DNA from: Candidatus Yanofskybacteria bacterium RIFCSPLOWO2_01_FULL_42_49
GTDB lineage: Bacteria; Patescibacteriota; Minisyncoccia; 2-02-FULL-40-12; GWA2-44-9
Direction of reading: 5' to 3'
Assembly: GCA_001795615.1 (NCBI GenBank)
Contig: MGKI01000014.1
Location: 5,380 to 69,379, forward strand
Length of the DNA: 64,000 nt
Below are positions 1 to 64,000 of this stretch, one piece after another (position 1 is the first letter of the stretch; each line of letters starts with the position of its first letter). The notes beneath the pieces were generated by a model. That model had not been told where the DNA came from. It worked only from the letters and a program-made list of their open reading frames with translations, and searched no databases. The translations under genes and the position numbers were made by a program.

Positions 1-979
1 GAAGGTTTTAGAGTCTTGGAGATTCAAAAGTATAGTGTTTTCTTTGACCATCCTTGCGTCCATTACCTTGGCAACCAACGAGGCTTTCGCTAGCGGTTTC
101 TGAGATTTCTTCAGAATATTAACCAGAACATCTTTTACTGTACCCGATGAATAGCCCCACTCCGACAAAGCATACATTCCTCGGCCAACCAAAACAAATC
201 TGCCATCTTTTATCAACTCATTGTGGACCGTTTGAACATTGGCTTTTTTATTTGAAAAACTAACTTCATTTATAAGCTTGGCTATGTCGCCGAAATGCTT
301 GGGAGATTTTGCTTTCTTAAGCACCAGATAGGCCTTATCCTTGACACCCCTCGGCTTTACTTCCGGCCACGATACCAAGCCCACTTCGTCAAATATATTT
401 TTGCTGATTGTTTTACTTACCGATAAACATGTGTCCAAGTTGTCTATGGAATTATTTTTTGCAAAAGAAGGAAGGTCTCCGGCGGGAACAACTCCCGAGT
501 TTTTCTCCAACGCCTTAGTCAATAAGGCCATTGTGTTTTTGAAAGAATTCAATTTTTCGGAGTTAGACGACCAGAAAGCGTTGAACTCGTCGTTTTCAGG
601 AGATCTGGCCAAACTGCCGTCAACTGAAAGGACGAATAATAAAGAGGCATTAGCTGAAGTATCAGCTTCTTGGCCGCTGAAAGATTTAAACAAGTTTTTT
701 TCTTTTACTACTCCCCCCTTGGAGTCAATCAGGTCTCTGGCCCAATTCACATAGTTTGCAACCCCGCTATTAGTAAAAACTGATTTAGAAAGCTGTTTCA
801 GAGCAAACTCCTCTATTTGTCTGACTCTTTCTCTTGTAATGCCATAGCCCTGGCCAATTGATTCCAGGGTTTCCTTTTTGCCGTTTTTCAATCCAAAACG
901 ACGAGATATTATATCCCTGTTTCTTGGCGCCAGATCTTTCACTAAAGAGACGACCACTTGTTGTATGTCTTTCGACATC
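1..979 (-). CDS. HTH protein with N-terminal sigma-70 region-4-like domain; 3' end truncated by the window edge
   Basis: Manual translation of the minus strand from ATG (rc of 977-979) gives MSKDIQQVVVSLVKDLAPRNRDIISRRFGLKNGKKETLESIGQGYGITRERVRQIEEFALKQLSKS... The ITRERVRQIE motif is the region 4.2 helix-turn-helix signature. The frame stays open to position 1. It is absent from the ORF track because it has no stop inside the window. Confidence 0.5.
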
Positions 980-1094
980 ATAAAATAATGCGAATCTACA
1001 AATGACAAGCGAATGCTGCGAGTAACTATGTTATTGGTAACATTCCCTTTTCATTAATAGCTTTATATTATACTACCATTAAAACTAAATGTGG

Positions 1095-1997
1095 TCAACT
1101 AATGCGACGACGATCAGAACGGGACCACCTAACAAGAAGCGGCGAGGCAACAAATATAGATGAATATGCTCCTAAAAATATGCCCATTATCAGAGCCAGT
1201 GAAAAGTAGTGAATACTCTCTCCGCCGAAGACATATATGGCAAAAAGCGATAAAAGCGTGGTAAATGTCGTATTTAAAGACCGGGTCAAAGTCTGCATAA
1301 TACTCTTGTGGACAACGGCTGGAAATCCGCCGACCGATGAAGTGCTACCTCCTTTTATAATATTTTCTCTAACTCTGTCAAATACCACTACAGTGTCGGC
1401 AACGGAATAGCCAAGGATAGTCAGTACTGCAGCCACAAAGACAGCGCTTATTTCCACGCCGTAAAATTTTCCTAAAACCGCAAATACCCCCAAAGGTATT
1501 ATGACATCGTGGAGCAAGGCTACTATGGCCGCAAATCCCATGACCCACGGCGACAGAGTTCTTGATAGTTTTCTGAAAACCAGAGCGATATAGATTATCA
1601 CGGACAACAGTACCAAAGATACGGCTTTTATACTTTTGCTTTTCAGCTCTTTTCCAATAACGGGTCCTATAGATTCAAACCTTTCTTCTTCAATTCCAGG
1701 AAACTTGTCCCGTAAAACAGACAAAATATTCTGATGGTCTGTTTCGGATAACTCTTTCGCTCTTAATATAACGCCGCTATCGCCGGTATAATTGACGGCT
1801 ACATCTGTCAGTCCGGTTTCTGCCAAAGAGTTTCTGAAATCATCAAGAGAAGGCTTCTCTCCCTGGAGATTAAATTCCATAACACTGCCGCCTTTAAAAT
1901 CGGCGCTAAAATTCAAGCCATATGTAAAAAGCAAAACAGCGCTTGCTATGACAAGCAGTATCGAGAACCAGAACATTGTTGTGTATATGCGAAGCAT
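1095..1997 (-). CDS. secF: protein-export membrane protein SecF
   Basis: 300-aa polytopic membrane protein with SecF-like periplasmic loop and C-terminal TM bundle, directly downstream of secD on the same strand. Confidence 0.85.
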   Translation of the reverse strand: MLRIYTTMFWFSILLVIASAVLLFTYGLNFSADFKGGSVMEFNLQGEKPSLDDFRNSLAETGLTDVAVNYTGDSGVILRAKELSETDHQNILSVLRDKFPGIEEERFESIGPVIGKELKSKSIKAVSLVLLSVIIYIALVFRKLSRTLSPWVMGFAAIVALLHDVIIPLGVFAVLGKFYGVEISAVFVAAVLTILGYSVADTVVVFDRVRENIIKGGSTSSVGGFPAVVHKSIMQTLTRSLNTTFTTLLSLFAIYVFGGESIHYFSLALIMGIFLGAYSSIFVASPLLVRWSRSDRRRIS

Positions 1998-2088
1998 AAG
2001 TATAATGCGAAACTACGAACAACTATGCGAACCTACGAACCGTTCGCAACGTTCGCATTTGAGTTAGCATGGTTCGCATTATTATTTC

Positions 2089-3423
2089 TTAAAACATCCA
2101 TCTTTTCTTCTCCCACCGCTGTCCCGCAAACAAAAGTAATATCTTTCTTGTAACAATAGTGGCTGTAAACAAACTCACCAATACCCCTATCCCCAAAGTA
2201 AGCGCAAAACCCTTCACCATTGAAGTGGTAAACATATACAAAACAAGTGCGCCTATCAGAGTTGTAACATGGCTGTCTCGAACGGACAACCAAGCGCGTT
2301 TGAAACCTTCCTCCATGGACTGAGTAAGCGTTTTGCCAGCTTTCAGTTCTTCTCTCATACGGGCAAAAATAAGAACATTGGCATCAACGGCCATGCCCAG
2401 TGAAAGTATAAAACCAGCAATACCGGCCAGCGTTAATGTAACTGGTATCAGTTTATAAAACGCTAAGACAATGAGAACATAAACAACAAGCGCCGCAACA
2501 GAGACTACCCCTGGCAGACGGTAGAAAAGAATCATAAACAACGCAACGGCAATAAGACCGTAGACGCCGGCAACCAGACTTTTGACAAGGGATTCTTGGC
2601 CCAAAGATGCCCCGATTGTCTGTTGAGATATTAATTTAATCGGTACCGGCAAAGCGCCAGAGTTTAAACGAGTAACCAGCAACTTTGCTTCTTGAGGAGT
2701 AAACTTTCCACTTATAACAGCGCTACCGTCCGGAATCTCGGTTTGCACAACCGGTATGCTGATAGGCATACCGTCAAGATATATGGCAACCAACTTCCCG
2801 ATATTCCTTCGTGTTATTTCAGAGAACAGTTCCGCCCCCTCGCCGGTCAACTGTAAACTAACCTGCGGAATGTTGGTTTGGGGATCAAAAACCAACTGCG
2901 CTCTTTCAAGGTGTCTCCCGTTTAGACCGGTAGCTAAAAACGGTTCTTCACTCAGCCGTTCGCCTCTTGATTGCGCATCTAGTATGTCTCTGGTGCCGTC
3001 CGTTTCTTCTTTAAACTCAAGAAATGGCGTTTCGCCAATCAATTGAATAGCCTGATTGACATCGCTTATGCCCGCCAGTTCAACTATCAGACGATCACTT
3101 CCGCTCACTTGCACCACCGGTTCGGAAACACCAAAAAAGTTGACTCTTCTTTCCACCACATCTCTGACGCCCTGCATAGCATCCGCTGCGTTAAGATCGC
3201 CAACTTGATTTAAGTCGGCTTCATATACCAAGTGCGTACCACCGAGCAAATCCAGACCGAGACGAAACGGAGGAAGTTTCCAGTTTCTAGTTTCCAGTTT
3301 CCAGTTTAAAAAACCCGCGGTTTTTTCCACGCCTTGCGGGTAGACAAAGACCAACAAAAAAAGAGAAGCAACAATCAGAGTTATTAGAAAATATGAATTT
3401 TTCACTAAAGAGTAATTAAACAT
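2089..3423 (-). CDS. secD: protein translocase subunit SecD
   Basis: 444 aa with an N-terminal TM segment, a large periplasmic domain and C-terminal 6-TM SSD-type domain; adjacent to secF. Confidence 0.85.
   Translation of the reverse strand: MFNYSLVKNSYFLITLIVASLFLLVFVYPQGVEKTAGFLNWKLETRNWKLPPFRLGLDLLGGTHLVYEADLNQVGDLNAADAMQGVRDVVERRVNFFGVSEPVVQVSGSDRLIVELAGISDVNQAIQLIGETPFLEFKEETDGTRDILDAQSRGERLSEEPFLATGLNGRHLERAQLVFDPQTNIPQVSLQLTGEGAELFSEITRRNIGKLVAIYLDGMPISIPVVQTEIPDGSAVISGKFTPQEAKLLVTRLNSGALPVPIKLISQQTIGASLGQESLVKSLVAGVYGLIAVALFMILFYRLPGVVSVAALVVYVLIVLAFYKLIPVTLTLAGIAGFILSLGMAVDANVLIFARMREELKAGKTLTQSMEEGFKRAWLSVRDSHVTTLIGALVLYMFTTSMVKGFALTLGIGVLVSLFTATIVTRKILLLFAGQRWEKKRWMF
3281..3312. 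repeat. heptamer tandem repeat (AGTTTCC/AGTTTCT) inside secD
   Basis: tttccagtttctagtttccagtttccagttt encodes NWKLETRNWKLP in the SecD periplasmic domain. Confidence 0.55.
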
Positions 3424-3521
3424 ATTATAAAAAATAAGGCAAGAAAACTATGGATCAGCTTGGCAATAAAAAATCCCACGAAATTACCATGGGACCTGCT
3501 AACAAAATGTTGGATGAGTTA

Positions 3522-4388
3522 TTACTTCTTGATATCGAATACGGGGGTGACACTACCGCCACTGACGACAAAAGTGCATCCACCCTTCAGACAAACATCT
3601 TTTTGCATCTTGATTGCCTCAAGGGAAACAAACTGTTCGGTGTTCAAACCCATCTCTCTGCGATAAGCATTGTCCGATACAGCCCGCTGCCTCTCAGCCG
3701 CTTCACGCTCTTTCTCTGCGGCAAGACGCTGAACTTCGGTTTTCTGAAGTTGTTCTTGCCGAGCCGTTTCAACCCTCTGTTCCTTAATTTCATTTGGCGG
3801 GTTGGCTCGGCCGATTGTGATATCGATGAGCTCGACTGGAAGCTTGATCCGTGCGAATTCCGCTCGCATTTCAACCTCAACCTGTTCATCGATTTGTTCA
3901 ATTGTTGACTTACCGCCGGATTCGGGAGTGGTATCACTAACCATCTCGCTCATCCCGTAGTTCTTGACAGCGCGACGGACGGCACGCTCCCATGGCCTGA
4001 AGACATTGTTGGAATACCACGCCGGTGCCGAATAACTCTCGTTCCAAGGGATATCGTCAACACCAAACTCGACGGCAAGACGAACCGGATCAGTGACCCG
4101 AACACGCATCGCCGCGTTGAAGTCCAGTGGCACGTTATCCTTGGAAAACATGTCATCGATGACCATCGTGAACTGAATCGGCTTGATATCAACATATCGT
4201 AACTCCGTCGACAGCGCAAACCATTCTCGACCGGTCTGGACCGATTGTTGTCTGACGCCACCGTCTCCAAAGAACCATGGTTTTTTGACGACCACGGCAA
4301 CCTGCCCCTCATTGGGTGTTGCCGCGTGACATCCTGTGATAATAACGGCAGCGATTGCCAAGGTTGTAATTTGTGCAACTCTCTTCAT
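3522..4388 (-). CDS. SPFH/Band-7 family lipoprotein
   Basis: The start is set at ATG rc 4386-4388, preceded by AAGGAGG. The lipoprotein signal is MKRVAQITTLAIAAVIITGC. An SPFH-like core is followed by a charged E/R/Q-rich coiled-coil tail. The gene is clearly more GC-rich (about 55-58%) than its neighbours. Confidence 0.6.
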   Translation of the reverse strand: MKRVAQITTLAIAAVIITGCHAATPNEGQVAVVVKKPWFFGDGGVRQQSVQTGREWFALSTELRYVDIKPIQFTMVIDDMFSKDNVPLDFNAAMRVRVTDPVRLAVEFGVDDIPWNESYSAPAWYSNNVFRPWERAVRRAVKNYGMSEMVSDTTPESGGKSTIEQIDEQVEVEMRAEFARIKLPVELIDITIGRANPPNEIKEQRVETARQEQLQKTEVQRLAAEKEREAAERQRAVSDNAYRREMGLNTEQFVSLEAIKMQKDVCLKGGCTFVVSGGSVTPVFDIKK

Positions 4389-4564
4389 TAGTTCCTCCTT
4401 GCTACTTTTGGATCTTCCGACCCTAAATAGTAGCCACTTTTTTGAGTTGACAACGAACGCGAGTACTATATTAACATATTTATAAAATAATGCAAGAAGA
4501 GGGATGAGGCCATACAAAAATAGGCCTCATTTGAGGACAATGCACAATAGTAGTGGTGGAGCGA

Positions 4565-6010
4565 CTATTCCAATTTCTCTCTGCCCTTATGAGGTTTTTG
4601 TTGTTCTAACCACTCCTTGACCGCCATCGTCGCCCTGACATCATCTTCGTTATACTTCAGAATTTTTTTCAAAATGACATCGGATTTGTTTTCCAACCAC
4701 TCGTTATACCAAACCACTGACTCGGCCCCGCCCGCTTCGGGGTCATTCCATTTATAACCAACATACCCCGCAACATCTTTCAAGCTGTAGAAATAAAGGG
4801 GTAAAATTACGGACTCAACGGTTTGGTTATAAAGGTCTATCGTATTTTCTCTAAACTTTGAAACCAACGCCGACGGGGCGCCGTATTTCAATGCGAATTG
4901 GTCAAAAACAACTTTCTCGAGAAACGCGTAGTGATAAATTACGAAATCGTTCAAGTCCGCCAGAAAATCTAAAAAACTTCTCCAAATTTCCGACTCTTCG
5001 TCTTTATTGTTCGCAAAAAAGTGTCTGTATTCAACAGATCCCGACTTTGTATCTTTGATCAACACTCCGAGCAGATAATGAATATCTCTTGTCGGATCGC
5101 TCTCAATGTCAAAATAAATTTCATAACGGACTTTGGGGAAGTTACCCTTTTTCAATATCAACGGCTCTTGAGAAATCAGAGACTTGGCTTGATTATTAAA
5201 TCTCACCAACTTATCAAACGGCCAATCTTCGAGTTTTGCTTGAAGCTCATTTACATCAGCGTCTGCCACTTGGCCCACCGTCCTTATGCCGATGTCATAA
5301 AGCCGCCTCTGGTCGGATTGGCTTATCCTAAATATCAGCGACACATCATTGCATTCCCTCGCTCCCTCAACACACAATGAATACCATGGAGTTTTCTTAC
5401 ATCCAGACTTCAAAAACGGCGCAGGTTTTTCTCCCTCAAGAATTTTCTCTATCTGCTCTCTGGTAACATGAAACTGGCTGACAAAATCATCAACAAGAAA
5501 TGAACGGGTATTGCCGTCAGGATCAATAACGAAAGCTTCTTTTGGCCTTACCCCTTGCAACCTTTCCAGTATCAAGCTATAGAAAACGAGTTGGAATTTG
5601 TACTGATCGCCGATATCAAGGGAACTCTGAACATCATAAACGACATAGTGCCAGTCACCCAAATCCGACTTTCCCGCTTGAGCTTCAAGCAAATCCGGCA
5701 TCCCCACCCAATTCTCATGCATCAAAACGCCGTGATATATGTTTTTCCCTTGCTTCATTAATTCCAGTGTCGCCAGAAACGCTTCTTCAAGGTCGCGAAA
5801 CGACTCGGGTTTTATCTGTTCAAACTCTTTAAATTTTCTGATTGATTCGCTGGTATTGGCCAACTTGCCCTTGTACAGAAGCTCCAGTATCGGCGGAATG
5901 TGCTTTTTCTTTTTCGCATCAGCGTAAATGTCGTACCAAATCCAATGCGGACACTGGAAAAATTTGTAGAAATGTTCAGGGGTAAGAAATTTTTTATTCG
6001 CTTCGCTCAT
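4565..6010 (-). CDS. RecB-family nuclease, TM0106-like (N-terminal Cas4-like PD-(D/E)XK domain fused to C-terminal RNase-H-like exonuclease domain)
   Basis: The N-terminus (FFQCPHWIWYD ... YVVYDVQSSLDIGDQYKFQLVFYSLILERLQG) is paralogous to the adjacent Cas4-like gene. The C-terminus contains an RNase-H-fold exonuclease-like block (YFDIESDP...YHYAFLEK...YNEDDV). Confidence 0.6.
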   Translation of the reverse strand: MSEANKKFLTPEHFYKFFQCPHWIWYDIYADAKKKKHIPPILELLYKGKLANTSESIRKFKEFEQIKPESFRDLEEAFLATLELMKQGKNIYHGVLMHENWVGMPDLLEAQAGKSDLGDWHYVVYDVQSSLDIGDQYKFQLVFYSLILERLQGVRPKEAFVIDPDGNTRSFLVDDFVSQFHVTREQIEKILEGEKPAPFLKSGCKKTPWYSLCVEGARECNDVSLIFRISQSDQRRLYDIGIRTVGQVADADVNELQAKLEDWPFDKLVRFNNQAKSLISQEPLILKKGNFPKVRYEIYFDIESDPTRDIHYLLGVLIKDTKSGSVEYRHFFANNKDEESEIWRSFLDFLADLNDFVIYHYAFLEKVVFDQFALKYGAPSALVSKFRENTIDLYNQTVESVILPLYFYSLKDVAGYVGYKWNDPEAGGAESVVWYNEWLENKSDVILKKILKYNEDDVRATMAVKEWLEQQKPHKGREKLE

Positions 6011-6098
6011 TGATTATAATCCTAATCTACGAATTTATCCGAATGCTCCGAATAACAATTTGGGGCATTTGGATGCCATTTGCGGATTTGGATTATGG

Positions 6099-6827
6099 TC
6101 AAACATTAAAATCCTCCGGCATGTATTGCTTTACCATACTAACATAATGGCAATGATCGCAATGCTTCTGCGCATTGCCGCTTGCCGAAGGAGGTTCATC
6201 TTGCCTTGCCAGCTCAACTGCCGCTTCAAAAGTCGGACCAACCCATTCAGTATTAATCTTGACCGGTCTTACTTCTTCCGTAAACTTCAAGACATTACCA
6301 AAACCAGTCTCCCCTTCTTTGACAACTTTATAAAAAACAAAGAAGGCTTCGGGATAAGTTTCATAACCCTTCTGTTTCAATATATAATTATAAACATCCA
6401 TTTGTTTCTGATAATCATCGTAAATAGTTATCTCTTTTGCGCCGGAAGATTTATAATCAATCACCCCCAAAGAACCGTCTTTAAACTCCAGAACATCATC
6501 AACTGCGCCGTACAATACGGCATTTAAAGCTTCGTCATGATAAACAACCCCTTTAAAATTATTCCGCCATTCAGAAAGTTCCTCGCCGTTAAATAACTTT
6601 GCATCCTTAATTCCGTGACTTTTCAGAATCGGAGGCAAAGTGCCTTTCTCTCGATATTTGTCGAATTCTTTTTTAACCAAATAGTCCACGGCGATAGAAA
6701 GCGTGAACGGATATCCAGGCGGCCTTTTCACTTTGTGATGCAAATCCAGCCAAAAACAGCGTGGACATTCCTGAAACAATTTCAACCCGCTTCGGGAAAT
6801 TTTGAGAGTATTCGAAAATTTTAGCAT
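6099..6827 (-). CDS. PD-(D/E)XK nuclease, Cas4/RecB-like (DUF83-type) with Cys cluster
   Basis: N-terminal FQECPRCFWLD and C-terminal CDHCHY cysteines; core GVIDYKSSGAKE...YDDYQKQMDVYNYIL matches PD-(D/E)XK motifs II/III and Q-h-x-x-Y. Confidence 0.6.
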   Translation of the reverse strand: MLKFSNTLKISRSGLKLFQECPRCFWLDLHHKVKRPPGYPFTLSIAVDYLVKKEFDKYREKGTLPPILKSHGIKDAKLFNGEELSEWRNNFKGVVYHDEALNAVLYGAVDDVLEFKDGSLGVIDYKSSGAKEITIYDDYQKQMDVYNYILKQKGYETYPEAFFVFYKVVKEGETGFGNVLKFTEEVRPVKINTEWVGPTFEAAVELARQDEPPSASGNAQKHCDHCHYVSMVKQYMPEDFNV

Positions 6828-6850
6828 TGAAGTTATTGTACACTAGTTTT

Positions 6851-6888
6851 TATAAAACTTAAAAGCCGCTTGAAAAAATCAAGCGGCT
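6851..6888 (-). terminator. intrinsic terminator after the JAB gene
   Basis: agccgcttga (6864-6873) pairs with tcaagcggct (6879-6888) around a 5-nt loop. A U-rich tail follows on the minus strand. Confidence 0.5.
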
Positions 6889-7462
6889 ATGTATAACCTA
6901 AAGCCCTGTTCAGCGACTTGAGCGCAGCGGGTGCTTGAATAAAAAAACATTCTTCCTTCAAATCTCCATTTCCCTCTTTTGTGACCCGGAGTATGTTTAT
7001 GTGGAATTTATATTTACCAAGAGACCCTCGGATACCGCCCTCGGCAGTACCTTGCCATAAAATTCTATCCTTGTTGATAGACGAAATTTTTATAACTACC
7101 GACAACGGACAACCGCCCCGAAGCATGTCTTTCATGTCCGTACTGCTCAAGGTCGGTTCCCTCTTGTGAGATCCCCACTCGGGATGCGAATGAAAGTCGC
7201 CGATAACCGGAAAAATGGCCGGATATTTTTTGAAAAATTCTTTCATGTTTCTCTCGCTTAACTTACTTTGTTCTATTTCTTTATTACGGCGTTTTTTGGC
7301 AAGTTGCACGGCCACAGCGCTGGTTATAATAAAATTATTTCTGGTTCTGCTAGGCTTTCTGCCAAAAATATAGCCAAAACATTCTCTCTTAAATGTTTCC
7401 ACGGATGAAAGTACCATTGTAAAAAACGGCTCTTCCTCTATGTAGACAGTCGGCGGATCCAC
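6887..7462 (-). CDS. JAB/MPN (JAMM) domain metalloprotease-like protein
   Basis: JAMM motif E...HSHP...SSTD (GDFHSHPEWGSHKREPTLSSTD). A 10-bp-stem hairpin plus T-run directly after the stop. Confidence 0.6.
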   Translation of the reverse strand: MDPPTVYIEEEPFFTMVLSSVETFKRECFGYIFGRKPSRTRNNFIITSAVAVQLAKKRRNKEIEQSKLSERNMKEFFKKYPAIFPVIGDFHSHPEWGSHKREPTLSSTDMKDMLRGGCPLSVVIKISSINKDRILWQGTAEGGIRGSLGKYKFHINILRVTKEGNGDLKEECFFIQAPAALKSLNRALGYT

Positions 7463-7517
7463 GGTTCACCTGTTTTGTAAGGAACAGTTTAATAATTCAA
7501 GCTAAATTTTTACGATT

Positions 7518-7547
7518 TGTCAAAAACAAAAAGTCCTTTTCGGACTT
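7518..7547 (-). terminator. intrinsic terminator after the carboxypeptidase gene
   Basis: Hairpin aagtcc/ggactt (7531-7547) immediately after the stop, followed on the minus strand by tttgttttt. Confidence 0.5.
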
Positions 7548-9056
7548 TTAAACACCATAAATACCCGAGTACTTGGTTTGAAGATATTCTTGAAAATAAC
7601 TGACGGATAACTCTTGGCCGGTAACGCGTTTTACTAATTCAGCCGCGCTATAGAGTTTACCCTTGCTGTGGACATTGGTCCTAAGCCAACCCAGAAGAAG
7701 CTTAAAAAATTCTTCAGGGAGTATTTTTTCCGGTAAATCCGCCATGGCTGCGTTGCAAAACTGAGCCGCATAAAGGTTTCCCAGCGCATAGGTCGGGAAA
7801 TAGCCGAATGATCCCTCCGACCAGTGAATATCCTGAAGCACTCCGTTAGCGTCTTTATCGACTTCTATGCCAAAATAATCAGCCACTTTTTGATTCCATG
7901 CCCGGGGCAAATCATTAACGGTTAAATGTCCTCCGATCAGGTCCTTCTCAATTTCAAAACGAAAGATGACATGCAGATTATAAGTAACCTCATCGGCGTC
8001 AACTCTTATTAAAGACGGCCTGACGCAGTTAATCGCCTTGTAAAAACTCTCAAGTGAAACACCGGCTAAAACTTCGCTGAAGTACAACTTTAGCTCCGGG
8101 AAAAAATATTCCCAAAATAAGTGGGACCGTCCGATATAATTCTCCCATAGCCGAGAATTAAATTCATGAATGCCTAGTGATACCGCTTCACCTCTGGGAG
8201 TGCCGAAATATTCAACCGGGAGCCCTTGCTCATACATGCCGTGGCCAGATTCATGAATAGCGCTCATAAGACACTGCTCAACAAAATCATCTTTTTTATA
8301 TCGTACGGTGATGCGGACATCGGAAGGATGTAACTCCTGGCAAAACGGGTGAAGGCTTGTCCCCATATGACCGGCATCCAGATCAAATCCAATTCGAGTC
8401 AAAACCATTTTGGCGAACTTCTTCTGCTTTCCGATATCCCAAGGTCCTTTCAAAAATGATCGGTCGGTCTTAACTGAAGAGTTTGCTATCTTAGAAACAA
8501 ACGGCACAAGGAATTTTTTTAATTCGGTAAATGTTTTTTCTGCTTTGTCGCTGGTCAATCCCGGTTCAAAATCATCAAGCAAAACATCGTACCACGAATC
8601 ACTAGGATTAACTAACTCGGCTTCTTGTCTCTTAAGTTCAACGATTTTTTCCAAATGAGGCGCAAATAAACCAAAATCTGAGTTTTTTCTCGCTCTTGCC
8701 CAAAAGTCGTGAGCACGAGCGCAAGTTAAGCTAAGCTCGTCTACAAATTCGTTAGGCAGTTTTTTTGACTTAACGAAATCGCACAAAGTTTCACGGACTA
8801 TACAGGATTCATCTTCATTAAGTTCTCCCCGATCCATAGCCTCTTGTGCTTGCATTAACACCGTTTCAAATTCAGATGATGTAAAATTCCTGTGATACAG
8901 TCCCGAGACATGAGCCATCAGTTGGGCCCTGGCTTCGTAACCCTTAGCAGGAACATTAACCTGCTGGTCCCAGCTCAAAAGAGCATTCATGGAACCAAGA
9001 TGCTGTAAACCTAAAAGTTTATCCCTTAACACTGCCACTGCTAGATTCATGGTCAA
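7548..9056 (-). CDS. M32 family carboxypeptidase (carboxypeptidase Taq-like)
   Basis: 502 aa with the HESGHGMYE zinc motif (HEXXH) and overall M32 architecture. Confidence 0.85.
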   Translation of the reverse strand: MTMNLAVAVLRDKLLGLQHLGSMNALLSWDQQVNVPAKGYEARAQLMAHVSGLYHRNFTSSEFETVLMQAQEAMDRGELNEDESCIVRETLCDFVKSKKLPNEFVDELSLTCARAHDFWARARKNSDFGLFAPHLEKIVELKRQEAELVNPSDSWYDVLLDDFEPGLTSDKAEKTFTELKKFLVPFVSKIANSSVKTDRSFLKGPWDIGKQKKFAKMVLTRIGFDLDAGHMGTSLHPFCQELHPSDVRITVRYKKDDFVEQCLMSAIHESGHGMYEQGLPVEYFGTPRGEAVSLGIHEFNSRLWENYIGRSHLFWEYFFPELKLYFSEVLAGVSLESFYKAINCVRPSLIRVDADEVTYNLHVIFRFEIEKDLIGGHLTVNDLPRAWNQKVADYFGIEVDKDANGVLQDIHWSEGSFGYFPTYALGNLYAAQFCNAAMADLPEKILPEEFFKLLLGWLRTNVHSKGKLYSAAELVKRVTGQELSVSYFQEYLQTKYSGIYGV

Positions 9057-9129
9057 GTCTTCCTGTCAATGAACTAGTTAGGATTAAAATACAGTAAAGA
9101 CTTAATGTGGTCAATAAAAAATATGCGGT

Positions 9130-10086
9130 TTATATTATTGAGTATACAATTTTGCCGCCCTCAAAAATGTGAAGTGAGTCGCTTTCTTCGGAAACAGTGA
9201 AAACTGTAGTATTTTTGAAAATATATGATGCCGATATCGCCGATAAGTGACGCAGGTGGACTTTTGCCTTAAAGCCAAATTGTTCGGAGAGATCGTTAAA
9301 TTTGCCGGGATTGATTTTGTTGGCCACTTCTTTAGGTCTTAATCCCTCAATCATTATCCCCGAATGGATAATATCCCCGCCTCTGTCGACTAAAATCGCG
9401 CCGTCAAAATTAATGGTCGTCTCAATATCGTGTTTGTGGCCATGGTAATGTTTTAATAAATTTTGGTGATGCTTTTTATAAATATCCTGCTTTGCGTCGG
9501 GCATATCGGTATATTCATTCCACCTACTCTGCCAGCCAAGAATAATAAAAAGGCCAAAATTCTTTTTGCGGTTCATCAAGCGCAGGATTATCTCTGCTGT
9601 TTTTATCCTCAATTCTTCGGGAAATTTTATTCTTGATTTTTCAAATTTAATTTTCAGTTCGTCTAAAATTTTCTGAATATTTAATTTCCTGGCCGGTTTG
9701 ACCTTGTTCACGTATTTAGCCAAAAGAAGAGAACTATACCTGAAGTTACCGCCCGGCCCGACATTAAAAACAATTTTGCATCCTATTTTTTTGCATGCTT
9801 CGGCTTCAGGAACATTTTTTTCGCCTTTCCGGTTGCCTCCTTTGGCAAAAATATCCGGTTTGATTCTTAGGATTTCTTTGCTAACGCTGACATCTTTGGG
9901 ATTTTTTGGGTGACTGGTAACAACAACCTTGTCAACCCACTTTATGGATCTCAAAATTTCTTCTCTTTCTTTCTGGGGCATCAAAATGTGGGTCTTTTTT
10001 TTCTTAAGCCAATGGTCGTTGTTAAGAATAACCACCAGTTCATCGCCAAGCTTCTTTGCCTCTCTGAGCATCTTAATGTGCCCCAT
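9130..10086 (-). CDS. fusion protein: cytidylyltransferase-like (HxGH) nucleotidyltransferase + calcineurin-like metallophosphoesterase
   Basis: N-terminal ...GGFDPLHMGHIKML...KPDIFAKGG resembles RfaE-domain-II/TagD nucleotidyltransferases. The C-terminal half has the phosphoesterase motif HGHKHD. Coordinates are given from the first ATG. The nucleotide-binding GGFDPLH motif lies upstream of that ATG, so the true start is probably non-canonical at about 10141-10152 (see findings). Confidence 0.55.
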   Translation of the reverse strand: MGHIKMLREAKKLGDELVVILNNDHWLKKKKTHILMPQKEREEILRSIKWVDKVVVTSHPKNPKDVSVSKEILRIKPDIFAKGGNRKGEKNVPEAEACKKIGCKIVFNVGPGGNFRYSSLLLAKYVNKVKPARKLNIQKILDELKIKFEKSRIKFPEELRIKTAEIILRLMNRKKNFGLFIILGWQSRWNEYTDMPDAKQDIYKKHHQNLLKHYHGHKHDIETTINFDGAILVDRGGDIIHSGIMIEGLRPKEVANKINPGKFNDLSEQFGFKAKVHLRHLSAISASYIFKNTTVFTVSEESDSLHIFEGGKIVYSII

Positions 10087-10132
10087 ATGAAGAGGGTCAA
10101 ACCCGCCGGATACCGCAACTAATTTTTTCTGC

Positions 10133-10777
10133 CTATTTTTTATAAATTTCAGATGAAATTCTTTCTACCGCTTCAACTGGGTTGGCCGACTTAATAACGG
10201 GTCGGCCAATGACAAGAAGATCGGCCCCCAATTTAACTGCTTCCAAGGGAGTCACAGTACGGCCTTGGTCATCTTTTATATTGTACCATTTTGGGCGAAT
10301 CCCCGGAACAACTTTTAATCCCCTAAAATTCTTAAGATAGTTGAGTTCATGCGCAGAGCAGACCACGCCATCGAGTTTAGCTTTTTTAATATCCACGATT
10401 AACTTCAAAAATTCCTTTTTACTTACGGTATTTTTGGAAGTAAGGATGGTCACTCCAAGTATTTTGGCTCGACGAGCAGCCTTTTTAGACGCTTCCATCA
10501 TTTCCACTCCTCCGACAGCGTGAACAGTTATTAAGTCGGCCCCTGCTTTTTCCAAACGAGCAACGGAACGGGCCACCGTTGACGGAATGTCGTGCAGTTT
10601 AGCGTCAGCAAAAACCTTGCCGAATTTTTTGAGCTTTTGAATTATTTCTCCGCCTTCGACAGAAAATAGCAAGTCGTTGACCTTAAATCCCCAAACATTA
10701 TTTTTTAATTTTGCCGCAATTTTCAGAGCTTCTTTAACAGACACCCCATCAAGAGAAAGAATGATCTTACGCTCCAT
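10133..10777 (-). CDS. pyrF: orotidine 5'-phosphate decarboxylase
   Basis: [11 protein letters not shown]...KLHDIPSTV...VIGRP motifs typical of PyrF. ATG at rc 10775-10777 is preferred over the GTG at 10807, which would overlap secA. Confidence 0.8.
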
Positions 10778-13706
10778 GACACTTTTTATACTTTTTTCCG
10801 CTTCCACAGGGGCAGGGATCGTTCCTGCCTACGCTACCAAATTCATTATTCATGATTCCTGATTCATTTCTGTGCACAGGTTCATTTATAACGGACTGAT
10901 GTTTGTGAGGTCTGATGTCGGGCTTGCCCTCCATGGCTTCAGCGACGGAGGGTCTTTGTTCTTCCATCTTTGTCGGTCGCGGTTGCTGTATTAACGAAAC
11001 TTTAAAAATAATGTTAGCAACTTGAGCTTCAATGGCTGAGGTCAGCTGTTGGAACATTTTTTGCCCTTCAATTTTATATTCAACCAGAGGATCTCTTTGG
11101 CCGTAAGCGCGTAAGCGAACCGAATCGCGGAGATACTCCATCGCTTCAATGTGATCCATCCACAGTTCGTCTATCGTTCTTAAGAGGACCAACTTCTCCA
11201 ATTTTCTCATGTCTTCTTCGCCTACTTCTTTTTCTTTTTCCTCATATTTTTGATAAACGAATTCCAACACTTCTTTTTTTATCTCTTCCTTTTCTTTTGA
11301 TTCGTAATTCGTAATTCGTAATTCGTAATTCGTTAGAGCTTTAACACTTTCTTCAATTTCTTTAATATTCCACTCATAATTAGAGCCTTGGGTATGAAAA
11401 TCAACAATCTGGCTTATTGTATTCTCAATAAAGTTTTGAATTTTGAGTTTTGAATTTTGAGTTTGTTTAGAGTTTAGAGTTTCGAGTTTAGAGTTTACGA
11501 TTTCTCGCCTTAGCCGATAAATCGTCTCGCGGTGCTTATTCATCACATCATCGTACTCAAGCACATATTTTCTTATGTCAAAATTGTGGCCCTCTATCTT
11601 TGACTGCGCCTGTTCAATCGCGCGAGAAATAAATCTGTTCTCAACTACGTCATCATCACCGACACCAAGTGTCTCCATAATATTATGAAGTCGGTCGCCG
11701 CCAAACACCCTGATAACATCATCTTGAGTAGAAACGAAGAACTGCGATGAACCGGGATCGCCTTGCCGTCCGGCGCGGCCACGAAGCTGGTCATCTATCC
11801 GTCTTGCTTCGTGCCGTTCTGTGCCAATAACATGGAGACCTCCGACTTCGCGAACCTTGTTCGCTTCGTCGGGCAAAGCAGGATTGCCGCCAAGAATAAT
11901 ATCAACTCCGCGGCCGGCCATATTAGTTGCGACCGTTACCGCGCCAAGCCGTCCGGCTTGAGCGTGCAGTTCCGCTTCTTTTTCATGCTGTTTGGCGTTT
12001 AACACATTGTGAGGAATGCCGTCTCTCGAAAGCATCGCTGACAATAATTCGTTCTTTTCTATGGATACCGTACCAACAAGCACCGGCTGGCCTTTCTCGT
12101 GTTTTTCCTTTACTTCTCTGACTACCGCCCGAAATTTCCCCTCTTCATTTTTGTAAATCCTGTCTGGCATATCTTTTCTTACCAGCGGTTTATTCGTCGG
12201 CACTTCAACAACATCAAGACCATATACTTTGTGAAATTCTTCAGCAGATGTTCGGGCGGTACCGGTCATGCCGGCGAGTTTTTTGTATAAACGAAAATAG
12301 TTCTGGAATGTTATCGTGGCGAGAGTTCTGGATTCTTTTTGTATTTTCACTCCTTCTTTCGCCTCAACCGCCTGATGAAGCCCCTCGGACCAGCGCCGAC
12401 CCGGCATTAACCGTCCTGTAAATTCGTCGACAATTATTACTTCCTTTCCGCCGGAGGCGGATCCGCCTCCGGCGGAAACCACATAGTCGCGGTCTTTTTT
12501 AAATAAGACCTGCGCTTTAAGCGCCTGCTCAAGGTGATGGACATGCCTTACTCCTCCTTCGTTGTAAATGTTGCTTATACCCAGCGCTTTTTCCACTTTT
12601 TCTATCCCTTTCTCGGTAATAGACACCGCTTTTAATTTTTCGTCTAGATTATAGTCTTCGTTCTCAACAAGCCGCGGAGCGATACGGGCAAATGTTTCAT
12701 ATAATTTACCGGAGTCCTCGTCAGGCGCAGAAATTATAAGAGGAGTTCTTGCTTCGTCAATCAAAATACTGTCGACTTCATCAACTATTGCAAAGTTATG
12801 CATTTGTTGCAGGTCTTTAGTATTTTGAATTTCGGATTTTGAATTTGGAATTTGTTTAGGATTTAGGATTTGGGATTTAGGATTTTCGCTTCGCAATTGA
12901 ACCATTTGCGAAGCGTCATAGGCCATATTGTCGCGCAAATAGTCGAACCCCAACTCGTTGTTCGTACAGTATGTAATATCAGCCGCATAGGCCTCCTTGC
13001 GACCAACCGGCCTCAAAAACTCGTGAACAACCTTAAAACTTCCTAGGGTGTCTCTTGTCTCATCAAGTTTAGAGTTTTGCTTGCCCGCCGAAGCTTTAGC
13101 GAAGGCGGGGTCATTTGGTTTTTTGTTTTCATTGGAAATTGAAAATTGGAAATTGGAAATTCCACTTGCTTCTTTGTTTGTCTCGCTATGGCTTGGATCG
13201 TATAGATACGAGCTATCGTGATTGATACATCCCACAGTAAGTCCGAGCAAGTGGTAAATCTGTCCCATCCAGGCCGTATCGCGGCGGGATAGGTAGTCAT
13301 TCACGGTTACGATGTGAACTCCTTGTCCGGCAAGCGCGTTCAAATATGCCGGCAATGTGGCAACTAAAGTTTTCCCTTCACCAGTTTTCATTTCGGCAAT
13401 CTTGCCCTGATGCAAAACAATGCCGCCCATCAACTGAACGTCAAAATGCCGCTGGTTAAGCGTCCGTTTGGCCGCTTCGCGAACCGCCGCAAATGCTTCG
13501 GGCAGAATATCGTCCAACGACTCAATGGCTCCGTCATTGAGTCGTTCATTGAGTCGTTGACGAAATTCTCCCGTTTTCGCCTTTAACTCCTCGTCTGACA
13601 GTTTCTCAAATTCCGGCTCAAGCGAATTTATCCGGTCTATGACCGGCTGAAGCGACTTAATATACCTAGCATTAGCGTCCCCGAATACTTTACCTAGTAT
13701 TGACAT
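10767..13706 (-). CDS. secA: preprotein translocase ATPase SecA (expanded, 979 aa)
   Basis: Canonical SecA N-terminus, DEAD-like motor, and C-terminal zinc finger [14 protein letters not shown]. It contains several low-complexity and GC-palindrome insertions (see findings). Confidence 0.95.
11283..11508. repeat. tandem heptanucleotide repeats inside secA (AATTCGT x5; GAATTTTGAGTTTT/TTTAGAG-type array)
   Basis: Direct reading: ttcgtaattcgtaattcgtaattcgtaattcgt, and gaattttgagttttgaattttgagtttgtttagagtttagagtttcgagtttagagttta. These encode [15 protein letters not shown] and [22 protein letters not shown]. Confidence 0.65.
12447..12476. repeat. perfect 30-bp palindrome (tccgccggaggcggatccgcctccggcgga) inside secA, in frame
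   Basis: Verified identical to its own reverse complement. It encodes [10 protein letters not shown], inserted where E. coli SecA has KDG. A near-copy lies between genes at 22459-22486. Confidence 0.7.
12822..12893. repeat. tandem heptamer-type repeats inside secA (GAATTTG/GGATTTA array)
   Basis: tttgaatttcggattttgaatttggaatttgtttaggatttaggatttgggatttaggatttt encodes [23 protein letters not shown]. Confidence 0.6.
13055..13170. repeat. composite in-frame element in secA: AT-rich heptamer arm, GC-rich hairpin, AT-rich heptamer arm
   Basis: The first arm is agtttagagttttg. The GC-rich hairpin is cccgccgaagctttagcgaaggcgggg (13081-13108). The second arm is ggaaattgaaaattggaaattggaaattcc. Together they encode [34 protein letters not shown]. 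Confidence 0.6.
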
Positions 13707-13894
13707 AAATACCTGTTTATTATAGGTTATCAGCGGATTTATTACAAATAAAGGGCAGCGTGTGCTTCCTAAAATTAAAAAGGCGTCTGTACTTTTTTAT
13801 CTACTTTTTATTGTAACGCTAAAGTCCGTTTTGTTTCTGGTGTTTTTCTTAAGTATTTTCTTCTCTTAAATCTTTGAGCAAATTTTCCAAAAAA

Positions 13895-13923
13895 TTGACA
13901 CAGAACTAAAGCCGTGCTATCAT
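13895..13923 (+). promoter_or_regulatory. sigma-70-like promoter TTGACA-17-TATCAT upstream of the 13962 ORF
   Basis: TTGACA at 13895-13900, a 17-nt spacer, TATCAT at 13918-23. The -10 element sits in the loop of a hairpin gccgtgc/gcacggt (13911-13933) followed by TTTTT. SD AGGGAGG lies before the GTG at 13962. Confidence 0.4.
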
Positions 13924-13961
13924 AAGGCACGGTTTTTGGTTCGTTCAAAAGGGAGGTTATT

Positions 13962-14207
13962 GTGGAGTTTGCTGCCGTTCAAGAAGTCAAAGAGTGCAAA
14001 TCACAGGATGATGTGAATGAATTACTACGCCAGGGAAATTGGAAGTTACTGGCGGTAAAAGTTGAAAAGGTTAAAAAACCAGTTGGGAAAGAGAGGGTGG
14101 GAGTAGATGCAGTTTCTGACTGGGCTAATGGCCAAAGATGGTGGGATAGATATGAGATTAAGTACGAAGAATGCTTAGAATCTACTTATGTACTGGGTAG
14201 GTTATAA
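13962..14207 (+). CDS. hypothetical small protein (81 aa)
   Basis: ORF with a good SD and GTG start, a promoter upstream and its own terminator downstream. No recognisable domain. Confidence 0.4.
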   Translation: MEFAAVQEVKECKSQDDVNELLRQGNWKLLAVKVEKVKKPVGKERVGVDAVSDWANGQRWWDRYEIKYEECLESTYVLGRL

Positions 14208-14218
14208 AATCTGTTTTC

Positions 14219-14247
14219 CTTGCCGACTATGTCGGCTTTTTCTTTTT
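14219..14247 (+). terminator. intrinsic terminator
   Basis: gccgac-tat-gtcggc hairpin followed by TTTTTCTTTTT. Confidence 0.55.
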
Positions 14248-14311
14248 ATCCCCAATATCTCTGGAAACGCTAGGAGTCAGTTGTCGTGATAATTTTCTTG
14301 AAAAAGAAGAT

Positions 14312-14572
14312 ATGCAAATTCCCGGCAAAGTAGTAAATATTTGGTATTCAAAAAACACTAAAGTTGTACAGGTGAAGATAGATCTGGGCCTGGAAACATC
14401 AAGAGGAAACAGGTATATTCAAGGTCTTTTCGAATTTACTGATGAATATTTTGGAACCCTAGACCCTAAGCATGGAGATTGCGTATCGGTTTGGGCAGGC
14501 CTTTACAAGCATGGGGAAACAGTTATTTATACAAATCGCAATCTTACTCCTGGCCCTACCCAATGTGAGTGA
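14312..14572 (+). CDS. hypothetical small protein (86 aa)
   Basis: ORF between two terminator-like hairpins. No recognisable domain. Confidence 0.4.
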   Translation: MQIPGKVVNIWYSKNTKVVQVKIDLGLETSRGNRYIQGLFEFTDEYFGTLDPKHGDCVSVWAGLYKHGETVIYTNRNLTPGPTQCE

Positions 14573-14596
14573 TTAGCGCGGCATTTCTGCCGCTCT

Positions 14597-14630
14597 GTGT
14601 CCGCCGAAGCTTTATGTGAAGGCGGATTTT
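14597..14630. terminator. GC-rich hairpin between convergent genes (bidirectional terminator; member of the GC-rich repeat family)
   Basis: tccgccgaagctttatgtgaaggcgga followed by TTTT. It is related to the copy inside secA at 13081-13108. Confidence 0.45.
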
Positions 14631-15018
14631 ATTTCCTGGTTTTTCTTGAGAGATCCACTTTTTTGCTTTTAAACTTTTGGATTTGTCTTTGAAGTTCATT
14701 CTTTACATCAACAATCGCGTTGCGCAGATCCTCATGCTGGCAAGTTGCCCGCAAGAGTTGACCGCCCAGTTTTAAGTTAACCTCGGCATAGAATATTCTA
14801 CCGGAACGATGATGTTTTGACGGCAACCCGATTTCAACCCTTGCTTCCATTGGCTCGCCGAAGCCTTGTCGCTGACGCTCCATAGCTTTAGCGACGGAGC
14901 GGCGAAGGCGGCTAGGGCCTCCGCCTAAAAATTTTTCCAATCCCCCTATTTTGTCCTCAATAAAAACTTCCAAGGGCCCGTCAAGGGAAATATTTTTAGT
15001 CGTTATGATTAATTTCAT
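14629..15018 (-). CDS. hpf: ribosome hibernation promoting factor (HPF/RaiA short form) with an internal ~25-aa insertion
   Basis: N-terminus MKLIITTKNISLDGPLEVFIEDKIGGLEKF and the C-terminal half align to sigma-54 modulation/HPF proteins. The GC-rich segment 14868-14945 encodes the extra GGGPSRLRRSVAKAMERQRQGFGEP. Confidence 0.75.
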   Translation of the reverse strand: MKLIITTKNISLDGPLEVFIEDKIGGLEKFLGGGPSRLRRSVAKAMERQRQGFGEPMEARVEIGLPSKHHRSGRIFYAEVNLKLGGQLLRATCQHEDLRNAIVDVKNELQRQIQKFKSKKVDLSRKTRK

Positions 15019-15133
15019 ACAATAATCCTAATTTTAAATTCTAAAAATTGCAAATTGAAAATTCATTAAAAATTAAATGAGTTATGCACAAAAAATTCTG
15101 TACAAGAATTTTTTGTAAGCGTAAATTTAAATT

Positions 15134-16462
15134 ATGAACGGAAACGGCAATGGGTATCAGGAAAAACCCAAACATAAATTTTTATTTGTATCGTGGGAAG
15201 CGTTGAGCGGAGATTTGGCGTGGAAAATAAAAAATGAGGGACACGAGGTCAAGTGCTACATAAAAGATTCCACCGACGAATACGACGGACTCATTGAAAA
15301 AATAGACGACTGGAAAAAATATGTTGAGTGGGCCGATGTAGTTGTCTTTGACGATGTCGGATTCGGCAAAGAAGCTGAAGCCTTGCGCAAGGCAGGTAAA
15401 GCCGTCGTCGGAGGAAGCATTTACACCGACCGCCTCGAAGAAGAGCGAGAGTTCGGCCAATCGGAAATGAAACGACTCGGCATGTTGACTTTGCCTTCTT
15501 GGGACTTTGACGACTACGACAAAGCGCTCCAGTTCATAAAAGAAAACCCCGGACGATATGTATATAAGCCATCGAGTTTTACATCGATTAATTTATTTCT
15601 GACAGGCGACTTGAAAAAAGGACTGTCGTTCACCGGCAAGGAAGAAGACGGAAAAGACTTATACGAAATAATCGAACAGAACAAAAAAGTCCTAAGCCGG
15701 AAAGTAAAACAGTTCCAGCTGCAAAAATATGTAAACGGCGTGGAAGTCGGGGCATCGGCATTTTTCAACGGAGAGAAATTTATTACCCCGATATTGGTTG
15801 CCTTTGAACATAAGCGTCTTTTCCCGGGAGAACTTGGTTCTATGACGGGAGAAATGGGCACATCCATGTTCTGGTCTGAGCCGAACAAATTATTTAAAGA
15901 AACAACGGGCAGGATGGAAGAAGACCTTAAAAAATCCGGTTATGTCGGTTACATAGACATTAACTGCATAGTCAACGGGAGAGGAATTTACCCTCTTGAA
16001 TTTACATGCCGATTCGGTTATCCGACGATCAGCATTCAACAGGAAGGAACATTGAGCGAATGGGGTGAATTTTTATATGCTCTAGCCAACCACAAAGACT
16101 ACCAGCTTAGAACTAAACGAGGATTTCAGATAGGAGTCGTCTGCGTGGTACCGCCATTCCCCTATCATGATCCGACCCAGATGGAAATATACAAAGACCT
16201 GTCAATCCTTTTTAAAAAGCCGGGCCTGGAAGGCATCCACCTTGGCGATGTAAAAGTAATCGACAACATCTGGCGGGTTGCCGGAAACAGCGCTTATGTC
16301 TTGATTGTCACAGGAAGCGGATCAACCATGGAAGAGGCCCGCAAACAGGCCTACTTGAGGATAGAGAATGTAATCTTAGTTAACATGTTCTACCGCACTG
16401 ATATCGGAGCGGGCTGGGGAGAAGATAGCGACAAGCTCCAGACTTGGGGGTATTTATATTAG
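15134..16462 (+). CDS. ATP-grasp enzyme, phosphoribosylamine--glycine ligase (PurD) homolog
   Basis: Motifs resembling PurD: ALSGDLAWKI (cf GGREHALAWK), FEHKRLFPGELGSMTGEMGT (cf DHKR..GPNTGGMG), PLEFTCRFGYP (cf IEFNCRFGDPE). No other pur genes are nearby. Confidence 0.6.
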   Translation: MNGNGNGYQEKPKHKFLFVSWEALSGDLAWKIKNEGHEVKCYIKDSTDEYDGLIEKIDDWKKYVEWADVVVFDDVGFGKEAEALRKAGKAVVGGSIYTDRLEEEREFGQSEMKRLGMLTLPSWDFDDYDKALQFIKENPGRYVYKPSSFTSINLFLTGDLKKGLSFTGKEEDGKDLYEIIEQNKKVLSRKVKQFQLQKYVNGVEVGASAFFNGEKFITPILVAFEHKRLFPGELGSMTGEMGTSMFWSEPNKLFKETTGRMEEDLKKSGYVGYIDINCIVNGRGIYPLEFTCRFGYPTISIQQEGTLSEWGEFLYALANHKDYQLRTKRGFQIGVVCVVPPFPYHDPTQMEIYKDLSILFKKPGLEGIHLGDVKVIDNIWRVAGNSAYVLIVTGSGSTMEEARKQAYLRIENVILVNMFYRTDIGAGWGEDSDKLQTWGYLY

Positions 16463-17116
16463 GATATGTTTTGTCCTCGCCATCAGGGAGTGGATTTTTG
16501 TTTTAATGAGAGAGAAGCCGAAATATTTTTGAAAAATCATATCTAATTTTTCGCGAAGATTTTTTGTATTCCGCATTGATACATATTCCTGAATCGTATC
16601 AGGTTCCACCAGAACATACGCATTCGCCTCATCAATGGCAACATCATCACAATAGCCCATCCGACGCAGTCCTTTGTTTATTGATCCGATATTGTATTCC
16701 TTTATACATCTCTCAACTTCTTTGCGATAGTCCGGATTAACATAAATAGCGCCGTGAGCAAATTCGTGTTTAACCGTTTCGGTAAAATATTCGGCACCGG
16801 GAGTAACTCCAATCACATAAAAGTCACCTCGGGCATCTTTGCAAATATCCAACAAGTTCTGCTCCAACGGCGTTAAGGGGTCGAACCGGCCAGACCTAAA
16901 AGGCTCAATAGCCCTGGATGGGATATTAAACCCGTACCAGTCTTTAGTATATGTAAAAGCGCCGTATTTTAAGGCGTACCAGTGGGCAAAATCATCAACG
17001 GTAAAAACCCGGCCTTTGAATTCCGGAGATTCATAATACTCCTGAAACCTCATAAACATCCCAGCTAGAACTTGACGACTTGATGATTCTATTAGGTAAA
17101 TTGGGGCGAGATTCAT
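16454..17116 (-). CDS. hypothetical protein with HExxH motif (possible metallopeptidase-like)
   Basis: VKHEFAHGAIY motif; no other recognisable domain. Confidence 0.35.
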   Translation of the reverse strand: MNLAPIYLIESSSRQVLAGMFMRFQEYYESPEFKGRVFTVDDFAHWYALKYGAFTYTKDWYGFNIPSRAIEPFRSGRFDPLTPLEQNLLDICKDARGDFYVIGVTPGAEYFTETVKHEFAHGAIYVNPDYRKEVERCIKEYNIGSINKGLRRMGYCDDVAIDEANAYVLVEPDTIQEYVSMRNTKNLREKLDMIFQKYFGFSLIKTKIHSLMARTKHILI

Positions 17117-17175
17117 TTGTCCATCTTGGCAGAATTTTTTTAGGACGCAAGTTGACTGAAATCAACAAAATCAGT

Positions 17176-18078
17176 CTATTTTTGAATTGAAAATGTGTCC
17201 GTTTTTCTTTCGATAGTTGGCCCAAATTGCATTTTGAACCACAACCCCCCGCTCTCAGATCCTTGCATATCCAATTCTTTATAACCTGCCCGTTTTATCC
17301 ACGCTAAATCTTCAAGCCACAAAATCAGTCCCAAGTCTTTTATAGAATAATCATGAATACCTATAATACCAGCAAACCTTCGAGAGTCATTCACAACTTC
17401 ATAACCAGCATTAAAACCTACTGGTCTCCCGTCTACAATTAAAATTCTTGCCGTTTTAAAACCCCTGAAACAATTATCTACTGCGTTGTGATACCAGAAA
17501 TCATAGACATAATTTGCTTCTTCCTTAAACAATGCGGCTTTTTTCCAATCGTTTATTATGGTGTGGAGAAAATCGCTATGGGTTTTTTCAAAATTAACAA
17601 CTTCCATTTTGTGCTCACGATTAAACTTGTTTCGGGCGTTTCTGATGTCTTTAAAGTGACCGCCAAGCAAGGTGGGATCAAATCGTTCCATGTCCAAAAC
17701 CGGCCAATCTAAAGAATAGTCTATTTTGCCCAAAACTATTTCATTCTTCTCCTTCAACAACGAGTAAATACTGTCGGATATATAATTGCACCAAATTTTA
17801 TTTATTCCTTCCCTAAATCCGAACTTAGCAAATTCAGTTATTTTATCGGTACTTGAATTTTTATCACACAGGGGGTCAGACCATATTTGCCACTCGCCAG
17901 GATAACTATGAAACAATACTCCGGTACCATCTTCAAATTCAGCAAAGGCCGGTTTTCCATCTGGCCCATTAAGGGCAACGGCAAACCAATTTAAATTATG
18001 GTCTGATGTCCAGCCATACTTATCAATACACGCTTGAATCCTGTCTCTTTCACTATTTATATCCTCTACTATCTTCAT
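17176..18078 (-). CDS. DUF2156-like protein (MprF C-terminal lysyl-transferase-like, GNAT fold)
   Basis: 300 aa. The GGHFKDIRNARNKFNREH motif and overall pattern resemble the phosphatidylglycerol lysyltransferase C-terminal domain. Tentative. Confidence 0.4.
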   Translation of the reverse strand: MKIVEDINSERDRIQACIDKYGWTSDHNLNWFAVALNGPDGKPAFAEFEDGTGVLFHSYPGEWQIWSDPLCDKNSSTDKITEFAKFGFREGINKIWCNYISDSIYSLLKEKNEIVLGKIDYSLDWPVLDMERFDPTLLGGHFKDIRNARNKFNREHKMEVVNFEKTHSDFLHTIINDWKKAALFKEEANYVYDFWYHNAVDNCFRGFKTARILIVDGRPVGFNAGYEVVNDSRRFAGIIGIHDYSIKDLGLILWLEDLAWIKRAGYKELDMQGSESGGLWFKMQFGPTIERKTDTFSIQK

Positions 18079-18212
18079 AGCCCGCGAGAATTTAAAATTT
18101 AAAAATCAAAATGAAAAATTACAATGTAAAATCTAAAATTTTCTGATTTCTGACTATTTTTACATTTTGAACTGTCATTTTACACTTTGATATTTACATT
18201 TTACATTACAAC

Positions 18213-19883
18213 TCACCTTATAATATCTACTCCAGTTTTATAATTATTGAGCTCTAAATCATTTATTATAAATATCGCTCCCCAGTCACGGCCGGAGGCA
18301 TCCCATTGCTGGGGAGTGATGTTGAGCCAATGTTTTGTGCCATCGGGCCAAACGGCATAGACCTGTTCTTCGTTCACATATCTGACATAGTTTGCGGTTG
18401 TATATGAGTGAAATGTTGCCTCGTCAACTTCTATCGCTTTTACCGCGTCAAGATGGCCGTATAAGGCAATTATTTCCGGCCTTAAGTATCTCTTGTATTT
18501 GCCCTCAATGACATAAGTTTCATTCTCTGTCGCTTTTTTGATAAGGACTCCGTCTTTTAATACTGAACCGAAGTCAACCCCGAGCATCTTTTCTTCGAAT
18601 TTCACGGTTAAAGTTAAAAATGATGAAATTTCTTCTTTTCCAAAATCAGATATCTTTCTGTCGTTGATAGGAAAAATAAAGAAGTATTGGAGGCCTCCCG
18701 GATCGGTCACATAGAAATCTTTATCTAAAATACTGAATCGTCCTAAATTATCAGCATAAGCAAATTTGGAGTTAAAAGCCGGAGAAAGCTTGATTGCTTT
18801 GTTGTTAGAAAGAGAGCCACCTACTAAAAATTTGTGGCCATATACCTGCCAGGGCTTAAGTGAATAATCAAAAACGGACGATTCTGAACCAGAAAGTATC
18901 GTCAAACGCTGAGGAGTTGCCTTGAAATTTTTGAGGCCAGGTTTTGAATAACTAAATTCGGAATTAATCGAACTGTCATTAATGTAACTTGCCGCCAGCC
19001 AACCGCTGAAAGTATCGATAAATCTGTTGCTGTCACCCCTACTAGCAAGTATGCTGTTCATCGACGGGATACCCGCTAAGTTAGTCTGAAGAGTTTCCCT
19101 CAAAAAATCGGGGCCATATTGATCTGACACATATTCAGCAAATAAAGCCACCAGAGAATAATCTAAAGATACATTGGGCCACTCGGTCAAACTGTCAGAG
19201 GAATTATCGAAAAAAGTTTGAGCCCTTCTTTCAATGTTTGAATTGTAAAAAATATTGTTATAACCGACTAACGAAATAGAATATTCCGACCGCAATTCAT
19301 TCAGCCACACATCTTCGGTCGTATCTCTCAATATTTCTTTTTGGTTAAAAGAAATAAGGTGCTGAAACTCATGGGCAAGAAAAATTTTCTCATACGAACC
19401 GCCGATGGAATCAGCGCTGACTACAATCATTTCTCTTTCATTGGAATCGGGGGCCAATGTCTTTGAGTAACCGTTTGATGTGCTGAAATATCCGCCATTG
19501 CCCGACTTTAATTGTTCCAACAATATGGTTATGCGATTGTCGTCGTCCACTCCCGGTTTGGGCTCTTGTCCCCAGAAAGTAGTCTGGCTCGGGTATATGT
19601 CGGTATCAAAGTCACTGGCAAGCTGTTGCATTCCCGCCAATAAATCACTGCGCCCGATATGCCCGATATCATTCCAATAATCGTCGTCGACATAAAAATA
19701 CGCATGCTCGCTTATGAGTCTCAATGTTGCGGGCATTGACTTGCGGGCAAATTTATCGAAGGTTTCGTTGGTCTTAAAAACTTGGCCCTGCCCGATAACA
19801 TCGGCAGAAACAACAGAAAATACAAAAAACGGCACAGTTAGTACCGCAAATAAAATTATCGATAATTTTTTATTACTGAACAT
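18213..19883 (-). CDS. secreted protein with HExxH zinc-metalloprotease motif
   Basis: N-terminal signal peptide MFSNKKLSIILFAVLTVPFFVFSVVSA; AHEFQHLI motif. Confidence 0.5.
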   Translation of the reverse strand: MFSNKKLSIILFAVLTVPFFVFSVVSADVIGQGQVFKTNETFDKFARKSMPATLRLISEHAYFYVDDDYWNDIGHIGRSDLLAGMQQLASDFDTDIYPSQTTFWGQEPKPGVDDDNRITILLEQLKSGNGGYFSTSNGYSKTLAPDSNEREMIVVSADSIGGSYEKIFLAHEFQHLISFNQKEILRDTTEDVWLNELRSEYSISLVGYNNIFYNSNIERRAQTFFDNSSDSLTEWPNVSLDYSLVALFAEYVSDQYGPDFLRETLQTNLAGIPSMNSILASRGDSNRFIDTFSGWLAASYINDSSINSEFSYSKPGLKNFKATPQRLTILSGSESSVFDYSLKPWQVYGHKFLVGGSLSNNKAIKLSPAFNSKFAYADNLGRFSILDKDFYVTDPGGLQYFFIFPINDRKISDFGKEEISSFLTLTVKFEEKMLGVDFGSVLKDGVLIKKATENETYVIEGKYKRYLRPEIIALYGHLDAVKAIEVDEATFHSYTTANYVRYVNEEQVYAVWPDGTKHWLNITPQQWDASGRDWGAIFIINDLELNNYKTGVDIIR

Positions 19884-19937
19884 TGTTACTATTGTAACAT
19901 AGAAGTCGGATTATAAAATCCCGTCGAGGCGGGATTA

Positions 19938-20903
19938 TTAGATTTCTTTTTTCTTGGCTAAAATTATTTCCTTGTCATGTCGTGAAACGTCCTCAACGGT
20001 AAGATTTTGAATTGATAGAAGGTCGGTATTGTAATTCCACAATGCGTTAAAAAACTGGCCAGTCTTCAGCAAAAGGTATTTGCGCATTCCAAAAACAGAT
20101 TTGGATAACCCCTCGACTGACATCATAAAGGCTCTCAAATCCTTAGGAAAACAGTATCCGCCAAATCCTCTATAAGAACCATGCCTCACATCAAGCCAGG
20201 CTGGTCCTATTCTCGGATCAGCGCCAAGAGCCTCTCTTACATTTTCGTAATTGACATTTAGCTTATATCCCGGAGCAGACTCTAACCCCTCACAAATATC
20301 ACAAATCATATTGCCAAAAGATACCTTCATCGCACCAAATACATTTGAAGCATATTTAATTACTTCCGCTTCGGTTGCAGTATGCCCTCTAACTTTATAT
20401 GTGGAAGCCAGCCACGGACTTTGATAGTACGAAACCGGCAACAAATTTAATACTGCCAAAGCAACATCTCTGCTTTTTTCGGTATAACCGACAATCTGTC
20501 GAACCGGCTTTAAAAAATCCTCCCATGCTTGTGATTCTGTAAGAAATTCCGGATTAAACAAAAACTTATGCTGGGAATGTTTTTTCTGAAGACCTTCGGT
20601 CGTGCCCGGCGGTACGGTTGATTTGATAACAATGATTTTCCCTCCCTTCACTCCGGCAACCACACTTTCAACGATAGATATATTGCAACTGCCATCCGGA
20701 TTGGGCGGAGTGGGAACAGACACAAAAATAATGTCTGCCAAATTATAATCGTCAAAATATCCCTTTGTAGGATCGGCATCATAACAGAACAGACCAGTTC
20801 CACGCTGAAATCCTCTTTTTTCTACAAACCATCTTCGTATGGGTTCGCCCACCATTCCCAAACCGATTATCCCAATTTTCAAGTTTCTAGTCGTTTCAAC
20901 CAT
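19938..20903 (-). CDS. nucleotide-sugar dehydrogenase (UDP-glucose/GDP-mannose dehydrogenase family)
   Basis: Rossmann motif KIGIIGLGMVG and catalytic GGYCFPKD motif; start at the internal ATG (MVETT). Confidence 0.8.
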   Translation of the reverse strand: MVETTRNLKIGIIGLGMVGEPIRRWFVEKRGFQRGTGLFCYDADPTKGYFDDYNLADIIFVSVPTPPNPDGSCNISIVESVVAGVKGGKIIVIKSTVPPGTTEGLQKKHSQHKFLFNPEFLTESQAWEDFLKPVRQIVGYTEKSRDVALAVLNLLPVSYYQSPWLASTYKVRGHTATEAEVIKYASNVFGAMKVSFGNMICDICEGLESAPGYKLNVNYENVREALGADPRIGPAWLDVRHGSYRGFGGYCFPKDLRAFMMSVEGLSKSVFGMRKYLLLKTGQFFNALWNYNTDLLSIQNLTVEDVSRHDKEIILAKKKEI

Positions 20904-21002
20904 TGAAATTCCCTTCAGTTTTAGAGAGAATAATACCATGTGTTAATAATTTATCTACTTTGACATAATTGTATTTTTAATGTATTGTTTGGCAACTAGC
21001 AT

Positions 21003-22379
21003 ATGAAGAAATTCTTACTATTTATATCCGACCTCGCCGTACTTTTCGGCTCTCTTTTATTAACCCTTTATTTGAGATACGGACAGACGTTTTCCGAAAA
21101 ACTGGAATTCCACCTTGCGCCTTTTTCATTAATTTTTGCCGTTTGGCTAATTGTTTTTTATATTGCCAACTTATACGAGCCGGCAACCCTGAGAAACAAC
21201 ATCCATTTTTATTCTGCCCTTCTTCAAGCAATCATTATCTCATCAGTAGTTTCCCTCACGCTCTTTTATCTGGTCCCTCTTTTTAAAATCGCCCCCAAAA
21301 CAAACTTTGCCATTTTTGCGGCAATTTTTACCGGATTAGAATTTAGCGCAAGATTCGGCTTTAACAGAATATTCGAGAAAAAATTCAAAAAAACCGTCCT
21401 CATTGTGGGACTAAACAGACAAGCATTCGAATTGGCTCAATTTATTAAAAACAATCCCCAACTTGGTTATGAACTTAAATGCGTTGTTGACCTCACACCC
21501 AACCAGCCGGATGATCCGCCAACTGGCGGAGAAGAGGAATTTAAAAAATTCGGTATAATTCAGGGCTTGGATAACCTAGAAAAACAAATCAAAGAAGAAA
21601 AAATAGACGCAATAGTGATAAGCCCGGAAGCATATCAAAATCCCGAAACAATAAACATTTTCTACAAGTCCCTCGAACAGAAAATTTCTTTCTTCAACTT
21701 GGCATCATTCTACGAACGGCTCACCGGCAAAGTGCCTCTGGGCGCCATAAACCAAATCTGGTTTTTGGAAAATCTAAGCGAGGGCAAAAAAAGAGGCTAC
21801 GAAATCGCCAAAAGGTTTTTTGATACGGTGTTCGCGGTTATAATCGGAATAGTTTCTTTAATTTTTTATCCCTTGATAGCGCTTGTAATTAAAATAAGCT
21901 CCCCGGGGCCAATATTTTATAGACAACGAAGGTTCGGACAAGCAGGCAAAACTTTTGAGATAGTAAAATTCAGAACAATGCGCCGGGATGCGGAAAAGGA
22001 AACGGGCGCCGTCTGGGCCGCAGAGAACGATCCCAGGATAACAAAAGTAGGCAACATTTTAAGAAAAACCCGCCTGGACGAGATCCCCCAGGTTTGGAAT
22101 ATATTGAAAGGCGAAATGTCTTTCGTGGGGCCTCGCGCCGAACGACCTGAATTTCACAATAAATTACAAAAAGATGTGCCGTTTTATGAAGAGAGGTATT
22201 TGATAAAACCAGGCCTTACCGGCTGGGCACAGATAAATTTCCACTACGGTTCGTCTGTAAGCGACGCCGCAGAAAAATTAAAATACGACCTATATTACAT
22301 AAAAAACAGGTCTCTTCTCTTAGATCTGGGCATCATCCTCAAAACTATTCGCATTGCCGCAGGACAAGCCGGGAGGTGA
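21003..22379 (+). CDS. polyprenyl-phosphate sugar phosphotransferase (WbaP/PssY-type initiating transferase)
   Basis: N-terminal TM block plus C-terminal bacterial sugar transferase domain (PGPIFYRQRRFG...KFRTM...DEIPQ...GEMSFVGPR). Confidence 0.85.
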   Translation: MKKFLLFISDLAVLFGSLLLTLYLRYGQTFSEKLEFHLAPFSLIFAVWLIVFYIANLYEPATLRNNIHFYSALLQAIIISSVVSLTLFYLVPLFKIAPKTNFAIFAAIFTGLEFSARFGFNRIFEKKFKKTVLIVGLNRQAFELAQFIKNNPQLGYELKCVVDLTPNQPDDPPTGGEEEFKKFGIIQGLDNLEKQIKEEKIDAIVISPEAYQNPETINIFYKSLEQKISFFNLASFYERLTGKVPLGAINQIWFLENLSEGKKRGYEIAKRFFDTVFAVIIGIVSLIFYPLIALVIKISSPGPIFYRQRRFGQAGKTFEIVKFRTMRRDAEKETGAVWAAENDPRITKVGNILRKTRLDEIPQVWNILKGEMSFVGPRAERPEFHNKLQKDVPFYEERYLIKPGLTGWAQINFHYGSSVSDAAEKLKYDLYYIKNRSLLLDLGIILKTIRIAAGQAGR

Positions 22380-22380
22380 A

Positions 22381-22560
22381 AATCGCGCCCTTAGCGTTCT
22401 AATCTCTAAATCCTAATTTCTAATCTCTAATAATCTCAAAATCCTAATTTTCAAAATTTCCGCCAGAGGCGGATCTGCCTCCGGCATGACAAAATGTTTT
22501 GGATTTTGATATTTGATATTGTTTAGAGTTTAGGGTTTAGAATTTAGGATTTTATCTTTA
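22381..22560. repeat. MITE-like intergenic element: AT-rich heptamer-repeat arms in inverted orientation flanking a GC-rich near-palindrome
   Basis: The arms are taatctctaaatcctaatttctaatctcta... and ...gtttagagtttagggtttagaatttaggatttt. They flank tccgccagaggcggatctgcctccggca (22459-22486), a 2-mismatch copy of the perfect palindrome inside secA. Confidence 0.5.
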
Positions 22561-23248
22561 ATCTCCACGGTAACCAAACCGCTTCCCAAATTATCTTGGA
22601 CGACATTTTTGACTGGCCTTCTCTACGCTCGCTAAATAATATGGGGTACTCGACGGCGCTACAACCAGCCTTGATAAGACGATATTTAAGTTCCACCAAA
22701 AAAGCATAGCCATCCGAACTTATTTCGTCCAAATTTATTTTCCTCAAAACATCCGCCCGATAAGCATTGAAGCCAGTCGTAGCATCCATAACAGGAAAAC
22801 CTAGAATTATTTTGACATAAAAATTGGCAAACCTACTTAATATTTGTCTAAAAAAACTCCAATTCTTAACTCCCCCGCCTTGAACATAACGGGAACCGAT
22901 AGAAATATCGTAATTATCCAGATCTTTGAGCAGGGCAGGTACAATGTTAAAATCATGCGAAAAATCGGCATCCATGGTCACAAGGAATTCGTAATTCTTA
23001 TCAAGAACCCATTTGAGTCCGTCTATACTTGAACGCCCGTAGCCAAAATCTTCCAACCGCTTTAGAATAAAGAGGTTATTATAATTCTGTCTTAATCCTT
23101 CAACCAATTCCTGCGTACCGTCATTTGAATTATCGTCAACAACCAAAACTGAAATATCCGGCATCAAGCCAAAAATCGCCGGAATTAGTTTCTCAAGATT
23201 TTCCTTTTCGTTAAGAGTTGGTATTAGAATGATTGATCGGTCATGCAT
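22544..23248 (-). CDS. family 2 glycosyltransferase (polyprenyl-phosphate sugar synthase, DPM1-like)
   Basis: IILIPTLNEKENL...VVDDNSNDGT...DADFSHD motifs (GT2, DxD); start at the internal ATG (MHDRS) to avoid overlapping the flippase gene. Confidence 0.75.
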   Translation of the reverse strand: MHDRSIILIPTLNEKENLEKLIPAIFGLMPDISVLVVDDNSNDGTQELVEGLRQNYNNLFILKRLEDFGYGRSSIDGLKWVLDKNYEFLVTMDADFSHDFNIVPALLKDLDNYDISIGSRYVQGGGVKNWSFFRQILSRFANFYVKIILGFPVMDATTGFNAYRADVLRKINLDEISSDGYAFLVELKYRLIKAGCSAVEYPILFSERREGQSKMSSKIIWEAVWLPWRLKIKS

Positions 23249-23277
23249 TGTTCTTGTGCCTGAAATTGGTTCAGCGG

Positions 23278-24588
23278 TTATTTTAATTTTTTTATTAAGT
23301 AAGTGAATGAGATAATATGACTTACCGAAAACCATATCGTAACCATTACGACGCTTCCCCACAAGCCATAATTTTTAATAAGCCACAACCCGAGAGGAAC
23401 ACCACCGGCCAGAATTAATGAATTGATTATAATAGAAACCTTGACCTTATTGATCGCACGCCACATCGGACCCAAACCAACTCCTATGCCGAACAAGGAA
23501 CCGTAGGCGATAAGTCCGAAAATATATTTAATGCTGGGGAGATAGCTTTCACCGTAAAGAATTCTAAACACAACAGGCGAGACAATCGCCACCCCAAAAG
23601 ACAATACGGCTGAAAGAGCCAAAGAATACAGGGATATTTTTTTAAAATTTCTGTACAGTAATTCCCTATCCTGTATCTGAATTTTTGGAAACTCAACATT
23701 TAAAAGTATTGAAATCGGGCCAAGCAAACTTAGAGCAAGATTAGTATAGCCGAAAGCCAGTTTAAAAAACGACACCTCGGAAGAAGTAACATAGATGCCC
23801 GTGAGAATAACCGGCAGAGCCATGTATACATTACCCATATTCCTGTCCAAAGCCACCCAGAAAGTAAACCCAAAATATTTCTTGATATCTACTGTTTTGG
23901 CAATGTGAACAAGACGGCCCAAGCCGGGAAACAACGGTTCACTTTGAGCAAACTTAATGAAAAAGACGGAGCAGGCGATAAAAATAATGACGGCCCCCGC
24001 CAGTTGGCCGCCGATTGCGCCTAAAACGCCGAAACCCAAAAGAACAAAACTTAAAGATAACGCATATCTTAACGACTGATCAGACAAAAGCAAAGCGGCA
24101 AGAGACTTAACCCTTCCGGTAACCTGAAAAGATGAATACGTGAGAGTGAATAAAAACGAGGATAAAATAGCGGCAACCACCACAATGGCGGCATAAATTC
24201 CAATTAAAGAATCACCGTACAGCCTGTCGGCTATAGTCGGTAAAAAGGCAGAAACGGCAACAACCACCAAGGCAGCAAAGAAAGTTATTTTTAGCATGAA
24301 TCCCAGGATATTTTCCACCTCCGTCCCATCCCCCTTAGCGTAAGCCCTGCCAAGCAAACTGGACACCGCCTCTTGTATACCCATGCCCAATATCAGACTG
24401 GTCATACTGGCCATGCCTATTGCAAGCGAATAAACGCCGAAAAGTTCCGGCTGAAGCAACCGGGCAATAATAATCCCAATACCAGCTTGAATTATATTTC
24501 CGGCAAAACTCCCCGCCTGAAGAGTGGCAACATTGCGTATGAACAGGTGCTGTTTTAAACTCCAAATTTTGTTTTTAATTTTGTTCAA
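23278..24588 (-). CDS. oligosaccharide flippase (Wzx/RfbX polysaccharide biosynthesis family)
   Basis: 436 aa, ~12 predicted TM helices; typical N-terminal pattern for the polysaccharide biosynthesis protein family. Confidence 0.7.
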   Translation of the reverse strand: MNKIKNKIWSLKQHLFIRNVATLQAGSFAGNIIQAGIGIIIARLLQPELFGVYSLAIGMASMTSLILGMGIQEAVSSLLGRAYAKGDGTEVENILGFMLKITFFAALVVVAVSAFLPTIADRLYGDSLIGIYAAIVVVAAILSSFLFTLTYSSFQVTGRVKSLAALLLSDQSLRYALSLSFVLLGFGVLGAIGGQLAGAVIIFIACSVFFIKFAQSEPLFPGLGRLVHIAKTVDIKKYFGFTFWVALDRNMGNVYMALPVILTGIYVTSSEVSFFKLAFGYTNLALSLLGPISILLNVEFPKIQIQDRELLYRNFKKISLYSLALSAVLSFGVAIVSPVVFRILYGESYLPSIKYIFGLIAYGSLFGIGVGLGPMWRAINKVKVSIIINSLILAGGVPLGLWLIKNYGLWGSVVMVTIWFSVSHIISFTYLIKKLK

Positions 24589-25742
24589 TTTAATCTTTTC
24601 TTATTGGAAAATAAGGACAAGACAATTGTTGCCCAGAACGGTAAAAGGTAAATAAAGATATTAGACCAAAATTCTTGGCCGAAATAATTCCAAATAGGAA
24701 GAAAAACAAAGAAAGAGTCGACAAGAACCAGCCACATAAGCCAGCGGTATTTCAGCAAATAACTGACCGAAGCCAAAGCAAACAAAGTCGTCATCGGCAG
24801 AAGGTATTTTGAGAAAGAAAAGGTTAAACTGCCGACGAGCAGAAAATTTAAAATTATCGCCGCAATGCTTTCTTTTCTCAACCGCAGGCTCTTGTTAAAC
24901 CATAACGCACAAGCACCCAACATGATAACAATCGGCGAAATCATTATCTTGCGGAAGTGCAAAAGTAAATTAGCACCGACTCTTAAAAACCCTTTGATGC
25001 CGGGTACAAAACTTTCAATTAAAGGGGGTGGATTACCGGCATCAAAATTACCTTCATAAGAATTAATAGCGGCATTGTTTACTAAATGGCCGGTTTGATA
25101 AAAACTTGCTCCCAGATAAGCCCCGCCAATAGCCAAAGCAATAACAACCCACATCAATTTAAGGGCGCCGAATCTCGTTACATTAATACTTAATAATCTT
25201 AATTTAGTTAGTTTAAACTGCGGCCAAAAATCTTTTACGAACAACGGGAGCAAAGTTAAGGCAAACGGCTTTACTATTCCCCCTACCCCCCAAACTATCG
25301 GCGTCCAGGCTTTTTTATTAATAGCGGTATAAATTATTAGGAGAATAAAAAACAAAAGAGCCGCTTCCTGAAATCCTCGCATCATTGTTGTATACGGGTA
25401 AGGGGTAAGCAAAAATAAAATTAAAAAATAATATCCCGCCCTTCTACTATCATAAAAATCCCTGCCGACCAAATACGCCAGCGGAACGGAAAGCAGAGAA
25501 AATATCATTGAAGCAATAATTATAGAGTTATGCGAACCGGTCAACCAAAATACCGGCACCGCAAAAAAAGATAATCCCTGGAAGCCGTAAAATGACTTGA
25601 AATCGAGCTTCCCTCGTGATAGCGACTCGGCAAAACCCTCATAATGGAAACCGTCATCCATCATAACCGGAGTTGCTGCGATAAAATAAGCTGCCGTTAA
25701 AACAACGACAAAAATTATAACTTTGCTTTCAACGCTAAACAT
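24585..25742 (-). CDS. integral membrane glycosyltransferase-like protein (GT-C fold, ArnT/PMT-like)
   Basis: Polytopic membrane protein with an early DD-containing loop (MMDDGFHYEGF), similar in layout to the 28683 GT-C protein. Confidence 0.45.
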   Translation of the reverse strand: MFSVESKVIIFVVVLTAAYFIAATPVMMDDGFHYEGFAESLSRGKLDFKSFYGFQGLSFFAVPVFWLTGSHNSIIIASMIFSLLSVPLAYLVGRDFYDSRRAGYYFLILFLLTPYPYTTMMRGFQEAALLFFILLIIYTAINKKAWTPIVWGVGGIVKPFALTLLPLFVKDFWPQFKLTKLRLLSINVTRFGALKLMWVVIALAIGGAYLGASFYQTGHLVNNAAINSYEGNFDAGNPPPLIESFVPGIKGFLRVGANLLLHFRKIMISPIVIMLGACALWFNKSLRLRKESIAAIILNFLLVGSLTFSFSKYLLPMTTLFALASVSYLLKYRWLMWLVLVDSFFVFLPIWNYFGQEFWSNIFIYLLPFWATIVLSLFSNKKRLN

Positions 25743-25877
25743 TAAAATAGGGTATAAATAAGCGGCCCAAAAACAGATGTCTCAGCAAAAACAATTAAAA
25801 AACCAAGGAGGATAAGAAAAACTATTATCGGTGTTATCCACCATTTTTTTCTTATCTTCATATATAACCAGAGCTCT

Positions 25878-26957
25878 TTAAAAATTCCCATTTTGATTTC
25901 TTAAAAATTCAGACAAATAATCGCTGATACCCTCGGCTATAATTGACTGGCCGTGATTGTTGGGGTGACCATCTAAGGGATAGTATCCAACTTTATCCGG
26001 ATTAATTCTAGCCCAATCTACAAAATACGGCAACAAATCAACGAAATTTATATTTTCTTTCTCTAAAAACGACATCAGCCCCCGCTGCAGTTTTAACTCA
26101 TCAGAGTTTCCGTCTTTATTATAAACTTGCCCGGCTGACGGCAAAATCGCGACGACAAAAGACACGCCATTGCCATCAGCCAATTCTTCAATATTTTTTA
26201 CCAATGCAGTCGTACGGTCAAGTTGTTTTTTGATATCAACCCGGCTGTCTTTCTCGCTATCTATCCCACTGATTATATCCGTATCATTCTTATTTTTTAG
26301 CAGATAAGCCAGCACCTTATTTTTTGATTTTTTCCTTAAAATAAATCTCCAGACAGAGAAGTGGTTTCTGGCAAAGAGCTTGATTTGATTTTTTAATTCC
26401 CGATATTTCGAAAAGGAAGCATCAGGATCGATATTTCCACTCATATTATCCGAGAAATCGTTGCCGGTAAAAAACCCCAGAACCACAATATCCGGATTAA
26501 ATTTCAGCCCCTTATCCTTCAAAACATAGTACTCTCTTTGCGTACCATAACCAGCTATGCCCATATTTAAGACTTCAAAATTGGTGTTTCTAAAGTTACT
26601 CTTCAGGCCATCTTCCAGCAACCGAGAATAAGATTCTTCTTCGGACACCTGAAATGCCTCAGTAAGAGAGTCGCCTATGGTTAAAATACGAACAATATTT
26701 TCTGGTTTTACATAACTATAGTCCCGACCGATAAAACCGTCTTTATTTATCCTAACTTTAACCGAAAATTCTTCACCTCTGGAATAGCCGTTCTTGTTCG
26801 GAACATGGACCCAGCCGAGAACCGAATCCTGCATAATAAGATTATCGCTTTCTGTCCCAAGGGTTCTGACCACAATCTCCGATAAAATAAAAAGGGATAT
26901 AAAAGTACAGCAAGCTATGGTCGGTCCCATTAAAATTTTCTTGATATTAGTCAACAT
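25878..26957 (-). CDS. SGNH/GDSL hydrolase family protein with N-terminal membrane anchor
   Basis: Block I TIGDSLT, block III FFTGNDF, block V DGHPNNHG. Confidence 0.6.
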   Translation of the reverse strand: MLTNIKKILMGPTIACCTFISLFILSEIVVRTLGTESDNLIMQDSVLGWVHVPNKNGYSRGEEFSVKVRINKDGFIGRDYSYVKPENIVRILTIGDSLTEAFQVSEEESYSRLLEDGLKSNFRNTNFEVLNMGIAGYGTQREYYVLKDKGLKFNPDIVVLGFFTGNDFSDNMSGNIDPDASFSKYRELKNQIKLFARNHFSVWRFILRKKSKNKVLAYLLKNKNDTDIISGIDSEKDSRVDIKKQLDRTTALVKNIEELADGNGVSFVVAILPSAGQVYNKDGNSDELKLQRGLMSFLEKENINFVDLLPYFVDWARINPDKVGYYPLDGHPNNHGQSIIAEGISDYLSEFLRNQNGNF

Positions 26958-28689
26958 CCGGACTTATTTCTGGTTTTACAAAAGGATATTTTTGAGAGAT
27001 AACTTTTTTATCTAAAACGAAGTTCCCTAAAATTAAATAATCAATATCTGTTTTTATAAAAGTATTAAAAGCGTCTTCTGGAGTACAAACTATCGGCTCG
27101 CCTCTAATGTTGAAGGAGGTATTGATCAGGACAGGGCAACCGGTTAAGTGTCCAAATTCTTCTAAAAGACCATGGTACAATGAATCTGATCTGTTGCTTA
27201 CTGTCTGAAGCCGAGCTGTTTTGTCTACGTGGGTCACCGCCGGAATATTATCCGTTTTTACTCCAGCCACAAAAAGCATATATGGACTGGGAAATGGAAA
27301 GTCAAAAAATTCCGATACATATTCTTCCATAACACTTGGGGCAAAGGGCCGGAAGCTTTCTCTAAATTTTATTTTTAAATTTACCCTCTGCCAATTTCCT
27401 TTATTCCTCGGATCAGCCAAGATAGACCGATTGCCTAATGCCCTTGGCCCCCATTCCATCCGCCCCTGAAACCAACCAACAACATTCTGTTTGTTAATCA
27501 AAGCGGCCACTGTTTTTAAAAGCTGACCATGGTCCATGAACTCGTATTCCACTTTTTTTTTATCTAAAAATTCTTTTATTTCTTTATTGGAAAATTTAGG
27601 CCCCCAGCTAGCATGCTCCATTACGAAATTTCTTTCATTTTTAAATACCTGGTGCCAAACATAATAAGCCGCCCCCAAGGCGCCGCCAGCGTCACCTGCC
27701 GCCGGTTGGATAAAAATATTTTTAAAAGGGGTGTTTTTTAAAATTTGAGAGTTGGCAACGCAATTCAGGGCCACCCCCCCAGCCAAGCAAAGAGAGTCTA
27801 TATTGGTCTCCTTATATACATAGTTAGCCATCATTACTATAATATCGTTAGTGACTTTCTGTATACTGGCGGCGAGATCTTTGTGGAATTGTTCTAATTT
27901 ATCATCGGGGGCTCTTTTCGGTCGGCCGAAAATGTTTTTAAACTTAGCCTCAATATCTCCCATTTCGTAAAAACTTTTAAAGATAGCTCGGTCAAGCTTA
28001 AAGCTTCCATCGGGGAATATGCTGATTAGTCTGCGTATTTTATCTTCATAAATTGGTTCACCATAAGGAGCCAGACCCATAACCTTATATTCTCCGCTGT
28101 TTGGCTTAAAACCAAGATAATATGTAAAGAAACTATAAAATAACCCCAACGAGTCCGGATAATTTATCTCCCTGATTATGTCTATTTTATTGTCACGCCC
28201 TAGTCCAAAAGCGGTCGTCGCCCATTCACCAACGCCATCCACAGTTAAAATTGCCGCCCCCTTGAACGGGGACACAAAAAAGGCACTTGCAGCATGGGAC
28301 ATATGGTGTTCAGAAAAATAGACTGGTCCCTTATAATTCAATTCTTTTTTTATCTTATTTTTAATCCACAATTTGTCTTTTAGCCAAATTGGCATAGCCC
28401 GAATAAACATTTTATAATCCTGCGGCCAGGATTTAATAAAACTTTCGACAATCCTTTCAAATTTTAATAAGGGCTTATCATAAAAACCGACACAAGAAAC
28501 ATCCTTAATGTTTATACCCTCATATGCCAGGCAAAATTTAATCGCATTGGCAGGAAACGATTCATCGTGTTTTTTGCGAGTAAACCTTTCTTCTTGCGCA
28601 GCAGCAATTAATTGTCCGTTCTTTATCAAGACGGCGGCAGAATCATGGTAGTAGCAAGAAATCCCCAAAATATAAATGTCGTTTACCAT
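26947..28689 (-). CDS. carbamoyltransferase (NodU/CmcH family)
   Basis: N-terminal ILGISCYYHDSAAVLI...EERFTRKKHD and a C-terminal carbamoyltransferase domain; 580 aa. Confidence 0.85.
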   Translation of the reverse strand: MVNDIYILGISCYYHDSAAVLIKNGQLIAAAQEERFTRKKHDESFPANAIKFCLAYEGINIKDVSCVGFYDKPLLKFERIVESFIKSWPQDYKMFIRAMPIWLKDKLWIKNKIKKELNYKGPVYFSEHHMSHAASAFFVSPFKGAAILTVDGVGEWATTAFGLGRDNKIDIIREINYPDSLGLFYSFFTYYLGFKPNSGEYKVMGLAPYGEPIYEDKIRRLISIFPDGSFKLDRAIFKSFYEMGDIEAKFKNIFGRPKRAPDDKLEQFHKDLAASIQKVTNDIIVMMANYVYKETNIDSLCLAGGVALNCVANSQILKNTPFKNIFIQPAAGDAGGALGAAYYVWHQVFKNERNFVMEHASWGPKFSNKEIKEFLDKKKVEYEFMDHGQLLKTVAALINKQNVVGWFQGRMEWGPRALGNRSILADPRNKGNWQRVNLKIKFRESFRPFAPSVMEEYVSEFFDFPFPSPYMLFVAGVKTDNIPAVTHVDKTARLQTVSNRSDSLYHGLLEEFGHLTGCPVLINTSFNIRGEPIVCTPEDAFNTFIKTDIDYLILGNFVLDKKVISQKYPFVKPEISPDVD

Positions 28690-30038
28690 AAATTTAATTT
28701 CTTACCTTTCAGTTTGCTCAAACCATTTAACCCGACCAAACTAAATATCGGTTCCACTATAATACGGAATCCGGCCGAAGCCATAATACCGGAAAAAAAG
28801 GAAAAATATAACAACAAAAGAAAGAAAAAAAATAATATTGACTTCGTTATTATATCTTCTTTAAAAAAACATAATGCAGATAAAATTAAGCCAACGAACA
28901 GGGCCGCTAGAAATAGTCTTTCAATCGCAACTAAGTACGGAAAGGTATTTTTTTCTTTGAAAGTTATAATCTTATAGATATTTACGTCAGAGCGACTGCT
29001 ACGGCTAAAATCGTTATACCAATATCTGATTCCGTCCCGCAAAAAAAACTTTGCCATATTCTTAACCCTGGAAACAAGAAAGTAAGCCGGAAAAGCAGAA
29101 AAATAGTAGCGGGAACGCGACATAAGAATATCCCCCTGTGCAAATTTCATGTAATCCTGAAAATTAGAGACACTTGAGTGGCTACCTATCTCTGCTTTAA
29201 GAATGCCGCCGGCTTCTTCATACGAGATGTCGTTGGCAAGAGCATAAGCGTCGGGAACATCGTAAAAATATAACTGGTAAGGAGTTATTGACGAGAGTTT
29301 AAAATGCCCAAATAAATTATAGTTTCTAATTAACCACGGGGTTAAAATAGCGGCAAATGTTGCGCACATTATAAAACCTAGTTTTAAAAATTGCTTTAGA
29401 CTCAGATTAATTCGTTTAAAATAAACAGAACAAGCCAGAGATAAAATAAAAACCGGAACAATATATTGGGCAATAGGCCGAGTAAGAGCCAACACTGGCA
29501 GTAAAATTGAGGTTAGTAGAAAATATTTATTCCGTTGGTTTTTCAAAAATTGGACCCAGCTCCAAATTGACAAAATCAACAAAGACAAGAAAAGAGTTTG
29601 TGTAAGAAATTTGACTGAAACATTAAGAGAAAAGGGGGCAAACAAAAAAATGCCAGCATTCCAAAGCGCTATTTTACGGCTAAAGTATTCTCTTCCGATC
29701 AAATATAAAAAATAGGCCGACAAAACGATCAAAACCGATTGAATGACTAATGCGGCCTGATAAGAACCAAATAAAAATCTGACCAGAAACAAAAACCCTG
29801 GATAAATGGGGGTGCGAAAAGAATTAGGCTGAAACGGCGCGGATTTGTCCCATGTAAATCCATGGCCAAGTCGGAGGTTTTCCGCTAAAGCCAAGTATTC
29901 CGCCGAATCCCCATCATGGAAAAGGCGGTGATCGTCATCAAAAAACATTATCAGACCAAGCCGAACCAACAACCCTAAGACCAAGATCGCAAATAATATC
30001 TTTTTTTCAGAACGAATGTTCATGAGAATCGGGAGCAA
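28683..30038 (-). CDS. GT-C family membrane glycosyltransferase (ArnT/PMT, GT39/83-like)
   Basis: DDDHRLFHDGDSAEYLALAENL...GFTWDK motif block typical of ArnT/PMT first periplasmic loop; ~11 TM. Confidence 0.65.
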   Translation of the reverse strand: MLPILMNIRSEKKILFAILVLGLLVRLGLIMFFDDDHRLFHDGDSAEYLALAENLRLGHGFTWDKSAPFQPNSFRTPIYPGFLFLVRFLFGSYQAALVIQSVLIVLSAYFLYLIGREYFSRKIALWNAGIFLFAPFSLNVSVKFLTQTLFLSLLILSIWSWVQFLKNQRNKYFLLTSILLPVLALTRPIAQYIVPVFILSLACSVYFKRINLSLKQFLKLGFIMCATFAAILTPWLIRNYNLFGHFKLSSITPYQLYFYDVPDAYALANDISYEEAGGILKAEIGSHSSVSNFQDYMKFAQGDILMSRSRYYFSAFPAYFLVSRVKNMAKFFLRDGIRYWYNDFSRSSRSDVNIYKIITFKEKNTFPYLVAIERLFLAALFVGLILSALCFFKEDIITKSILFFFFLLLLYFSFFSGIMASAGFRIIVEPIFSLVGLNGLSKLKGKKLNLW

Positions 30039-30216
30039 GTTTATCTTTTAGTTTCCAGTTAGTGTTGGGGGTCTTTTTCTGTTTAACAAACAGTGAGAGC
30101 AATTTAAATACAGGAATTACGGTAAAATAAAAAACGGTTAGTATAATCTTTGTATTTATTCTGCCAATGAAATTGGCAAATTTTTTATAGAAATCAAATA
30201 TTTTCGTCCACATCAA
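30007..30216 (-). CDS. small membrane protein (69 aa), hypothetical
   Basis: One or two TM helices plus a basic C-terminus; overlaps the GT-C start by 32 nt. Weak call. Confidence 0.3.
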   Translation of the reverse strand: MMWTKIFDFYKKFANFIGRINTKIILTVFYFTVIPVFKLLSLFVKQKKTPNTNWKLKDKLAPDSHEHSF

Positions 30217-30517
30217 AATCTAAATTAGACCTAAAAAGCGGCCATCTTTTCAGAATTTGCATTTCACATATCCTCTTAATTCTTAAACACTTACTGAAAA
30301 CAAAAAATGTCGGTTTCCATCCGATACTTTTCAAGAAAATAAGCCAATGGTTGGCACACCTCCCCCTCCAGATATTAAGGGAAATAAGTTTCATATTTTA
30401 TATTAAATCACATTCTGTCATTAAAAACCATGAGAATTTATTAAACCTTATTCGACTAAATTAAAAGACCCTCCAAATTTGATTTGGAGGGGCAAGTGTC
30501 AATTCCAGGGGATTTGG

Positions 30518-30745
30518 CTAACAGTCAAGAACCCACAACATTCCAAATGCCAACCCAGAAAATATCAGCATCCCCAAAAAAACTCCTGCAACGCTGATCG
30601 TGCTTAGTCCTGCAATAGCTCCGCACATTCCACAAAAAGTCAAAAGTCTTGTTCTGAACTCCACCTTCTCTCCTTCTTTCTTTGGTTTGTGATTTGGCCA
30701 AAATTGACCGCTTATTAGTATAAGCACATAACCAAAATAAGTCAA
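30518..30745 (-). CDS. small two-TM membrane protein (75 aa), hypothetical
   Basis: Two hydrophobic helices; divergent from gmd. Weak call. Confidence 0.3.
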   Translation of the reverse strand: MTYFGYVLILISGQFWPNHKPKKEGEKVEFRTRLLTFCGMCGAIAGLSTISVAGVFLGMLIFSGLAFGMLWVLDC

Positions 30746-30784
30746 TATTGCTAATGGGCAGGAAAATATCTATTCTAAAATTCA

Positions 30785-31798
30785 ATGGCGAAAACAAAAA
30801 ACAAGACCGCTTTAATTTTCGGTATCACCGGTCAAGACGGTTCGTATTTAGCTGAAATCCTTTTGAAAAAGGGATATGTTGTGCATGGCGTCGTGAGACG
30901 GGCTTCAACTTTTAACACAGCAAGAATAAATCATCTCTATCAGGATCCACACAATAAAAGCAGGAAACTTTTTCTGCACCACGGAGACCTTGCCGACGCT
31001 GGCACAATAAGAAAAATAATTAATAAAGTTAAACCGGAAGAGGTCTACAACCTTGCCGCACAATCGCATGTTAAAGTCTCGTTTGAAATTCCTGAATACA
31101 CAATGGACATTACCGGTAACGGGGCGTTGAGAATTCTTGAAGCACTAAGGGATTTCCAAACAGAAACAGGGGGAAAAGTTAAATTCTACCAAGCATCATC
31201 TTCGGAAATGTTTGGCGCAGCTCCCCCGCCCCAAAATGAAAAGACGCCATTCATACCCCAAAGCCCCTACGGCGCAGCCAAGGTTTTCGCTCACAATATG
31301 ACGAACCTCTACCGCGATGCTTATGGACTTTTTGCTGTAAGTGGAATACTTTTCAATCACGAATCACCACGACGAGGGGAAACATTCGTAACACGAAAAA
31401 TCACCCGTGGCATTGCCAGAATAAAAGCCGGTTTGGACAAAAAATTATACCTCGGCAACCTGGACGCTAAGAGAGATTGGGGACATTCCCCTGAATTCTG
31501 CGAAGCCATGTGGCTAATGATGCAACAGCCCAAGCCAAATGACTTCGTTATCGGCACAGGCGAGACGCACACTGTGAGAGAATTCGTTGAACTGGCTTTT
31601 AAAGAAGCCGGTTTGGGTAGTTGGAAAAAATATGTTGAAATTGATCCTCAATACTACAGGCCAGCTGAAGTAAATATTTTAGTCGCCGATACCAGAAAGG
31701 CAAAAAAAGTATTGAAGTGGCAACCAAAAACCAAATTCAAAGACCTTGTGAAAATAATGGTCTGGAATGACATTAACGAATTTAAAGTTAAAAATTAA
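30785..31798 (+). CDS. gmd: GDP-mannose 4,6-dehydratase
   Basis: [33 protein letters not shown] (YxxxK), and the characteristic [12 protein letters not shown] loop. Confidence 0.9.
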
Positions 31799-31886
31799 AA
31801 GAGTAAAGTTAAAAGTCAAGGTTTTAATTTAAAGATTTTAAAAACTTATAATTTAAAACTCTAATTTTACACTTTCTATTTTAAAT

Positions 31887-32819
31887 TTGAAAAATTTTTC
31901 AAACAAAAAATTTTTAGTTACTGGCGGAGCCGGGTTTTTGGGCTCTTTTGTAATACAGAAGTTATTGGACAAAGGCGTATCGCAAAGAAACATATTCGTT
32001 CTCCGCTCAAAAGATTTAGATCTGCGTAAATGGGAAAATTGTGTTAAGGCAGTCAAAAATCAAGATATTATTATCCATCTTGCCGCCGTGGTCGGCGGAA
32101 TTGGATATAACCAAAAAATTCCCGGTCAGATGTTTTATGACAACTTATTGATGGGGACGCAACTTATGGAAGCGGCTCGCCAGACAGGCGTAGAAAAGTT
32201 CGTTGCAATAGGCACAATCTGCGCATATCCAAAATTCGCTCCTATCCCCTTTGCGGAAACATCGTTGTGGCATGGCTACCCGGAAGAAACAAACGCTCCG
32301 TATGGCCTTGCTAAAAAAATGCTCCTGGTCCAAGCCCAAGCCTACCGACAGCAATATGGTTTCAATGCCATTTATCTTTTACCGGTAAATCTTTACGGCC
32401 CCGGAGATAATTTTAATCCTCAAAGTTCACATGTTATTCCTGCCTTGATTAAAAAAGTTGCCGACGCGAAAAAAACTGGACAAAAACACATAGATGTTTG
32501 GGGCACAGGAAAAGCGTCCAGAGAATTTTTATATGTTGAAGATTGCGCTGAAGGAATTGTTTTGGCAACCGAAAAATATGACAAACCGGAGCCGGTCAAC
32601 CTTGGAGCAAATAGAGAAATCAAGATAAGGGATCTGGTAAAAACTATCTGCAAATTAACGAGCTTTAAAGGAAAAGTCCGCTGGGACAAAACAAAACCAG
32701 ACGGCCAGCCAAGAAGAATGGTTGACGCCACTCTCGCCCGTAAAGAGTTCGGGTTTAAAGCAAAGACTGATTTTGAAAAAGGACTCAAAAAAACTATCAA
32801 TTGGTATGTAAAAAGTTAA
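31887..32819 (+). CDS. fcl: GDP-L-fucose synthase (GDP-4-keto-6-deoxymannose 3,5-epimerase/4-reductase)
   Basis: [41 protein letters not shown]; immediately downstream of gmd. Confidence 0.9.
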
Positions 32820-32857
32820 AAATAGAAAGTAAAAAGTTTAAAATTAAAATAATTTTA

Positions 32858-32883
32858 AAAGGGACTTAATGTCCCTTTTGTGT
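32858..32883. terminator. bidirectional intrinsic terminator
   Basis: gggac-ttaat-gtccc hairpin with flanking A- and T-runs, between fcl (+) and the convergent 32884 gene (-). Confidence 0.5.
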
Positions 32884-33255
32884 TTACGCGGTTGCTGATA
32901 ATGACCCAATTTCACTTTTCAATAAATTAATAACCCCATTGGCGTCAAGAGCATCGACAATCGAGTCAAGCTGACCCAACTCAATCTCTTCAAACAACTG
33001 GATACGGTCAAATTCCCCTGTTTGAAGTTCAACCCGTAATCCATATATGTCAGTTGCAAAAATTGGCCAATAGCCAAGAATGTAAGCCATCTGATAACGG
33101 CCCGAAGTCCAACCTTTTAGTTTATCCGCCTCTCGCGAAAGCTTCGGAACCTGTCGCCAAAGATCAACTTGGCTTCTACAATAATCCTGGAGTGCCTCTA
33201 TTGCTTCGTGTTTAAATTTCTCAATTTTCCTTTCTGGCATCTGAATGTTTTCCAT
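32884..33255 (-). CDS. hypothetical protein (123 aa)
   Basis: ORF with no recognisable motif. Confidence 0.35.
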   Translation of the reverse strand: MENIQMPERKIEKFKHEAIEALQDYCRSQVDLWRQVPKLSREADKLKGWTSGRYQMAYILGYWPIFATDIYGLRVELQTGEFDRIQLFEEIELGQLDSIVDALDANGVINLLKSEIGSLSATA

Positions 33256-33335
33256 TTTTACCCTTTGTTTTTATTATCAAAAAACTTTTAAAAGTGTAAT
33301 ACGAATAGAAAATTGTGTCAAGTAAACCGACCTCA

Positions 33336-33929
33336 TTAGAAATTCTTCTCTATTTGGCCGCAAAGCATGTGAATAACGGCCAGATGAACTTCCTGGACCA
33401 AGGCTGTATTTTCGTTCGGCACAATAATTGCAACATCAACCATCTCAAGAAGGTGTTTTGTTTTGGCGCTAAAAAATCCTATATTCTTCGCCCCTTTTAC
33501 CATAGCCGCTTCAAAAGCGTTTCTGATATTCCATGAATGGTGATCGTTTTCAAGATCACCAACATCGCTAGTAGTAAACCCGATGGCAACATCTCCCTGA
33601 CAGGCTAATGCTTCAATTTGTCTTGCAAAAACAGAAGGGAATCCAAAATCATTGCTTTGAGCGGTTAAAATCGAAGAATCCGTAGTTAAAGCAATAGCCG
33701 GTATTGCTTTCCTTCTTTTTTCAAACATACACACCAACTCTGCGGCGAAATGCTGAGCTTCGGCCGCCGAACCGCCATTCCCAAAGATAAGAATTTTACC
33801 ACCCCTCTTTATTGCTTCTGACAAAATTTCTCCGGCTATCCAAAAATTTCTAGCTAAATTCCAATCATTTGACATCTTAACATACAGTTCTGATCTTGCT
33901 TGCATGTTTTCAGCAAACAAATGTCCCAT
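33336..33929 (-). CDS. gmhA: phosphoheptose isomerase (sedoheptulose-7-phosphate isomerase, SIS domain)
   Basis: KILIFGNGGSAAEAQHFAAEL...TDSS...GFTTSD pattern typical of GmhA. Confidence 0.85.
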   Translation of the reverse strand: MGHLFAENMQARSELYVKMSNDWNLARNFWIAGEILSEAIKRGGKILIFGNGGSAAEAQHFAAELVCMFEKRRKAIPAIALTTDSSILTAQSNDFGFPSVFARQIEALACQGDVAIGFTTSDVGDLENDHHSWNIRNAFEAAMVKGAKNIGFFSAKTKHLLEMVDVAIIVPNENTALVQEVHLAVIHMLCGQIEKNF

Positions 33930-33996
33930 GATTTTCCTTTGTCAATTTGTCAATCTGCTAAATCTCATATACCATATAAATACTAAAAAGCAATCC

Positions 33997-34521
33997 ATGG
34001 AGAAATATTTAATTCTTGACAGAGATGGGGTTCTGATCAAAGACAAAGGATATGTCCACAAGATAAAAGATCTAGAATTATTGCCGGGCGTTGTTGAGGG
34101 TCTACAGAAGTTCAGAGATGCTGGATATAAATTTATTGTGATTTCAAACCAAGCCGGCATCGCAAGAGGACTTTACACGAGAAGGGACGCTGAAAGATTT
34201 AACAACAAACTAAAGGCGATATTGGCTTCCGACGGTATTGTCTTGGAAAAATTTTATTATTGTGAACACCACCCGGACATTAACGGCCGATGTAATTGCA
34301 GAAAACCGGCCACAGGATTAGTCACTAAAGCGGTTGAAGAATTCGAGATTAACTTAAGCGACGCCTGTTTTATCGGTGACAAGGACTGCGATATTGAGTT
34401 GGGTAAAAACTGCGGAGGCATTACTGTTCTGATAGACAGCGGCCAATATCCGAATTCGGTTCAACCTGATTTTAAAGCAAAGAACCTTGAACACGCGTTT
34501 GAGCTATTAAAAAACCGCTAA
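33997..34521 (+). CDS. gmhB: D,D-heptose 1,7-bisphosphate phosphatase (HAD-IIIA)
   Basis: LILDRDGVL, ISNQAGIARG, zinc site YCEHHP...CNCRKP, FIGDKDCD; start at the internal ATG 33997. Confidence 0.8.
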   Translation: MEKYLILDRDGVLIKDKGYVHKIKDLELLPGVVEGLQKFRDAGYKFIVISNQAGIARGLYTRRDAERFNNKLKAILASDGIVLEKFYYCEHHPDINGRCNCRKPATGLVTKAVEEFEINLSDACFIGDKDCDIELGKNCGGITVLIDSGQYPNSVQPDFKAKNLEHAFELLKNR

Positions 34522-34529
34522 CGCGGTTT

Positions 34530-35489
34530 TTAGATTTGTTTAATGTCATGAATATACCGTTGATAAGTTCTTCTGATGCCTTCCAAAATATCAACTTTCG
34601 ATTGCCATCCCATAGCTCTCAAACGACTTGAGTCAAGGAGTTTCCTCGGCATTCCGTTTGGTTTGGAATCGTCCCAAACAATTTTACCTTTATAACCAAC
34701 AACTGAACCAACAACATCTGCTAATTCAGCAATACTGTAATCAATACCGGTACCAACATTAATTAAAATGTCGCCCCGCTCAATCTCTTCTTCTAAAGGA
34801 CTGAAATTATCCATTAAGAAGACGCTCGCGTCAGCAACATCATCAACGTAAATAAACTCCCTTCTTGGAGAACCGTCGCCCCAAAGAACAACCTCCGGCA
34901 TATCGCTTACCATCGCGTTGTGAAACTTTTTTATCATATCAGGCAGAACATGGGCTCGGTCATGTTCAAAATGATCATTTTCCCCATACATACTTGCTGG
35001 AATTGCTACTATAAAGTTGGTGCCGTACTGGACATTAAACGCTCGACACATTTCAATACCGGCTAGCTTGGCCATCGCATATGCTCGGTTGGTCGGCTCC
35101 AACGGACCGGTCATCAAATATTCCTCTCTCATCGGCTGGGGACATTCTCGGGGATAGCAACAGTTAGCACCGAAAAACAAAAGTTTTTTGACGCCAGCCA
35201 CATGAGCAGCCAACACGACATTTTGCTGAATCAAAATATTTTTAATTATAAAGTCTGCGGGATACTTAATGTTTTCAGCGATATTACCGACCTTAGCAGC
35301 ACAAAGGAAGACATATTCCGGTAATTCTTGAGCAAAAAATTTCGACACACTAAGTTTATCGGTTAAATCAAGGTGCATATTATCACCAGTGACTAAATTT
35401 CTAAATCCATTATTTTTAAGCGTCCGGACTATAGCCGAACCAAGCAAGCCGGTGTGACCAGCAATGTAAATTTTGGAGTTTTTATCCAT
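34530..35489 (-). CDS. NAD-dependent epimerase/reductase, GDP-L-fucose synthase family paralog
   Basis: IYIAGHTGLLGSAI, CAAKVGNI, AYAMAKL; Fcl-like fold next to the heptose genes, suggesting a 6-deoxyheptose or deoxyhexose reductase. Confidence 0.7.
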   Translation of the reverse strand: MDKNSKIYIAGHTGLLGSAIVRTLKNNGFRNLVTGDNMHLDLTDKLSVSKFFAQELPEYVFLCAAKVGNIAENIKYPADFIIKNILIQQNVVLAAHVAGVKKLLFFGANCCYPRECPQPMREEYLMTGPLEPTNRAYAMAKLAGIEMCRAFNVQYGTNFIVAIPASMYGENDHFEHDRAHVLPDMIKKFHNAMVSDMPEVVLWGDGSPRREFIYVDDVADASVFLMDNFSPLEEEIERGDILINVGTGIDYSIAELADVVGSVVGYKGKIVWDDSKPNGMPRKLLDSSRLRAMGWQSKVDILEGIRRTYQRYIHDIKQI

Positions 35490-35582
35490 ACATTAACCCG
35501 GAACTCCTTTGTAAAATTACCGTGTGGAATATCGCATGTTTACTGGTAACAGTCAAGAGTAATGTTGACATACCAAGTGAGT

Positions 35583-35695
35583 CCCGTTAGAAGTCGCACA
35601 AAGTGTGTATAACTACCAACTGGTTGTTATATGCTTTAATCGTTGTACTATCAAGACTTTTCCTCTCCGGACCCCTTAGGGCGACTTCTAACGGG
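35583..35695. repeat. perfect 15-bp inverted repeat (cccgttagaagtcgc ... gcgacttctaacggg) separated by 83 nt; candidate structured RNA or MITE
   Basis: The exact reverse complement was verified by eye. It lies in the 216-bp gap upstream of the HTH/ABC transporter genes. Confidence 0.45.
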
Positions 35696-35733
35696 ATTGA
35701 CACCTTTTGACACTTATTGATACGCTTAGTTTT

Positions 35734-35979
35734 ATGAGCGAGATTAATCCTAACGAAATATATACAACCCGAGAAACACAAGACATGTTAAAAATATCCA
35801 ATAGCACGATGAAACGCCTCTTAAAAAGAGGTCTGATTCGTGCTAATAAAGTTGGAGGACAATACAGAATTTTGGGTAAAGAAATTCTAAAATCCGTATC
35901 GCCCACCATTGAAAGACGGGCAGTTCAGACTTATCAAAAATTAAAGAAAAAATTAAAAAAGCAAATTAAAAACTGGTAA
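35734..35979 (+). CDS. excisionase/AlpA-family helix-turn-helix DNA-binding protein
   Basis: YTTRETQDMLKISNSTMKRLLKRGLIRANKVGGQYRI resembles the HTH_17 (Xis/MerR-like) pattern. Its stop overlaps the ABC transporter start. Confidence 0.55.
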   Translation: MSEINPNEIYTTRETQDMLKISNSTMKRLLKRGLIRANKVGGQYRILGKEILKSVSPTIERRAVQTYQKLKKKLKKQIKNW

Positions 35980-35981
35980 TA

Positions 35982-37772
35982 ATGAAAACATTACATAAAA
36001 TATTGGCCATTATTAGCCTGTTCCGCAGAGCCTTTTCAAGGCATACAAAAAAATTAGCCTTAATGATTGGCCTTGGGTTTATTGGGGGCTTTTTGGGTGG
36101 TATCGGGATCGGAGCGATTATTCCCCTGTTTTATATTATCACCAACAAATCCAGTGTCGGAACTGATTCTATCTCTAGAATTATTTCTAAAATATTTGAA
36201 TTTATTCACCTGCCGATATCGCTATCGTCAATTATACTGTTAATGGTTGTTTTATTTCTAACTAAAGCTGTTTTTTTATACATAGCAAATTATATAAATA
36301 CAAAGATATATGCCGATTACGAACTTGAGACGAGAGAAAGGTTATTTAAAAAAACTCTGGAAACTGATTGGCCATACCTGATGCACCAGAAAACAGGCCG
36401 CCTTAACGATATTTTAATGGGCGATGTTGGAGGAGCATCCGGCGCTTTAAATAGTATGAGCGGAGCTGTTTTAACTGGAACAAGTCTGATAACTTACGCC
36501 ATAATTGCGGTTAATATATCGGTTCCCATAACACTGGCAACTCTTGGTTTGGGAGCATTTTTATTTTTCTTATTTAAGCCAGTCTTCTACCGGGTCAGAA
36601 AATTATCCGGCCAAACCTCGGAAACGATCAAAACACTTGCCCACCATCTCAACCAGCATGTCGCTGGCGCTAAAACCATAAAATCCATGTCCTTGGAAAA
36701 TGATGTTTTCCAAAAAGGTATGGCCTATTTTGATGACTTAAAAAATATACGATTGAAATGGTCCCGATACGGCATTCTTCTTAATACTTTCGTCGAACCG
36801 GTAAGCCTGGGACTAGTAGTCGCTATATTTCTAACTTCATATCGAAATCCAGATTTTAACATCGCCACTTTTGTCGCAATAATCTATCTGGTTCAAAAAA
36901 TGTTCACATTCGTTCAGTCTATCCAGGGAAAATTTAATGTAGTAAACGAATCCCTTCCTTTGATAAACATCTTGGTGGCTTACGAAAAAGAGATCGATAA
37001 AAATCGAGAATTCGTCGGAGGCAATAAACAATTTATTTTTAACAGAACGCTGGAATTTAAAAATGTCTCATTTGGCTATGTTGGGGGACAAAACATTGTC
37101 AACGCATTGAATTTGTCCATAAATAAAGGAGAAATGGTCGGACTTATCGGACCTTCCGGCGCCGGAAAAACAACAATAGTAGACTTGCTGTTAAGATTAT
37201 TCAGGCCCAATAGCGGAGAACTGCTTATTGATGGCGCCAACATAGATGAACTGGACAAAAAATCGTGGCATAAGAATATCGGATATGTATCGCAGGATAT
37301 ATTTTTGCTTAATGACACCATTGAAAACAATATTCGTTTTTATAATAATGCCCTAAACCATAAAGACATCGTGGAAGCAACGAGATCAGCCAACATCTAC
37401 GATTTTATAGAAACATTGCCTGATAAATTCCAAACACTTGTAGGAGAACGAGGTATTCAGCTTTCAGGCGGACAGCGCCAACGAATCGTTCTCGCCCGAA
37501 TTTTGGCAAGAAAGCCGTCCATATTGGTTCTTGACGAGGCAACCAGCGCTCTGGATAACGAATCAGAGCACAAAATCCAAGAAGCAATTAAAGGGCTGCG
37601 AGGCAAACTAACAATATTGATTGTGGCTCACCGTTTAAGCACGGTCATGCATGCGGACAAAATTGCGGTCCTCAAAGACGGCATCATCGCAGAAGAGGGC
37701 GGTCCACAGGAACTTCTCAATAACAGTCAGTCGTATTTCTACAAAAATTATAATATAGATAAGAGTTATTAA
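35982..37772 (+). CDS. ABC transporter, fused permease/ATPase (MsbA-like type I exporter)
   Basis: Six-TM N-domain; Walker A GPSGAGKTT, signature LSGGQRQRIVLARIL, Walker B ILVLDEATSALD. Confidence 0.85.
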   Translation: MKTLHKILAIISLFRRAFSRHTKKLALMIGLGFIGGFLGGIGIGAIIPLFYIITNKSSVGTDSISRIISKIFEFIHLPISLSSIILLMVVLFLTKAVFLYIANYINTKIYADYELETRERLFKKTLETDWPYLMHQKTGRLNDILMGDVGGASGALNSMSGAVLTGTSLITYAIIAVNISVPITLATLGLGAFLFFLFKPVFYRVRKLSGQTSETIKTLAHHLNQHVAGAKTIKSMSLENDVFQKGMAYFDDLKNIRLKWSRYGILLNTFVEPVSLGLVVAIFLTSYRNPDFNIATFVAIIYLVQKMFTFVQSIQGKFNVVNESLPLINILVAYEKEIDKNREFVGGNKQFIFNRTLEFKNVSFGYVGGQNIVNALNLSINKGEMVGLIGPSGAGKTTIVDLLLRLFRPNSGELLIDGANIDELDKKSWHKNIGYVSQDIFLLNDTIENNIRFYNNALNHKDIVEATRSANIYDFIETLPDKFQTLVGERGIQLSGGQRQRIVLARILARKPSILVLDEATSALDNESEHKIQEAIKGLRGKLTILIVAHRLSTVMHADKIAVLKDGIIAEEGGPQELLNNSQSYFYKNYNIDKSY

Positions 37773-39754
37773 TGATTCAATACTTGTATTTAATCTTGGG
37801 GCTAGCCGCAGCTTCCAGTATAATTTTTTCTTTTATGACAAAGGGGGTTCTTTACGCTACGCCCGATACTGACAATGAATTAATGGCCTATGCCGCCGCT
37901 CAATCTCATAGATGGCGTTGGCTGTCAGATCTCCATAAAATGGGTTTAGGCAAAACTGGGATGAAAGACCTGACCGTTATATTAATATCAGTATTTCAAA
38001 AAATATTCCGCAATAAGACCGATGATCACCCCTATATTGCATTGGCCGGCACAGCTCACGCTTTTTCGTCTTTGTTAGTATATTTTATTGCTTCAGAATA
38101 TTGGGATCCAGCCATCGCTTTGTTTTTGGGATTGCTCTATTTGTTTTCTGTATGGAATTGGCAGATAGCTCTTTATGGAGGCCACGCCAATGTGGCCACC
38201 ATGTTGGTTCTGCTTTCTGTTTGGTTCACCCAACAAACAAATAATGGTTTAATGTGGCCGGGAATATGGTTAGTAGCAGCCGGGATAATATTTTGTTTTG
38301 CTCAATTTGCTTCAGCATCAACTATTAAATACACCCCCCTATTTTTCGGAGCCATTATTTTTGAACGCTATCAGATTTTTATCAAAGGAGGAGATTGGCT
38401 GAATACCTATCCTTTCATCATAAACAGCCAATTATACAAATTAAATATTTTTGTAATAATTATTTTTTTATTAAGCATTCTTTTCCTGCGACTTTTTTAT
38501 AAAAAAATAGTTTCAGCTATATATTACGGTAAGGCATTCGGATTTTTAAATAAAATAATCAGCGGAAAAGAATTATTCCCGATAGAACACTACTTCCAAC
38601 ATGCCAAAAAAAGAATAAATCAATTAGCCGTTTGGGGATTGTGGGCTGTCGTCGGCTTTCTGTTATTGGTGAATCTCGTGGGGCTTTATTACTTTTTACT
38701 GGTAATGACAGGCTTTATTGTTGGGTTTCTAATACTAACCCTACCCAACATAAAAAAAAGTTTTCGTTATTACTTTAACTTCATTCTTGAAACACAGATA
38801 AGAAGAAAAACTCACTTTAAAAGTTATATCCACTACTTCGCTGAAAAAGGACTAAATACTTCTAGGCGTACCCGGGGTGCCGGCCTGGCCTGGCTACCAA
38901 AAATGTTCATGAGAATGATACCGTTTCACACTGCAATTTTTATTATTTCCGTTATTGGTTCGCTGTATGCTGTTCCTTTCTTGGGCGGAAAAATTTGGAT
39001 AAATTATACAACGACACTGTTAATAATAATACTATCTCTGTCGCCAATAATCTGGGCCGAAATGACTAAAGCTCAACAACTTTCCAGATCTTATTCTCCG
39101 GGATTGACTGGGATGATGTTGTTGATCGGCTACGGAGCTTACCTTCTTGAAATTTTTTCCTTCAGTTATTTTTATCCGCTAATTATCATCACCTTAAGCA
39201 TTACGATACCGTGGAATTTATGGGTATTTTTATCAGATGTTTATCCGGCACGAATGGGAGCAACTTATATGTTTAGATCGCTGAGACGTTTGAATATAAA
39301 AGAAATTTATACTTATAACACTAAATACAACAGAGCGATGGTCGAAACAATTCCCGGACTAGGCAGATCAGAATATGTTCCTCACAAAAAAATTGATCCT
39401 CCATTTGTAATCCATTATATAAATAGTATAAATGATGTAAAAGATGGCTGGATCGTAATTCCCGGAACTAACGGAAGATCAATTACTATGAGCGGCGAGC
39501 AAGAGGCCATCGATGATAATTTCAGTTTTACAAAAGACCCGGTGTTAAATAAATTAATAGAATCCAGGAAAATTGATAAAATAGCCGATATAAAATTAAA
39601 GACATACGGCACAAGCCATTTCTGGTCTTTAGAAGATGAGGTTCTTGGTTATATGGATCTTATTTTAAATGAAATAGGCCCCAAGGATATTTACAGAGGA
39701 CATGCCTGGCTGATACATTCAAACAAATTAAAATCATTAACTAATGTATTCTAA
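37772..39754 (+). CDS. large polytopic membrane protein of unknown function (possible glycan polymerase / GT-C-like) with soluble C-terminal domain
   Basis: 660 aa, >12 TM; translationally coupled to the ABC exporter. No diagnostic motif recognised. Confidence 0.4.
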   Translation: MIQYLYLILGLAAASSIIFSFMTKGVLYATPDTDNELMAYAAAQSHRWRWLSDLHKMGLGKTGMKDLTVILISVFQKIFRNKTDDHPYIALAGTAHAFSSLLVYFIASEYWDPAIALFLGLLYLFSVWNWQIALYGGHANVATMLVLLSVWFTQQTNNGLMWPGIWLVAAGIIFCFAQFASASTIKYTPLFFGAIIFERYQIFIKGGDWLNTYPFIINSQLYKLNIFVIIIFLLSILFLRLFYKKIVSAIYYGKAFGFLNKIISGKELFPIEHYFQHAKKRINQLAVWGLWAVVGFLLLVNLVGLYYFLLVMTGFIVGFLILTLPNIKKSFRYYFNFILETQIRRKTHFKSYIHYFAEKGLNTSRRTRGAGLAWLPKMFMRMIPFHTAIFIISVIGSLYAVPFLGGKIWINYTTTLLIIILSLSPIIWAEMTKAQQLSRSYSPGLTGMMLLIGYGAYLLEIFSFSYFYPLIIITLSITIPWNLWVFLSDVYPARMGATYMFRSLRRLNIKEIYTYNTKYNRAMVETIPGLGRSEYVPHKKIDPPFVIHYINSINDVKDGWIVIPGTNGRSITMSGEQEAIDDNFSFTKDPVLNKLIESRKIDKIADIKLKTYGTSHFWSLEDEVLGYMDLILNEIGPKDIYRGHAWLIHSNKLKSLTNVF

Positions 39755-40745
39755 GATGATTATTACACGAACACCATTCAGAATATCGTTTTTTGGAGGA
39801 GGAACCGATTATCCGGTTTGGTACAAAAAAAATGGCGGAGCAGTTTTATCAACCACCATTAACCATTATGGTTACATCACCTGCCGTTTTTCGCCGCCAT
39901 TTTTTAAACACAAATACAGGGTATCCTATTCGAAAATAGAGGAAGTGAGCCACCACAATCAAATTGACCATCCTTCCGTAAGAGAATCGCTAAAATTTTT
40001 AAACTTCAACAAAAATTTGAGCATAACTTATGATACCGACCTACCGGCCAGATCCGGCCTGGGTTCCAGTTCATCCTTCACGGTTGGGTTACTCAACGCT
40101 CTTTACGGATTAAGGGGCGAATCCAAAACTAAAGAACAGCTGGCCATGGACGCAATTCATGTAGAACAAAATTTGATCGGCGAAAATGTGGGTTCACAAG
40201 ACCAAACAGCTGCCGCATTCGGCGGACTCAATAAGATAGAGTTCGGCGGCGCTAACGAGTTAACAGTCATCCCGATTATCTTGGAACAAAAAAGGTCAAA
40301 AAATTTACAGGACCATTTGCTTATGTTCTTTACGGGATATGCTCGCACGGCATCGGAAATTGCCGCCGAGCAGATAAGACTCACACCCAAAAAAGACACC
40401 GAGCTTCACGCTATGAGGCAAATGGTAGATGAGGCTGTAAATATCCTCCATAGAAAAAAGGAGAATCTCGATGATTTTGGTAAGCTTCTTCACCAAAGCT
40501 GGCAATTAAAAAGAAGCTTGAGTTCTAAAATTTCAAATCCAGCCATAGACGAAATATATGCATTAGGGATAAAAGCCGGGGCTATCGGAGGAAAGTTGTT
40601 GGGTGCCGGTGGAGGCGGATTTATGTTATTTTTTGCCCCGCCAGAAAGACATAAAAAAATAATAGAAAAACTAAATAACTTTTTATGTGTCCCGGTCAAT
40701 ATGGAGTACACAGGAAGCCAAAGAATATACCACTCGGACTTCTAA
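39744..40745 (+). CDS. GHMP kinase, D-glycero-alpha-D-manno-heptose 7-phosphate kinase (HddA)-like
   Basis: N-terminal RTPFRISFFGGGTDYP and GHMP motif PARSGLGSSSSF. Confidence 0.7.
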   Translation: MYSKMIITRTPFRISFFGGGTDYPVWYKKNGGAVLSTTINHYGYITCRFSPPFFKHKYRVSYSKIEEVSHHNQIDHPSVRESLKFLNFNKNLSITYDTDLPARSGLGSSSSFTVGLLNALYGLRGESKTKEQLAMDAIHVEQNLIGENVGSQDQTAAAFGGLNKIEFGGANELTVIPIILEQKRSKNLQDHLLMFFTGYARTASEIAAEQIRLTPKKDTELHAMRQMVDEAVNILHRKKENLDDFGKLLHQSWQLKRSLSSKISNPAIDEIYALGIKAGAIGGKLLGAGGGGFMLFFAPPERHKKIIEKLNNFLCVPVNMEYTGSQRIYHSDF

Positions 40746-40819
40746 TCTACTTCCGCCTTCTGGACAACTCTCGGTTTTTATAGTATTTTATCTAAAAAGT
40801 TTTTTAACAAAGGGTATTA

Positions 40820-42715
40820 ATGCTCATTGACGGCTTGATAACCCCAAAAGGTCTTGCGGAGAGTTTTTCTAAAGAAACTTCGCTGGAGATGTTCAGGCGA
40901 ATGTGCCTGATCAGATATTTTGAGTTGAATGTTAAGGGCGCCTACGATTCCAAACGAATGCCAAAGTCGCCTATTTATCTTTCTGTTGGGCAAGAAGCAA
41001 TTTCGTCTGCCTTGTCGGTAGTTTTCAAGAAAGAGCAACCTGCCTTATTCGGACAACACCGAGGCCATGATATTTACTTAGCATTCGGCGGCGACCCGGC
41101 TAAACTAATAGATGAGCTGTTTGGTTGGCCGACTGGCTGTGCCAAAGGAATGGGGGGTTCGGCATCTATACATTGTCCGGAAATTAAAATGGTCGGTCAC
41201 GATGGTCTGATGGGGACGCAAGTCGCTGACAGCGTAGGTTCATCTCTTGTAGACAAAGAAATGACTATTGCTTTTATGGGCGACGCTAGCGCCGAAGAGG
41301 GATTCGTTTTGGGTCCCCTGGGTTTTGCAATAACAAAAAATCTGCCGATTCTTTTCGTTGTTTGCGACAATAATTTGTCCATTTTGACCCAAAAGGGGGT
41401 CCGCCGAAACTGGACAATGAATGAACATGCTAATTTCGGAATGCCGTCCATAGACATTACAGATGATCCGTGGCTGATCATGCATCATGCAAAAAGATTA
41501 AGTACTTCGCTCCCCGCTTTGATGAATATCCATACCTGCCGAGAGTTGTGGCACGCCGGAACGGGCAAAGACGGAGAACCGGAGTGGAATCGTTTTGAAA
41601 TAGTAAAACAAGAGCTTAACAACATGGGTTTTGGAACTGAAGCCGAAATCATAGAGAAAATCACAAAAAAACTTATTGATGAAATGTGGGGCATCAAGCT
41701 AAAAGAAGCGCCGCCTAATGAATTGTCTGCAAGAAAAAAGTTCACCATTATCGATCCAAATTACAAATACGAACGCAATCCTGTTTTGATTGACAAGAAG
41801 CCAAAGGTAAAAGAAATCATACAAGAAGTTACAAGAGATATTTTGAAAAACCAAGGCGGCAGAGCAATGGGCCAATGCCTAACTGCTGTCGGTTGGGTCG
41901 GCGGAACTGTTCCCAATATGACCGAGAAAGAAGGACTGATAGAACTTTCAATGGACGATACCGGGGGTTCTGGTATTGCTGTCGGTTGTTCAAGAAAAGT
42001 ACCGACCATCTACATAGTGCGCTATCAAGGGTTTCAGTGGTTCAATGCCGCCTTTATTGCCAACCTCGCCGCAAAATCAAAAGAAATGTGGGGAGTGCCG
42101 AGACGTTTATTCGTCCGATCCATTGCCATGGAGGGAGGCATCGGTCCAGTCGCCTCAAACAGCCATCATGGGATATTCACAAGGATACCTGGAATAGTAG
42201 CTGCCGCACCGATGACACCGGGAGAATATCTTCAAATCGCTGATTATTTTAACGGCCACGATGACCCTATGTATGTAAGCGAGCACAGAAAAAGTTTTGA
42301 CATTGATTACGAAATGCCCGACACCGTTAATCCCCATCCTCATATCACTTTATTCCCTATTTCTGCAGCAAGATTAAATACAATAAAAGCAGTGAAAACA
42401 TTGTCTGAAGAAGGGGTAATTTGCAACATCATACATCTTTTGTGGCTTAAACCGTTCATTGTCGGCGAAAGAGTATTGGGTCCCTTAGAAAACTCGGAAT
42501 TCGGGGGAATCGTCCTTGATACTGATTACGAGAATGGAGTTTCAAAATGCATCGCTCATGACCTAATGATGAAAACTGATAAAAAGGTAGCGGTACTCGG
42601 CCTTGAAGAAAGGACCGCCGGATTCGCGCCATACTTGGACAATCTCCCGCCTTCGCCAGAACAGATAGTTAGCTTCGTAAAAAACATAGTAAACAAATCT
42701 CCACGCTCATCATGA
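40820..42715 (+). CDS. TPP-dependent dehydrogenase E1 component, fused alpha+beta subunits (pyruvate/acetoin dehydrogenase E1-like)
   Basis: The N-terminal half has E1-alpha TPP-binding motifs (GQEA, GDASAEEG...NN). The C-terminal half has a transketolase-like pyrimidine-binding and C-terminal domain. Confidence 0.7.
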   Translation: MLIDGLITPKGLAESFSKETSLEMFRRMCLIRYFELNVKGAYDSKRMPKSPIYLSVGQEAISSALSVVFKKEQPALFGQHRGHDIYLAFGGDPAKLIDELFGWPTGCAKGMGGSASIHCPEIKMVGHDGLMGTQVADSVGSSLVDKEMTIAFMGDASAEEGFVLGPLGFAITKNLPILFVVCDNNLSILTQKGVRRNWTMNEHANFGMPSIDITDDPWLIMHHAKRLSTSLPALMNIHTCRELWHAGTGKDGEPEWNRFEIVKQELNNMGFGTEAEIIEKITKKLIDEMWGIKLKEAPPNELSARKKFTIIDPNYKYERNPVLIDKKPKVKEIIQEVTRDILKNQGGRAMGQCLTAVGWVGGTVPNMTEKEGLIELSMDDTGGSGIAVGCSRKVPTIYIVRYQGFQWFNAAFIANLAAKSKEMWGVPRRLFVRSIAMEGGIGPVASNSHHGIFTRIPGIVAAAPMTPGEYLQIADYFNGHDDPMYVSEHRKSFDIDYEMPDTVNPHPHITLFPISAARLNTIKAVKTLSEEGVICNIIHLLWLKPFIVGERVLGPLENSEFGGIVLDTDYENGVSKCIAHDLMMKTDKKVAVLGLEERTAGFAPYLDNLPPSPEQIVSFVKNIVNKSPRSS

Positions 42716-42728
42716 GCGTGGGAATAAG

Positions 42729-42753
42729 TAACCCCGCATTTAGCGGGGTTTTA
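42729..42753 (+). terminator. intrinsic terminator
   Basis: aaccccgc-attta-gcggggtt followed by TTTT. Confidence 0.55.
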
Positions 42754-42769
42754 AACAATAAATAAAGCG

Positions 42770-44128
42770 CTAGTCATCAGTAATGTTAGAATCTTTATAG
42801 AGTTCAAAAGAACTTAGTCCGGCTTCTTTAACTCTCCTATATATTTCGTTATGGTTTCGGATTATTTCCTCTTCACTCATTCCCCTCCCCCATGGCGTCA
42901 CGGGTGCGTATTTAAAAGAAAGTTGCTTTTTGTTTTCCTGATTCCCTCTCCGCCTATGCATTGTATTTTCCCAATCATAACTGACGCTTGCAATACCAAA
43001 TTTTTCCGGATTGTTAAACATTTCTGTACCTGGACGCACAGTGAAAAGTCCCAAGTAAACCAAATCCGGTTGAGTTTCCCGTATAAAGCTCCATGTCTGT
43101 TCGACAATATCATCCGGTTCGCCCGGAAGTCCGATGATCAGATACATCCGAGCCTCAATGTCGTTTGCCTTGAGCATGGCAATTGTTTCGCGGGCCTTTT
43201 GAACGCTTACCTGCTTATTGATAATATCCAGACAACGCTGGGCCACGCTCTCTACTCCCATCCCCAGAGCAACACATCCTGACTGCCGAGCCAAAGACGC
43301 AATCTCCGGCGTCACGCCATCAACGCGGCATTGTCCTCGCCAAAGAATATTAGTCCGTCCTATGGCCTCAAGATGCCGCATAGCAGCTTTTGGGTTTAAA
43401 GGAAAGACGATTTCATCGGTTAAGGATAAGCCCTGGATACCATAATCTTTCTTAAGATATTCAATTTCTGCTTCAACATATTCCGGCTTACGAAAACGAA
43501 TTCCTGGCGCCTCGCGTCTCGCATACTCAATTGCGCAAAATGAACAACGATAAGGACATCCCCGGCTAAACATGGCCGTAGTGCCCCATAGATTCTCCAG
43601 CCCTGATTTATTGCGCAAGGTCAGCACGTTTTTTCGTGCCGTAGCGCTTTTAGGGAGAAAGTGTCTCCTGTCGCAGGAATAAACGTTGATGTCAACAATT
43701 CCATTCGGTCGGTAAATGCGCTTTAACTTACCGGCCTTAAGATCGCGCACAGCTTCAACAATAGTATCGTCCCCTTCACCAAAAATAACCGAATCAAAAA
43801 TCATCATGCACTCATCCGGGAAAAAATTGGCATGAGGGCCTCCTGCAATATGCAGTGCGTCGGGATACTGTTGCCTGAGGATTTCGATAATTCCTCGTTG
43901 CTCGGCAAAATCAAGCGTATATACTGAGTGAAGAAAAACATTACATTCCGGAATATGGTATTTCGCAAAATACCGCTTAATGCCCCGCAGATCTATAAGC
44001 TTGAGATCAATCGCTGAACCAAACGCATCTTCAAGAATAGTGAGAATATGAAAATGCGTAAACGGATCGCCACGGAATGGATCAAACAGATAATCGCTAC
44101 TTGGGAATATGAAGCCGATTTTCAACAT
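42770..44128 (-). CDS. class B radical SAM enzyme (cobalamin-binding domain + radical SAM)
   Basis: B12-binding domain with IAGGPHANF; radical SAM CPYRCSFC (CxxxCxxC); start at the internal ATG (MLKIGFI). Confidence 0.8.
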   Translation of the reverse strand: MLKIGFIFPSSDYLFDPFRGDPFTHFHILTILEDAFGSAIDLKLIDLRGIKRYFAKYHIPECNVFLHSVYTLDFAEQRGIIEILRQQYPDALHIAGGPHANFFPDECMMIFDSVIFGEGDDTIVEAVRDLKAGKLKRIYRPNGIVDINVYSCDRRHFLPKSATARKNVLTLRNKSGLENLWGTTAMFSRGCPYRCSFCAIEYARREAPGIRFRKPEYVEAEIEYLKKDYGIQGLSLTDEIVFPLNPKAAMRHLEAIGRTNILWRGQCRVDGVTPEIASLARQSGCVALGMGVESVAQRCLDIINKQVSVQKARETIAMLKANDIEARMYLIIGLPGEPDDIVEQTWSFIRETQPDLVYLGLFTVRPGTEMFNNPEKFGIASVSYDWENTMHRRRGNQENKKQLSFKYAPVTPWGRGMSEEEIIRNHNEIYRRVKEAGLSSFELYKDSNITDD

Positions 44129-44271
44129 ATTACCTCTTTTTATTAGTGAGCTGCCAAAATTATACAGCACAAATCATATTTTAACAACCTTCCAGAGTTA
44201 CGAACAAGACACCACAAAAATAACAGTGTCAATATGGATAACGATTTTCTGCTATGTTATATTTTTAAATT

Positions 44272-44832
44272 ATGAAAGATACCAAACAGCAACAAAAAGC
44301 CGTCGTTATCACTGCCGAAGGATTTGAAGATGAAGAAGTTATTTACCCGGTCATCCGACTTAAGGAAGAGGGGTTCATGGTTGATATCGCCACTAAAGAC
44401 GCTAAGTCCGTATTGGGACGATTAAACTTCCCCCTTGAACTTATAGTCCGTTATTATGCTACTCTGGTTGATGCTAAGAAATTAAAACCTAATGATTATG
44501 ACCTCGTGCTGATTCCCGGTGGATTTGAAGCGCCTGATAGGATGAGACAGGTACCAGAAATTTTGGAATTTGTCAGGCAAATGCATAAACAAAAAAAAAT
44601 CGTTTCTGCGTTTTGCCACGGCCCTTGGGTACTTATCTCAGCCGGCATAGTTAAAGGCAAGAAGATTGCCGGATACATCGGTATTAAAGACGATATAAAC
44701 AATGCCGGGGCAATTTATACCGACCAACCAGCAGTAATTGACGGAAACATTATCACCGCCAGACACCCAAGAGATATGGGAGATTTAATGAAAGCGATTT
44801 TTAGTAAGTTTAAAGTAGAAAATAGAAAATAG
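44272..44832 (+). CDS. DJ-1/PfpI family protein
   Basis: Nucleophile-elbow AFCHGPW and overall class-I glutamine amidotransferase-like fold. Confidence 0.75.
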   Translation: MKDTKQQQKAVVITAEGFEDEEVIYPVIRLKEEGFMVDIATKDAKSVLGRLNFPLELIVRYYATLVDAKKLKPNDYDLVLIPGGFEAPDRMRQVPEILEFVRQMHKQKKIVSAFCHGPWVLISAGIVKGKKIAGYIGIKDDINNAGAIYTDQPAVIDGNIITARHPRDMGDLMKAIFSKFKVENRK

Positions 44833-44862
44833 GAAATTTTTTAAAATTTTAACTTCCAAAGT

Positions 44863-45591
44863 ATGATCAAAAAAATTCGACAATCTGAATTAGATAAAGA
44901 CTACATAAAAATTAACAAATATCCTATAAGCCCCATCAGTGTCAATCTTAAAAATGTTGTGGTGACTAAACCGTGGGGTTATGAGTATTTAATGTTCAAA
45001 AACAATGAAACCGAGATATGGAATCTGTCTATAAAATACCAGCGTTCCACGTCAATGCACTGCCATCCGAATAAAAAAACTGCCCTTGTTGTTCTAAGCG
45101 GAAGAGCTCAATTTTCAACTCTCAATGAATCATGGGAGTTGATGCCCCACGATGTGATGATAATCGATAAAGGGACATTTCATTCCACCCAAAGCTTGTC
45201 AAAAGAGGGATTAGTGCTATTAGAGTTCGAAACCCCTCCGATGAAACATGACCTACTCAGACTAGAAGATAAATATGGCCGGGCGAGAAAAGGCTATGAA
45301 GAAGAAGTAGACAGAATGATGAAAACTACTGAATATCCCCGTTTTTTAGGAGTCAAAAACAGTAAAGTAAAAAATATCTGCAATAATAAAGTCTGCATAT
45401 TAGAAATTAAAAACAAAAACAACCTTTCAAACTACCCCCAAAAAACCAGAACACTTGCTGTGGTTTTAAGTGGCATGGTTAAGTCAAAAAACGAAGAACC
45501 AATATATGAACCGCCCCACGTCCTTGCTCTGGAAGAACTTCAAGAAGCCGGCCATTTTTTCCATAATGTTTCTTTAATGCTCATCAGGTGA
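44863..45591 (+). CDS. cupin domain protein (type II mannose-6-phosphate isomerase-like cupin)
   Basis: KPWGYEYL...MHCHPNKKTALVVLSGRA cupin motifs. Confidence 0.5.
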   Translation: MIKKIRQSELDKDYIKINKYPISPISVNLKNVVVTKPWGYEYLMFKNNETEIWNLSIKYQRSTSMHCHPNKKTALVVLSGRAQFSTLNESWELMPHDVMIIDKGTFHSTQSLSKEGLVLLEFETPPMKHDLLRLEDKYGRARKGYEEEVDRMMKTTEYPRFLGVKNSKVKNICNNKVCILEIKNKNNLSNYPQKTRTLAVVLSGMVKSKNEEPIYEPPHVLALEELQEAGHFFHNVSLMLIR

Positions 45592-46244
45592 TCCCGAAAG
45601 CAAAAGATTTAATTATATTTGATTTTGACGGCGTATTGGCCGATTCTTTTGACTACTTCTATGCTCTGAACAGAGACGGAATGAAACATGTCGGTCTTTC
45701 TTTTACAAAAGAAGACTATCGAAATCTATTTATCGATAATGTCCATCGGGGATTTAAAGATTTTATAAACAACAACCAAAAATATCTTGCTTATTCAGAG
45801 TTTAGAAAAGCAAATTATGATAGGCGTTACTACGACAAGGAAAGGGGCGTTAAACTATTTCCAAAAGTACCTATATTTCTCAAAAAAATAAGCAAAGCAT
45901 ATCTTCTGGCCGTTGCCTCTTCGGGCCAACAAAAAAACATAAGAAATCTATTAAATAAGGCCGGGGTTGAGAGTTTATTTGATCTAATTTTAGCCGATTC
46001 AAACTATTCTAAAAAGGAGACGATAAAAAAAATATTAAACAAGCATCGAGTCAACTCCGAACAAACTTTCTTTGTCACTGACACTGTTGGTGATGTAAAA
46101 GCCGCAAAAAAATGCGGCCTTAAAACCATAGCCATCACTTGGGGATTCCATGATAAAAAAACTCTCATGACAGCAGGTCCGGACTATATTGTTGCTGACT
46201 TTAAAGCGTTAGGATCAATACTAAAATCTAGCCGACCTAATTAA
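45588..46244 (+). CDS. HAD-IA family hydrolase (phosphatase)
   Basis: IFDFDGVLADS (motif I), VASSG (II), FVTDTVGDVKAAKKCG (III/IV); GTG start overlapping the cupin stop. Confidence 0.75.
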   Translation: MIPKAKDLIIFDFDGVLADSFDYFYALNRDGMKHVGLSFTKEDYRNLFIDNVHRGFKDFINNNQKYLAYSEFRKANYDRRYYDKERGVKLFPKVPIFLKKISKAYLLAVASSGQQKNIRNLLNKAGVESLFDLILADSNYSKKETIKKILNKHRVNSEQTFFVTDTVGDVKAAKKCGLKTIAITWGFHDKKTLMTAGPDYIVADFKALGSILKSSRPN

Positions 46245-46366
46245 ATAATACACAAAACATATACTGAAAGCCGTCATTAAGATGGTTTTTTCTTATCTCG
46301 TCAATATTGACCGATTTTGATAATTTTGAGATGAGTAAATAAGTTTTTTAAAAAAGGACCGACAAA

Positions 46367-47563
46367 ATGATTTATAGATACCCTCTAGCTGACGATACTG
46401 TAACCAAGGATGATCGAGAGGCCTTGGCTCAGTGGATCTTGGAAGATCCGTCTCCACGTTTTACAATGGGACCGCTGGTAAGGCAATATGAGGAAAAATG
46501 GTCTAACTGGCTGGGAAGACGGTATTCTGTATCTTGTAACTCGGGTTCATCGGCAAACTTGCTGATGTATTATGCCCTGCTTCGTTCAAGCCGGTTGAAA
46601 AACAAAAAAGTCATCGTACCCAGCGCCGCTTGGGTTACCACCATAGCACCTGCTATTCAGTTGGGGTTTGAACCGATAATGTGCGATGCCGACTATGATA
46701 CATGGGCGCTTAATCGAAGACATTTGAGACAACTGCTTGAAGAACACCATCCCGGAACCGTAACATTGGTTCAGGTTCTCGGAGTTCCCCATAATATGGG
46801 TGACCTGATGGAGTTAAAAAATAAATACGGATTTTTTCTTCTTGAAGACTCTTGCGCCGCAATGGGTTCATCATACCATGGAAAAAAGGTCGGAACATTT
46901 GGCGACATGGCTTCAATGTCAACCTACTATGGACACCAGTTTTCTACTATAGAAGGCGGTTTTGTTTCAACAGACGATAAAGACTTATCCGACATGCTCG
47001 TGATGCTAAGAAGCCACGGCTGGGTGGCTCATCTTGACCCGGAAACCAGAGCTGGAATGCTCAAGAAATATGAAATAGAAGATATCGGAACTAATTTCGT
47101 TTTCTGTGAACCGGGGTTTAACTTCCGACTGACCGATCTTCAGGCATTTATCGGTATGCGGCAATTAAACAGAATGAACTGGCTGGTTGAAAGAAGATCT
47201 GAAAATCACCGCCTTTACAAGCAACTTCTTGGTAGTCGGTTTATAACACAGGCCTACGACGACAAGACAACTGTCTGCAGTATCCATTTTTGCGCGTTAG
47301 CGGCTAATTACGAAGAAAGAAATTATATTATTAAGATGCTTGAAAACGAGAGCATAGAAACGCGGCCCTTTACTTCGGGCAACCAGGGACTACAGCCGTA
47401 TTGGTTCAGAGAATATGGAAAATTTTCCTCTTCTATGGCCAATAAACTTTATCATTGCGGGTTTTTTCTGCCCAATCATCCGTATCTTAAAAAAGAAGAT
47501 ATCGAGTTTATCTGTTCGGTAGCGACCAAAGCGGTTCAAGACTTCCGAAAAAGAGGAAAATAA
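46367..47563 (+). CDS. DegT/DnrJ/EryC1 family PLP/PMP enzyme with His replacing the Schiff-base Lys (ColD/E1-like sugar 3-dehydratase)
   Basis: Family fold throughout. The active-site block STYYGHQFSTIEGG aligns to SFHAIKNITCAEGG with His at the Lys position. That substitution is the hallmark of GDP-4-keto-6-deoxymannose 3-dehydratase (ColD) and CDP-sugar E1 dehydratases. Confidence 0.6.
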   Translation: MIYRYPLADDTVTKDDREALAQWILEDPSPRFTMGPLVRQYEEKWSNWLGRRYSVSCNSGSSANLLMYYALLRSSRLKNKKVIVPSAAWVTTIAPAIQLGFEPIMCDADYDTWALNRRHLRQLLEEHHPGTVTLVQVLGVPHNMGDLMELKNKYGFFLLEDSCAAMGSSYHGKKVGTFGDMASMSTYYGHQFSTIEGGFVSTDDKDLSDMLVMLRSHGWVAHLDPETRAGMLKKYEIEDIGTNFVFCEPGFNFRLTDLQAFIGMRQLNRMNWLVERRSENHRLYKQLLGSRFITQAYDDKTTVCSIHFCALAANYEERNYIIKMLENESIETRPFTSGNQGLQPYWFREYGKFSSSMANKLYHCGFFLPNHPYLKKEDIEFICSVATKAVQDFRKRGK

Positions 47564-48511
47564 ATGGCAAAAATCCTTGTGACTGGTGCGGCAGGATATA
47601 TCGGTTCAATTCTTGTTCCCATGCTTTTACGAGAAAGCCACGAAGTTGTTGTTTTGGATAACTTCATGTATAGACAAAACTCTCTGCTCGATTGTTGCAA
47701 TGACAAGAGATTGGTCATCATACGAGGTGACACCAGAGACGAGAAGCTGGTCGATAAAATCTTTAGAGACTACCCCCTTGATTATGTGTTTCCCCTCGCG
47801 GCCATAGTAGGAGCCCCGGCTTGCGACAAAGATCCGATAAGTTCCACGACAACAAATGTTGGCGGGGTAATGGAGGTTTCGCAAAGATGGATCGGGGCGC
47901 GAACCCCGCGAATAATTTTCCCAAACACCAATAGTGGCTACGGCATAGGCCAAGAAGGCGTTTATTGCACAGAAGATAGTCCGCTTAATCCGATATCTCT
48001 TTATGGCCGCCAGAAGGTTGAGGCGGAAAAATCTGTCTTGGAAATCGGCAACACGATCGTGTTGCGGTTAGCCACCGTATTCGGCGTTAGTCCAAGAATG
48101 CGTCTTGACCTTCTAGTCAACGACTTCGTCCATAGAGCCATGAACGATCATTATGTTGTCCTCTTTGAGCCGCACTTCAAAAGAAATTATATTCATGTCC
48201 GAGATGTGGCCAGGGCATTTATTCATTGCATGGAAAACTTTGACACGATGAAAAACCAGGTCTACAATCTTGGTTTAAGTGACGCAAATCTAAGCAAGTG
48301 GGAACTTTGCGAAGAGATACAAAAACAGGTGCCAAATTTCTACTTTATCGAAGCAAAAATAGGCGAAGATCCGGATAAACGCAACTACATTGTCAGCAAC
48401 GCAAAAATAGAAGCAACCGGATTTCGTCCCCGTTTTTCTCTACAAGACGGAATTGCTGAGTTGATAAGAGGCTACCGAATCATAAGGAAAAGTGAATTTT
48501 CTAACCTATAG
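47564..48511 (+). CDS. NAD-dependent epimerase/dehydratase family protein (extended SDR)
   Basis: ILVTGAAGYIGS Rossmann motif; SLYGRQK catalytic YxxxK. Confidence 0.75.
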   Translation: MAKILVTGAAGYIGSILVPMLLRESHEVVVLDNFMYRQNSLLDCCNDKRLVIIRGDTRDEKLVDKIFRDYPLDYVFPLAAIVGAPACDKDPISSTTTNVGGVMEVSQRWIGARTPRIIFPNTNSGYGIGQEGVYCTEDSPLNPISLYGRQKVEAEKSVLEIGNTIVLRLATVFGVSPRMRLDLLVNDFVHRAMNDHYVVLFEPHFKRNYIHVRDVARAFIHCMENFDTMKNQVYNLGLSDANLSKWELCEEIQKQVPNFYFIEAKIGEDPDKRNYIVSNAKIEATGFRPRFSLQDGIAELIRGYRIIRKSEFSNL

Positions 48512-48538
48512 AGAGCAAGAAGCTCTCTATTTTTATTT

Positions 48539-49036
48539 TTATTTAGCGGATCTTATTTTCTCAATAATTTTTGAGGTTGAAATATTTGCAAATTTTGGAG
48601 GACAAAAACGCTCAAGAACGATAATTGTAACCCCGTACTTTCTGGCTAGATTTTTTCTGTAAGGAATATCGAAGGCATCTTGGTTTATAATATATGCATC
48701 GGGTTTTAATTTTTTAAAAGTTTCTTCAATTATATCAAGGGGGTGGTTATCCTTTTTGCTTTCATCTAAAAAACAATAGTCTACCGGTTTAATAGAATCA
48801 ATTAACTTTAACCTGATGTGTTGATTTAAAATTGGACGGTTCTTGCCTTTGTTTACTTTCAGTATGTAGTCGTTTCCGACTCCGACAACAAGAATATCTC
48901 CATATTTTTTGCAATCTTCAAAAAATAAAACATGCCCGGCATGGGTCAGGTCAAAAGAACCCGAACAGAAAACTATCTTCTCGTCCTTGTGTTGCTCCCT
49001 TATTAACTTGAGGCCGTTATAGTTTTTACAAATCAT
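48539..49036 (-). CDS. cytidylyltransferase-family nucleotidyltransferase (RfaE domain II / TagD-like)
   Basis: VFCSGSFDLTHAGHVLFFEDCKKYGDILVVGVGND (HxGH family). The start is placed at the internal ATG, avoiding overlap with the divergent Nudix gene. Confidence 0.6.
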   Translation of the reverse strand: MICKNYNGLKLIREQHKDEKIVFCSGSFDLTHAGHVLFFEDCKKYGDILVVGVGNDYILKVNKGKNRPILNQHIRLKLIDSIKPVDYCFLDESKKDNHPLDIIEETFKKLKPDAYIINQDAFDIPYRKNLARKYGVTIIVLERFCPPKFANISTSKIIEKIRSAK

Positions 49037-49106
49037 AGCCCCTATAATATACAGAAAATCATCTGACTTGACAAATACATAATTTAATAATACACATAAC
49101 AATAAA

Positions 49107-49715
49107 GTGGCGGTAAATTTTAAAAATAAGGAGAGCGTCTTGGAGGTGAAACCTTGGGAGAAAGTGGGCGAACCCAATACCATAATTCAAATACATGACA
49201 AGCGGATAGTTATGCGGAAATTTAAAAATCCACGCACCAATAAGGTGGAGGAGTTTTATCAGTTCGGAACCACGCCCTATGCTTGTATCATTCTGCCTTT
49301 AAACACTGACAACGAGGTTCTAGCTGTAAAACAATTTCGTCACGGAGCAGATAAAATTTTACTCGAACTTCCGGGTGGAAACCCCAAAACGCCGGAACAA
49401 ACACCCGAAGAAGTGGCGGAAGAAGAGCTGTTTGAAGAATCGTTGGGCCACAGAGCAGAAAAGATTATAAAATTAAACAGTGAACCGCTGTGGTTTAATC
49501 CGGCAACTTTCATTACGCCATTCCACGCATTTCTTGCCCTTGGCTGCCGCCAAACAGAAGAAAGTTTTAAATTAGATCAAGGGGAATATCTAGAGTTAAC
49601 CAAAATCCCCCTGAAAAAATGGCTTGCTATGTGCACCAGCGGTAAAATCGTTGATGCAAAATCAATGGCCGTAACGTTTTTAGCCCTTGATAACATCGGC
49701 CTAAAAATTACATAG
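49107..49715 (+). CDS. Nudix hydrolase family protein with degenerate Nudix box
   Basis: The Nudix box GGNPKTPEQTPEEVAEEELFEESLG has the REuxEE arginine replaced by Glu. It is a paralog of the 54389 Nudix. The start may be TTG at 49140, after AAGGAG. Confidence 0.6.
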   Translation: MAVNFKNKESVLEVKPWEKVGEPNTIIQIHDKRIVMRKFKNPRTNKVEEFYQFGTTPYACIILPLNTDNEVLAVKQFRHGADKILLELPGGNPKTPEQTPEEVAEEELFEESLGHRAEKIIKLNSEPLWFNPATFITPFHAFLALGCRQTEESFKLDQGEYLELTKIPLKKWLAMCTSGKIVDAKSMAVTFLALDNIGLKIT

Positions 49716-49770
49716 AACGGCCTCGAAACTGTCACGATAAAAACCCCGATTATGCGGGGCTTTTTAATAA

Positions 49771-51606
49771 TTAGCAATAAAAATAACCGAACCAATTGCC
49801 AATGCGTTCTACGACACTATCTACATCGAGTTTATTCCGTTCCCAAATTACGTCTCGGCCGCCAAGATCAAATATAAACGAGCCTGGTAAACCAATCCTC
49901 AAAAGTCGTTTCTTAATATTTAAGTCAGCAAACATTTCCGCAACTGACCCCCCAAGACCACTAGTTAAGTAGTCCTCCTCATAAGTAACAATTTTGTCTA
50001 CTGGCCATATCTTCTTATCCGTCAAAATATTGATGTCAATCGGCTTCAACCTGAATACATCAACAACGCCAACATCTAATCCCCATAAATCGCCGAGCCT
50101 GTTTGCGACATCTAGCGCCGGAAATACCGTAACTCCCGTTGCCAAAATATAGACATCAGTTCCAGTTTTTACGACTCCAAACCCCTTATCAAGATCTGGC
50201 AAATTGTCAGGAGAATAAATATCAGGCACATCTTTTCTATCAAAGCTCAAGTAAAGCGGTTTTTTAAAGCCGTCGGCGTAACTTGCCAAGGCCCTACCGG
50301 TTACGGCATCGGCAGGTTGAAAGATTGTGAGATTTGGCCAAATTTTCAAGCTGGCAATTGAACCTATAGCATGATGGGTTGGCCCCATTACACTGTATGA
50401 GAGACCGGCGCCGACACCTATAAGAACAATGGGCAAATTCATCGCGCACATATTTAACTTAACAAATTCCTGGCAACGGAAAGAAGTAAATGGAGCTATC
50501 GCCAATGCATAGGGTCTATAACCCTCCAGGGCCAACCCCGCAGACATACCAATCATTTGTTCTTCGGCAATGCCGACATTTACAAATTGCCCGGGCAGAT
50601 CGGCAAATTGAAACAACTTAAGGCCACCGTCATCAGCGCTTACAATCACATTCTTTTTGTTGTTCTTAAAAATAGGAAATAGGGTTTCAAAAAATTCATC
50701 GCGAATACTCGAAACCTTCATTGGCTGATCAGTAGCCTCGATTTGATAATTGGGTTTCGGGTTAGAACTTCCAAGGACAACACCGAGATCCCGTTCAAGC
50801 TGTTTAACCTCTTCGTTATTCGGCGTACGATTATGCCACAAACGCTGATCAGCCATAAAACCGCCTTTTCCTTTTACGGTCTCGGCGAGAATAGCCAAGG
50901 GCCTGGGGTCGGTACGATAACGAACATCATTAAATGCAGAAAATATCTCTTGAAACGAATGGCCGTCGATAACCCTGGTCTCAAATCCAAAAGCTCTTAG
51001 TTTATCCTCTACCGGATCCAGATATATATCCAACTGTGTTTCTCTGCTGTCATTGCGTCCTATTGTAAACAAGTGGTTTCTGTTAACAACCAAAACTAAT
51101 CTATTCATTAAAAGAGTACTGGCCGTTATCATTGCTTCCCAATTTGAACCTTCGCAGAGTTCTCCGTCTCCCGTCAAACACATCACCAACCAGTCAGATT
51201 TTTCGTTTTTTGCAACAAGAGCGCGACCGGTGGCAATAGGCAAACCGTGGCCCAAAGAACCAGTCAATATTTGAATACCGGGCGTATGCGGCTCCGAATG
51301 AACACCCAGAATACTGTCTTTGCCGGCAAAATTTTCCAACTCCTTATGAGAAAAGAATCCGACATCAGCCAAAACAGGATAAAGCCCGATGGCTGCCTGT
51401 CCTTCACTTAAGATAAACCTGTCCTGTTCCGACCATGTCGGATCAGTGGGGTTATATCTCAAAATTTTACCGTGATACAGGGCCACAAAAAGTTCCGCCA
51501 AAGAAAACCCGGTTGTCATGTGGCCAAATCCTTTGTTAACCGCCATTTTAGCTACCGTCTGCCTAACCCAGAGAGCTTTTTTCTTCAGTTCAGAATAATC
51601 ATTCAT
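49771..51606 (-). CDS. transketolase, fused N-terminal (TPP-binding) and C-terminal (pyrimidine-binding) halves
   Basis: N-terminal half HMTTGFSLAELFVALY...GSLGHGLPIATG...TGDGELCEG. C-terminal half GIAEEQMIGMSAGLALEG...GPTHH. Confidence 0.8.
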   Translation of the reverse strand: MNDYSELKKKALWVRQTVAKMAVNKGFGHMTTGFSLAELFVALYHGKILRYNPTDPTWSEQDRFILSEGQAAIGLYPVLADVGFFSHKELENFAGKDSILGVHSEPHTPGIQILTGSLGHGLPIATGRALVAKNEKSDWLVMCLTGDGELCEGSNWEAMITASTLLMNRLVLVVNRNHLFTIGRNDSRETQLDIYLDPVEDKLRAFGFETRVIDGHSFQEIFSAFNDVRYRTDPRPLAILAETVKGKGGFMADQRLWHNRTPNNEEVKQLERDLGVVLGSSNPKPNYQIEATDQPMKVSSIRDEFFETLFPIFKNNKKNVIVSADDGGLKLFQFADLPGQFVNVGIAEEQMIGMSAGLALEGYRPYALAIAPFTSFRCQEFVKLNMCAMNLPIVLIGVGAGLSYSVMGPTHHAIGSIASLKIWPNLTIFQPADAVTGRALASYADGFKKPLYLSFDRKDVPDIYSPDNLPDLDKGFGVVKTGTDVYILATGVTVFPALDVANRLGDLWGLDVGVVDVFRLKPIDINILTDKKIWPVDKIVTYEEDYLTSGLGGSVAEMFADLNIKKRLLRIGLPGSFIFDLGGRDVIWERNKLDVDSVVERIGNWFGYFYC

Positions 51607-51747
51607 AATTTCAATGACCTCTTGTTTTTAAGGATCTTCGTTATTTTGTATCATTAATTACAAATAAATACAATCGTCCACAACCAATGTATCGTGCCTA
51701 TTAATAACTAAAAACCGCTACTTAGGATAGCGGCTTGAAAATTAATA

Positions 51748-53277
51748 CTACGGCAGACCGATAGGCCTTAGGGCATATTTTCTTCCGGGTTTTTCTTTTG
51801 CCATATCAACTATATAACCGACGGCGGCTTGACCGAATAACTCTTCGGTTTTTGCAAGATAGGCTGGGTTGTTAAAATATCGATACCAGGCATCATCTCT
51901 AAACCACAGAACCTCTTCACCCGATAAATATTTAGTGGGCATTGGCAGACATTCCCAAGAATACTGAGAAAAACCTAACCATGAGTCCGGCAGTTTCAGG
52001 CCGTCGGCAACGGCTTTACTATATAAAGCCGTCCCGGGCAACGCCATGCAAGAATAAAAATTTGAGCTTGGAGTATCTAGGTCAACGGCTAAATTAAGTG
52101 TCTGCTGCATTGCGGCCAAATCATCATCCGGCAAACCAAAAATATAATTGGCAAGAACATGAATACCGGAGTTTTTAAGAACTCCCACCACATTATAAAT
52201 AGACTGCTGGTCAAACTTTTTATCAACGCTCATACGAGACTGGATATTCCCACCTTCTATTCCAAGACAAACCCAGTTGATGCCAGCACTTTTCAGGTCA
52301 TCCTGCATATTATTCACCGAATCAGGTCTTGCATAACACCAGATATTAAGACCGTATTTACGTTCAGCCAGCAATTTACAAATAGATGTAACATGGGCTT
52401 TGTGCTGAACAAAAAGCTCGTCCGCAAATTTGATGTTTTTTACTCCGTACCTCTGAACCAGCTGATCTATCCACCCAACAACAGCTCGTGGAGACCATTT
52501 TCTATAACTGTTGGTCTCTACAGATAAACCTTTGGCCAGCTCACCGCTCTTAAACGGTAACTGAATATTGCAAAAATCGCAGTGATATGGACAGCCAAGA
52601 GTCGTGTACATTGAAGCATAGGGCTGACGGATAGCTTCGTTATAATTGCAGTGCCAATCGTGAGCTTTATATAAAGACATCGGAAAAAGATCGTAGGCCA
52701 TACCGTTCATTTCATTATCTAGATCCCAAATTAATTGAGACCTTAGGCCTGAGAAAATAGGTTTGCCGTCTTCTCTGTACCATAAGTCTCCAACTTTCTT
52801 ATATTCGTTATCCCCGGCAATGATAGCTTCAATAAGTTCCGAAATACTAACCGGCCCTTCACCTTGACAGACAAAATCACAAACTTCCTCTCTTAGGGTT
52901 CTGGCCGGCAAAGCCACGACATGACCGCCAACCATAATTATGGGTATATTCGGTGATATTTGCTTAAGTATTCGACAAAATTCTCCTGCCGCGGGCATAG
53001 TTTGAGTTGTCGATGAGGGATTGTGCCCATAAACCACCATGGCCACAAGGCGTGGATTCATATCAGCAACATCACGAGCTGCTTGTTCCTGGCTATATCC
53101 TTGATACTCCAATGCATTTATATCCAGCAAGTTAACACTCTTACCTTTTGTCCTAAGGTACGAGGCAATAAGCCCCGCCCAAACTGGTGTTTCAATGGCT
53201 GTATATTGTGCCATCCGCTGATAAGCTTCCTTGCGGCCACCCGGATTGATGATGACCACATCTAATTGTTTAGCCAC
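51748..53277 (-). CDS. class B radical SAM enzyme (cobalamin-binding domain + radical SAM)
   Basis: B12-binding domain (IIMVGGHVVALP); radical SAM cluster CPYHCDFC. Confidence 0.8.
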   Translation of the reverse strand: MAKQLDVVIINPGGRKEAYQRMAQYTAIETPVWAGLIASYLRTKGKSVNLLDINALEYQGYSQEQAARDVADMNPRLVAMVVYGHNPSSTTQTMPAAGEFCRILKQISPNIPIIMVGGHVVALPARTLREEVCDFVCQGEGPVSISELIEAIIAGDNEYKKVGDLWYREDGKPIFSGLRSQLIWDLDNEMNGMAYDLFPMSLYKAHDWHCNYNEAIRQPYASMYTTLGCPYHCDFCNIQLPFKSGELAKGLSVETNSYRKWSPRAVVGWIDQLVQRYGVKNIKFADELFVQHKAHVTSICKLLAERKYGLNIWCYARPDSVNNMQDDLKSAGINWVCLGIEGGNIQSRMSVDKKFDQQSIYNVVGVLKNSGIHVLANYIFGLPDDDLAAMQQTLNLAVDLDTPSSNFYSCMALPGTALYSKAVADGLKLPDSWLGFSQYSWECLPMPTKYLSGEEVLWFRDDAWYRYFNNPAYLAKTEELFGQAAVGYIVDMAKEKPGRKYALRPIGLP

Positions 53278-53417
53278 GGACCCTCCGTTTTTAAAGGACT
53301 TACTAACTATTTCAGAAAACTTTAAAACAAAAAAACTAATTAATCAAGAATGAGCATTGACTACCTGAAAATTTTAATTTATATTGCTGCCAAGTTCGTT
53401 CATTAACAAGGGCAAAA

Positions 53418-54392
53418 ATGATTAAGAAAAAAGTGCTCATAACAGGCATCACAGGTTCATGCGGTAGCTATCTTGCTGACTATATTGTCAAATACCATCC
53501 CGAGTTTGAAATCCATGGTATCTCTCGCTGGCACAGTACTAGCACGCCTAGAAACTTATCTCAATCATTCAAGAACGTTAAAATGCATGAATGCGATCTG
53601 AACGATTTCAGTTCTACTCTTCGCGTGTTGAAAACGGCGCAACCTGATTTTATTTTTCATGTTGCCTCTCATGCCAATGTGCGTGCATCTTTCATTAATC
53701 CTATTGCTGTATTACAAAATAATATTATGTGTACGGCTAATTTATTCGAAGCACTGCGGCTAGCCGAGATTGATCCGCGAATACAGCTATGCAGTACATC
53801 GGAAGTTTACGGACAGGTTGACCCCAAAAATGTCCCTATCCGTGAAGATTGCCCGATGAATCCGGTAAGTCCTTATGCCGTATCAAAAACAACCCAGGAC
53901 CTTTTAGGTAATGCGTACTTCAAGGCTTATGGGATGAAGATCGTTAGAACGAGAATGTTCACATATATGAATCCTCGAAGAGAAGACCTTTTCATGACAT
54001 CGTTTTCTATGCAAGTAGCTCGCATTGAGGCCGGGATTCAAAAAGAACTTCTTCACGGCAATTTGGACTCCGTAAGAACCGTCATTGATATCCGGGACGC
54101 GATGGAAGCCTATTGGATGTCCCTACAGAAATGCCGGCCAGGAGAAGCATATAACATCGGTGGTACAACCAGTATTACGGTAGGAGATTTTCTAGAAACT
54201 CTTAAGCAACATGCAACCTGTCCTATTCCTTCCCGTTTGGATCCTGAATTATTACGACCGACAGATGTAACCTTGCAAATACCGGACACAACTAAATTCA
54301 CTTCTGAAACTGGCTGGAAACCACAACATAGCCTTGAAGACAGTACAGATTTTCTGTTGAGATACTGTCGTGAAAGAGTAAATCCGTTATGA
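53418..54392 (+). CDS. GDP-mannose 4,6-dehydratase / GDP-6-deoxy-D-mannose reductase (Rmd)-family extended SDR
   Basis: VLITGITGSCGSYLADY (cf [17 protein letters not shown]), STSEVYG, SPYAVSK. Confidence 0.7.
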   Translation: MIKKKVLITGITGSCGSYLADYIVKYHPEFEIHGISRWHSTSTPRNLSQSFKNVKMHECDLNDFSSTLRVLKTAQPDFIFHVASHANVRASFINPIAVLQNNIMCTANLFEALRLAEIDPRIQLCSTSEVYGQVDPKNVPIREDCPMNPVSPYAVSKTTQDLLGNAYFKAYGMKIVRTRMFTYMNPRREDLFMTSFSMQVARIEAGIQKELLHGNLDSVRTVIDIRDAMEAYWMSLQKCRPGEAYNIGGTTSITVGDFLETLKQHATCPIPSRLDPELLRPTDVTLQIPDTTKFTSETGWKPQHSLEDSTDFLLRYCRERVNPL

Positions 54393-54943
54393 TGAAACCT
54401 TGGCCAAGAATAGGCAGAATAGAGACTATCACCAACGAACGAGGCAGAAGCCTAAGAAGGGAAACATTTCAAAGTCCGATAAAAAAAGAGGAATTTATTA
54501 TCTTTAATAGCGACCAAGGAACCTCTGCGGTCGTAATGCCGATAACTGAAGACGATCATGTTTTAGTCATCAAACAATTCCGCGCCGGAGCAAACCATGT
54601 GCTTTTGGAGCTCCCCGGCGGAGGTAAAAACAAAGAAGACGCAACCTTTCTAGAAACTGCCAAGCGTGAGTTATTGGAAGAAACCGGTTACTTGTCAGAG
54701 GAAGTCGTTCCTTTGTCAGAGAATGAGATTTGGCAAGAACCTGTTATCTGTACAACCAGTTTTTATCCGTTTTTGGCGTTAAATTGCCGATATGTATCGC
54801 AACCGCAGCCGGATTCAAATTGTCTCGAAATGGTGAAGATTAAACTGGAAGAATGGCTGAGTATTATAGGCTGGGGGCTAGTTCAAGATAGTAAAAGTCT
54901 AGCCACGACTCTGATAGCTTTAAAACACATTAAACGCCTTTAG
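54389..54943 (+). CDS. Nudix hydrolase (sugar-nucleotide/ADP-ribose pyrophosphatase-like)
   Basis: Canonical Nudix box GGGKNKEDATFLETAKRELLEETGY. Confidence 0.75.
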   Translation: MMKPWPRIGRIETITNERGRSLRRETFQSPIKKEEFIIFNSDQGTSAVVMPITEDDHVLVIKQFRAGANHVLLELPGGGKNKEDATFLETAKRELLEETGYLSEEVVPLSENEIWQEPVICTTSFYPFLALNCRYVSQPQPDSNCLEMVKIKLEEWLSIIGWGLVQDSKSLATTLIALKHIKRL

Positions 54944-54955
54944 GCGTTTTTTGGT
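54927..54955 (+). terminator. intrinsic terminator overlapping the Nudix stop codon
   Basis: aaacgcc-ttta-ggcgttt followed by TTTTT. Confidence 0.55.
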
Positions 54956-55025
54956 TATTTTGACATAAATCACTCAGTATTATATTGTAGTAGCCAGCTA
55001 AAGTACTTTTAAAAAACGAGGAGAC

Positions 55026-55835
55026 ATGAATCTCGAACTGAAAGGAAGGTTGGCTTTAGTTACCGGTTCAACCCGCGGACTAGGCAAAGCCATTGCTGAA
55101 GCATTAGCGGCAGAAGGCGCCGACATTATCATAAATGGACGATGGAGTAAAACCGTCGGCAACGTTGCATACGAAATTGAACATAAATTCGGTCATAACA
55201 TTCACGTTTATCAATGCGCATGTGACGCAACTGACCCCAAAAAAATAAAAGAATTTTTTAGCGGAAAAATGCTCCAGATAGGCCACTTGGATATTCTGGT
55301 GAACAATATCGGCAACTTAGAAAAATTCGGAAATTTTTTCGAACTTGAAGATGAGAACTGGTTAAGATGCTACGACCTAACCTGCATGAGCGCGGTCCGC
55401 TTCACCAGAGAAGCCATACCATATCTTGAAAGATCCGGACGCGGAAGAATAATCAATATCTCGAGTTTGTCGTCGCATCAGCCGGGTAACTTTTCTCCCC
55501 ATTACTCTGCGGCAAAAGCGGCTATGAATAACTTGACTAAGCATTTAGCCAATGTTTTGGGAGGTAAAAATATTCTGGTAAATGCGGTCTGTCCCAGCAC
55601 TCTCTCGAGCGGAGGATGGGCTCAAAACATCATAGACAGATCGAGAAGAGACGGAATTACAACTGAACAGGCCGAACAACTGATGCGCAATGAAGACAAT
55701 AAAAAATCTCCCCTTGGCCGAATAGGCATGGCGGAAGATGTCGCAAATTTAGTGGTATACCTGGCCTCTGATAAAGCAAATTTCCTAACCGGACATATTT
55801 TTGATATTGACGGCGGAATTACAAGAGGGGTATGA
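55026..55835 (+). CDS. classical short-chain dehydrogenase/reductase (SDR)
   Basis: LALVTGSTRGLGKAIA (TGxxxGxG), NNIG, YSAAK (YxxxK). Confidence 0.8.
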   Translation: MNLELKGRLALVTGSTRGLGKAIAEALAAEGADIIINGRWSKTVGNVAYEIEHKFGHNIHVYQCACDATDPKKIKEFFSGKMLQIGHLDILVNNIGNLEKFGNFFELEDENWLRCYDLTCMSAVRFTREAIPYLERSGRGRIINISSLSSHQPGNFSPHYSAAKAAMNNLTKHLANVLGGKNILVNAVCPSTLSSGGWAQNIIDRSRRDGITTEQAEQLMRNEDNKKSPLGRIGMAEDVANLVVYLASDKANFLTGHIFDIDGGITRGV

Positions 55836-55836
55836 G

Positions 55837-56778
55837 ATGAGTAAAACCAAGGTTCTCATCTGTGGCGCAAACGGATTTATCGGACGCAATTTATTTGAAC
55901 ACTTTAATTCTGACGACGGATACGAAACCTACGGGACTTACTTTAAGAATAAGCCGAATGTTTTTAGTCCCAGGATATTCCAAGCTGACCTACGGGATAA
56001 AGATGAGGCATTACGGGCAACTCAAGGCATGGACATTGTAATTAATGCCGCGGCTTTGACTGACGGAATGGGGGCTTTTGATCCAACGACATATATTCCT
56101 CAAAACAGAGTGATAAACAATAACTTAATTGAAGCCGCTCACATAAATAGAGTAAAACACTTTATCTTTCTTAGCTGTACGGTGATGTATCCCTCAAGCG
56201 AAAGACCCCTGAAAGAAGATGAATATGATCTGAACAATGTCCATCCAAAATATAAAGAAGGCGCTCAAATGAAACTAGAGGGAGAGTGTTTGTGTTTGTC
56301 GTATGCTAATCTAGGAATTACAAAATATACTGCCATCCGCCATACAAATATTTACGGCCCTTATGATAAGTTTGACTTAAAACGCGGACATGTTCTGCCG
56401 GCCACCATCACAAAAGTGATGGAAGCAAAAGATAAAATCACAGTTTGGGGTAATGAAAAAGAATCAAGAGATTTTCTTTACATTGATGACCTAGCTAAGT
56501 TTATTGAGAAGGCCATTGAAAATCAGAAAAATAATTTTGAACTATTCAATGTTGGATATGGAAAAACATGTTCCGTAAATAAATTAGTCCAGAAAATAAT
56601 TTTCTGCTCGGGGAAAAAACTGGATGTCGTCCATGACCTCGAAAAACCTACGGTTGAAACACATATGAACATTGACGTAAAGAAAGCAAATAATGTTCTT
56701 GGCTGGAAAGCCGAAATCGGATTATCTGAAGGACTCGTTATTACACTGGATTGGTATCATAACCACTACCCGCGCTAA
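55837..56778 (+). CDS. NAD-dependent epimerase/dehydratase family protein (GDP-sugar epimerase/reductase-like)
   Basis: VLICGANGFIGRNLFEHF; the extended-SDR fold; ATG at 55837 follows AGAGGGG. Confidence 0.7.
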   Translation: MSKTKVLICGANGFIGRNLFEHFNSDDGYETYGTYFKNKPNVFSPRIFQADLRDKDEALRATQGMDIVINAAALTDGMGAFDPTTYIPQNRVINNNLIEAAHINRVKHFIFLSCTVMYPSSERPLKEDEYDLNNVHPKYKEGAQMKLEGECLCLSYANLGITKYTAIRHTNIYGPYDKFDLKRGHVLPATITKVMEAKDKITVWGNEKESRDFLYIDDLAKFIEKAIENQKNNFELFNVGYGKTCSVNKLVQKIIFCSGKKLDVVHDLEKPTVETHMNIDVKKANNVLGWKAEIGLSEGLVITLDWYHNHYPR

Positions 56779-56797
56779 GTGCGGGTTTTATTTTACA
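56768..56797 (+). terminator. intrinsic terminator
   Basis: acccgc-gctaagt-gcgggt followed by TTTTATTTT. Confidence 0.5.
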
Positions 56798-56848
56798 GAA
56801 TATAAAAAGTATGGTAGAAAAAGTCATTGTACTTTAAAAAGGGTGGCC

Positions 56849-57649
56849 ATGATAAATCCTTCATTCCTAATAACGGGAACATCGTCTGGTCTTGGACGCT
56901 ACCTATTGGAAGAACTACGGGGTACCCCATTCAATCGTAAAGACACGGAAAATGAGATAAGTAGTCATTCCAAAGATTATTATGACGCCATCATCCATTG
57001 CGCGGTTGACGCAAGGAATATCATCCCCCCTCATGAATTACTCGCCTATTATGAATCAAATGTAGAACTTACAAGAAAGTTGACTCAAATTCCTCATGGT
57101 CTATTTGTTTATATTTCATCGCCCGCTGTATATCCTAATCCCCTGCGCTTGAATAAAGAGACCGACATCCCCGATATTCCTGAAGTCGTATCGCCCGTTC
57201 ATCACACTTATTATCTTTACGGACTTTTTAAATTTCTTAGTGAGCAAATAGTATCAAAATACGCTAAGGATCATCTTGTTCTCCGTTGTGCTCATATTTT
57301 GGGCAGAACAAGCAGAGAATCGAGTAACGTAGTCAGAGTACTTAAGGATGATCGTAGCCAACTTACATTAAGCGCTGATACTACTTTCAGTTTCGTAAGT
57401 ATGGAACAGCTGAAAAAATTCATTGAATTGGCATTGACAAAAAACATCACCGGCATATTCAACGCGGGTTCTAGCCAATACTTGACTCTTGGAGAGATAG
57501 CCAGAGCGGTCAACAGTAAGCCCAATTTTGGAAAATTTGTCCATAATGTACACAAAATAGATACTACTAAGATCAGGGGGGTTTCAGCAGAGTTTAATAA
57601 AGGATCCCTTGAATTAGCCATGGAAACCGCCAAGGAACTACGAAGTTGA
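56849..57649 (+). CDS. atypical SDR / NAD(P)-dependent sugar-nucleotide reductase-like protein (RmlD-like)
   Basis: FLITGTSSGLGRYLLEEL Rossmann motif and a 266-aa length; start at ATG 56849 after AAAGGG. Confidence 0.5.
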   Translation: MINPSFLITGTSSGLGRYLLEELRGTPFNRKDTENEISSHSKDYYDAIIHCAVDARNIIPPHELLAYYESNVELTRKLTQIPHGLFVYISSPAVYPNPLRLNKETDIPDIPEVVSPVHHTYYLYGLFKFLSEQIVSKYAKDHLVLRCAHILGRTSRESSNVVRVLKDDRSQLTLSADTTFSFVSMEQLKKFIELALTKNITGIFNAGSSQYLTLGEIARAVNSKPNFGKFVHNVHKIDTTKIRGVSAEFNKGSLELAMETAKELRS

Positions 57650-57706
57650 CACAGGATTACAAATGCCTTAAGTTGATATCTAGCACATTAAACAAAAGAG
57701 CAACAA

Positions 57707-58498
57707 ATGTTTGACAGGCCTATTGAACTTACTCCTGAACAAATAAGGCTTTACGACGACAAGGGATATTTGGTCGTAGAAAACATTTTTAGTAGCGAAG
57801 AATGTGAAGATGCAATAGCAATATTTGAGCGACACGCAAGATTAGCGGGAGATATAGAATTTAAGGGCGTAATGAACCTCGACAGACCTGAAGAGTGGAC
57901 CCATGTTTATAAACCTAACGAAAAGCATGTCCATCAATATGTAAGACATGTCCTTCTAAAGCATCCTGCCATTGTGACAATACTAGAGATCCTCCAGAGA
58001 ACGGAGCCGGGCGGAGTGGTTTTAATGCAAAGCATGTTCCTGTATAAAAAGGCTCGATCTCTCTATAATGAACAGGCCTGGAACCCTCATCAAGATGGAA
58101 TATATCATGGCTCGCCCGTAGGCGGGACATTAACGGCAAATATAGTCCTTACCGATCAAGATAAAGAAAATGGCGGTATGTTCATTTATCCCGGCTCTCA
58201 TAAAGAAGGATTTCTTGAACCGGAAAAAAAGAAAAGTTTCCACGAAGGCCGTGGCAACAGGCCGGGGCATGATCTTAGCAATCATCCGATCTTTAAAGAA
58301 AAATATTCCGGTAAAGAAATTGATCTTATAATGAAGGCCGGTTCTGTTCTATTCCTTCATGGTTGCGTTATCCATGGATCATATTCAAATAGATCAGAAA
58401 ATCGGGATCGGCCAATGCTTCTAAGCCCTTACAAGACCCAAGGTCTGTCCTTTATTTCCGGTGAAAAGGGTAAGCGAATGGAAATACCGATAAGATAG
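57707..58498 (+). CDS. phytanoyl-CoA dioxygenase (PhyH) family Fe(II)/2-oxoglutarate oxygenase
   Basis: PhyH-like N-terminus (LTPEQIRLYDDKGYLVVENIFS) and iron-binding HQD...H pattern (WNPHQDG...HGCVIHGS). Confidence 0.75.
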   Translation: MFDRPIELTPEQIRLYDDKGYLVVENIFSSEECEDAIAIFERHARLAGDIEFKGVMNLDRPEEWTHVYKPNEKHVHQYVRHVLLKHPAIVTILEILQRTEPGGVVLMQSMFLYKKARSLYNEQAWNPHQDGIYHGSPVGGTLTANIVLTDQDKENGGMFIYPGSHKEGFLEPEKKKSFHEGRGNRPGHDLSNHPIFKEKYSGKEIDLIMKAGSVLFLHGCVIHGSYSNRSENRDRPMLLSPYKTQGLSFISGEKGKRMEIPIR

Positions 58499-58514
58499 AC
58501 AATAGAAGTACACA

Positions 58515-58545
58515 AAAACGGCGTTAGCCGTTTTTTATTTCTATG
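58515..58545 (+). terminator. intrinsic terminator
   Basis: aaacggc-gtta-gccgttt followed by TTTTATTT. Confidence 0.5.
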
Positions 58546-58604
58546 GACATTTTTGTATAATATGATATTATAATTTCAGTTTTTGTACTTTTACAAGGAG
58601 GAGC

Positions 58605-60482
58605 GTGGCAATCAATTTACTGGCAAGACCTCCATCAGAATCGCAAATTTTGATAGCAGAAAAGATCAAGAAAAAACTGCCCAACGGCTGCAGAAAAATT
58701 CTATTGGTTATGCCGCCCAATGTCCCTGAAGAGGATTGGGATCCGGAAGTGGCCGGCAATAACAGATATCCGGTATATGACCCTTACGGCTTAGGCGTTC
58801 TCGCCGCCTGCGCCGATTTAAGAAGTTATGAGACGAATATTATTGATCTTAATTTTATGCTTCAAGATAATTTTAAGAGTGGCCGGGGAAATTTCCAATA
58901 TGAATATTGGAAAAAGTGGCTCAAGCAAAAAATGGAAGAATTCAAGCCCGATATGGTTGGCATAACCTGTATGTTCACCATTTACCATCGTTCAATGGTC
59001 AGAGTTGCCGAGTTCGTCAAAGAATACAACTCAAACATAGTCGTCATTGCCGGCGGCGTCCATACGACTATGGCCTCAACTGACGTTATATCAGCTCCCG
59101 GCCAACTTGTCCTTGAAGATTGCAAAGCGATAGATTTTGTCGGCCTATACGAGTGCGAGAACAGTTTCCCTGATTTTCTTGATATAGCAAACGGTAAATT
59201 GAATCCTGAAAGTATGACCCAAATTGCCACCCTCATAAACGATCAATATACGGGAATTTTAAAAAGGGCGGAACCAAAACAAGAAATATTGAATATCGCT
59301 CCAAATTATCATAACCTGCCGATCGAAAGATACAGTTCTATCGGAAGAATAGGCACTTTCTACTGGCTATTCAAGCCCGCAACAAGAGCCGGAACAATCC
59401 GTTTCAATTATGGCTGTCGGGCTCATTGCAGATTCTGTTCCGTAGAAAAAATAACCGGCAAAGGCATCGTATTAAAAAGAGACGTGGACGTAGTTCTAGA
59501 CCAACTTGAGCGCTTAAAAGACATGTATGGGATTAGCCATGTGATGTTTCTGGATGACGACATATTCAACGGAGAAGAAAGAACCGTAGCGCTTTTTGAG
59601 GGCTGGGCAAAAAGAAAGTTAAATATCACATGGGATGCTTCAAATGGTGTTATCGCTTCAGCGTTGACGCCTGAGATCGCGCATGCCGCGTCAGAATCAG
59701 GATGCATCGCTTTAAGTTTCGGCATTGAATCAGGAAATCCGGAAGTGTTAAGAAATATACCAAAACCAAGCGGAGTTAAGCATTATCTGCGTGCCGGAGA
59801 AATAATGAAAAAACATCCAGAGATATTCACTAAAGGATTACTGATGGTCGGTTTTCCGCCCGAACCGGAAAGAAATTTTCCCGGGGAATCGATCGGAATG
59901 ATCTGGGATACCATTAACCTTGCCAAACAAATGGATTTGGACTGGTACACCATATCACCCCTCAACCTTATCCCCGGCGTGGAGATTACAAATCACGCGA
60001 TAGTTCGAGGCGAGATAACAAAACAGGGATTAATTGACGGCTCGGAAAGACCAATCGTTAATTCAACCGGTCAACAAGCTCTAAGGGCCAGACGCGAAAA
60101 AGAAAGTGCCCTGCCGTTCGTTGACCATCTCGCCGGAGATCCAAACGGAATTCCAGCCAGAGAAGATCTTATTGATATTTGGTTTGTTATGGATTACAAG
60201 GTCAACTATGAAAAAATGTGGCATTTGGAAAATCCCTTAAAAATAGAAATGCTGCATAAATTATTCGTCAACATGTGTGACAAAACCCATAAAGAAAATG
60301 CCCTGGGAAATCTGTATTTTGCTCTCTTGGAGCATGAACGCAATGACAGAACACAGGCAAGTTATCGTTTAAATTTAGCCGAAGAGTTTGCAAGAGATAA
60401 TGATTACTGGAGAGTAAGGTTCCCGAAAATGGGATTTGATAAATTAGCCGCTGATCTGCGACAAATGATAAATGGGGCTTAA
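58605..60482 (+). CDS. class B radical SAM enzyme (cobalamin-binding domain + radical SAM), 625 aa
   Basis: B12-binding domain (VIAGGVHTT); radical SAM cluster CRAHCRFC; SPASM-lacking C-terminal extension. Confidence 0.8.
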   Translation: MAINLLARPPSESQILIAEKIKKKLPNGCRKILLVMPPNVPEEDWDPEVAGNNRYPVYDPYGLGVLAACADLRSYETNIIDLNFMLQDNFKSGRGNFQYEYWKKWLKQKMEEFKPDMVGITCMFTIYHRSMVRVAEFVKEYNSNIVVIAGGVHTTMASTDVISAPGQLVLEDCKAIDFVGLYECENSFPDFLDIANGKLNPESMTQIATLINDQYTGILKRAEPKQEILNIAPNYHNLPIERYSSIGRIGTFYWLFKPATRAGTIRFNYGCRAHCRFCSVEKITGKGIVLKRDVDVVLDQLERLKDMYGISHVMFLDDDIFNGEERTVALFEGWAKRKLNITWDASNGVIASALTPEIAHAASESGCIALSFGIESGNPEVLRNIPKPSGVKHYLRAGEIMKKHPEIFTKGLLMVGFPPEPERNFPGESIGMIWDTINLAKQMDLDWYTISPLNLIPGVEITNHAIVRGEITKQGLIDGSERPIVNSTGQQALRARREKESALPFVDHLAGDPNGIPAREDLIDIWFVMDYKVNYEKMWHLENPLKIEMLHKLFVNMCDKTHKENALGNLYFALLEHERNDRTQASYRLNLAEEFARDNDYWRVRFPKMGFDKLAADLRQMINGA

Positions 60483-60561
60483 CGCTCCATTTTTTTATTT
60501 ATTTGCTAAAAAATGCATTTTAGTGTATAAAATTAGCATTGAACTTTAAAAATGAGGCGCT

Positions 60562-62691
60562 ATGACAGGGTCTAAGATGCTCAAAGTCATTCAGCCGAAT
60601 GAAAGTCCGCCGTATCCGATAGCAACTAAACCTCCGCCCAGAAAAATAAAGATAGGGCCGATCCAGCTTAACAACAGTTTCTCTGGACAGTGCTATTTAC
60701 CCCTTTCGGTTGGAATGCTGCAGGCCTATGCCCAAAAGCATTTATCTTATGCCGATCATTATGAATTCCTGTTGGCCGTTTATGACTTCGCGCCGATTTC
60801 TAAAATCGTAGACCAGCTAAGCAATGCCGATGTTTTGGCTATAAGTTTATATGTCTGGAATTTTGAGAATTCAATGGCTATCGCCAGAGAGTTCAAGAGT
60901 CGTTATCCGGACAGGTTGGTGATAGTGGGAGGGCCGCATGTGCCGGACAGCAAAAAACAATTTGCGAGAATAAAGAAAACCGACCCTAAGCCGGATGAGT
61001 TGAAGCGCAAAAGAATGGGGATGACCGAAAAATTTCACAGAGACCATCCTTATATTGACATAGCCGTACACGGCGAAGGTGAAAAAGTATTTAGATACAT
61101 ACTGGAACAACTGGCAATTGACGGCTTGAGAGATAAAACAAAACTGCCCTCAGTAAGTTATCTTGAGCATGACGGGGTATTCCATCACAACCCCAAACTC
61201 GAACGGATGCATGACCTATCCGAAGTACCGTCTCCGTATCTGGAAGGCGTATTTAACCCCCTCATGGATGCCCATCTCGACCAAAAATGGATTGCAATGT
61301 GGGAAACCGACCGGGGTTGTCCATATCAGTGCACTTATTGCGATTGGGGCGGAGCCACCGAAGACAAAGTCAATCCATTTCCCTTCGACAGAGTATCCCG
61401 AGAAGCCGTTTGGTTCGGCAAACATAAAATACCTTATATTTTTCTGGCCAATGCTAATTTCACTATTCTAAAAATAGATGTTGAAATAGCAAGAAAATTA
61501 GCCGAGGTTAAGGCAACATATGGTTACCCTGAAGGTATATCCGTTCAGAACGCCAAAAACCCCAAACCCCATGCCTTTGAGGCTCTGACTATCCTTGAAG
61601 AAGCCGGACTGAACAAAGCCACTGTTATGTCCATTCAATCTAAGAATTATGATACGCTAAAAGCGGTCCGCAGAGAAAACATGAAACCAGGAGAATATAA
61701 GGAAATCCAAAGTAGATTAAGAGAAAAGGGTGTTTACACAATGACTGATTACATTCTTCCTATGCCAATGGAAACATATGACAGCTTGCTAAATGGAATT
61801 GCCGCTATTATATCAGAGGGTCAACATGATAGGATTCAATTCAACAATTTGTCTATATTGCCAAACGCTGAAATGGGCGATCCAGAATATCAAGAACTTT
61901 ACGGAATGGATATGGTCAGAACGTCAATAACCAATATTCACGGCAAGAAAAGCGATTCCGTCAGTGGCGTTGAAGAAATGCAGGACTTGGTCATCGCGAC
62001 CAATACCATGCCCCGCGAAGAATGGGTCAAAGCCAGGACATTATGCTACGTGGTCGCGTTTACTTACTTCAACAAGCTTCTCCAGATACCGACAATGATT
62101 CTGCATGAGGTCTACGATATTCCTTATCGAGATATTTTTGAAACATTGATGGAAAAGCCGAAGCAAACTGACAACTTTCCAGTTTTTCGGGAAATATTGG
62201 ACTTCTTTCACTCTTTCTCACGAGGTATGCAAGACGGAACGCAGGAAGAATTCTTCCACTCTTCGGAATGTCTGGATATATTGTGGCCACCAGATGAGTA
62301 CGCGTTGATTAAATTATGCCGAGAAAACAAGCTTATAGAATTTTATAAAGAAGCGGAACAAATGTTAAAGCAACTTGTGGAACCGAATAAACAAGTAGAG
62401 CCCCTCATTGAAGCCGTGAAACTCAACCAGTCGCTTATCAAATTACCATTCCAGACCAATGACTTAGAAATAAATCTATCATACAATATTTGGGAAATAT
62501 ATCAAGCCGCTCGTCTGGAGAAGAAAATTAAACTGAAACAAGAGAGCCATCGACATACTATCGACCGAACCAGCGAACATTGGGATTCGTGGGAAGAGTG
62601 GTATGAAAAAATGGTCTGGTGGTGTAATCGCCGAGGCGCCTATCTTTACGGAAATAAAAATCCTGTTCCAGACATTGAAGGACATCACTAA
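60562..62691 (+). CDS. class B radical SAM enzyme (cobalamin-binding domain + radical SAM), 709 aa
   Basis: B12-binding domain (LVIVGGPHVPD); radical SAM cluster CPYQCTYC; long C-terminal extension. Confidence 0.8.
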   Translation: MTGSKMLKVIQPNESPPYPIATKPPPRKIKIGPIQLNNSFSGQCYLPLSVGMLQAYAQKHLSYADHYEFLLAVYDFAPISKIVDQLSNADVLAISLYVWNFENSMAIAREFKSRYPDRLVIVGGPHVPDSKKQFARIKKTDPKPDELKRKRMGMTEKFHRDHPYIDIAVHGEGEKVFRYILEQLAIDGLRDKTKLPSVSYLEHDGVFHHNPKLERMHDLSEVPSPYLEGVFNPLMDAHLDQKWIAMWETDRGCPYQCTYCDWGGATEDKVNPFPFDRVSREAVWFGKHKIPYIFLANANFTILKIDVEIARKLAEVKATYGYPEGISVQNAKNPKPHAFEALTILEEAGLNKATVMSIQSKNYDTLKAVRRENMKPGEYKEIQSRLREKGVYTMTDYILPMPMETYDSLLNGIAAIISEGQHDRIQFNNLSILPNAEMGDPEYQELYGMDMVRTSITNIHGKKSDSVSGVEEMQDLVIATNTMPREEWVKARTLCYVVAFTYFNKLLQIPTMILHEVYDIPYRDIFETLMEKPKQTDNFPVFREILDFFHSFSRGMQDGTQEEFFHSSECLDILWPPDEYALIKLCRENKLIEFYKEAEQMLKQLVEPNKQVEPLIEAVKLNQSLIKLPFQTNDLEINLSYNIWEIYQAARLEKKIKLKQESHRHTIDRTSEHWDSWEEWYEKMVWWCNRRGAYLYGNKNPVPDIEGHH

Positions 62692-62728
62692 AAAGTTTAA
62701 AGCTTAAAATTAAAAGTTAAAAGTTTAC

Positions 62729-62754
62729 GACACCGCCGAAAGCGGTGTTTTTGA
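62729..62754 (+). terminator. intrinsic terminator
   Basis: acaccgc-cgaaa-gcggtgt followed by TTTTT. Confidence 0.55.
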
Positions 62755-62822
62755 CAAAAAACAAAAGATAATTTAATATAGCACCAACATAAAGCAGTTT
62801 TTTAAAAATAAGGAGCGATAAT

Positions 62823-63635
62823 ATGTATCCAGACCTAAGAGGAAGAACGGCTCTGGTAACCGGAAGTTCTGACGGAATAGGAGCCGAAATTGCTTTACGT
62901 TTATCCATAGAGGAAGTCGAGGTTATCGTTCATGGAAAAAATCCAGAAAAAGTAGAAAGAATATGTAGTAAAATTAGGGAAGCAAGCTCAAATAAAAGCC
63001 GAGTACACCAATTCGTTGCCGATGCTACTAAACCGGAACAAATAAGCCGTTTCTTTGAAACAAAAATGCCCCAAATCGGTAAATTGGATATTTTGGTTAA
63101 CAATATCGGCGGCATACCGGGGATAAAAACATTTGAAAAAGTAAGCGATGAAGAGTGGTACGACACCTTTACCCTTAACGTGATGGCCCCCGTAAGGTTT
63201 ACTCGTTTGGCTTTGCCATATCTAAAAAGATCAGCTCAGGCCAGAATTATTAACTTGGGAAGCGCAGCGTCAATGCAGCCCGGAGTAAATAATCCGCATT
63301 ATCTTGCGGCCAAGACGGGACTAGTCAATTTAAACAAGTATCTTTCCAACGATCTCGCTAAATATAATATTTTGGTCAACATGGTTTGCCCCCATACTAT
63401 AAAAGGCGGAGCTTGGTTTAGAGACATAAGAAATATTACTAACAACACGGGCGTTTCTTTGGAACAAGCAGCTCAACAACTTGAAAATTCCGTAAAGATT
63501 AAGGTTCCTCTTAACCGTGTGGGGACGATGGAAGAAGTGGCCAACTTAGTTATCTTCTTGGCTTCAAACTCAGCCTCCTTTATAAACGGCGAGTGTATCT
63601 TTGTCGATGGCGGAACTAAAAGGTCAATTTTTTAG
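62823..63635 (+). CDS. classical short-chain dehydrogenase/reductase (paralog of the 55026 SDR)
   Basis: ALVTGSSDGIGAEIA, NNIGG, YLAAK; similar length and motif spacing to the 55026 SDR. Confidence 0.8.
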   Translation: MYPDLRGRTALVTGSSDGIGAEIALRLSIEEVEVIVHGKNPEKVERICSKIREASSNKSRVHQFVADATKPEQISRFFETKMPQIGKLDILVNNIGGIPGIKTFEKVSDEEWYDTFTLNVMAPVRFTRLALPYLKRSAQARIINLGSAASMQPGVNNPHYLAAKTGLVNLNKYLSNDLAKYNILVNMVCPHTIKGGAWFRDIRNITNNTGVSLEQAAQQLENSVKIKVPLNRVGTMEEVANLVIFLASNSASFINGECIFVDGGTKRSIF

Positions 63636-63646
63636 GAAAAATTATA

Positions 63647-64000
63647 TGGCAAAAAAACGCCTTAAAAAAGAGAAGTTTTTAATCTTGATCTGCGGATTGC
63701 CAAGTACCGGTAAAACTACTCTCGCCAAAAAGTTAGCCGGACAAATTAACCAGTATATTTTAATTTCCCAAAATGATATCCGGAGGAAAATGGGCATAAA
63801 GCGTATGCCTAAGACTCAAGAAAAAGTTCTAAGAGCCATAGATCGCTTAATTGCCGAAAATCTTCTCTCCGGTCTGGGGGTAATTTGTGAAAGCGTCAAT
63901 CGTTGCAGTTTTCGACGGCAACAAATCTACGGGGTAGCTTCCGGCTGTGGCCGGCGGGTGATCACTTTGGAAATAGTTTGTTCTGAAGAAACAGCTAAAA
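63647..64000 (+). CDS. P-loop NTPase / nucleotide-kinase-like protein, 3' end truncated by the window edge
   Basis: Walker A CGLPSTGKTT near the N-terminus; the frame is open to the window end. Confidence 0.45.

Follow-up and report, generated by a model that had tools for sequence, protein, structure and literature searches.

Two RecB-type nucleases and a JAB protein as probably independent neighbours in one Parcubacteria lineage

Closest described relatives

CPR bacteria and DPANN archaea are enriched in solo Cas4-like nucleases, which they inherit vertically (Hudaiberdiev et al. 2017, PMC5704561). Such proteins are common in members of both groups that have small genomes and lack CRISPR. 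The 242-aa nuclease encoded in the 64-kb stretch of Candidatus Yanofskybacteria DNA analysed here (the window) resembles these solo Cas4/PF12705 nucleases, as it is encoded by a free-standing gene and combines a PD-(D/E)XK core with a QxxxY motif and a predicted cysteine metal cluster; it also appears to be vertically inherited. It differs from Cas4 and AddB in that its cysteines are grouped 2+2 (CxxC...CxxC) as opposed to one N-terminal and three C-terminal residues. It is also distinct from Cas4 sensu stricto, since it scores 21.5 bits against the Cas4 equivalog model TIGR00372 (cutoff 65) and has no cas genes nearby. RecB-type nuclease domains, one of which carries an Fe-S cluster, are likewise found in the end-resection systems AddAB, AdnAB and RecBCD, and the 242-aa model has its closest structural matches in the AdnA and AdnB domains. 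In contrast to these systems, neither nuclease in the window has an adjoining helicase, and their pairing is a lineage-specific synteny only.

The second nuclease, of 481 aa, belongs to the TM0106 family (TIGR03491, COG2251). Proteins of COG2251/PF13482 have been classified as the RNase-H-like family F.13, predicted 3′-5′ exonucleases for which the architecture of a DUF83 domain with an RNase-H-like domain was already described (Majorek et al. 2014, PMC3985635). A literature search under the name TM0106 returned nothing relevant. The window protein shares with its family the DUF83/Cas4-like domain, the PF13482 exonuclease domain and the lack of a CRISPR association. Unlike the proteobacterial plasmid members of approximately 1130 aa, it is a short form and lacks the SF1 helicase (tandem AAA) extension.

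The third protein has the JAMM-motif JAB fold of CBASS Cap3, and the PADLOC JAB models match it weakly (best E 3.5e-7). Unlike Cap3, it is closer in sequence and structure to the eukaryote-type MPN+ proteins Rpn11, CSN5 and BRCC36, its gene is monocistronic with a terminator of its own, and there is no CD-NTase, Cap2 (E1/E2) or effector among the neighbouring ORFs. The archaeal JAMM1 desampylase type is similar in being a small, single-domain MPN+ protein with an intact E...HxH...S..D motif, but the sequence similarity is marginal (E 0.36-0.43 against PDB JAMM1) and no ubiquitin-like or E1 gene adjoins the window JAB. The canonical spacer between the HxH and SxxD elements of the JAMM motif is 7 residues, whereas that of the window protein is 12 residues.

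The locus and its three proteins

Positions 4565-7462 of the window hold three ORFs on the minus strand, of 481, 242 and 191 aa. The initial annotation had described a co-oriented trio of a JAMM-type JAB protein, a Cas4-like PD-(D/E)XK nuclease and a TM0106-type fusion of a nuclease with an RNase-H-like exonuclease. The three ORFs were recovered at 6887-7462, 6099-6827 and 4565-6010 respectively, each quoted peptide motif was found in their translations, and the domain reading was borne out by HMM matches. The genes do not overlap; 59 nt separate the JAB gene from that of the 242-aa nuclease, and 88 nt (6011-6098) separate the latter from the TM0106 gene. The surrounding genes (secA, pyrF, M32, SPFH and secDF) represent a housekeeping context. 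No helicase gene lies within or adjoins either nuclease gene in the window, and Rfam and tRNA scans of the window gave zero matches.

The stand-alone 191-aa protein (6887-7462, minus strand) is a putative JAMM/MPN+ metalloprotease that matches JAB (PF01398) with 28.7 bits (cutoff 22.5, E 1.3e-6). The JAMM residues E27, H91, H93 and D109 are invariant among 26 homologs, with S106 present in at least 90%. Its AF2 model adopts an MPN fold (pLDDT 89.8) with Rpn11, Rpn8, CSN5/6 and BRCC36 as best matches, and its profile also matches BRCC36 (E 2.4e-7). Directly past the JAB stop codon there is an intrinsic-terminator-like element (6864-6888, minus strand) formed by a 10-bp GC-rich hairpin and a T-run, as the initial annotation had noted. 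A GC hairpin and T-run follow JAB in 17/17 other distinct JAB-to-nuclease spacers examined, the sequence differing and the structure being kept. Its occurrence in every spacer examined suggests that JAB is a separate transcription unit. The 88 nt that separate the two nuclease genes contain no predicted terminator, and the pair may thus be co-transcribed in the window.

The 242-aa nuclease (6099-6827, minus strand) matches PF12705 (PDDEXK_1) with 40.6 bits (cutoff 22, E 3.8e-10), and its family comprises 1342 representative clusters in a 50% library. D110/D111, D124-Y-K126 and Q142-x3-Y146 are invariant among 21 sequences of the family. C21, C24, C223 and C226 are also conserved in this set, and these would form the CxxC...CxxC metal site. 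The best fold matches of its AF2 model (pLDDT 82.6) are the nuclease domains of AdnAB, MGME1, lambda exonuclease, ACE1, Cas4 SSO0001 and Exo5. Sequence searches of the PDB with this protein and with the TM0106 protein returned no significant match.

The 481-aa protein (4565-6010, minus strand) matches TIGR03491 with 316.8 bits (cutoff 97.45, E 2.6e-94) over its full length, residues 12-468 aligning to model positions 4-462 of 462. Its homologs form at least 625 clusters, with 66-86% identity among the matches listed. The N-terminal Cas4/RecB-like PD-(D/E)XK domain (aa 1 to ~225, 5336-6010) is matched by Cas4 models over aa 90-214, below threshold in the case of both PF01930 (22.2 bits, cutoff 22.7) and TIGR00372 (32.1 bits, cutoff 65). 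C20, C204, C213 and C220 are invariant in the homolog alignment and correspond to the 1+3 cysteine Fe-S signature of the Cas4 type; QxxxY is invariant as well. The nuclease motif is PD106...YD126-V-Q128 in the window and most clade orthologs, an atypical D-x-Q in place of D-x-K. Proteobacterial homologs carry D-T-K at this point and, in comparison with them, the Lys to Gln change is limited to the Yanofskybacteria-like clade. The C-terminal RNase-H-like 3′-5′ exonuclease domain (aa 298-468, 4607-5119) is matched by RNase_H_2 (PF13482, E 5.1e-31), and its DEDDy residues D301/E303 (FDIESDP), E365 and Y453-x3-D457 are invariant.

The two nucleases share an N-terminal cysteine, the register of the D...D-x-K/Q and QxxxY motifs, and the region matched by the Cas4 models. 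Their earlier description as clear paralogs is nevertheless overstated, as pairwise BLASTP gives 24% identity (E 8e-5) and an hhalign comparison of their family alignments scores E 0.015 at a probability of 3%. Both alignments are of low diversity, which accounts for the weak hhalign score, so that paralogy is neither proved nor disproved by it. Judging by the shared family models and motif register, the two proteins appear to be only distantly homologous. They are not recent duplicates.

The absence of a CRISPR array was confirmed over the 64 kb by TRF and a direct-repeat search, which returned only 7-nt coding repeats. Neither nuclease has cas1, cas2 or CRISPR context, the neighbours being housekeeping genes. 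PADLOC, which had been suggested as a check, was run on the three proteins and the SPFH neighbour. This resulted in weak single-domain matches to Cas4, Cas4b, DruK and JAB models and in no system. In IMG/VR, the 242-aa nuclease has two loci and neither JAB nor TM0106 has any, and the INPHARED phage records have no match to the 242-aa nuclease. In PHROGs there is one family of unknown function for the 242-aa nuclease and nothing for JAB or TM0106. A mobile-element origin was rejected, as these viral collections contain no close relatives apart from the two IMG/VR contigs.

Gene order and distribution

A GTDB scan anchored on the 242-aa nuclease yielded 33 species-representative loci of the clade, at 57% identity or above. 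TM0106 lies downstream of the nuclease and in the same orientation in 28/28 loci that have enough flank. In the same clade loci, secA is found upstream in 21 and secD downstream of TM0106 in 20. JAB is present in 4/33 species and absent from the 29 others, which keep both nucleases, and its presence is scattered over the nuclease tree. The conserved co-occurrence of the three genes among relatives, as proposed earlier, is thus not seen.

The two nuclease genes are a median of 619 nt apart, the gap being 200 nt or less in 11/28 loci; for TM0106 and secD the median is 319 nt, and 9/20 gaps do not exceed 200 nt. As the gaps to secD are equally tight and the secA...secDF block is equally collinear, the adjacency of the two nucleases is no tighter than the background collinearity. 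The inter-nuclease spacer ranges from 0 to 2.5 kb among relatives, with a median of about 0.6-0.7 kb. The nucleases lie more than 500 nt apart in 27/40 relatives, where the space is filled by unrelated variable genes, and they abut or overlap (gap of 150 nt or less) in 12/40. The inserted genes are not conserved and include PaaX/Cas2-like proteins and small secreted His/Pro-rich proteins, among others. A fourth conserved gene between the nucleases was rejected, since the insertions are heterogeneous and the largest cluster (PaaX/Cas2-like) occurs in 7 loci only. A single transcription unit of the three genes was also rejected because of this spacing with its inserted genes and the conserved terminator after JAB. 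The order of nuclease and TM0106 is kept even in 4 loci that no longer have secDF within 5.7-7.7 kb, and it persists despite repeated gene insertions around and between the two. This conserved order through changing flanks leaves room for weak selection holding the two nucleases together.

Averaged over the clade, identity to the window proteins is 69% for the nuclease, 69% for TM0106, 68% for SecD, 63% for SecA and 48% for JAB. The two nucleases are conserved like SecD, which suggests a core function in DNA-end processing. JAB evolves fast and has a patchy distribution.

Outside of the clade, homologs of the 242-aa nuclease at 36-48% identity were collected from 46 loci of other CPR lineages, DPANN archaea, Omnitrophota, Spirochaetota, Chloroflexi and others. 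None of these loci has TM0106 or JAB within 10 kb. They also have no conserved neighbour, with an EndoIII-like gene upstream in 4 only. TM0106 outside the clade was examined through plasmid records. The homologs on proteobacterial plasmids are helicase fusions with neither partner gene present, and have WYL, HEPN and SbcCD-like genes nearby. The PD-(D/E)XK gene beside the TM0106 gene of an Aminobacter plasmid was rejected as a homolog of the 242-aa nuclease, as it gave no HMM match at E ≤1.

The scan anchored on JAB covers metagenome loci. At 41% identity or above, JAB adjoins the nuclease in 21/21 of these, and at this level of identity it is directly upstream of the nuclease in 25/25 loci. 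At 39% identity or below, 50/50 metagenome loci lack both nucleases. These distant homologs are found in nusA and rplS contexts, and lie directly upstream of nusA in 18/50. A three-gene module was rejected, as the adjacency is not conserved beyond close collinear genomes, with none of the 46 distant nuclease loci and none of the 50 distant JAB loci preserving it. TM0106 itself behaves as a housekeeping-like gene that is independent of its neighbours, given its presence in all clade loci with enough flank, its SecD-level conservation and its partnerless occurrence in Proteobacteria. The initial proposal of a defence or end-processing module made up of JAB and the two nucleases is therefore unsupported.

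Independent neighbours and alternative readings

The preferred reading, to which a probability of roughly 0.7 may be given, is that the three genes function independently of one another and lie together by chance in a single lineage of Parcubacteria, namely Candidatus Yanofskybacteria and its close relatives. The conserved block runs secA ... cytidylyltransferase/DAC, (M32), (JAB), 242-aa nuclease, (variable), TM0106, (variable), secD and secF, with parentheses around the parts that vary. Both nucleases would be core, vertically inherited DNA-maintenance enzymes of the clade. The 242-aa protein may be a solo Cas4/RecB-type metal-cluster nuclease that processes DNA ends or 5′ flaps as Cas4, AdnAB, Exo5 or MGME1 do. 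The TM0106 protein, in which a DEDDy 3′-5′ exonuclease is joined to an Fe-S PD-(D/E)XK domain of related type, may act in recombination or repair by trimming DNA ends; for both enzymes, polarity and a part in repair are predictions. DNA-end processing by each nuclease on its own is the most likely function. JAB is a predicted JAMM isopeptidase or peptidase, and would be an accessory, fast-evolving and separately transcribed gene, which some species acquired by insertion or kept upstream of the nuclease gene and which most have lost.

It has also been considered that the two nucleases, without JAB, constitute a lineage-specific, helicase-less pair for end resection at double-strand breaks, comparable in function to the paired RecB-type nuclease domains of AddAB and AdnAB. 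In such a pair the 242-aa enzyme would be the canonical D-x-K nuclease, and TM0106 would contribute the 3′-5′ exonuclease and an altered (D-x-Q) Fe-S nuclease-like domain. The order and orientation kept throughout the clade even where the flanks change, the abutting or overlapping genes of some loci, the lack of a terminator between them in the window, their core-level conservation, the clade-restricted replacement of the TM0106 catalytic lysine and the fold matches to AdnAB are all in line with such a pair. However, the linkage is absent outside of the clade in either direction, and unrelated genes lie between the nucleases in two-thirds of relatives. Moreover, collinearity alone explains the pattern, as the adjacency of TM0106 and secD is equally conserved, and the resection pair is considered unlikely. 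A more specific form, in which the Lys to Gln change turned the Cas4-like domain of TM0106 into a DNA-binding or regulatory Fe-S module, with the 242-aa protein as the canonical nuclease, the DEDDy domain trimming 3′ ends and JAB uninvolved, is a distinctly improbable one.

The readings that give JAB a partner fare worse. M32 immediately precedes JAB in the window, in the L006 locus and in 10/22 JAB-bearing metagenome loci, from which it could be proposed that JAB and this carboxypeptidase, and not the nucleases, form a two-peptidase processing pair. The remaining JAB-bearing loci are without M32, the L007 locus has M32 without JAB, and none of the loci of distant JAB homologs contains M32, leaving such a pair very improbable. 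A new type of anti-phage system, in which a Cap3-like JAB controls two Cas4-like nuclease effectors, would be consistent with the weak matches to CBASS JAB and Cas4 models, with the constant position of the closer JAB homologs beside the nuclease, and with the defence-like surroundings of some distant family members (a restriction-modification gene beside the L152 homolog; WYL, HEPN and SbcCD-like genes beside the plasmid TM0106-helicase fusions). Against it, JAB is missing from most clade species that keep both nucleases and has its own conserved terminator. There is no E1/E2, CD-NTase, sensor or other defence gene near the trio, whose neighbours are the housekeeping genes listed above. In both conservation and presence the nucleases resemble core genes and not defence genes, and the distant JAB homologs adjoin nusA and rplS. 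The defence reading is largely refuted by this distribution and is scarcely credible.

The candidate defence system does not hold up, and the locus is an ordinary lineage-specific synteny of already known families. As this locus shows, genes that lie side by side in one streamlined genome, or in closely related collinear ones, cannot be taken for a functional module on that ground. The Lys to Gln change in the TM0106 motif represents a small, testable oddity. The TM0106/COG2251 proteins and the CxxC...CxxC PD-(D/E)XK nucleases are two uncharacterised families that behave as core genes in a minimal-genome CPR lineage, and this behaviour makes them plausible components of a DNA-repair toolkit that is little understood in these bacteria.

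Gene order and protein families

The JAB, nuclease and TM0106 genes lie on the minus strand of the window, in the order secA (10767-13706), pyrF (10133-10807), a cytidylyltransferase/DAC-like gene (9130-10086), M32 carboxypeptidase (7548-9056), JAB (6887-7462), the 242-aa nuclease (6099-6827), TM0106 (4565-6010), an SPFH protein (3522-4517), secD (2089-3423) and secF (1095-1997), all on that strand. The source organism belongs to the CPR/Parcubacteria, and an NCBI entry from Candidatus Yanofskybacteria matches the 242-aa protein at 100% identity. The ORFs and HMM matches bore out the coordinates, motifs and domain guesses that the initial annotation gave for the trio, and its statement that no CRISPR array is present holds for the window's 64 kb. 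No tRNA genes or Rfam families were found at threshold anywhere in the window.

The product of the cytidylyltransferase/DAC-like gene (318 aa) has an N-terminal cytidylyltransferase-like domain and a weak, sub-threshold DisA_N/diadenylate-cyclase-like match in its C-terminal region; the gene is kept upstream of the 242-aa nuclease in many clade loci. Of 150 related loci searched, none has a counterpart to the SPFH/Band-7 gene that separates TM0106 from secD; this gene appears to have been inserted recently and in the window's genome alone. Short arrays of 7-nt-period DNA repeats, with units such as AGTTTAG and ATTCGTA, occur within coding sequence in secA (11300-11333, 11432-11497, 12816-12885 and 13131-13161), where they produce low-complexity inserts in SecA, and in secD (3275-3307). 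A further site lies at 22521-22552.

The 242-aa protein is a predicted PF12705 Cas4-like solo PD-(D/E)XK nuclease. Residues conserved in its homologs are D110/D111, D124-Y-K126, Q142-x3-Y146 and CxxC...CxxC. Its AF2 model (pLDDT 82.6) gives its best fold matches with nucleases that process ends or flaps: the AdnAB nuclease domains, MGME1, lambda exonuclease, ACE1 (an Argonaute-associated Cas4-family enzyme), Cas4 SSO0001, Exo5 and Dna2. It is not assigned to Cas4 sensu stricto, since its score is below the cutoff, no cas genes surround it and its Cys residues follow a 2+2 pattern. A contig classified as viral (L152, IMG/VR UViG 3300038424_000692) carries a homolog with 40% identity at 4030-4710, adjoining a 775-aa N6-adenine-methylase/R-M-like gene and IS200/IS605 tnpA/tnpB-like genes.

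The 481-aa protein is assigned by its profile match to the TM0106 family, as a full-length member (TIGR03491, 316.8 bits; cutoff 97.45) whose residues 298-468 match the PF13482 RNase-H-like domain. Four Cys, QxxxY and the DEDDy residues are conserved in its homologs. The DUF83 and PF13482 architecture, often with tandem AAA, is on record as that of a family of predicted 3'-5' exonucleases (PMC3985635). The description of the two nucleases as clear paralogs was overstated, with 24% identity, an E of 8e-5 and a weak profile-profile score; they belong to one superfamily and are not recent duplicates.

The 191-aa protein matches PF01398 JAB. E27, H91, H93 and D109 are invariant in its homologs, and S106 is present in at least 90%. 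The best matches of its AF2 model (pLDDT 89.8) are Rpn11, Rpn8, CSN5, CSN6 and BRCC36, in agreement with the profile-to-PDB matches. It had been credited with a terminator of its own, and a strong hairpin and T-run do lie 3' of its stop codon. A GC hairpin and T-run recur in every JAB-to-nuclease spacer examined, with a sequence that differs between spacers. This retention points to separate transcription of JAB, with the hairpin as a predicted conserved terminator and JAB as a putatively monocistronic gene.

Conservation of the trio among relatives

The nuclease-anchored scan covered one genome per GTDB species and gave 79 loci, which were re-checked with tblastn and HMMs from the homolog sets. 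The Yanofskybacteria-like clade comprises 33 of these (242-aa nuclease identity at least 57%). TM0106 lies downstream of and co-oriented with the nuclease in 28/28 clade loci with enough flank, and secA upstream and secDF downstream are likewise retained in the clade. Only 4/33 carry JAB. Within 10 kb, TM0106 and JAB are absent and no neighbour is conserved in the 46 loci with distant homologs (36-48% identity), drawn from other CPR lineages, DPANN archaea, Omnitrophota, Spirochaetota, Chloroflexi, Planctomycetes and others. With JAB this rare and the linkage absent outside the clade, the proposal that JAB and the two nucleases form a module did not hold.

More than 500 nt separate the two nucleases in 27/40 relatives, metagenome loci included. 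This space holds heterogeneous genes, among them PaaX/Cas2-like genes in 7 loci and small secreted His/Pro-rich proteins. The PaaX_M/Cas2-like small protein (PF20803, E 4.6e-23; PF09827, E 1e-5) is encoded in L002 (3996-4598), L010, L015, L024, L085, L093 and L096; the window lacks it.

Averaged over the clade, identity to the window's proteins is 69% for both the 242-aa nuclease and TM0106, 68% for SecD, 63% for SecA, 59% for SecF, 49% for M32 and 48% for JAB. With these identities, and with both found at one and the same site in the clade loci examined, the nucleases behave as core, vertically inherited genes, unlike patchy, fast-evolving defence genes.

Other settings of JAB and TM0106

The JAB family is smaller, with 49 homolog clusters against 479 and at least 625 for the nucleases. 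Searching metagenomes with the JAB alignment yielded 71 loci. Where identity to JAB is at least 41%, a nuclease lies directly downstream in 21/21; where it is 39% or less, both nucleases are absent in 50/50. In 18 of these 50, nusA directly follows JAB, in some with rplS on the upstream side of JAB, and the nusA neighbourhood is a different, housekeeping context of the same family. The nusA-adjoining homologs (metagenome loci L100-L117, L121 and L144) have 21-39% identity, and some have rplS and a pseudouridine synthase gene upstream and clpP downstream. On the 242-aa nuclease tree, loci with and without JAB are mixed throughout, which implies repeated JAB loss or gain with the nucleases staying. 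Roughly half of the loci with JAB have M32 upstream of it; JAB is therefore an optional element of a larger collinear block. In L090, the nuclease after JAB (8616-9413, minus strand) is of a different PD-(D/E)XK subfamily (37% identity, opposite strand) with TM0106 and secDF still downstream, which suggests that the nuclease gene was replaced at the same site.

The TM0106-anchored test used plasmid records. TM0106-family proteins were found on 77 plasmids, mostly of Proteobacteria, at ~25% identity across the full query length. All four contexts inspected hold ~1130-aa helicase fusions, three with WYL regulators, SbcCD-like genes or a DEAD-box helicase nearby, and none with a 242-aa-family or JAB neighbour. 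The one PD-(D/E)XK gene beside TM0106, in Aminobacter, was rejected as a 242-aa homolog, being unmatched by the family HMM. The ~1100-aa fusions of the Aminobacter and Sphingobium plasmids (L153, L156) have WYL-domain regulators and SbcCD-like exonuclease/ATPase pairs on their flanks, with HEPN and DUF3883 genes also near the Sphingobium one. The TM0106-helicase, WYL and SbcCD-like set is a recurrent plasmid module that may merit separate study.

Probable independent functions and alternatives

The favoured explanation, with a probability of roughly 70%, is that the three genes have independent functions. Judged by family and conserved residues, the 242-aa enzyme would be a metal-cluster RecB/Cas4-type nuclease with DNA ends or flaps as its substrates. 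In TM0106, a related Fe-S domain would be joined to a DEDDy 3'-5' exonuclease that trims ends, and JAB may be a Zn isopeptidase or peptidase with a putative protein substrate.

The main rival, that the two nucleases cooperate in the clade, is rather unlikely; it draws on their invariant order and on a change from Lys to Gln, specific to the clade, in the TM0106 (D/E)xK motif. That change could mean that the neighbouring 242-aa enzyme supplies the canonical nuclease. The gap between the nucleases has a median of 619 nt (200 nt or less in 11/28) and that between TM0106 and secD a median of 319 nt (200 nt or less in 9/20), so the pair is no tighter than TM0106 and a protein-export gene. A three-gene defence system, as the initial annotation had envisaged, is very improbable: the JAB is a stand-alone MPN+ protein, apparently monocistronic, and unlike the setting of CBASS Cap3, CD-NTase and Cap2 are absent.

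In the window, the Gln occupies the Lys position within residues 126-128 of the TM0106 Cas4-like domain (Y-D-V-Q); all other catalytic and Cys residues are kept. Most clade orthologs also carry Gln, a few have K or R, and proteobacterial plasmid homologs have D-T-K at this site.

The trio is a lineage-specific synteny of families already known, and solo nucleases as such have been described before. CPR and DPANN genomes without CRISPR show an over-representation of solo Cas4-like nucleases, with mostly vertical inheritance (PMC5704561), and the core, vertical behaviour of both clade nucleases matches this pattern.

Follow-up and report, generated by a model that had tools for sequence, protein, structure and literature searches.

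A 30-nt double mini-hairpin in secA of a Candidatus Yanofskybacteria genome and its counterparts in uncultivated bacteria of many phyla

MITEs range from ~50 to 500 bp and carry terminal inverted repeats and a target-site duplication. Yeast and Magnusiomyces mitochondria harbor GC clusters and 'byp' elements, which are short GC-rich palindromic inserts in AT-rich genomes, and the SDRs of cyanobacteria reportedly lie within other repeats and show an association with heptamers in tandem. Rickettsia palindromic elements (RPEs) are about 100-150 bp long and form inserts that are compatible with protein folding (PMC10969869). REPs and REPINs are short GC-rich hairpins, present as inverted doublets and clusters, which a Y1/HUH enzyme is thought to mobilize on single-stranded DNA with no target duplication (PMC3116915). 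Coding palindromes also appear in an account of Nematomorpha mitochondria (PMC6649704). From cyanobacteria come HIP1 (GCGATCGC), a GC-rich palindrome centered on GATC that abounds both inside and outside coding DNA and shows phylum-level conservation, as well as the SDRs, about 21-27 nt long and reported from Nostocaceae only (PMC5861425). Here, we describe a palindrome in the secA gene of a Yanofskybacteria genome. It probably belongs to a dispersed family of miniature selfish insertion elements and is tolerated as a surface loop.

The secA palindrome and its insertion site

The locus lies in a 64-kb window (the whole stretch of DNA analyzed, 64,000 nt), in a gene whose product is 100% identical to the SecA of Candidatus Yanofskybacteria RIFCSPHIGHO2_01. 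Its features are as follows:

10767..13706, minus strand: secA, 979 aa (PDB 1tf2 match, E = 8e-238; Pfam)
12445..12478, no strand: full palindrome, TT + core + AA
12447..12476, no strand: element core, 30 nt, encoding a decapeptide when read on the minus strand (SecA residues 411-420)
12447-12461: left mini-hairpin of the secA copy, TCCGCC-GGA-GGCGGA
12462-12476: right mini-hairpin of the secA copy, TCCGCC-TCC-GGCGGA

The 30-mer at 12447-12476, TCCGCCGGAGGCGGATCCGCCTCCGGCGGA, is its own reverse complement (0 in 100 shuffles). A preliminary description of this DNA had reported it as an in-frame palindrome adding a decapeptide to SecA, and both points were confirmed; the perfect palindrome extends further, to 34 nt, with 17-nt arms, no spacer and 100% complementarity. 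No other of the window's 37 GC-rich islands has so strong a stem, the runner-up reaching 7 bp, and RNA folding, one of the checks proposed in that description, gave -32 to -33 kcal/mol (z = -6.5 and -7.3).

The insert is located within the preprotein cross-linking domain (PF01043, residues 333-448), at a K-D-G beta-turn. Of the 120 SecA proteins most similar to this one, ~100 have K-D/N-G alone at this site, P0004, the NJ sister, carrying KDN. The KDG that had been ascribed to E. coli SecA at this position matches the CPR relatives. In B. subtilis the sequence is DYVVEDG-QVVIVD, giving a net gain of 8 residues. These unfilled relatives, and the residue gaps found in AspRS, PyrG and MurA (see below), show arrival by insertion: the element entered secA of this Yanofskybacteria lineage, adding 30 nt and keeping the frame. 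Predicted beta-strands 408-411 and 423-426 bracket the insert in an AlphaFold model of poor quality (mean pLDDT 62, <50 around the insert), which weakly suggests a loop joining two strands, in line with the surface loop that had been anticipated.

A second SecA, P0116 (64% identical, different clade), has the exact consensus 30-mer at the boundary between V and K, with KDG retained. The two secA elements share 28/30 nucleotides and the same codon boundary. Since P0116 falls in a different clade, and since flanking secA DNA is only ~75% identical even between the window and P0004, its nearest relative, the two insertions are independent events. DNA-level comparison showed that the P0116 insertion comprises 33 nt with no target duplication. 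The insert was kept by all members of the P0116 cluster, among which there was no filled/empty polymorphism inside one species, and two metagenome scans for the secA alleles of this species matched neither the filled nor the empty form. The case that the preliminary description had named as refuting its reading, orthologues sharing the peptide with no copies elsewhere, does not arise: only one distant SecA, P0116, shares it, through an event of its own, and the element is abundant at other loci.

The same turn holds another perfect palindrome, aaTCCGTCAGCTGACGGAgg ('NPSADGG'), with identical DNA in at least 10 scattered SecA lineages, so this turn collects palindromes. A reading of the relatives' 'PSADGG' as a single TCCGCC unit was ruled out, as its DNA is a different palindrome, TCCGTCAGCTGACGGA. 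This recurrence, together with the perfect symmetry of the secA copy, unlike the family consensus, would suit a palindrome born locally at a mutational hot spot in secA, where strands switched during replication ('correction' of a quasi-palindrome, or an inverted duplication). However, an identical 30-mer occurs at three unrelated loci (L015, L022, L118) and the family at >120 loci, a second copy is only 10 kb distant, and the empty site (gta aag gat gga gaa) offers no template for TCCGCC...GGCGGA. We consider a local birth very improbable. Within the insertion reading that we prefer, the secA copy is a special, fully symmetric variant, and template switching may have symmetrized its loops (GGA/TCC) after insertion.

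The intergenic copy and the wider family

The second copy in the window, TCCGCCAGAGGCGGATCTGCCTCCGGCATGA, is intergenic and lies between two convergent glycosyltransferase genes, ~10 kb from the secA copy:

21003..22379, plus strand: Bac_transf (bacterial sugar transferase) gene (PF02397, E = 1.7e-66), convergent with the GT2 gene
22399..22458, plus strand: left AT-rich heptamer array, with units such as CTAAATC and CTAATTT (TRF 22399-22450, period 7/14)
22459..22489, plus strand: intergenic copy, subtype 'TCTGCC-TCN-GGCATGA'
22459-22473: first unit of the intergenic copy, TCCGCC-AGA-GGCGGA
22474-22489: second unit of the intergenic copy, TCTGCC-TCC-GGCA-T-GA
22490..22552, plus strand: right AT-rich heptamer array, GTTTAGA/GTTTAGG-like (22521-22552, period 7)
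22544..23362, minus strand: GT2 (glycosyltransferase family 2) gene (PF00535, E = 4e-23)

The two mismatches with the secA 30-mer previously noted for this copy stand over the first 27 nt; over 30 nt there are five, because its 3' end reads GGCATGA and not GGCGGA. Nor is it simply a diverged duplicate of the secA copy, as had been supposed: the two represent different subtypes, each shared with distant organisms, that of the intergenic copy being found also at L048, L059, L067, L091, L093, L108, and L117. The right heptamer array is the inverted complement of the left arm and extends into the 3' end of the GT2 gene. Arrays and copy fold into a single long composite hairpin (z = -6.45), and the copy has the highest flank-complementarity score of 123 copies. 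The intergenic copy is the same core centered in a lineage-specific inverted array of AT-rich heptamers. A role as intrinsic terminator was rejected, as no terminator-like site was found in 22200-22750, and so was a terminator reading of the family, since the consensus T-run precedes and the A-run follows the hairpins.

A search of species-representative genomes with a 24-nt core pattern (20 fixed bases) yielded further copies, at no fewer than 120 loci; this is a sample defined by intact stems, from which the age and decay of copies are not readable. A further 19 units or variant doublets were present within the same 858 kb of loci vs 0-1 in shuffles. Among the matches listed, the hosts were many CPR lineages, Omnitrophota, PVC, Ignavibacteria, Elusimicrobia, Chloroflexota and others. 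Some co-assembled MAGs may carry unreliable taxon labels, but these hosts include named Omnitrophota, Kiritimatiellae, Scalindua, Ignavibacteria and Elusimicrobia and one KSB1 single-cell genome. Host genome GC ranged from 0.31 to 0.70. The family is not specific to this genome; the elements occur near-unchanged across uncultivated bacteria of many phyla. Copy density looks low here, with 2 copies in the 64 kb.

About half of 125 copies are in long ORFs. Intergenic clusters were observed as well, some copies are nested inside other repeats (L003, L008, L067, L108), and several CPR copies, like the second copy of the window, sit in heptamer arrays. Flank complementarity was modestly enriched (9/123 copies vs 2.4 expected); that most copies lie at the center of larger palindromes was rejected, being true for only ~7%. 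Overlap with tRNA genes was likewise rejected, as the elements at L011 and L116 are ~60 nt away from them. Seven loci and the window gave no family match in Rfam (Rfam 15), and literature searches by nucleotide string, three frame peptides and topic returned no description of the element. This family of tiny double-hairpin DNA elements is apparently undescribed. Phage carriage is no main feature, because a scan of viral contigs gave only 3 matches.

Could such a palindrome, centered on a BamHI site, be an assembly, adapter or linker artefact? The central GGATCC and GGGS-like peptide are reminiscent of synthetic linkers, all hosts among the matches listed are MAGs or single-cell genomes, and BLAST with a 36-nt consensus found no match in 7.3 Gb of plasmids, 2.3 Gb of phages and 28 Gb of E. 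coli genomes. Yet the same secA allele, with 0-1 mismatch over 2940 nt, recurs in at least four independent assemblies, which excludes an assembly artefact for the secA palindrome. Element-bearing assemblies include Illumina MAGs, long-read MAGs and a single-cell genome from many studies, the ORF runs seamlessly through both sides of the insert, and the variable loops, compensatory stem changes and frame bias described below also speak against an artefact, the chance of which we regard as negligible.

Architecture, probable translation and possible mobility

The conserved unit consists of two tandem 15-nt mini-hairpins, TCNGCC-NNN-GGCN'GA, each with a 6-bp stem and a 3-nt loop, and the consensus is (tt)TCCGCC-AAA-GGCGGA directly followed by TCCGCC-TCT-GGCGGA(aaa). 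The core thus measures 30 nt, or 34-36 nt counting weak flanks, rich in T on the left side and in A on the other, that do not contain GTAG. The loops, NNA and TCN, vary while the stems are nearly invariant in a search that demanded intact stems; among the free flanking bases, TCC is 96-99% and GGA ~90% conserved. Positions 15/25 of the right mini-hairpin covary (C-G 80, A-T 27, T-A 10, G-C 1) and pair in 118/123 copies, vs just 81-83/123 at the corresponding positions of a long-hairpin model. Variant doublets (CCCGCC...GGCGGG and CCAGCC...GGCTGG) retain their own stems. This covariation shows that the conserved structure is the two tandem mini-hairpins and not one long hairpin, nor the 30-bp palindrome first described; symmetric variants also fold as one long hairpin.

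The elements show a strong preference of reading frame: 42 of the 49 stop-free copies located in open spans of 200 aa or more are in the frame S-A-x-G-G-S-A-S/F-G-G (p = 5e-14), and TGA-containing subtypes are enriched outside long ORFs. Copies in other frames and in non-coding DNA also exist, and spurious small ORFs such as PPKADPPLAE and RQRRIRLWR correspond to other frames of the element. From the frame bias, we infer that translation of the insert adds ten residues as a flexible Ser/Ala/Gly loop. Translational bypassing (a GGA-to-GGA hop) was dismissed by reasoning, as there is no stop codon to be skipped and the bias in frame is in keeping with ordinary translation. Besides the second, distant SecA, host proteins are DnaG, PyrG, AspRS, PheT, UvrB, ValRS, RpoC and MurA. 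In one AspRS, a clean 10-residue protein gap relative to T. thermophilus, taken with the filled-site DNA, shows a 30-nt insertion with no target duplication, and the elements occupy different sites within AspRS. PyrG and MurA have gaps of 8-10 residues at loops or turns, and the alignment of a UvrB fragment stops short of spanning the insert. The resemblance of the peptide to a flexible linker, and the location of some copies in natural linker regions (L100), might suggest convergent selection for a Gly/Ser/Ala linker at the protein level, with the likeness in DNA incidental. This is extremely improbable, since both the existence of intergenic copies and the conservation at the nucleotide level contradict it: synonymous positions are fixed across the whole GC range of the hosts, non-coding and other-frame copies occur, and covariation tracks DNA/RNA pairing, not codons.

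A more serious alternative is that the double mini-hairpin is a functional signal under selection rather than a selfish element. Horizontal transfer or short-patch conversion would then spread it, and it might serve as a site that a widely conserved protein binds or processes, or form a structure, in RNA or single-stranded DNA, at which polymerases or ribosomes pause. Such a role would suit stems that stay near-invariant over this GC range while loops differ, compensatory changes that preserve each stem, the high stability of the secA hairpin as RNA (-33 kcal/mol) and the shared codon boundary in two distant SecA genes. However, stem invariance is partly built in because the search required intact stems, the positions are scattered (varied genes, varied AspRS sites, intergenic clusters, nesting in repeats), the element is absent from most orthologues and from Rfam, and the strong frame bias argues for selection on the peptide and not on placement. 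We therefore judge a functional signal unlikely.

Returning to a selfish insertion element, the elements would be non-autonomous DNA and depend on an activity acting in trans, which recognizes the mini-hairpins and copies or pastes the elements. By analogy with HUH/Y1-type systems (IS200/IS605, RAYT-like), recognition might, as a guess, take place on single-stranded DNA at replication forks. The secA insert would be tolerated as it lengthens a surface turn, while elsewhere selection would purge copies in other frames or at buried sites. Nothing transposase-like was seen in ten ORFs scanned within the 64-kb window, and no target-site duplication was visible at the sites compared (the second SecA DNA and one AspRS). 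Of note, the cross-phylum near-identity of the stems ill fits a conventional transposase, as such enzymes and their ends evolve together, and could instead reflect functional constraint.

That this 30-nt double mini-hairpin is the smallest known cross-phylum mobile DNA, written into the genomes of CPR, Omnitrophota, PVC, FCB and further uncultivated bacteria, is a tentative proposal to which we give slightly less than even credence. If true, the mobilizing activity would be very widespread or host-universal and would reach essential genes, the surface loops of core proteins would have been reshaped across much of the bacterial domain, and the co-occurring heptamer arrays, like the other small hairpin inserts found in this secA, would form part of one hidden layer of genome dynamics together with the element. 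Mobile elements of 30 nt would lower the size limit for phylum-crossing mobile DNA and imply a mobilizing activity that nobody has sought, among the bacterial lineages that are known least. CPR housekeeping proteins have puzzling insertions restricted to single lineages, some of which these inserts explain, and they affect alignments, phylogenies, structure prediction and gene calling through spurious small ORFs. They also offer a natural insertion scan, showing where core proteins such as SecA, RpoC and the aminoacyl-tRNA synthetases accept a flexible loop of ten residues, and a motif searchable as a marker for horizontal exchange among co-occurring groundwater and sediment organisms.

Comparison with described systems

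HIP1 is confined to a single phylum and, as an 8-mer, owes its over-representation to substitution bias or selection, whereas the element described here is a 30-nt indel. It also differs from MITEs, with its clean insertions of 30 nt (AspRS) and 33 nt (P0116 secA) free of duplication. Mitochondrial GC clusters, byps and coding palindromes are likewise inserted inside protein-coding genes, but these systems belong to organelles, TAG-type flanks border many GC clusters, and the ribosome skips byps, whereas the frame bias of the element indicates translation, in bacterial genomes.

With REPs the element shares two hairpins in inverted orientation. REPs are extragenic and species-specific, with hundreds of copies per genome, a 5' GTAG and a RAYT gene. 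In contrast, the element is often intragenic (the secA copy; about half of the 125 copies), has T-rich/A-rich flanks with no 5' GTAG, and recurs across many phyla, with 2 copies in the 64 kb and no RAYT seen in the ten ORFs scanned. SDRs resemble it in being very small (~20-27 nt), putatively mobile, hairpin-prone repeats with no transposase of their own or known mechanism; nesting in other repeats and an association with heptamer arrays, as reported for SDRs, may be a further parallel. They are set apart in that SDRs are not known to have a cross-phylum distribution or a dominant translated frame and are reported, at 21-27 nt, from Nostocaceae only, whereas the element has 30 nt and non-cyanobacterial hosts.

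RPEs, to which the palindrome had been likened from the outset, are palindromic repeats found in-frame in unrelated housekeeping genes, read through, and also intergenic (PMC10969869). The likeness holds for a small palindromic repeat that is both intergenic and in-frame at a turn or loop, with read-through in secA, dnaG, pyrG, aspS, pheT, uvrB, valS, rpoC, and murA. However, RPEs comprise ten families, occur in Rickettsia only and encode a conserved peptide tens of residues long, whereas the element has a 30-nt core made of two 6-bp/3-nt mini-hairpins, and its hosts are not Rickettsiales but CPR, Omnitrophota, PVC and others of many phyla. The element behaves like an RPE but is not one.

A lineage-specific insertion in secA

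A preliminary description of the window reported a perfect 30-bp palindrome in-frame in secA. A pattern search confirmed it, and the palindrome is even longer, extended by TT and AA on its two sides.

10767..13706, minus strand: secA, a 979-codon ORF (PDB 1tf2, E = 8e-238; Pfam)
12445-12478: full perfect palindrome of 34 nt, with 17-nt arms and no spacer
12447-12476, in-frame in the minus-strand ORF: secA copy of the element, TCCGCCGGAGGCGGATCCGCCTCCGGCGGA

The sequence TCCGCCGGAGGCGGATCCGCCTCCGGCGGA occurs once in the window even with three mismatches permitted, and no shuffle gave a match. At a window G+C content of roughly 40%, it is the sole long stem among 37 GC-rich islands (17 bp vs ≤7 bp elsewhere), and the proposed RNA folding gave -32 to -33 kcal/mol. 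The ORF stays open across the insert, and the encoded SecA matches the one from Candidatus Yanofskybacteria bacterium RIFCSPHIGHO2_01 (Parcubacteria, CPR) at 100% identity. An artefact had also to be considered; a chimeric or adapter origin is ruled out because at least four independent data sets (ENA ERZ27254842, JGI 3300002105, NCBI GCA_001794105.1 and JGI 3300025323) yielded the same palindrome-bearing gene, with 0-1 nt difference from the window secA over 2940 nt.

B. subtilis SecA reads DYVVEDG-QVVIVD at this site, and the window protein is 8 residues longer. When orthologs were aligned, most related proteins lacked the insert: K-D/N-G stands at the site in about 100 of the 120 closest SecA proteins listed (63-79% identical), and the neighbour-joining sister P0004 has KDN (codons gtg aaa gat aac gag). 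The in-frame 30-nt insertion is real and lineage-specific. Judged from the alignment, it is an insertion at a surface turn, corresponding to residues 411-420 within the preprotein cross-linking domain (PF01043, residues 333-448). As for the surface loop expected on the structure, the insert tentatively forms a coil, with strands 408-411 and 423-426 on either side, in an AlphaFold model that is poor there (pLDDT below 50).

A second SecA, P0116, from the same aquifer sample as one of the window genome's assemblies, is 64% identical to the window SecA and belongs to a different clade. In its gene, gta gtt TCCGCCAAAGGCGGATCCGCCTCTGGCGGA aaa gac ggt, the element is exactly the family consensus; the insertion is 33 nt long and lies in front of an intact KDG, at the same boundary between V and K. 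The two elements differ at 2 of 30 positions, both within one loop, and flanking secA DNA is only about 75% identical to the window even in the nearest relative, so the elements either have separate origins or are strongly constrained.

A different perfect 16-nt palindrome, aaTCCGTCAGCTGACGGAgg, was observed at the turn equivalent to window 12447-12476 in the SecA proteins P0003, P0011, P0094 and P0057 (loci L122, L131, L132 and L133). It encodes N/S-PSADGG, a net gain of 4 residues. These four lineages share one sequence over 20 nt, from ccg to the second base of the second Gly codon, and differ at nearby synonymous sites. In a neighbour-joining tree of 118 SecA proteins the PSADGG state turns up at 10 or more separate points, which means that one hot spot has either received insertions repeatedly or is constrained at the DNA level.

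A cross-phylum family of two mini-hairpins

Sequence comparison places the secA copy in a family of dispersed repeats whose defining feature is a pair of mini-hairpins, with the architecture TC-N-GCC/NNN/GGC-N'-GA twice in tandem. In a sample of 123 distinct copies selected for intact stems, the free positions 15 and 25 of the right unit covary (C-G 80, A-T 27, T-A 10, G-C 1) and are paired in 118, vs only 83 and 81 copies for the pairs 0/25 and 10/15 of one long hairpin, which is rejected as the conserved structure. The 30-bp palindrome is thus not the form of the family. Variant doublets near the seeds keep their own unit stems (e.g. CCCGCC...GGCGGG, CCAGCC...GGCTGG). On folding, the TCA/TGA variant formed two hairpins and symmetric variants one long hairpin. 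The secA copy is exceptional in that its loops, GGA and TCC, are complementary to each other too. Template switching may have symmetrised these loops; local palindrome formation by this route in secA cannot create the family, and the identical 30-mer also occurs at three unrelated loci (L015, L022 and L118).

The search pattern GCCNNAGGCGGATCNGCCTCNGGC, which covers both window copies and has 20 fixed bases, matched at least 120 loci in one-genome-per-species contigs, with roughly one expected by chance (estimated for uniform base composition). By these matches, the family extends across phyla. CPR lineages account for about half of the hosts among the matches listed (Kaiser-, Lipton-, Doudna-, Morani-, Uhr-, Falkow-, Gottesman-, Giovannoni-, Campbell-, Portnoybacteria and others); the other hosts listed are Omnitrophota (at least 9), Kiritimatiellae, Lentisphaeria, Planctomycetes including Scalindua, Elusimicrobia, Ignavibacteria/Bacteroidota, Deltaproteobacteria/Thermodesulfobacteriota, Chloroflexota and Firestone-, Stahl- and KSB1 bacteria. 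Every host is a MAG or a single-cell genome, with a locus GC of 0.31-0.70; some taxon labels of co-assembled MAGs may mislead, but many of the hosts are named genomes that come from different studies and sequencing platforms. Outside the fixed bases, the TCC before is 96-99% conserved and the GGA after about 90%, followed by weaker flanks (T-rich left, A-rich right, 56-79%) and no conservation past about 36 nt. The family consensus had no match in plasmids (7.3 Gb), phage genomes (2.3 Gb) or E. coli genomes (28 Gb), and matched viral contigs only 3 times. No Rfam family matches the element, and neither its sequence nor its peptides were found in any paper of the literature searched.

Copies within and between genes

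The symmetric core, 30 nt long, is free of stop codons in all six frames, so an ORF would stay open whatever the phase of insertion. Nevertheless, 42 of 49 stop-free copies in open spans of at least 200 codons share the frame TCC GCC nnn GGC GGA TCC GCC TCn GGC GGA (binomial p = 5e-14), read as S-A-x-G-G-S-A-S-G-G, or S-A-R/G-G-G-S-A-F-G-G on the other strand. A frame bias of this kind is what translation and then purifying selection on the peptide would leave. TGA-carrying subtypes are commoner outside long ORFs. Host genes, identified mostly by eye from translations, include DnaG, PyrG, two AspRS (different sites), PheT (two copies), UvrB, ValRS, a Mfd/RecG-like helicase (one intact and one decayed copy), RpoC, MurA, HsdR and T9SS sorting domains. 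Against solved homologues the inserts are clean gaps at a loop or turn, of 10 residues in the AspRS of L017, about 10 in PyrG and 8 at a G-rich turn in MurA.

In three Ignavibacteria loci (L041, L055 and L090), the element lies at the same place in the C-terminus, in an apparent T9SS sorting domain, ...F-[SAxGGSASGx]-...SG(V/L/I)Y(F/L)Y..., with Por_Secre_tail found by Pfam for L041 only. The trio may represent one old insertion spread by domain duplication.

The intergenic copy of the window lies between convergent genes:

21003..22379, plus strand: bacterial sugar transferase gene
22459-22489: intergenic copy, TCCGCCAGAGGCGGATCTGCCTCCGGCATGA
22544..23362, minus strand: family-2 glycosyltransferase (GT2) gene

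It had been described as a diverged, 2-mismatch copy of the secA element with AT-rich heptamer arms. The match at 25 of the 27 first positions and the bordering period-7 AT-rich arrays bear this out, and the sequences are related; they are separate subtypes, though, each with matches at other loci. The 3' end reads GGCATGA vs GGCGGA in secA, and the intergenic subtype, ...GGATCTGCC-TCN-GGCATGA, is common to seven loci of other organisms, so the two copies are not simple duplicates. In a composite hairpin of roughly 145 nt (DNA fold -30.1 kcal/mol, z = -6.45), the two heptamer arrays are the arms. Complementary flanks occur at 9 of 123 copies vs 2.4 expected, a modest excess in which this copy is the strongest. 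No intrinsic terminator was predicted here, and the polarity of T-run, hairpins and A-run is opposite to that of a terminator. The 3' (stop-side) end of the GT2 ORF overlaps the end of the right arm (22544-22552), and the repeat array therefore supplies its last codons.

Other copies form intergenic clusters. At L077 (3760-4060), three doublets lie within 300 nt in a BIME-like cluster, one with a 1-nt stem insertion and one a CCAGCC...GGCTGG variant. Copies also adjoin or nest in other small palindromic repeats, such as a composite repeat, roughly 185 nt long, in a Kiritimatiellae genome, or occupy the loops of 'ggattcccgcg...cgcgggaat' hairpins. In that genome, STD1_155, the element is the 3' end of the repeat (L003 about 4480-4700, L008 about 4500-4800 and 6300-6620, L071 about 7150-7370), whose modules include 'gtcatcctgaacg...' and 'gagattcctc..cgctcggaatgaca' among several small hairpins; similar modules, ggattcccgc...gcgggaatgaca, flank copies at L067 and L108. 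Environmental bacteria may thus have in common a broader repertoire of small palindromic modules that nest in one another. Several non-coding copies have a tRNA gene about 20-60 nt away (L011 6930-7082, L116 2777-2933, L063 350-643, L066 37-163), those of L011 and L116 being followed by a tRNA-like fragment uncalled by ARAGORN.

A second family of small GC-rich hairpin-like repeats is in-frame in genes at 10914-10952, 13077-13109 and 14851-14925 (all minus strand). In secA it accounts for a 13-residue insert, from TCCGTCGCTGAAGCCATGGAGGGCAAG, and an 11-residue insert, from GCCTTCGCTAAAGCTTCGGCGGGCAAG; in the S30AE/HPF gene it gives the peptide 'SRLRRSVAKAMERQRQGFGEP', from TCCGTCGCTAAAGCTATGGAGCGTCAG. 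These segments are missing from orthologues, and HPF has 129 aa here vs 99-111 aa in relatives. The minus strand of secA also holds five in-frame AT-rich heptamer arrays (13110-13160, 12804-12890, 11433-11495, 11295-11330 and 10842-10865), encoding peptides that include 52-residue and 12-residue stretches, some common to close relatives and others lineage-specific. Comparable heptamer arrays are intergenic, at 18089-18207 and 31779-31885.

Spread of the element and known palindromic repeats

No target-site duplication was visible in the sites compared; in AspRS, ctg atg is followed by the 30 nt and then gaa gac. The element is probably selfish, non-autonomous DNA, whose copies would persist in genes only where a flexible Ser/Ala/Gly loop does no harm. 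A trans-acting activity might recognise the hairpins, most plausibly on single-stranded DNA, by analogy with REP/RAYT and IS200/IS605, which leave no duplication either; no candidate mobilising enzyme was found in the annotated part of the window. The main puzzle is that the stems are nearly identical across phyla. This would fit a mobilising activity that is very promiscuous or host-universal, and equally well the main rival explanation, functional constraint on the double-hairpin structure instead of mobility, which we consider unlikely.

Cyanobacterial small dispersed repeats (SDRs) resemble the element in size and may do so in nesting and association with heptamers. SDRs are reported only in Nostocaceae (PMC5861425). 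Rickettsia palindromic elements (RPEs), to which the secA palindrome had been likened, are in-frame and read through in housekeeping genes (PMC10969869); the likeness holds for these features of a palindromic insert, but the defining host, size and architecture are not those of RPEs. REPINs are inverted doublets of hairpins that leave no duplication (PMC3116915). The element shares the inverted doublet and the lack of target duplication, whereas it is often intragenic, is without GTAG, is not species-specific and has no RAYT, the Y1 transposase of REP doublets, in the annotated part of the window. We rate the element as one of the very small palindromic insertion elements, a known kind; the breadth of its distribution is unusual and would surprise specialists.

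What the first reader, a model, noticed from the sequence alone, without database searches (positions are those of the whole stretch)
13055..13170. Composite RPE-like element (AT-rich heptamer arm, GC hairpin, AT-rich heptamer arm) inserted in-frame in secA
Inside secA, a 116-bp segment has the same architecture as the intergenic element at 22381-22560. It runs agtttagagttttg, then the GC-rich hairpin cccgccgaagctttagcgaaggcgggg, then ggaaattgaaaattggaaattggaaattcc. It adds about 35 low-complexity residues ([34 protein letters not shown]). Related GC cores occur at 14597-14626 (intergenic terminator position), 14868-14945 (inside hpf) and 10921-10948 (secA 3' region; ccatggcttcagcgacggag is also seen in hpf as ccatagctttagcgacggag).
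Basis: seen in the sequence. Interest (0 to 1): 0.65.

Follow-up and report, generated by a model that had tools for sequence, protein, structure and literature searches.

The report
Tiny hairpin repeat inserted in secA
A 30-base GC-rich hairpin repeat sits in frame inside the essential secA gene of a Candidatus Yanofskybacteria genome, nested in an older stretch of 7-base repeats, and the same 30-base unit occurs in at least ten bacterial phyla and in viral contigs; I found no published description of it.

Summary
secA (10767-13706, minus strand) carries a GC hairpin at 13080-13109 with AT-rich heptamer repeats beside it.

The segment is not one composite element. Codon alignment with SecA genes 80-84% identical shows that these relatives already have the heptamer-derived loop. 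They lack exactly 30 nt: CCCGCCTTCGCTAAAGCTTCGGCGGGCAAG. This is a 26-nt hairpin plus a 4-nt CAAG tail, with no target-site duplication.

A covariance model finds three more copies in the window:
- 10923-10952, a second clean 30-nt insertion in secA;
- 14872-14901, nested inside an older unit in hpf;
- 14596-14626, intergenic.

A scan of species-representative genomes found the same unit in at least ten phyla, with sharp 30-nt boundaries and compensatory stem changes. It occurs in both orientations and in all four stop-free reading frames. Units are nested inside each other, heptamer arrays are enriched next to them, and 51 viral contigs carry one.

The unit therefore behaves like a very small, frame-preserving, non-autonomous mobile repeat. 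It works like RPE, REP and the cyanobacterial SDR elements but belongs to none of them. How it moves is unknown. No literature match was found.

The parts
10767..13706 (-). secA host gene (979 aa; relatives are 877-930 aa)
   Evidence: ORF. It is 100% identical to a Candidatus Yanofskybacteria SecA. Every insertion site is a gap in B. subtilis SecA 1TF5.
13080..13109 (-). 30-nt hairpin unit CCCGCCTTCGCTAAAGCTTCGGCGGGCAAG (26-nt hairpin plus CAAG tail), encoding [10 protein letters not shown] (residues 200-209). This is the core of the finding.
   Evidence: Clean 30-nt indel against L001, L002 and L003 secA, between AAT GAC | CAA AA. R1 score 51.6 bits. Fold. The identical 30-mer occurs in another ORF of another Patescibacteria genome, L035.
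13134..13163 (-). Heptamer array (AATTTCC/AATTTTC on the coding strand) encoding ISNFQFSIS. It is older than the hairpin unit.
   Evidence: TRF. Homologous arrays are present in P0002, P0003, P0006, P0007 and P0018, which lack the hairpin.
13066..13079 (-). Two heptamer-like units (CAAAACTCTAAACT, QNSKL).
   Evidence: It aligns to CAA AAT AAA AAA CTT in P0003. It does not pair with the right arm.
13068..13178 (-). Whole lineage-specific loop in NBD1 (about 37 aa more than minimal orthologues such as P0008): 10 aa from the hairpin unit, the rest heptamer-derived low-complexity sequence.
   Evidence: Protein alignment A1. B. subtilis has 10 residues where this SecA has 75.
10923..10952 (-). Second 30-nt unit in secA ([40 protein letters not shown]) in the C-terminal linker.
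   Evidence: Clean 30-nt insertion between AGA | CCC GAC ATC against L001-L004. R1 score 35.7 bits.
14854..14916 (-). hpf insert: an inner 30-nt unit at 14872-14901 (CGCTCCGTCGCTAAAGCTATGGAGCGTCAG) nested in an older unit of a sister subfamily (CCGCCTTCGC...CAAGGCTTCGGCG).
   Evidence: L003 and L004 hpf have neither unit. L002 hpf has only the outer unit, which is 30 nt. The window has both. R1 score 30.5 bits.
14596..14626 (-). Intergenic copy with a 1-nt indel, between convergent genes.
   Evidence: 25.1 bits, E 1e-3.
12445..12478 (.). Second hairpin family: the perfect palindrome TTTCCGCCGGAGGCGGATCCGCCTCCGGCGGAAA in the secA PPXD turn ([10 protein letters not shown]).
   Evidence: 93% identical to 22457-22485. 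Absent from relatives; P0116 has it at the same turn. At least 120 metagenome contigs carry it, with conserved TTTT and GGAaa flanks. Fold -31.4 kcal/mol.
22399..22556 (.). Intergenic composite: inverted heptamer arms around the family-2 core (22457-22485).
   Evidence: It folds arm to arm, z = -6.45. A near-identical composite occurs in metagenome locus L185.
12816..12885 (-). 90-nt in-frame heptamer insertion (AAATCCT-type; [22 protein letters not shown]) just before the Walker B motif.
   Evidence: TRF. Absent from L001-L004.
11432..11497 (-). In-frame heptamer array (AAACTCT-type; [21 protein letters not shown]).
   Evidence: 31 nt are identical to an array at a different secA site in L003.
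11300..11333 (-). In-frame heptamer array (ATTACGA)n, [10 protein letters not shown].
   Evidence: Shared with P0003 and P0006; in P0007 an AAACTCT array of the same length takes its place.
10841..10867 (-). In-frame heptamer array (CATGAAT)n in the C-terminal linker.

Best explanation
The segment is the nested product of two separate processes acting on a permissive surface loop of SecA, in NBD1 between the Walker A and Walker B regions.

1. Older step. AT-rich heptamer repeats expanded in the loop. Period-7 arrays are a genome-wide habit of this organism.

2. Recent step. A discrete 30-nt GC-rich unit was inserted into that heptamer tract: 5'-YCCKCC KTC GC TRAA GC WYG GMGGR CARG-3', a 26-nt imperfect hairpin plus a 4-nt tail. 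The insertion left no target-site duplication.

The unit is 30 nt long and free of stop codons in four of six frames. It therefore adds ten residues (here [10 protein letters not shown]) without breaking the gene, and it persists where the protein tolerates a loop.

The unit belongs to a sequence-conserved family found in many bacterial phyla and in viral contigs. The family behaves as a non-autonomous mobile repeat.

Shown:
- the exact boundaries of the unit;
- presence or absence among close relatives;
- both orientations and all open frames in coding sequence;
- stem covariation;
- nesting of units near the hairpin apex;
- association with heptamer arrays;
- no transposase in the window.

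Inferred: the unit moves in trans as a hairpin-forming single strand that enters exposed or single-stranded DNA, by a process like REP/RAYT or other HUH-type systems, or by an unknown route. In secA it has no function of its own.

The confidence of 0.72 applies to the nested-insertion reading and to family membership. I put the specific way the unit moves at no more than about 0.3.
For: - Clean 30-nt indels at two secA sites and in hpf, against relatives 80-84% identical.
- An intermediate stage survives: L002 hpf has only the outer unit, and P0003, P0006 and P0007 have only the heptamer loop.
- In 125 hits from species-representative genomes, conservation begins at -4 and ends at +25 of the search pattern, which is exactly 30 nt. 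The flanks beyond are random.
- The two stem pairs that the search pattern and my filter left free both covary: CG 39 / UA 37, and GC 51 / UA 21. None of 500 shuffles reached the observed score.
- Coding copies use all four stop-free frames in both orientations, in counts of 12, 9, 3 and 3. P0007 SecA carries the unit reversed at another site.
- Among 120 SecA homologues there are 14 unit-derived peptides at five or more distinct sites.
- Units are nested at positions 18|19, 12|13 or 11|12 in L004, L021, L094, L044, L003 and the window hpf.
- Period-7 arrays lie within 100 nt of 12.8% of units against 2.9% of random positions. The window holds 17 such arrays against 1.5 expected.
- 51 viral contigs carry the unit, against about 0.05 expected by my own estimate.
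- An independent assembly is identical.
Against: - No mobilising enzyme was identified. The window has no transposase, reverse transcriptase or integrase.
- The only Y1 transposase seen nearby, in L003, is flanked by a different, AT-rich hairpin.
- Strand bias relative to GC skew is weak (68 versus 47, p = 0.06), unlike IS200/IS605-type elements.
- Near-identical sequence across phyla is unlike REPs, which co-evolve with a species' own RAYT.
- Copy number is modest: four copies in 64 kb, all within 4 kb, and none in 33 kb of two relatives.
- P0047 has a unit at the very same codon position, and three lineages share the C-terminal site. Ancestral presence with precise loss, or transfer of alleles by recombination, cannot be excluded for individual sites.
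- No insertion event was observed directly.
Confidence: 0.72

Rival explanations
1. One composite RPE-like or MITE-like element (heptamer arm, GC hairpin, heptamer arm) transposed into secA as a single 116-nt piece.
For: Composites with this layout exist in intergenic DNA: window 22399-22556, metagenome locus L185, the L003 intergenic region, and viral loci L139 and L153.
Against: - Close relatives carry the arms without the core. The difference is exactly the 30-nt unit.
- The secA arms do not pair (z = -0.5 and -0.8).
- There is no target-site duplication and no terminal inverted repeat.
- Other units in secA and hpf sit without heptamer arms.
- P0046, P0027 and P0050 have the unit at this loop with no arms.
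Confidence: 0.07
2. The unit was ancestral at this codon position. It was precisely lost in most lineages, or moved between lineages by homologous recombination of secA alleles, so this locus saw no new insertion.
For: - P0047 (72% identical) has a unit 27/30 identical at the same GAY|CAA junction.
- P0026 and P0048 share the C-terminal site.
- The neighbouring GARS gene is 97% identical to that of L001, against 80-84% for the other genes. This suggests recombination between populations.
Against: - The four closest relatives and all minimal orthologues lack the unit.
- The P0001 copy matches the family consensus perfectly and is identical to a copy in an unrelated gene of another genome (L035), which argues for a young copy.
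- Many different sites are occupied across SecA homologues.
Confidence: 0.15
3. The GC hairpin is a functional cis element, such as a terminator, an mRNA stabiliser or pause site, or a protein-binding site. It is kept by selection, and the coding copies are co-opted.
For: - Stem covariation shows the hairpin is maintained.
- Some copies abut tRNA genes or lie between convergent genes (window 14596-14626).
Against: - Intergenic copies occur in convergent, tandem and divergent contexts alike.
- About 40% of copies in low-GC loci are inside long ORFs.
- There is no T-run, no Rfam match, and the unit is present or absent among close relatives.
Confidence: 0.1
4. The similarity reflects selection for an Ala/Lys/Gly-rich peptide, or plain GC-rich codon usage, and not a DNA element.
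For: In SecA, 13 of 14 copies use one frame, PxFAKAxxGK.
Against: - The same DNA occurs intergenically, in the opposite orientation, and in four frames giving unrelated peptides.
- The 30-nt boundaries are identical in coding and non-coding copies.
Confidence: 0.02

Closest known systems
Rickettsia palindromic elements (RPE; Ogata et al. 2000/2002, from my own knowledge; in-frame insertion cited in PMC3733652)
   Same: Palindromic repeats inserted in frame into essential genes. They add a tolerated peptide at the protein surface, and copies are also found in intergenic DNA.
   Different: RPEs are about 100-150 nt and restricted to Rickettsia. This unit is 30 nt, occurs in many phyla, and nests within copies of itself. 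Sequence similarity to RPEs was not tested, because no RPE consensus is available in the tools.
REP/REPIN elements mobilised by RAYT (Y1) transposases, and the GTAG- and CGTC-tagged palindromic repeats (PMC3116915, PMC3733652)
   Same: A short imperfect GC-rich hairpin with a conserved unpaired tetranucleotide at one end (here CAAG/CTTG). No target-site duplication. Occasional intragenic in-frame copies. CGTC repeats likewise lack a dedicated transposase and occur in several phyla.
   Different: The tag is neither GTAG nor CGTC, and the stem lacks the AT start of CGTC families. Single units, not inverted doublets, appear as the inserted entity. No flanked RAYT gene was found. Sequence is nearly invariant across phyla instead of species-specific.
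Cyanobacterial small dispersed repeats SDR4-6 (Elhai et al. 2008, Genome Res 18:1484). The paper is not held in the library; its features are from my memory plus a citation in PMC4390886.
   Same: Very small (21-27 nt) hairpin-forming mobile repeats, inserted precisely without duplication and nested in tandem heptamer repeats and in one another. This is the closest match in behaviour.
   Different: SDRs were described only in Nostoc and its relatives and mostly outside genes. Here the unit is 30 nt, found in CPR and many other phyla and in viral contigs, and commonly in frame in housekeeping genes. Sequence relatedness could not be checked.
Heptamer tandem repeats: cyanobacterial STRR, TAACTGA repeats of Beggiatoaceae, Cyanobacteria and Bacteroidetes (PMC4679880), GGGAATC of Xanthomonas (PMC4692102)
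   Same: Specific over-representation of period-7 arrays, sometimes as inverted pairs, shared across distant lineages with no known mechanism.
   Different: Here the arrays are AT-rich, of several unit sequences, and frequently in frame inside genes (five in secA).

Membership tests
Rickettsia palindromic elements (RPE) | Element length about 100-150 nt forming one long palindrome | tested here: not met
   The inserted unit is exactly 30 nt. The 116-nt segment does not fold as one palindrome.
Rickettsia palindromic elements (RPE) | In-frame insertion into functional protein genes, absent from orthologues | tested here: met
Rickettsia palindromic elements (RPE) | Sequence homology to an RPE family consensus; Rickettsia host | not testable with these tools
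   No RPE consensus is available. The host is Candidatus Yanofskybacteria.
REP/REPIN-RAYT | Short imperfect palindrome with a conserved GTAG (or CGTC) tetranucleotide at one end | tested here: not met
   A hairpin plus a conserved tetranucleotide is present, but the tag is CARG/CYTG, not GTAG or CGTC as defined in PMC3733652.
REP/REPIN-RAYT | A Y1 (RAYT) transposase gene flanked by the repeats in the same genome | tested here: inconclusive
   There is none in the 64-kb window. The Y1_Tnp gene in relative L003 is flanked by a different AT-rich hairpin. The rest of the genome was not examined.
REP/REPIN-RAYT | Mobile unit is an inverted doublet (REPIN) | tested here: not met
   Single 30-nt units are the indels. 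Neighbouring copies are mostly in direct orientation.
MITE | Terminal inverted repeats and a target-site duplication | tested here: not met
   The flanks beyond the 30 nt are random and not duplicated.
Cyanobacterial SDR elements | Unit under 30 nt or so, precise insertion without duplication, nested in heptamer arrays and in each other | tested here: met
   The feature list is from my memory of Elhai 2008.
Cyanobacterial SDR elements | Sequence identity to SDR1-8 consensus | not testable with these tools
   The paper and its consensus sequences are not held.
Intrinsic terminator | GC hairpin followed by a T-run, downstream of a gene | tested here: not met
   There is no T-run after the unit. 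Copies occur inside ORFs and in divergent intergenic regions.
Known structured RNA (Rfam 15) | Match to a curated covariance model | tested here: not met
   No relevant hit at E <= 1 over 9-24 kb of the window.

The most novel reading that the evidence does not exclude
The 30-nt unit, its sister families and the linked heptamer arrays are an undescribed class of ultra-small mobile DNA. The class would be frame-preserving and self-nesting, would spread across at least ten bacterial phyla and their phages, and would be moved by a mechanism that needs no element-encoded or species-specific transposase. It would be a steady source of new loops in essential proteins of streamlined CPR genomes.
Probability: 0.35. 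Interest if true: 0.85.

Novelty: new variant of a known kind. Interest (0 to 1): 0.68.

Why it matters
1. Annotation. The odd low-complexity peptides in CPR proteins (PxFAKAxxGK, xAx[33 protein letters not shown]) are explained as translated repeat DNA. They should not be read as functional motifs.

2. Mobile DNA. A 30-nt sequence with identical boundaries in Patescibacteria, Bacteroidota, Verrucomicrobiota, Alphaproteobacteria (including cultured Bradyrhizobium and Mesorhizobium), Acidobacteriota and viral contigs is hard to reconcile with what is known of REP/RAYT co-evolution. It points to an unidentified, widely shared way of moving very small DNA.

3. Experimental access. Cultured carriers make that mechanism testable in the laboratory.

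4. Protein evolution. Frame-preserving repeats show how reduced genomes can still add protein loops. secA alone has six such sites.

Tried and rejected
- Rfam scan of 9-24 kb at E <= 1: only two chance hits.
- AlphaFold2 model of SecA from alignment A1: mean pLDDT 54.7, pTM 0.32. It is too poor to say anything about the inserted loops. I used the B. subtilis 1TF5 alignment instead.
- Y1 transposase next to secA in relative L003 as a possible mobiliser: it is flanked by a different AT-rich hairpin.
- Replication-strand bias: 68 versus 47, p = 0.06, not convincing.
- Terminator-like placement of intergenic copies: no pattern.
- Plasmid collection search with the 30-mer: only partial matches in Thermus plasmids at E 0.1.
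- Literature searches for the DNA strings, the peptides, SDR and heptamer terms, and RAYT/REPIN/RPE together with CPR: nothing relevant. The Elhai 2008 paper could not be read.
- My first genome-wide pattern was too degenerate. The conserved flanks are what show the hits are real.
- I first took the 31-nt identity between heptamer arrays at different secA sites as proof of mobile 'cassettes'. I now rate it as only suggestive. The shared T-to-G variant also removes an in-frame TAA, so convergence is possible.
Full report
**Source and gene.** The window comes from a Candidatus Yanofskybacteria genome (Parcubacteria, CPR). The 979-aa ORF at 10767-13706 on the minus strand is 100% identical to a SecA annotated from that organism. 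Its relatives are only 877-930 aa long.

**Observation check.** The quoted sequence is present:
- two heptamer-like units at 13066-13079;
- a GC hairpin within 13080-13109;
- a period-7 array at 13134-13163 (TRF: 4.4 copies, 91% matches).

An independent assembly from another sample is 99.98-100% identical over 61 kb with no indels, so none of this is an assembly artefact.

**The composite is nested, not a single element.** I aligned 39 SecA homologues and threaded codons for four relatives whose DNA I fetched.
- Minimal orthologues (for example P0008) have nothing at this loop.
- The closest relatives (P0002, P0003, P0006, P0007; 80-84% identical) already have a heptamer-derived peptide (GISNSKFLISKQ...).
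- Those relatives lack exactly 30 nt of the coding strand, CCCGCCTTCGCTAAAGCTTCGGCGGGCAAG, between AAT GAC and CAA AA.
- There is no target-site duplication; the junction is ambiguous by at most one base.

The hairpin therefore entered a pre-existing heptamer tract. The two 'arms' do not pair. The 146-nt region folds no better than shuffled sequence (z = -0.5 as RNA, -0.8 as DNA).

**Other copies in the window.** Three further copies belong to the same family, all in the same orientation. They were found by repeat search, by pattern search (3 hits against 0.14 expected) and by covariance model R1.
- 10923-10952 is a second clean 30-nt insertion in secA (CCCTCCGTCGCTGAAGCCATGGAGGGCAAG, between AGA and CCC GAC).
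- 14872-14901 lies in hpf. L003 and L004 hpf have no insert. L002 hpf has one 30-nt unit of a sister subfamily. The window has that unit with a second 30-nt unit nested inside it.
- 14596-14626 is intergenic.

A second hairpin family forms the core of the 22399-22556 composite. This is the palindrome TTTCCGCCGGAGGCGGATCCGCCTCCGGCGGAAA. It is inserted at 12445-12478 in a beta-turn of the SecA PPXD domain. At least 120 metagenome contigs carry this palindrome with conserved flanks.

All six secA sites (two family-1 units, one family-2 unit and the heptamer arrays) fall in gaps relative to the solved B. subtilis SecA. The neighbouring genes in 22 kb of synteny have almost no indels of 5 aa or more.

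- I estimate roughly 140 chance hits for that pattern, so the count alone says nothing.
- The flanks are decisive. Conservation starts at -4 (Y, C 94%, C 93%, K) and stops at +25 (G, R, C, A, R, G). Beyond that the sequence is random, which gives exactly the 30 nt seen as indels.
- The two stem pairs not fixed by the pattern or by my filter both covary: CG 39 / UA 37, and GC 51 / UA 21. None of 500 shuffles reached the observed score.
- Hosts include Patescibacteria, Bacteroidota, Verrucomicrobiota, Alphaproteobacteria (with cultured Bradyrhizobium, Mesorhizobium and Parvularcula), Acidobacteriota, Planctomycetota, Nitrospirota, Omnitrophota, Elusimicrobiota and Desulfobacterota. Several hits lie on megabase contigs.
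- In loci with GC below 0.52, 27 of 68 copies lie in ORFs of 200 codons or more. They use all four stop-free frames in both orientations: PxFAKAxxGK 12, xAxALAKAG 9, PPSLKLWR 3, LRSFSEGG 3.
- P0007 SecA carries the unit reversed at another site.
- The exact 30-mer of the finding recurs in a different ORF of another Patescibacteria genome, L035.
- Among 120 SecA homologues there are 14 unit-derived peptides at five or more distinct sites.
- 51 viral contigs carry the unit, against about 0.05 expected by my own estimate.

These facts exclude peptide-level selection and chance GC-rich codons.

**Signs of mobility.**
- Units are nested in units near the hairpin apex: position 18|19 in L004 secA, L021 and L094; 12|13 in L044; 11|12 in the window hpf and in L003.
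- Copies cluster locally, mostly in direct orientation.
- Period-7 arrays lie within 100 nt of 12.8% of units against 2.9% of random positions. Two units on one viral contig (loci L139 and L153) sit inside (AATATTC)n arrays.
- In the window, period-7 arrays are 17 against 1.5 expected from local shuffles, while other periods are at background.

**Mechanism.**
- Shown: a 30-nt, stop-free, frame-preserving hairpin unit has been added precisely, more than once, to permissive loops of SecA and HPF.
- Inferred: it is a non-autonomous mobile repeat that moves as a hairpin-forming strand and prefers exposed DNA, such as hairpin apices and slippage-prone heptamer tracts.
- Unknown: the agent. The window has no transposase, reverse transcriptase or integrase. 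The Y1 transposase in relative L003 is flanked by a different hairpin. Strand bias is weak (p = 0.06). Intergenic copies show no terminator-like placement. Rfam has no match.
- For individual sites, ancestral presence with precise loss, or recombination of alleles, remains possible. P0047 has a unit at the same codon, and the neighbouring GARS gene looks recombined.

**Comparison with known systems.**
- RPE: the consequence is the same (an in-frame, tolerated palindrome), but size and host rule out membership.
- REP and the GTAG/CGTC repeats: the anatomy is similar (imperfect hairpin plus a conserved tetranucleotide, no duplication), but the tag is CARG, single units are what is inserted, and no flanked RAYT gene was seen.
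- Cyanobacterial SDR elements: the behaviour is the closest match (very small, precise, nested in heptamer repeats and in each other). I could not read that paper or compare sequences.
- Heptamer arrays shared across phyla without a known mechanism have been reported.
- Searches for the DNA strings, the peptides, and RAYT/REPIN/RPE together with CPR found no description of this family.

**Verdict.** The feature is a new variant of the known kind 'tiny palindromic mobile repeats'. Its unusual properties are the fixed 30-nt length, coding compatibility, self-nesting, and distribution across phyla and viral contigs.

Noticed in passing
window 18089-18207 and 31779-31885: Intergenic pairs of AT-rich heptamer arrays in inverted orientation with no GC core. 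They would form long AT hairpins. Seven further intergenic period-7 arrays lie at 15044, 22401, 22505, 32808, 41477, 44812 and 62691; two more period-7 arrays fall inside ORFs (3275 in secD, 61557).
   Followed up: partly
window 13707-14628: Two small ORFs without Pfam hits (13962-14207 and 14312-14572) lie between secA and hpf. In relatives L001-L003 hpf and secA are adjacent (14-46 nt apart). This is an insertion of about 0.9 kb, and the intergenic hairpin unit lies at its hpf-proximal end (14596-14626).
   Followed up: no
window 15134-16462: The GARS (purD-like) protein is 97% identical to that of relative L001. All other shared genes are about 80-84% identical, which suggests a recent recombination or transfer tract.
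   Followed up: no
L003 5690-6450: A Y1_Tnp (IS200/RAYT-like) gene is flanked by, and contains, copies of an AT-rich hairpin (GTTAAAAGCTCGGTTTTTAAC). This is a separate REP-like system in a related Yanofskybacteria genome.
   Followed up: partly
SecA PPXD turn (window 12445-12478; L001 secA): The same beta-turn carries three different GC palindromes in different lineages: the 30-nt family-2 unit (P0001, P0116), and a 12-nt CCGTCAGCTGAC (PSAD) that completes the palindrome TCCGTCAGCTGACGGA. The 12-nt form is patchily distributed (P0002, P0003, P0010-12, P0048, P0062, P0094).
   Followed up: partly
window 11440-11475 versus L003 secA; window 11300-11333: A 31-nt heptamer array (AACTCTAAACTCGAAACTCTAAACTCTAAAC) is identical between the window and P0007 secA but sits at different sites. 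At the [10 protein letters not shown] site P0007 has this array in place of (ATTACGA)n, with the same length. This could be array replacement or convergence, and it remains unexplained.
   Followed up: partly
L003 secA (P0007 region D1) and L002 secA (P0006 C-terminal region): In-frame heptamer arrays of (GACAAGN)n have the same sequence as the 3' tail of the hairpin unit (GGACAAG). This hints that some heptamer arrays are seeded from unit tails.
   Followed up: no
window 2089-3423 (secD), array at 3275-3307: An (AGTTTCC)n heptamer array lies in frame near the SecD N-terminus (NWKLETRNWKLP). It is only partly matched in L002 SecD.
   Followed up: partly
L024, L076, L078, L080, L083, L121: In Bacteroidota and other genomes the 30-nt unit often abuts the 5' or 3' end of a tRNA gene, within 0-6 nt.
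   Followed up: no
window 10767-10807: secA overlaps the start of the downstream OMP decarboxylase ORF (10133-10807) by 41 nt. This may be a miscalled GTG start.
   Followed up: no
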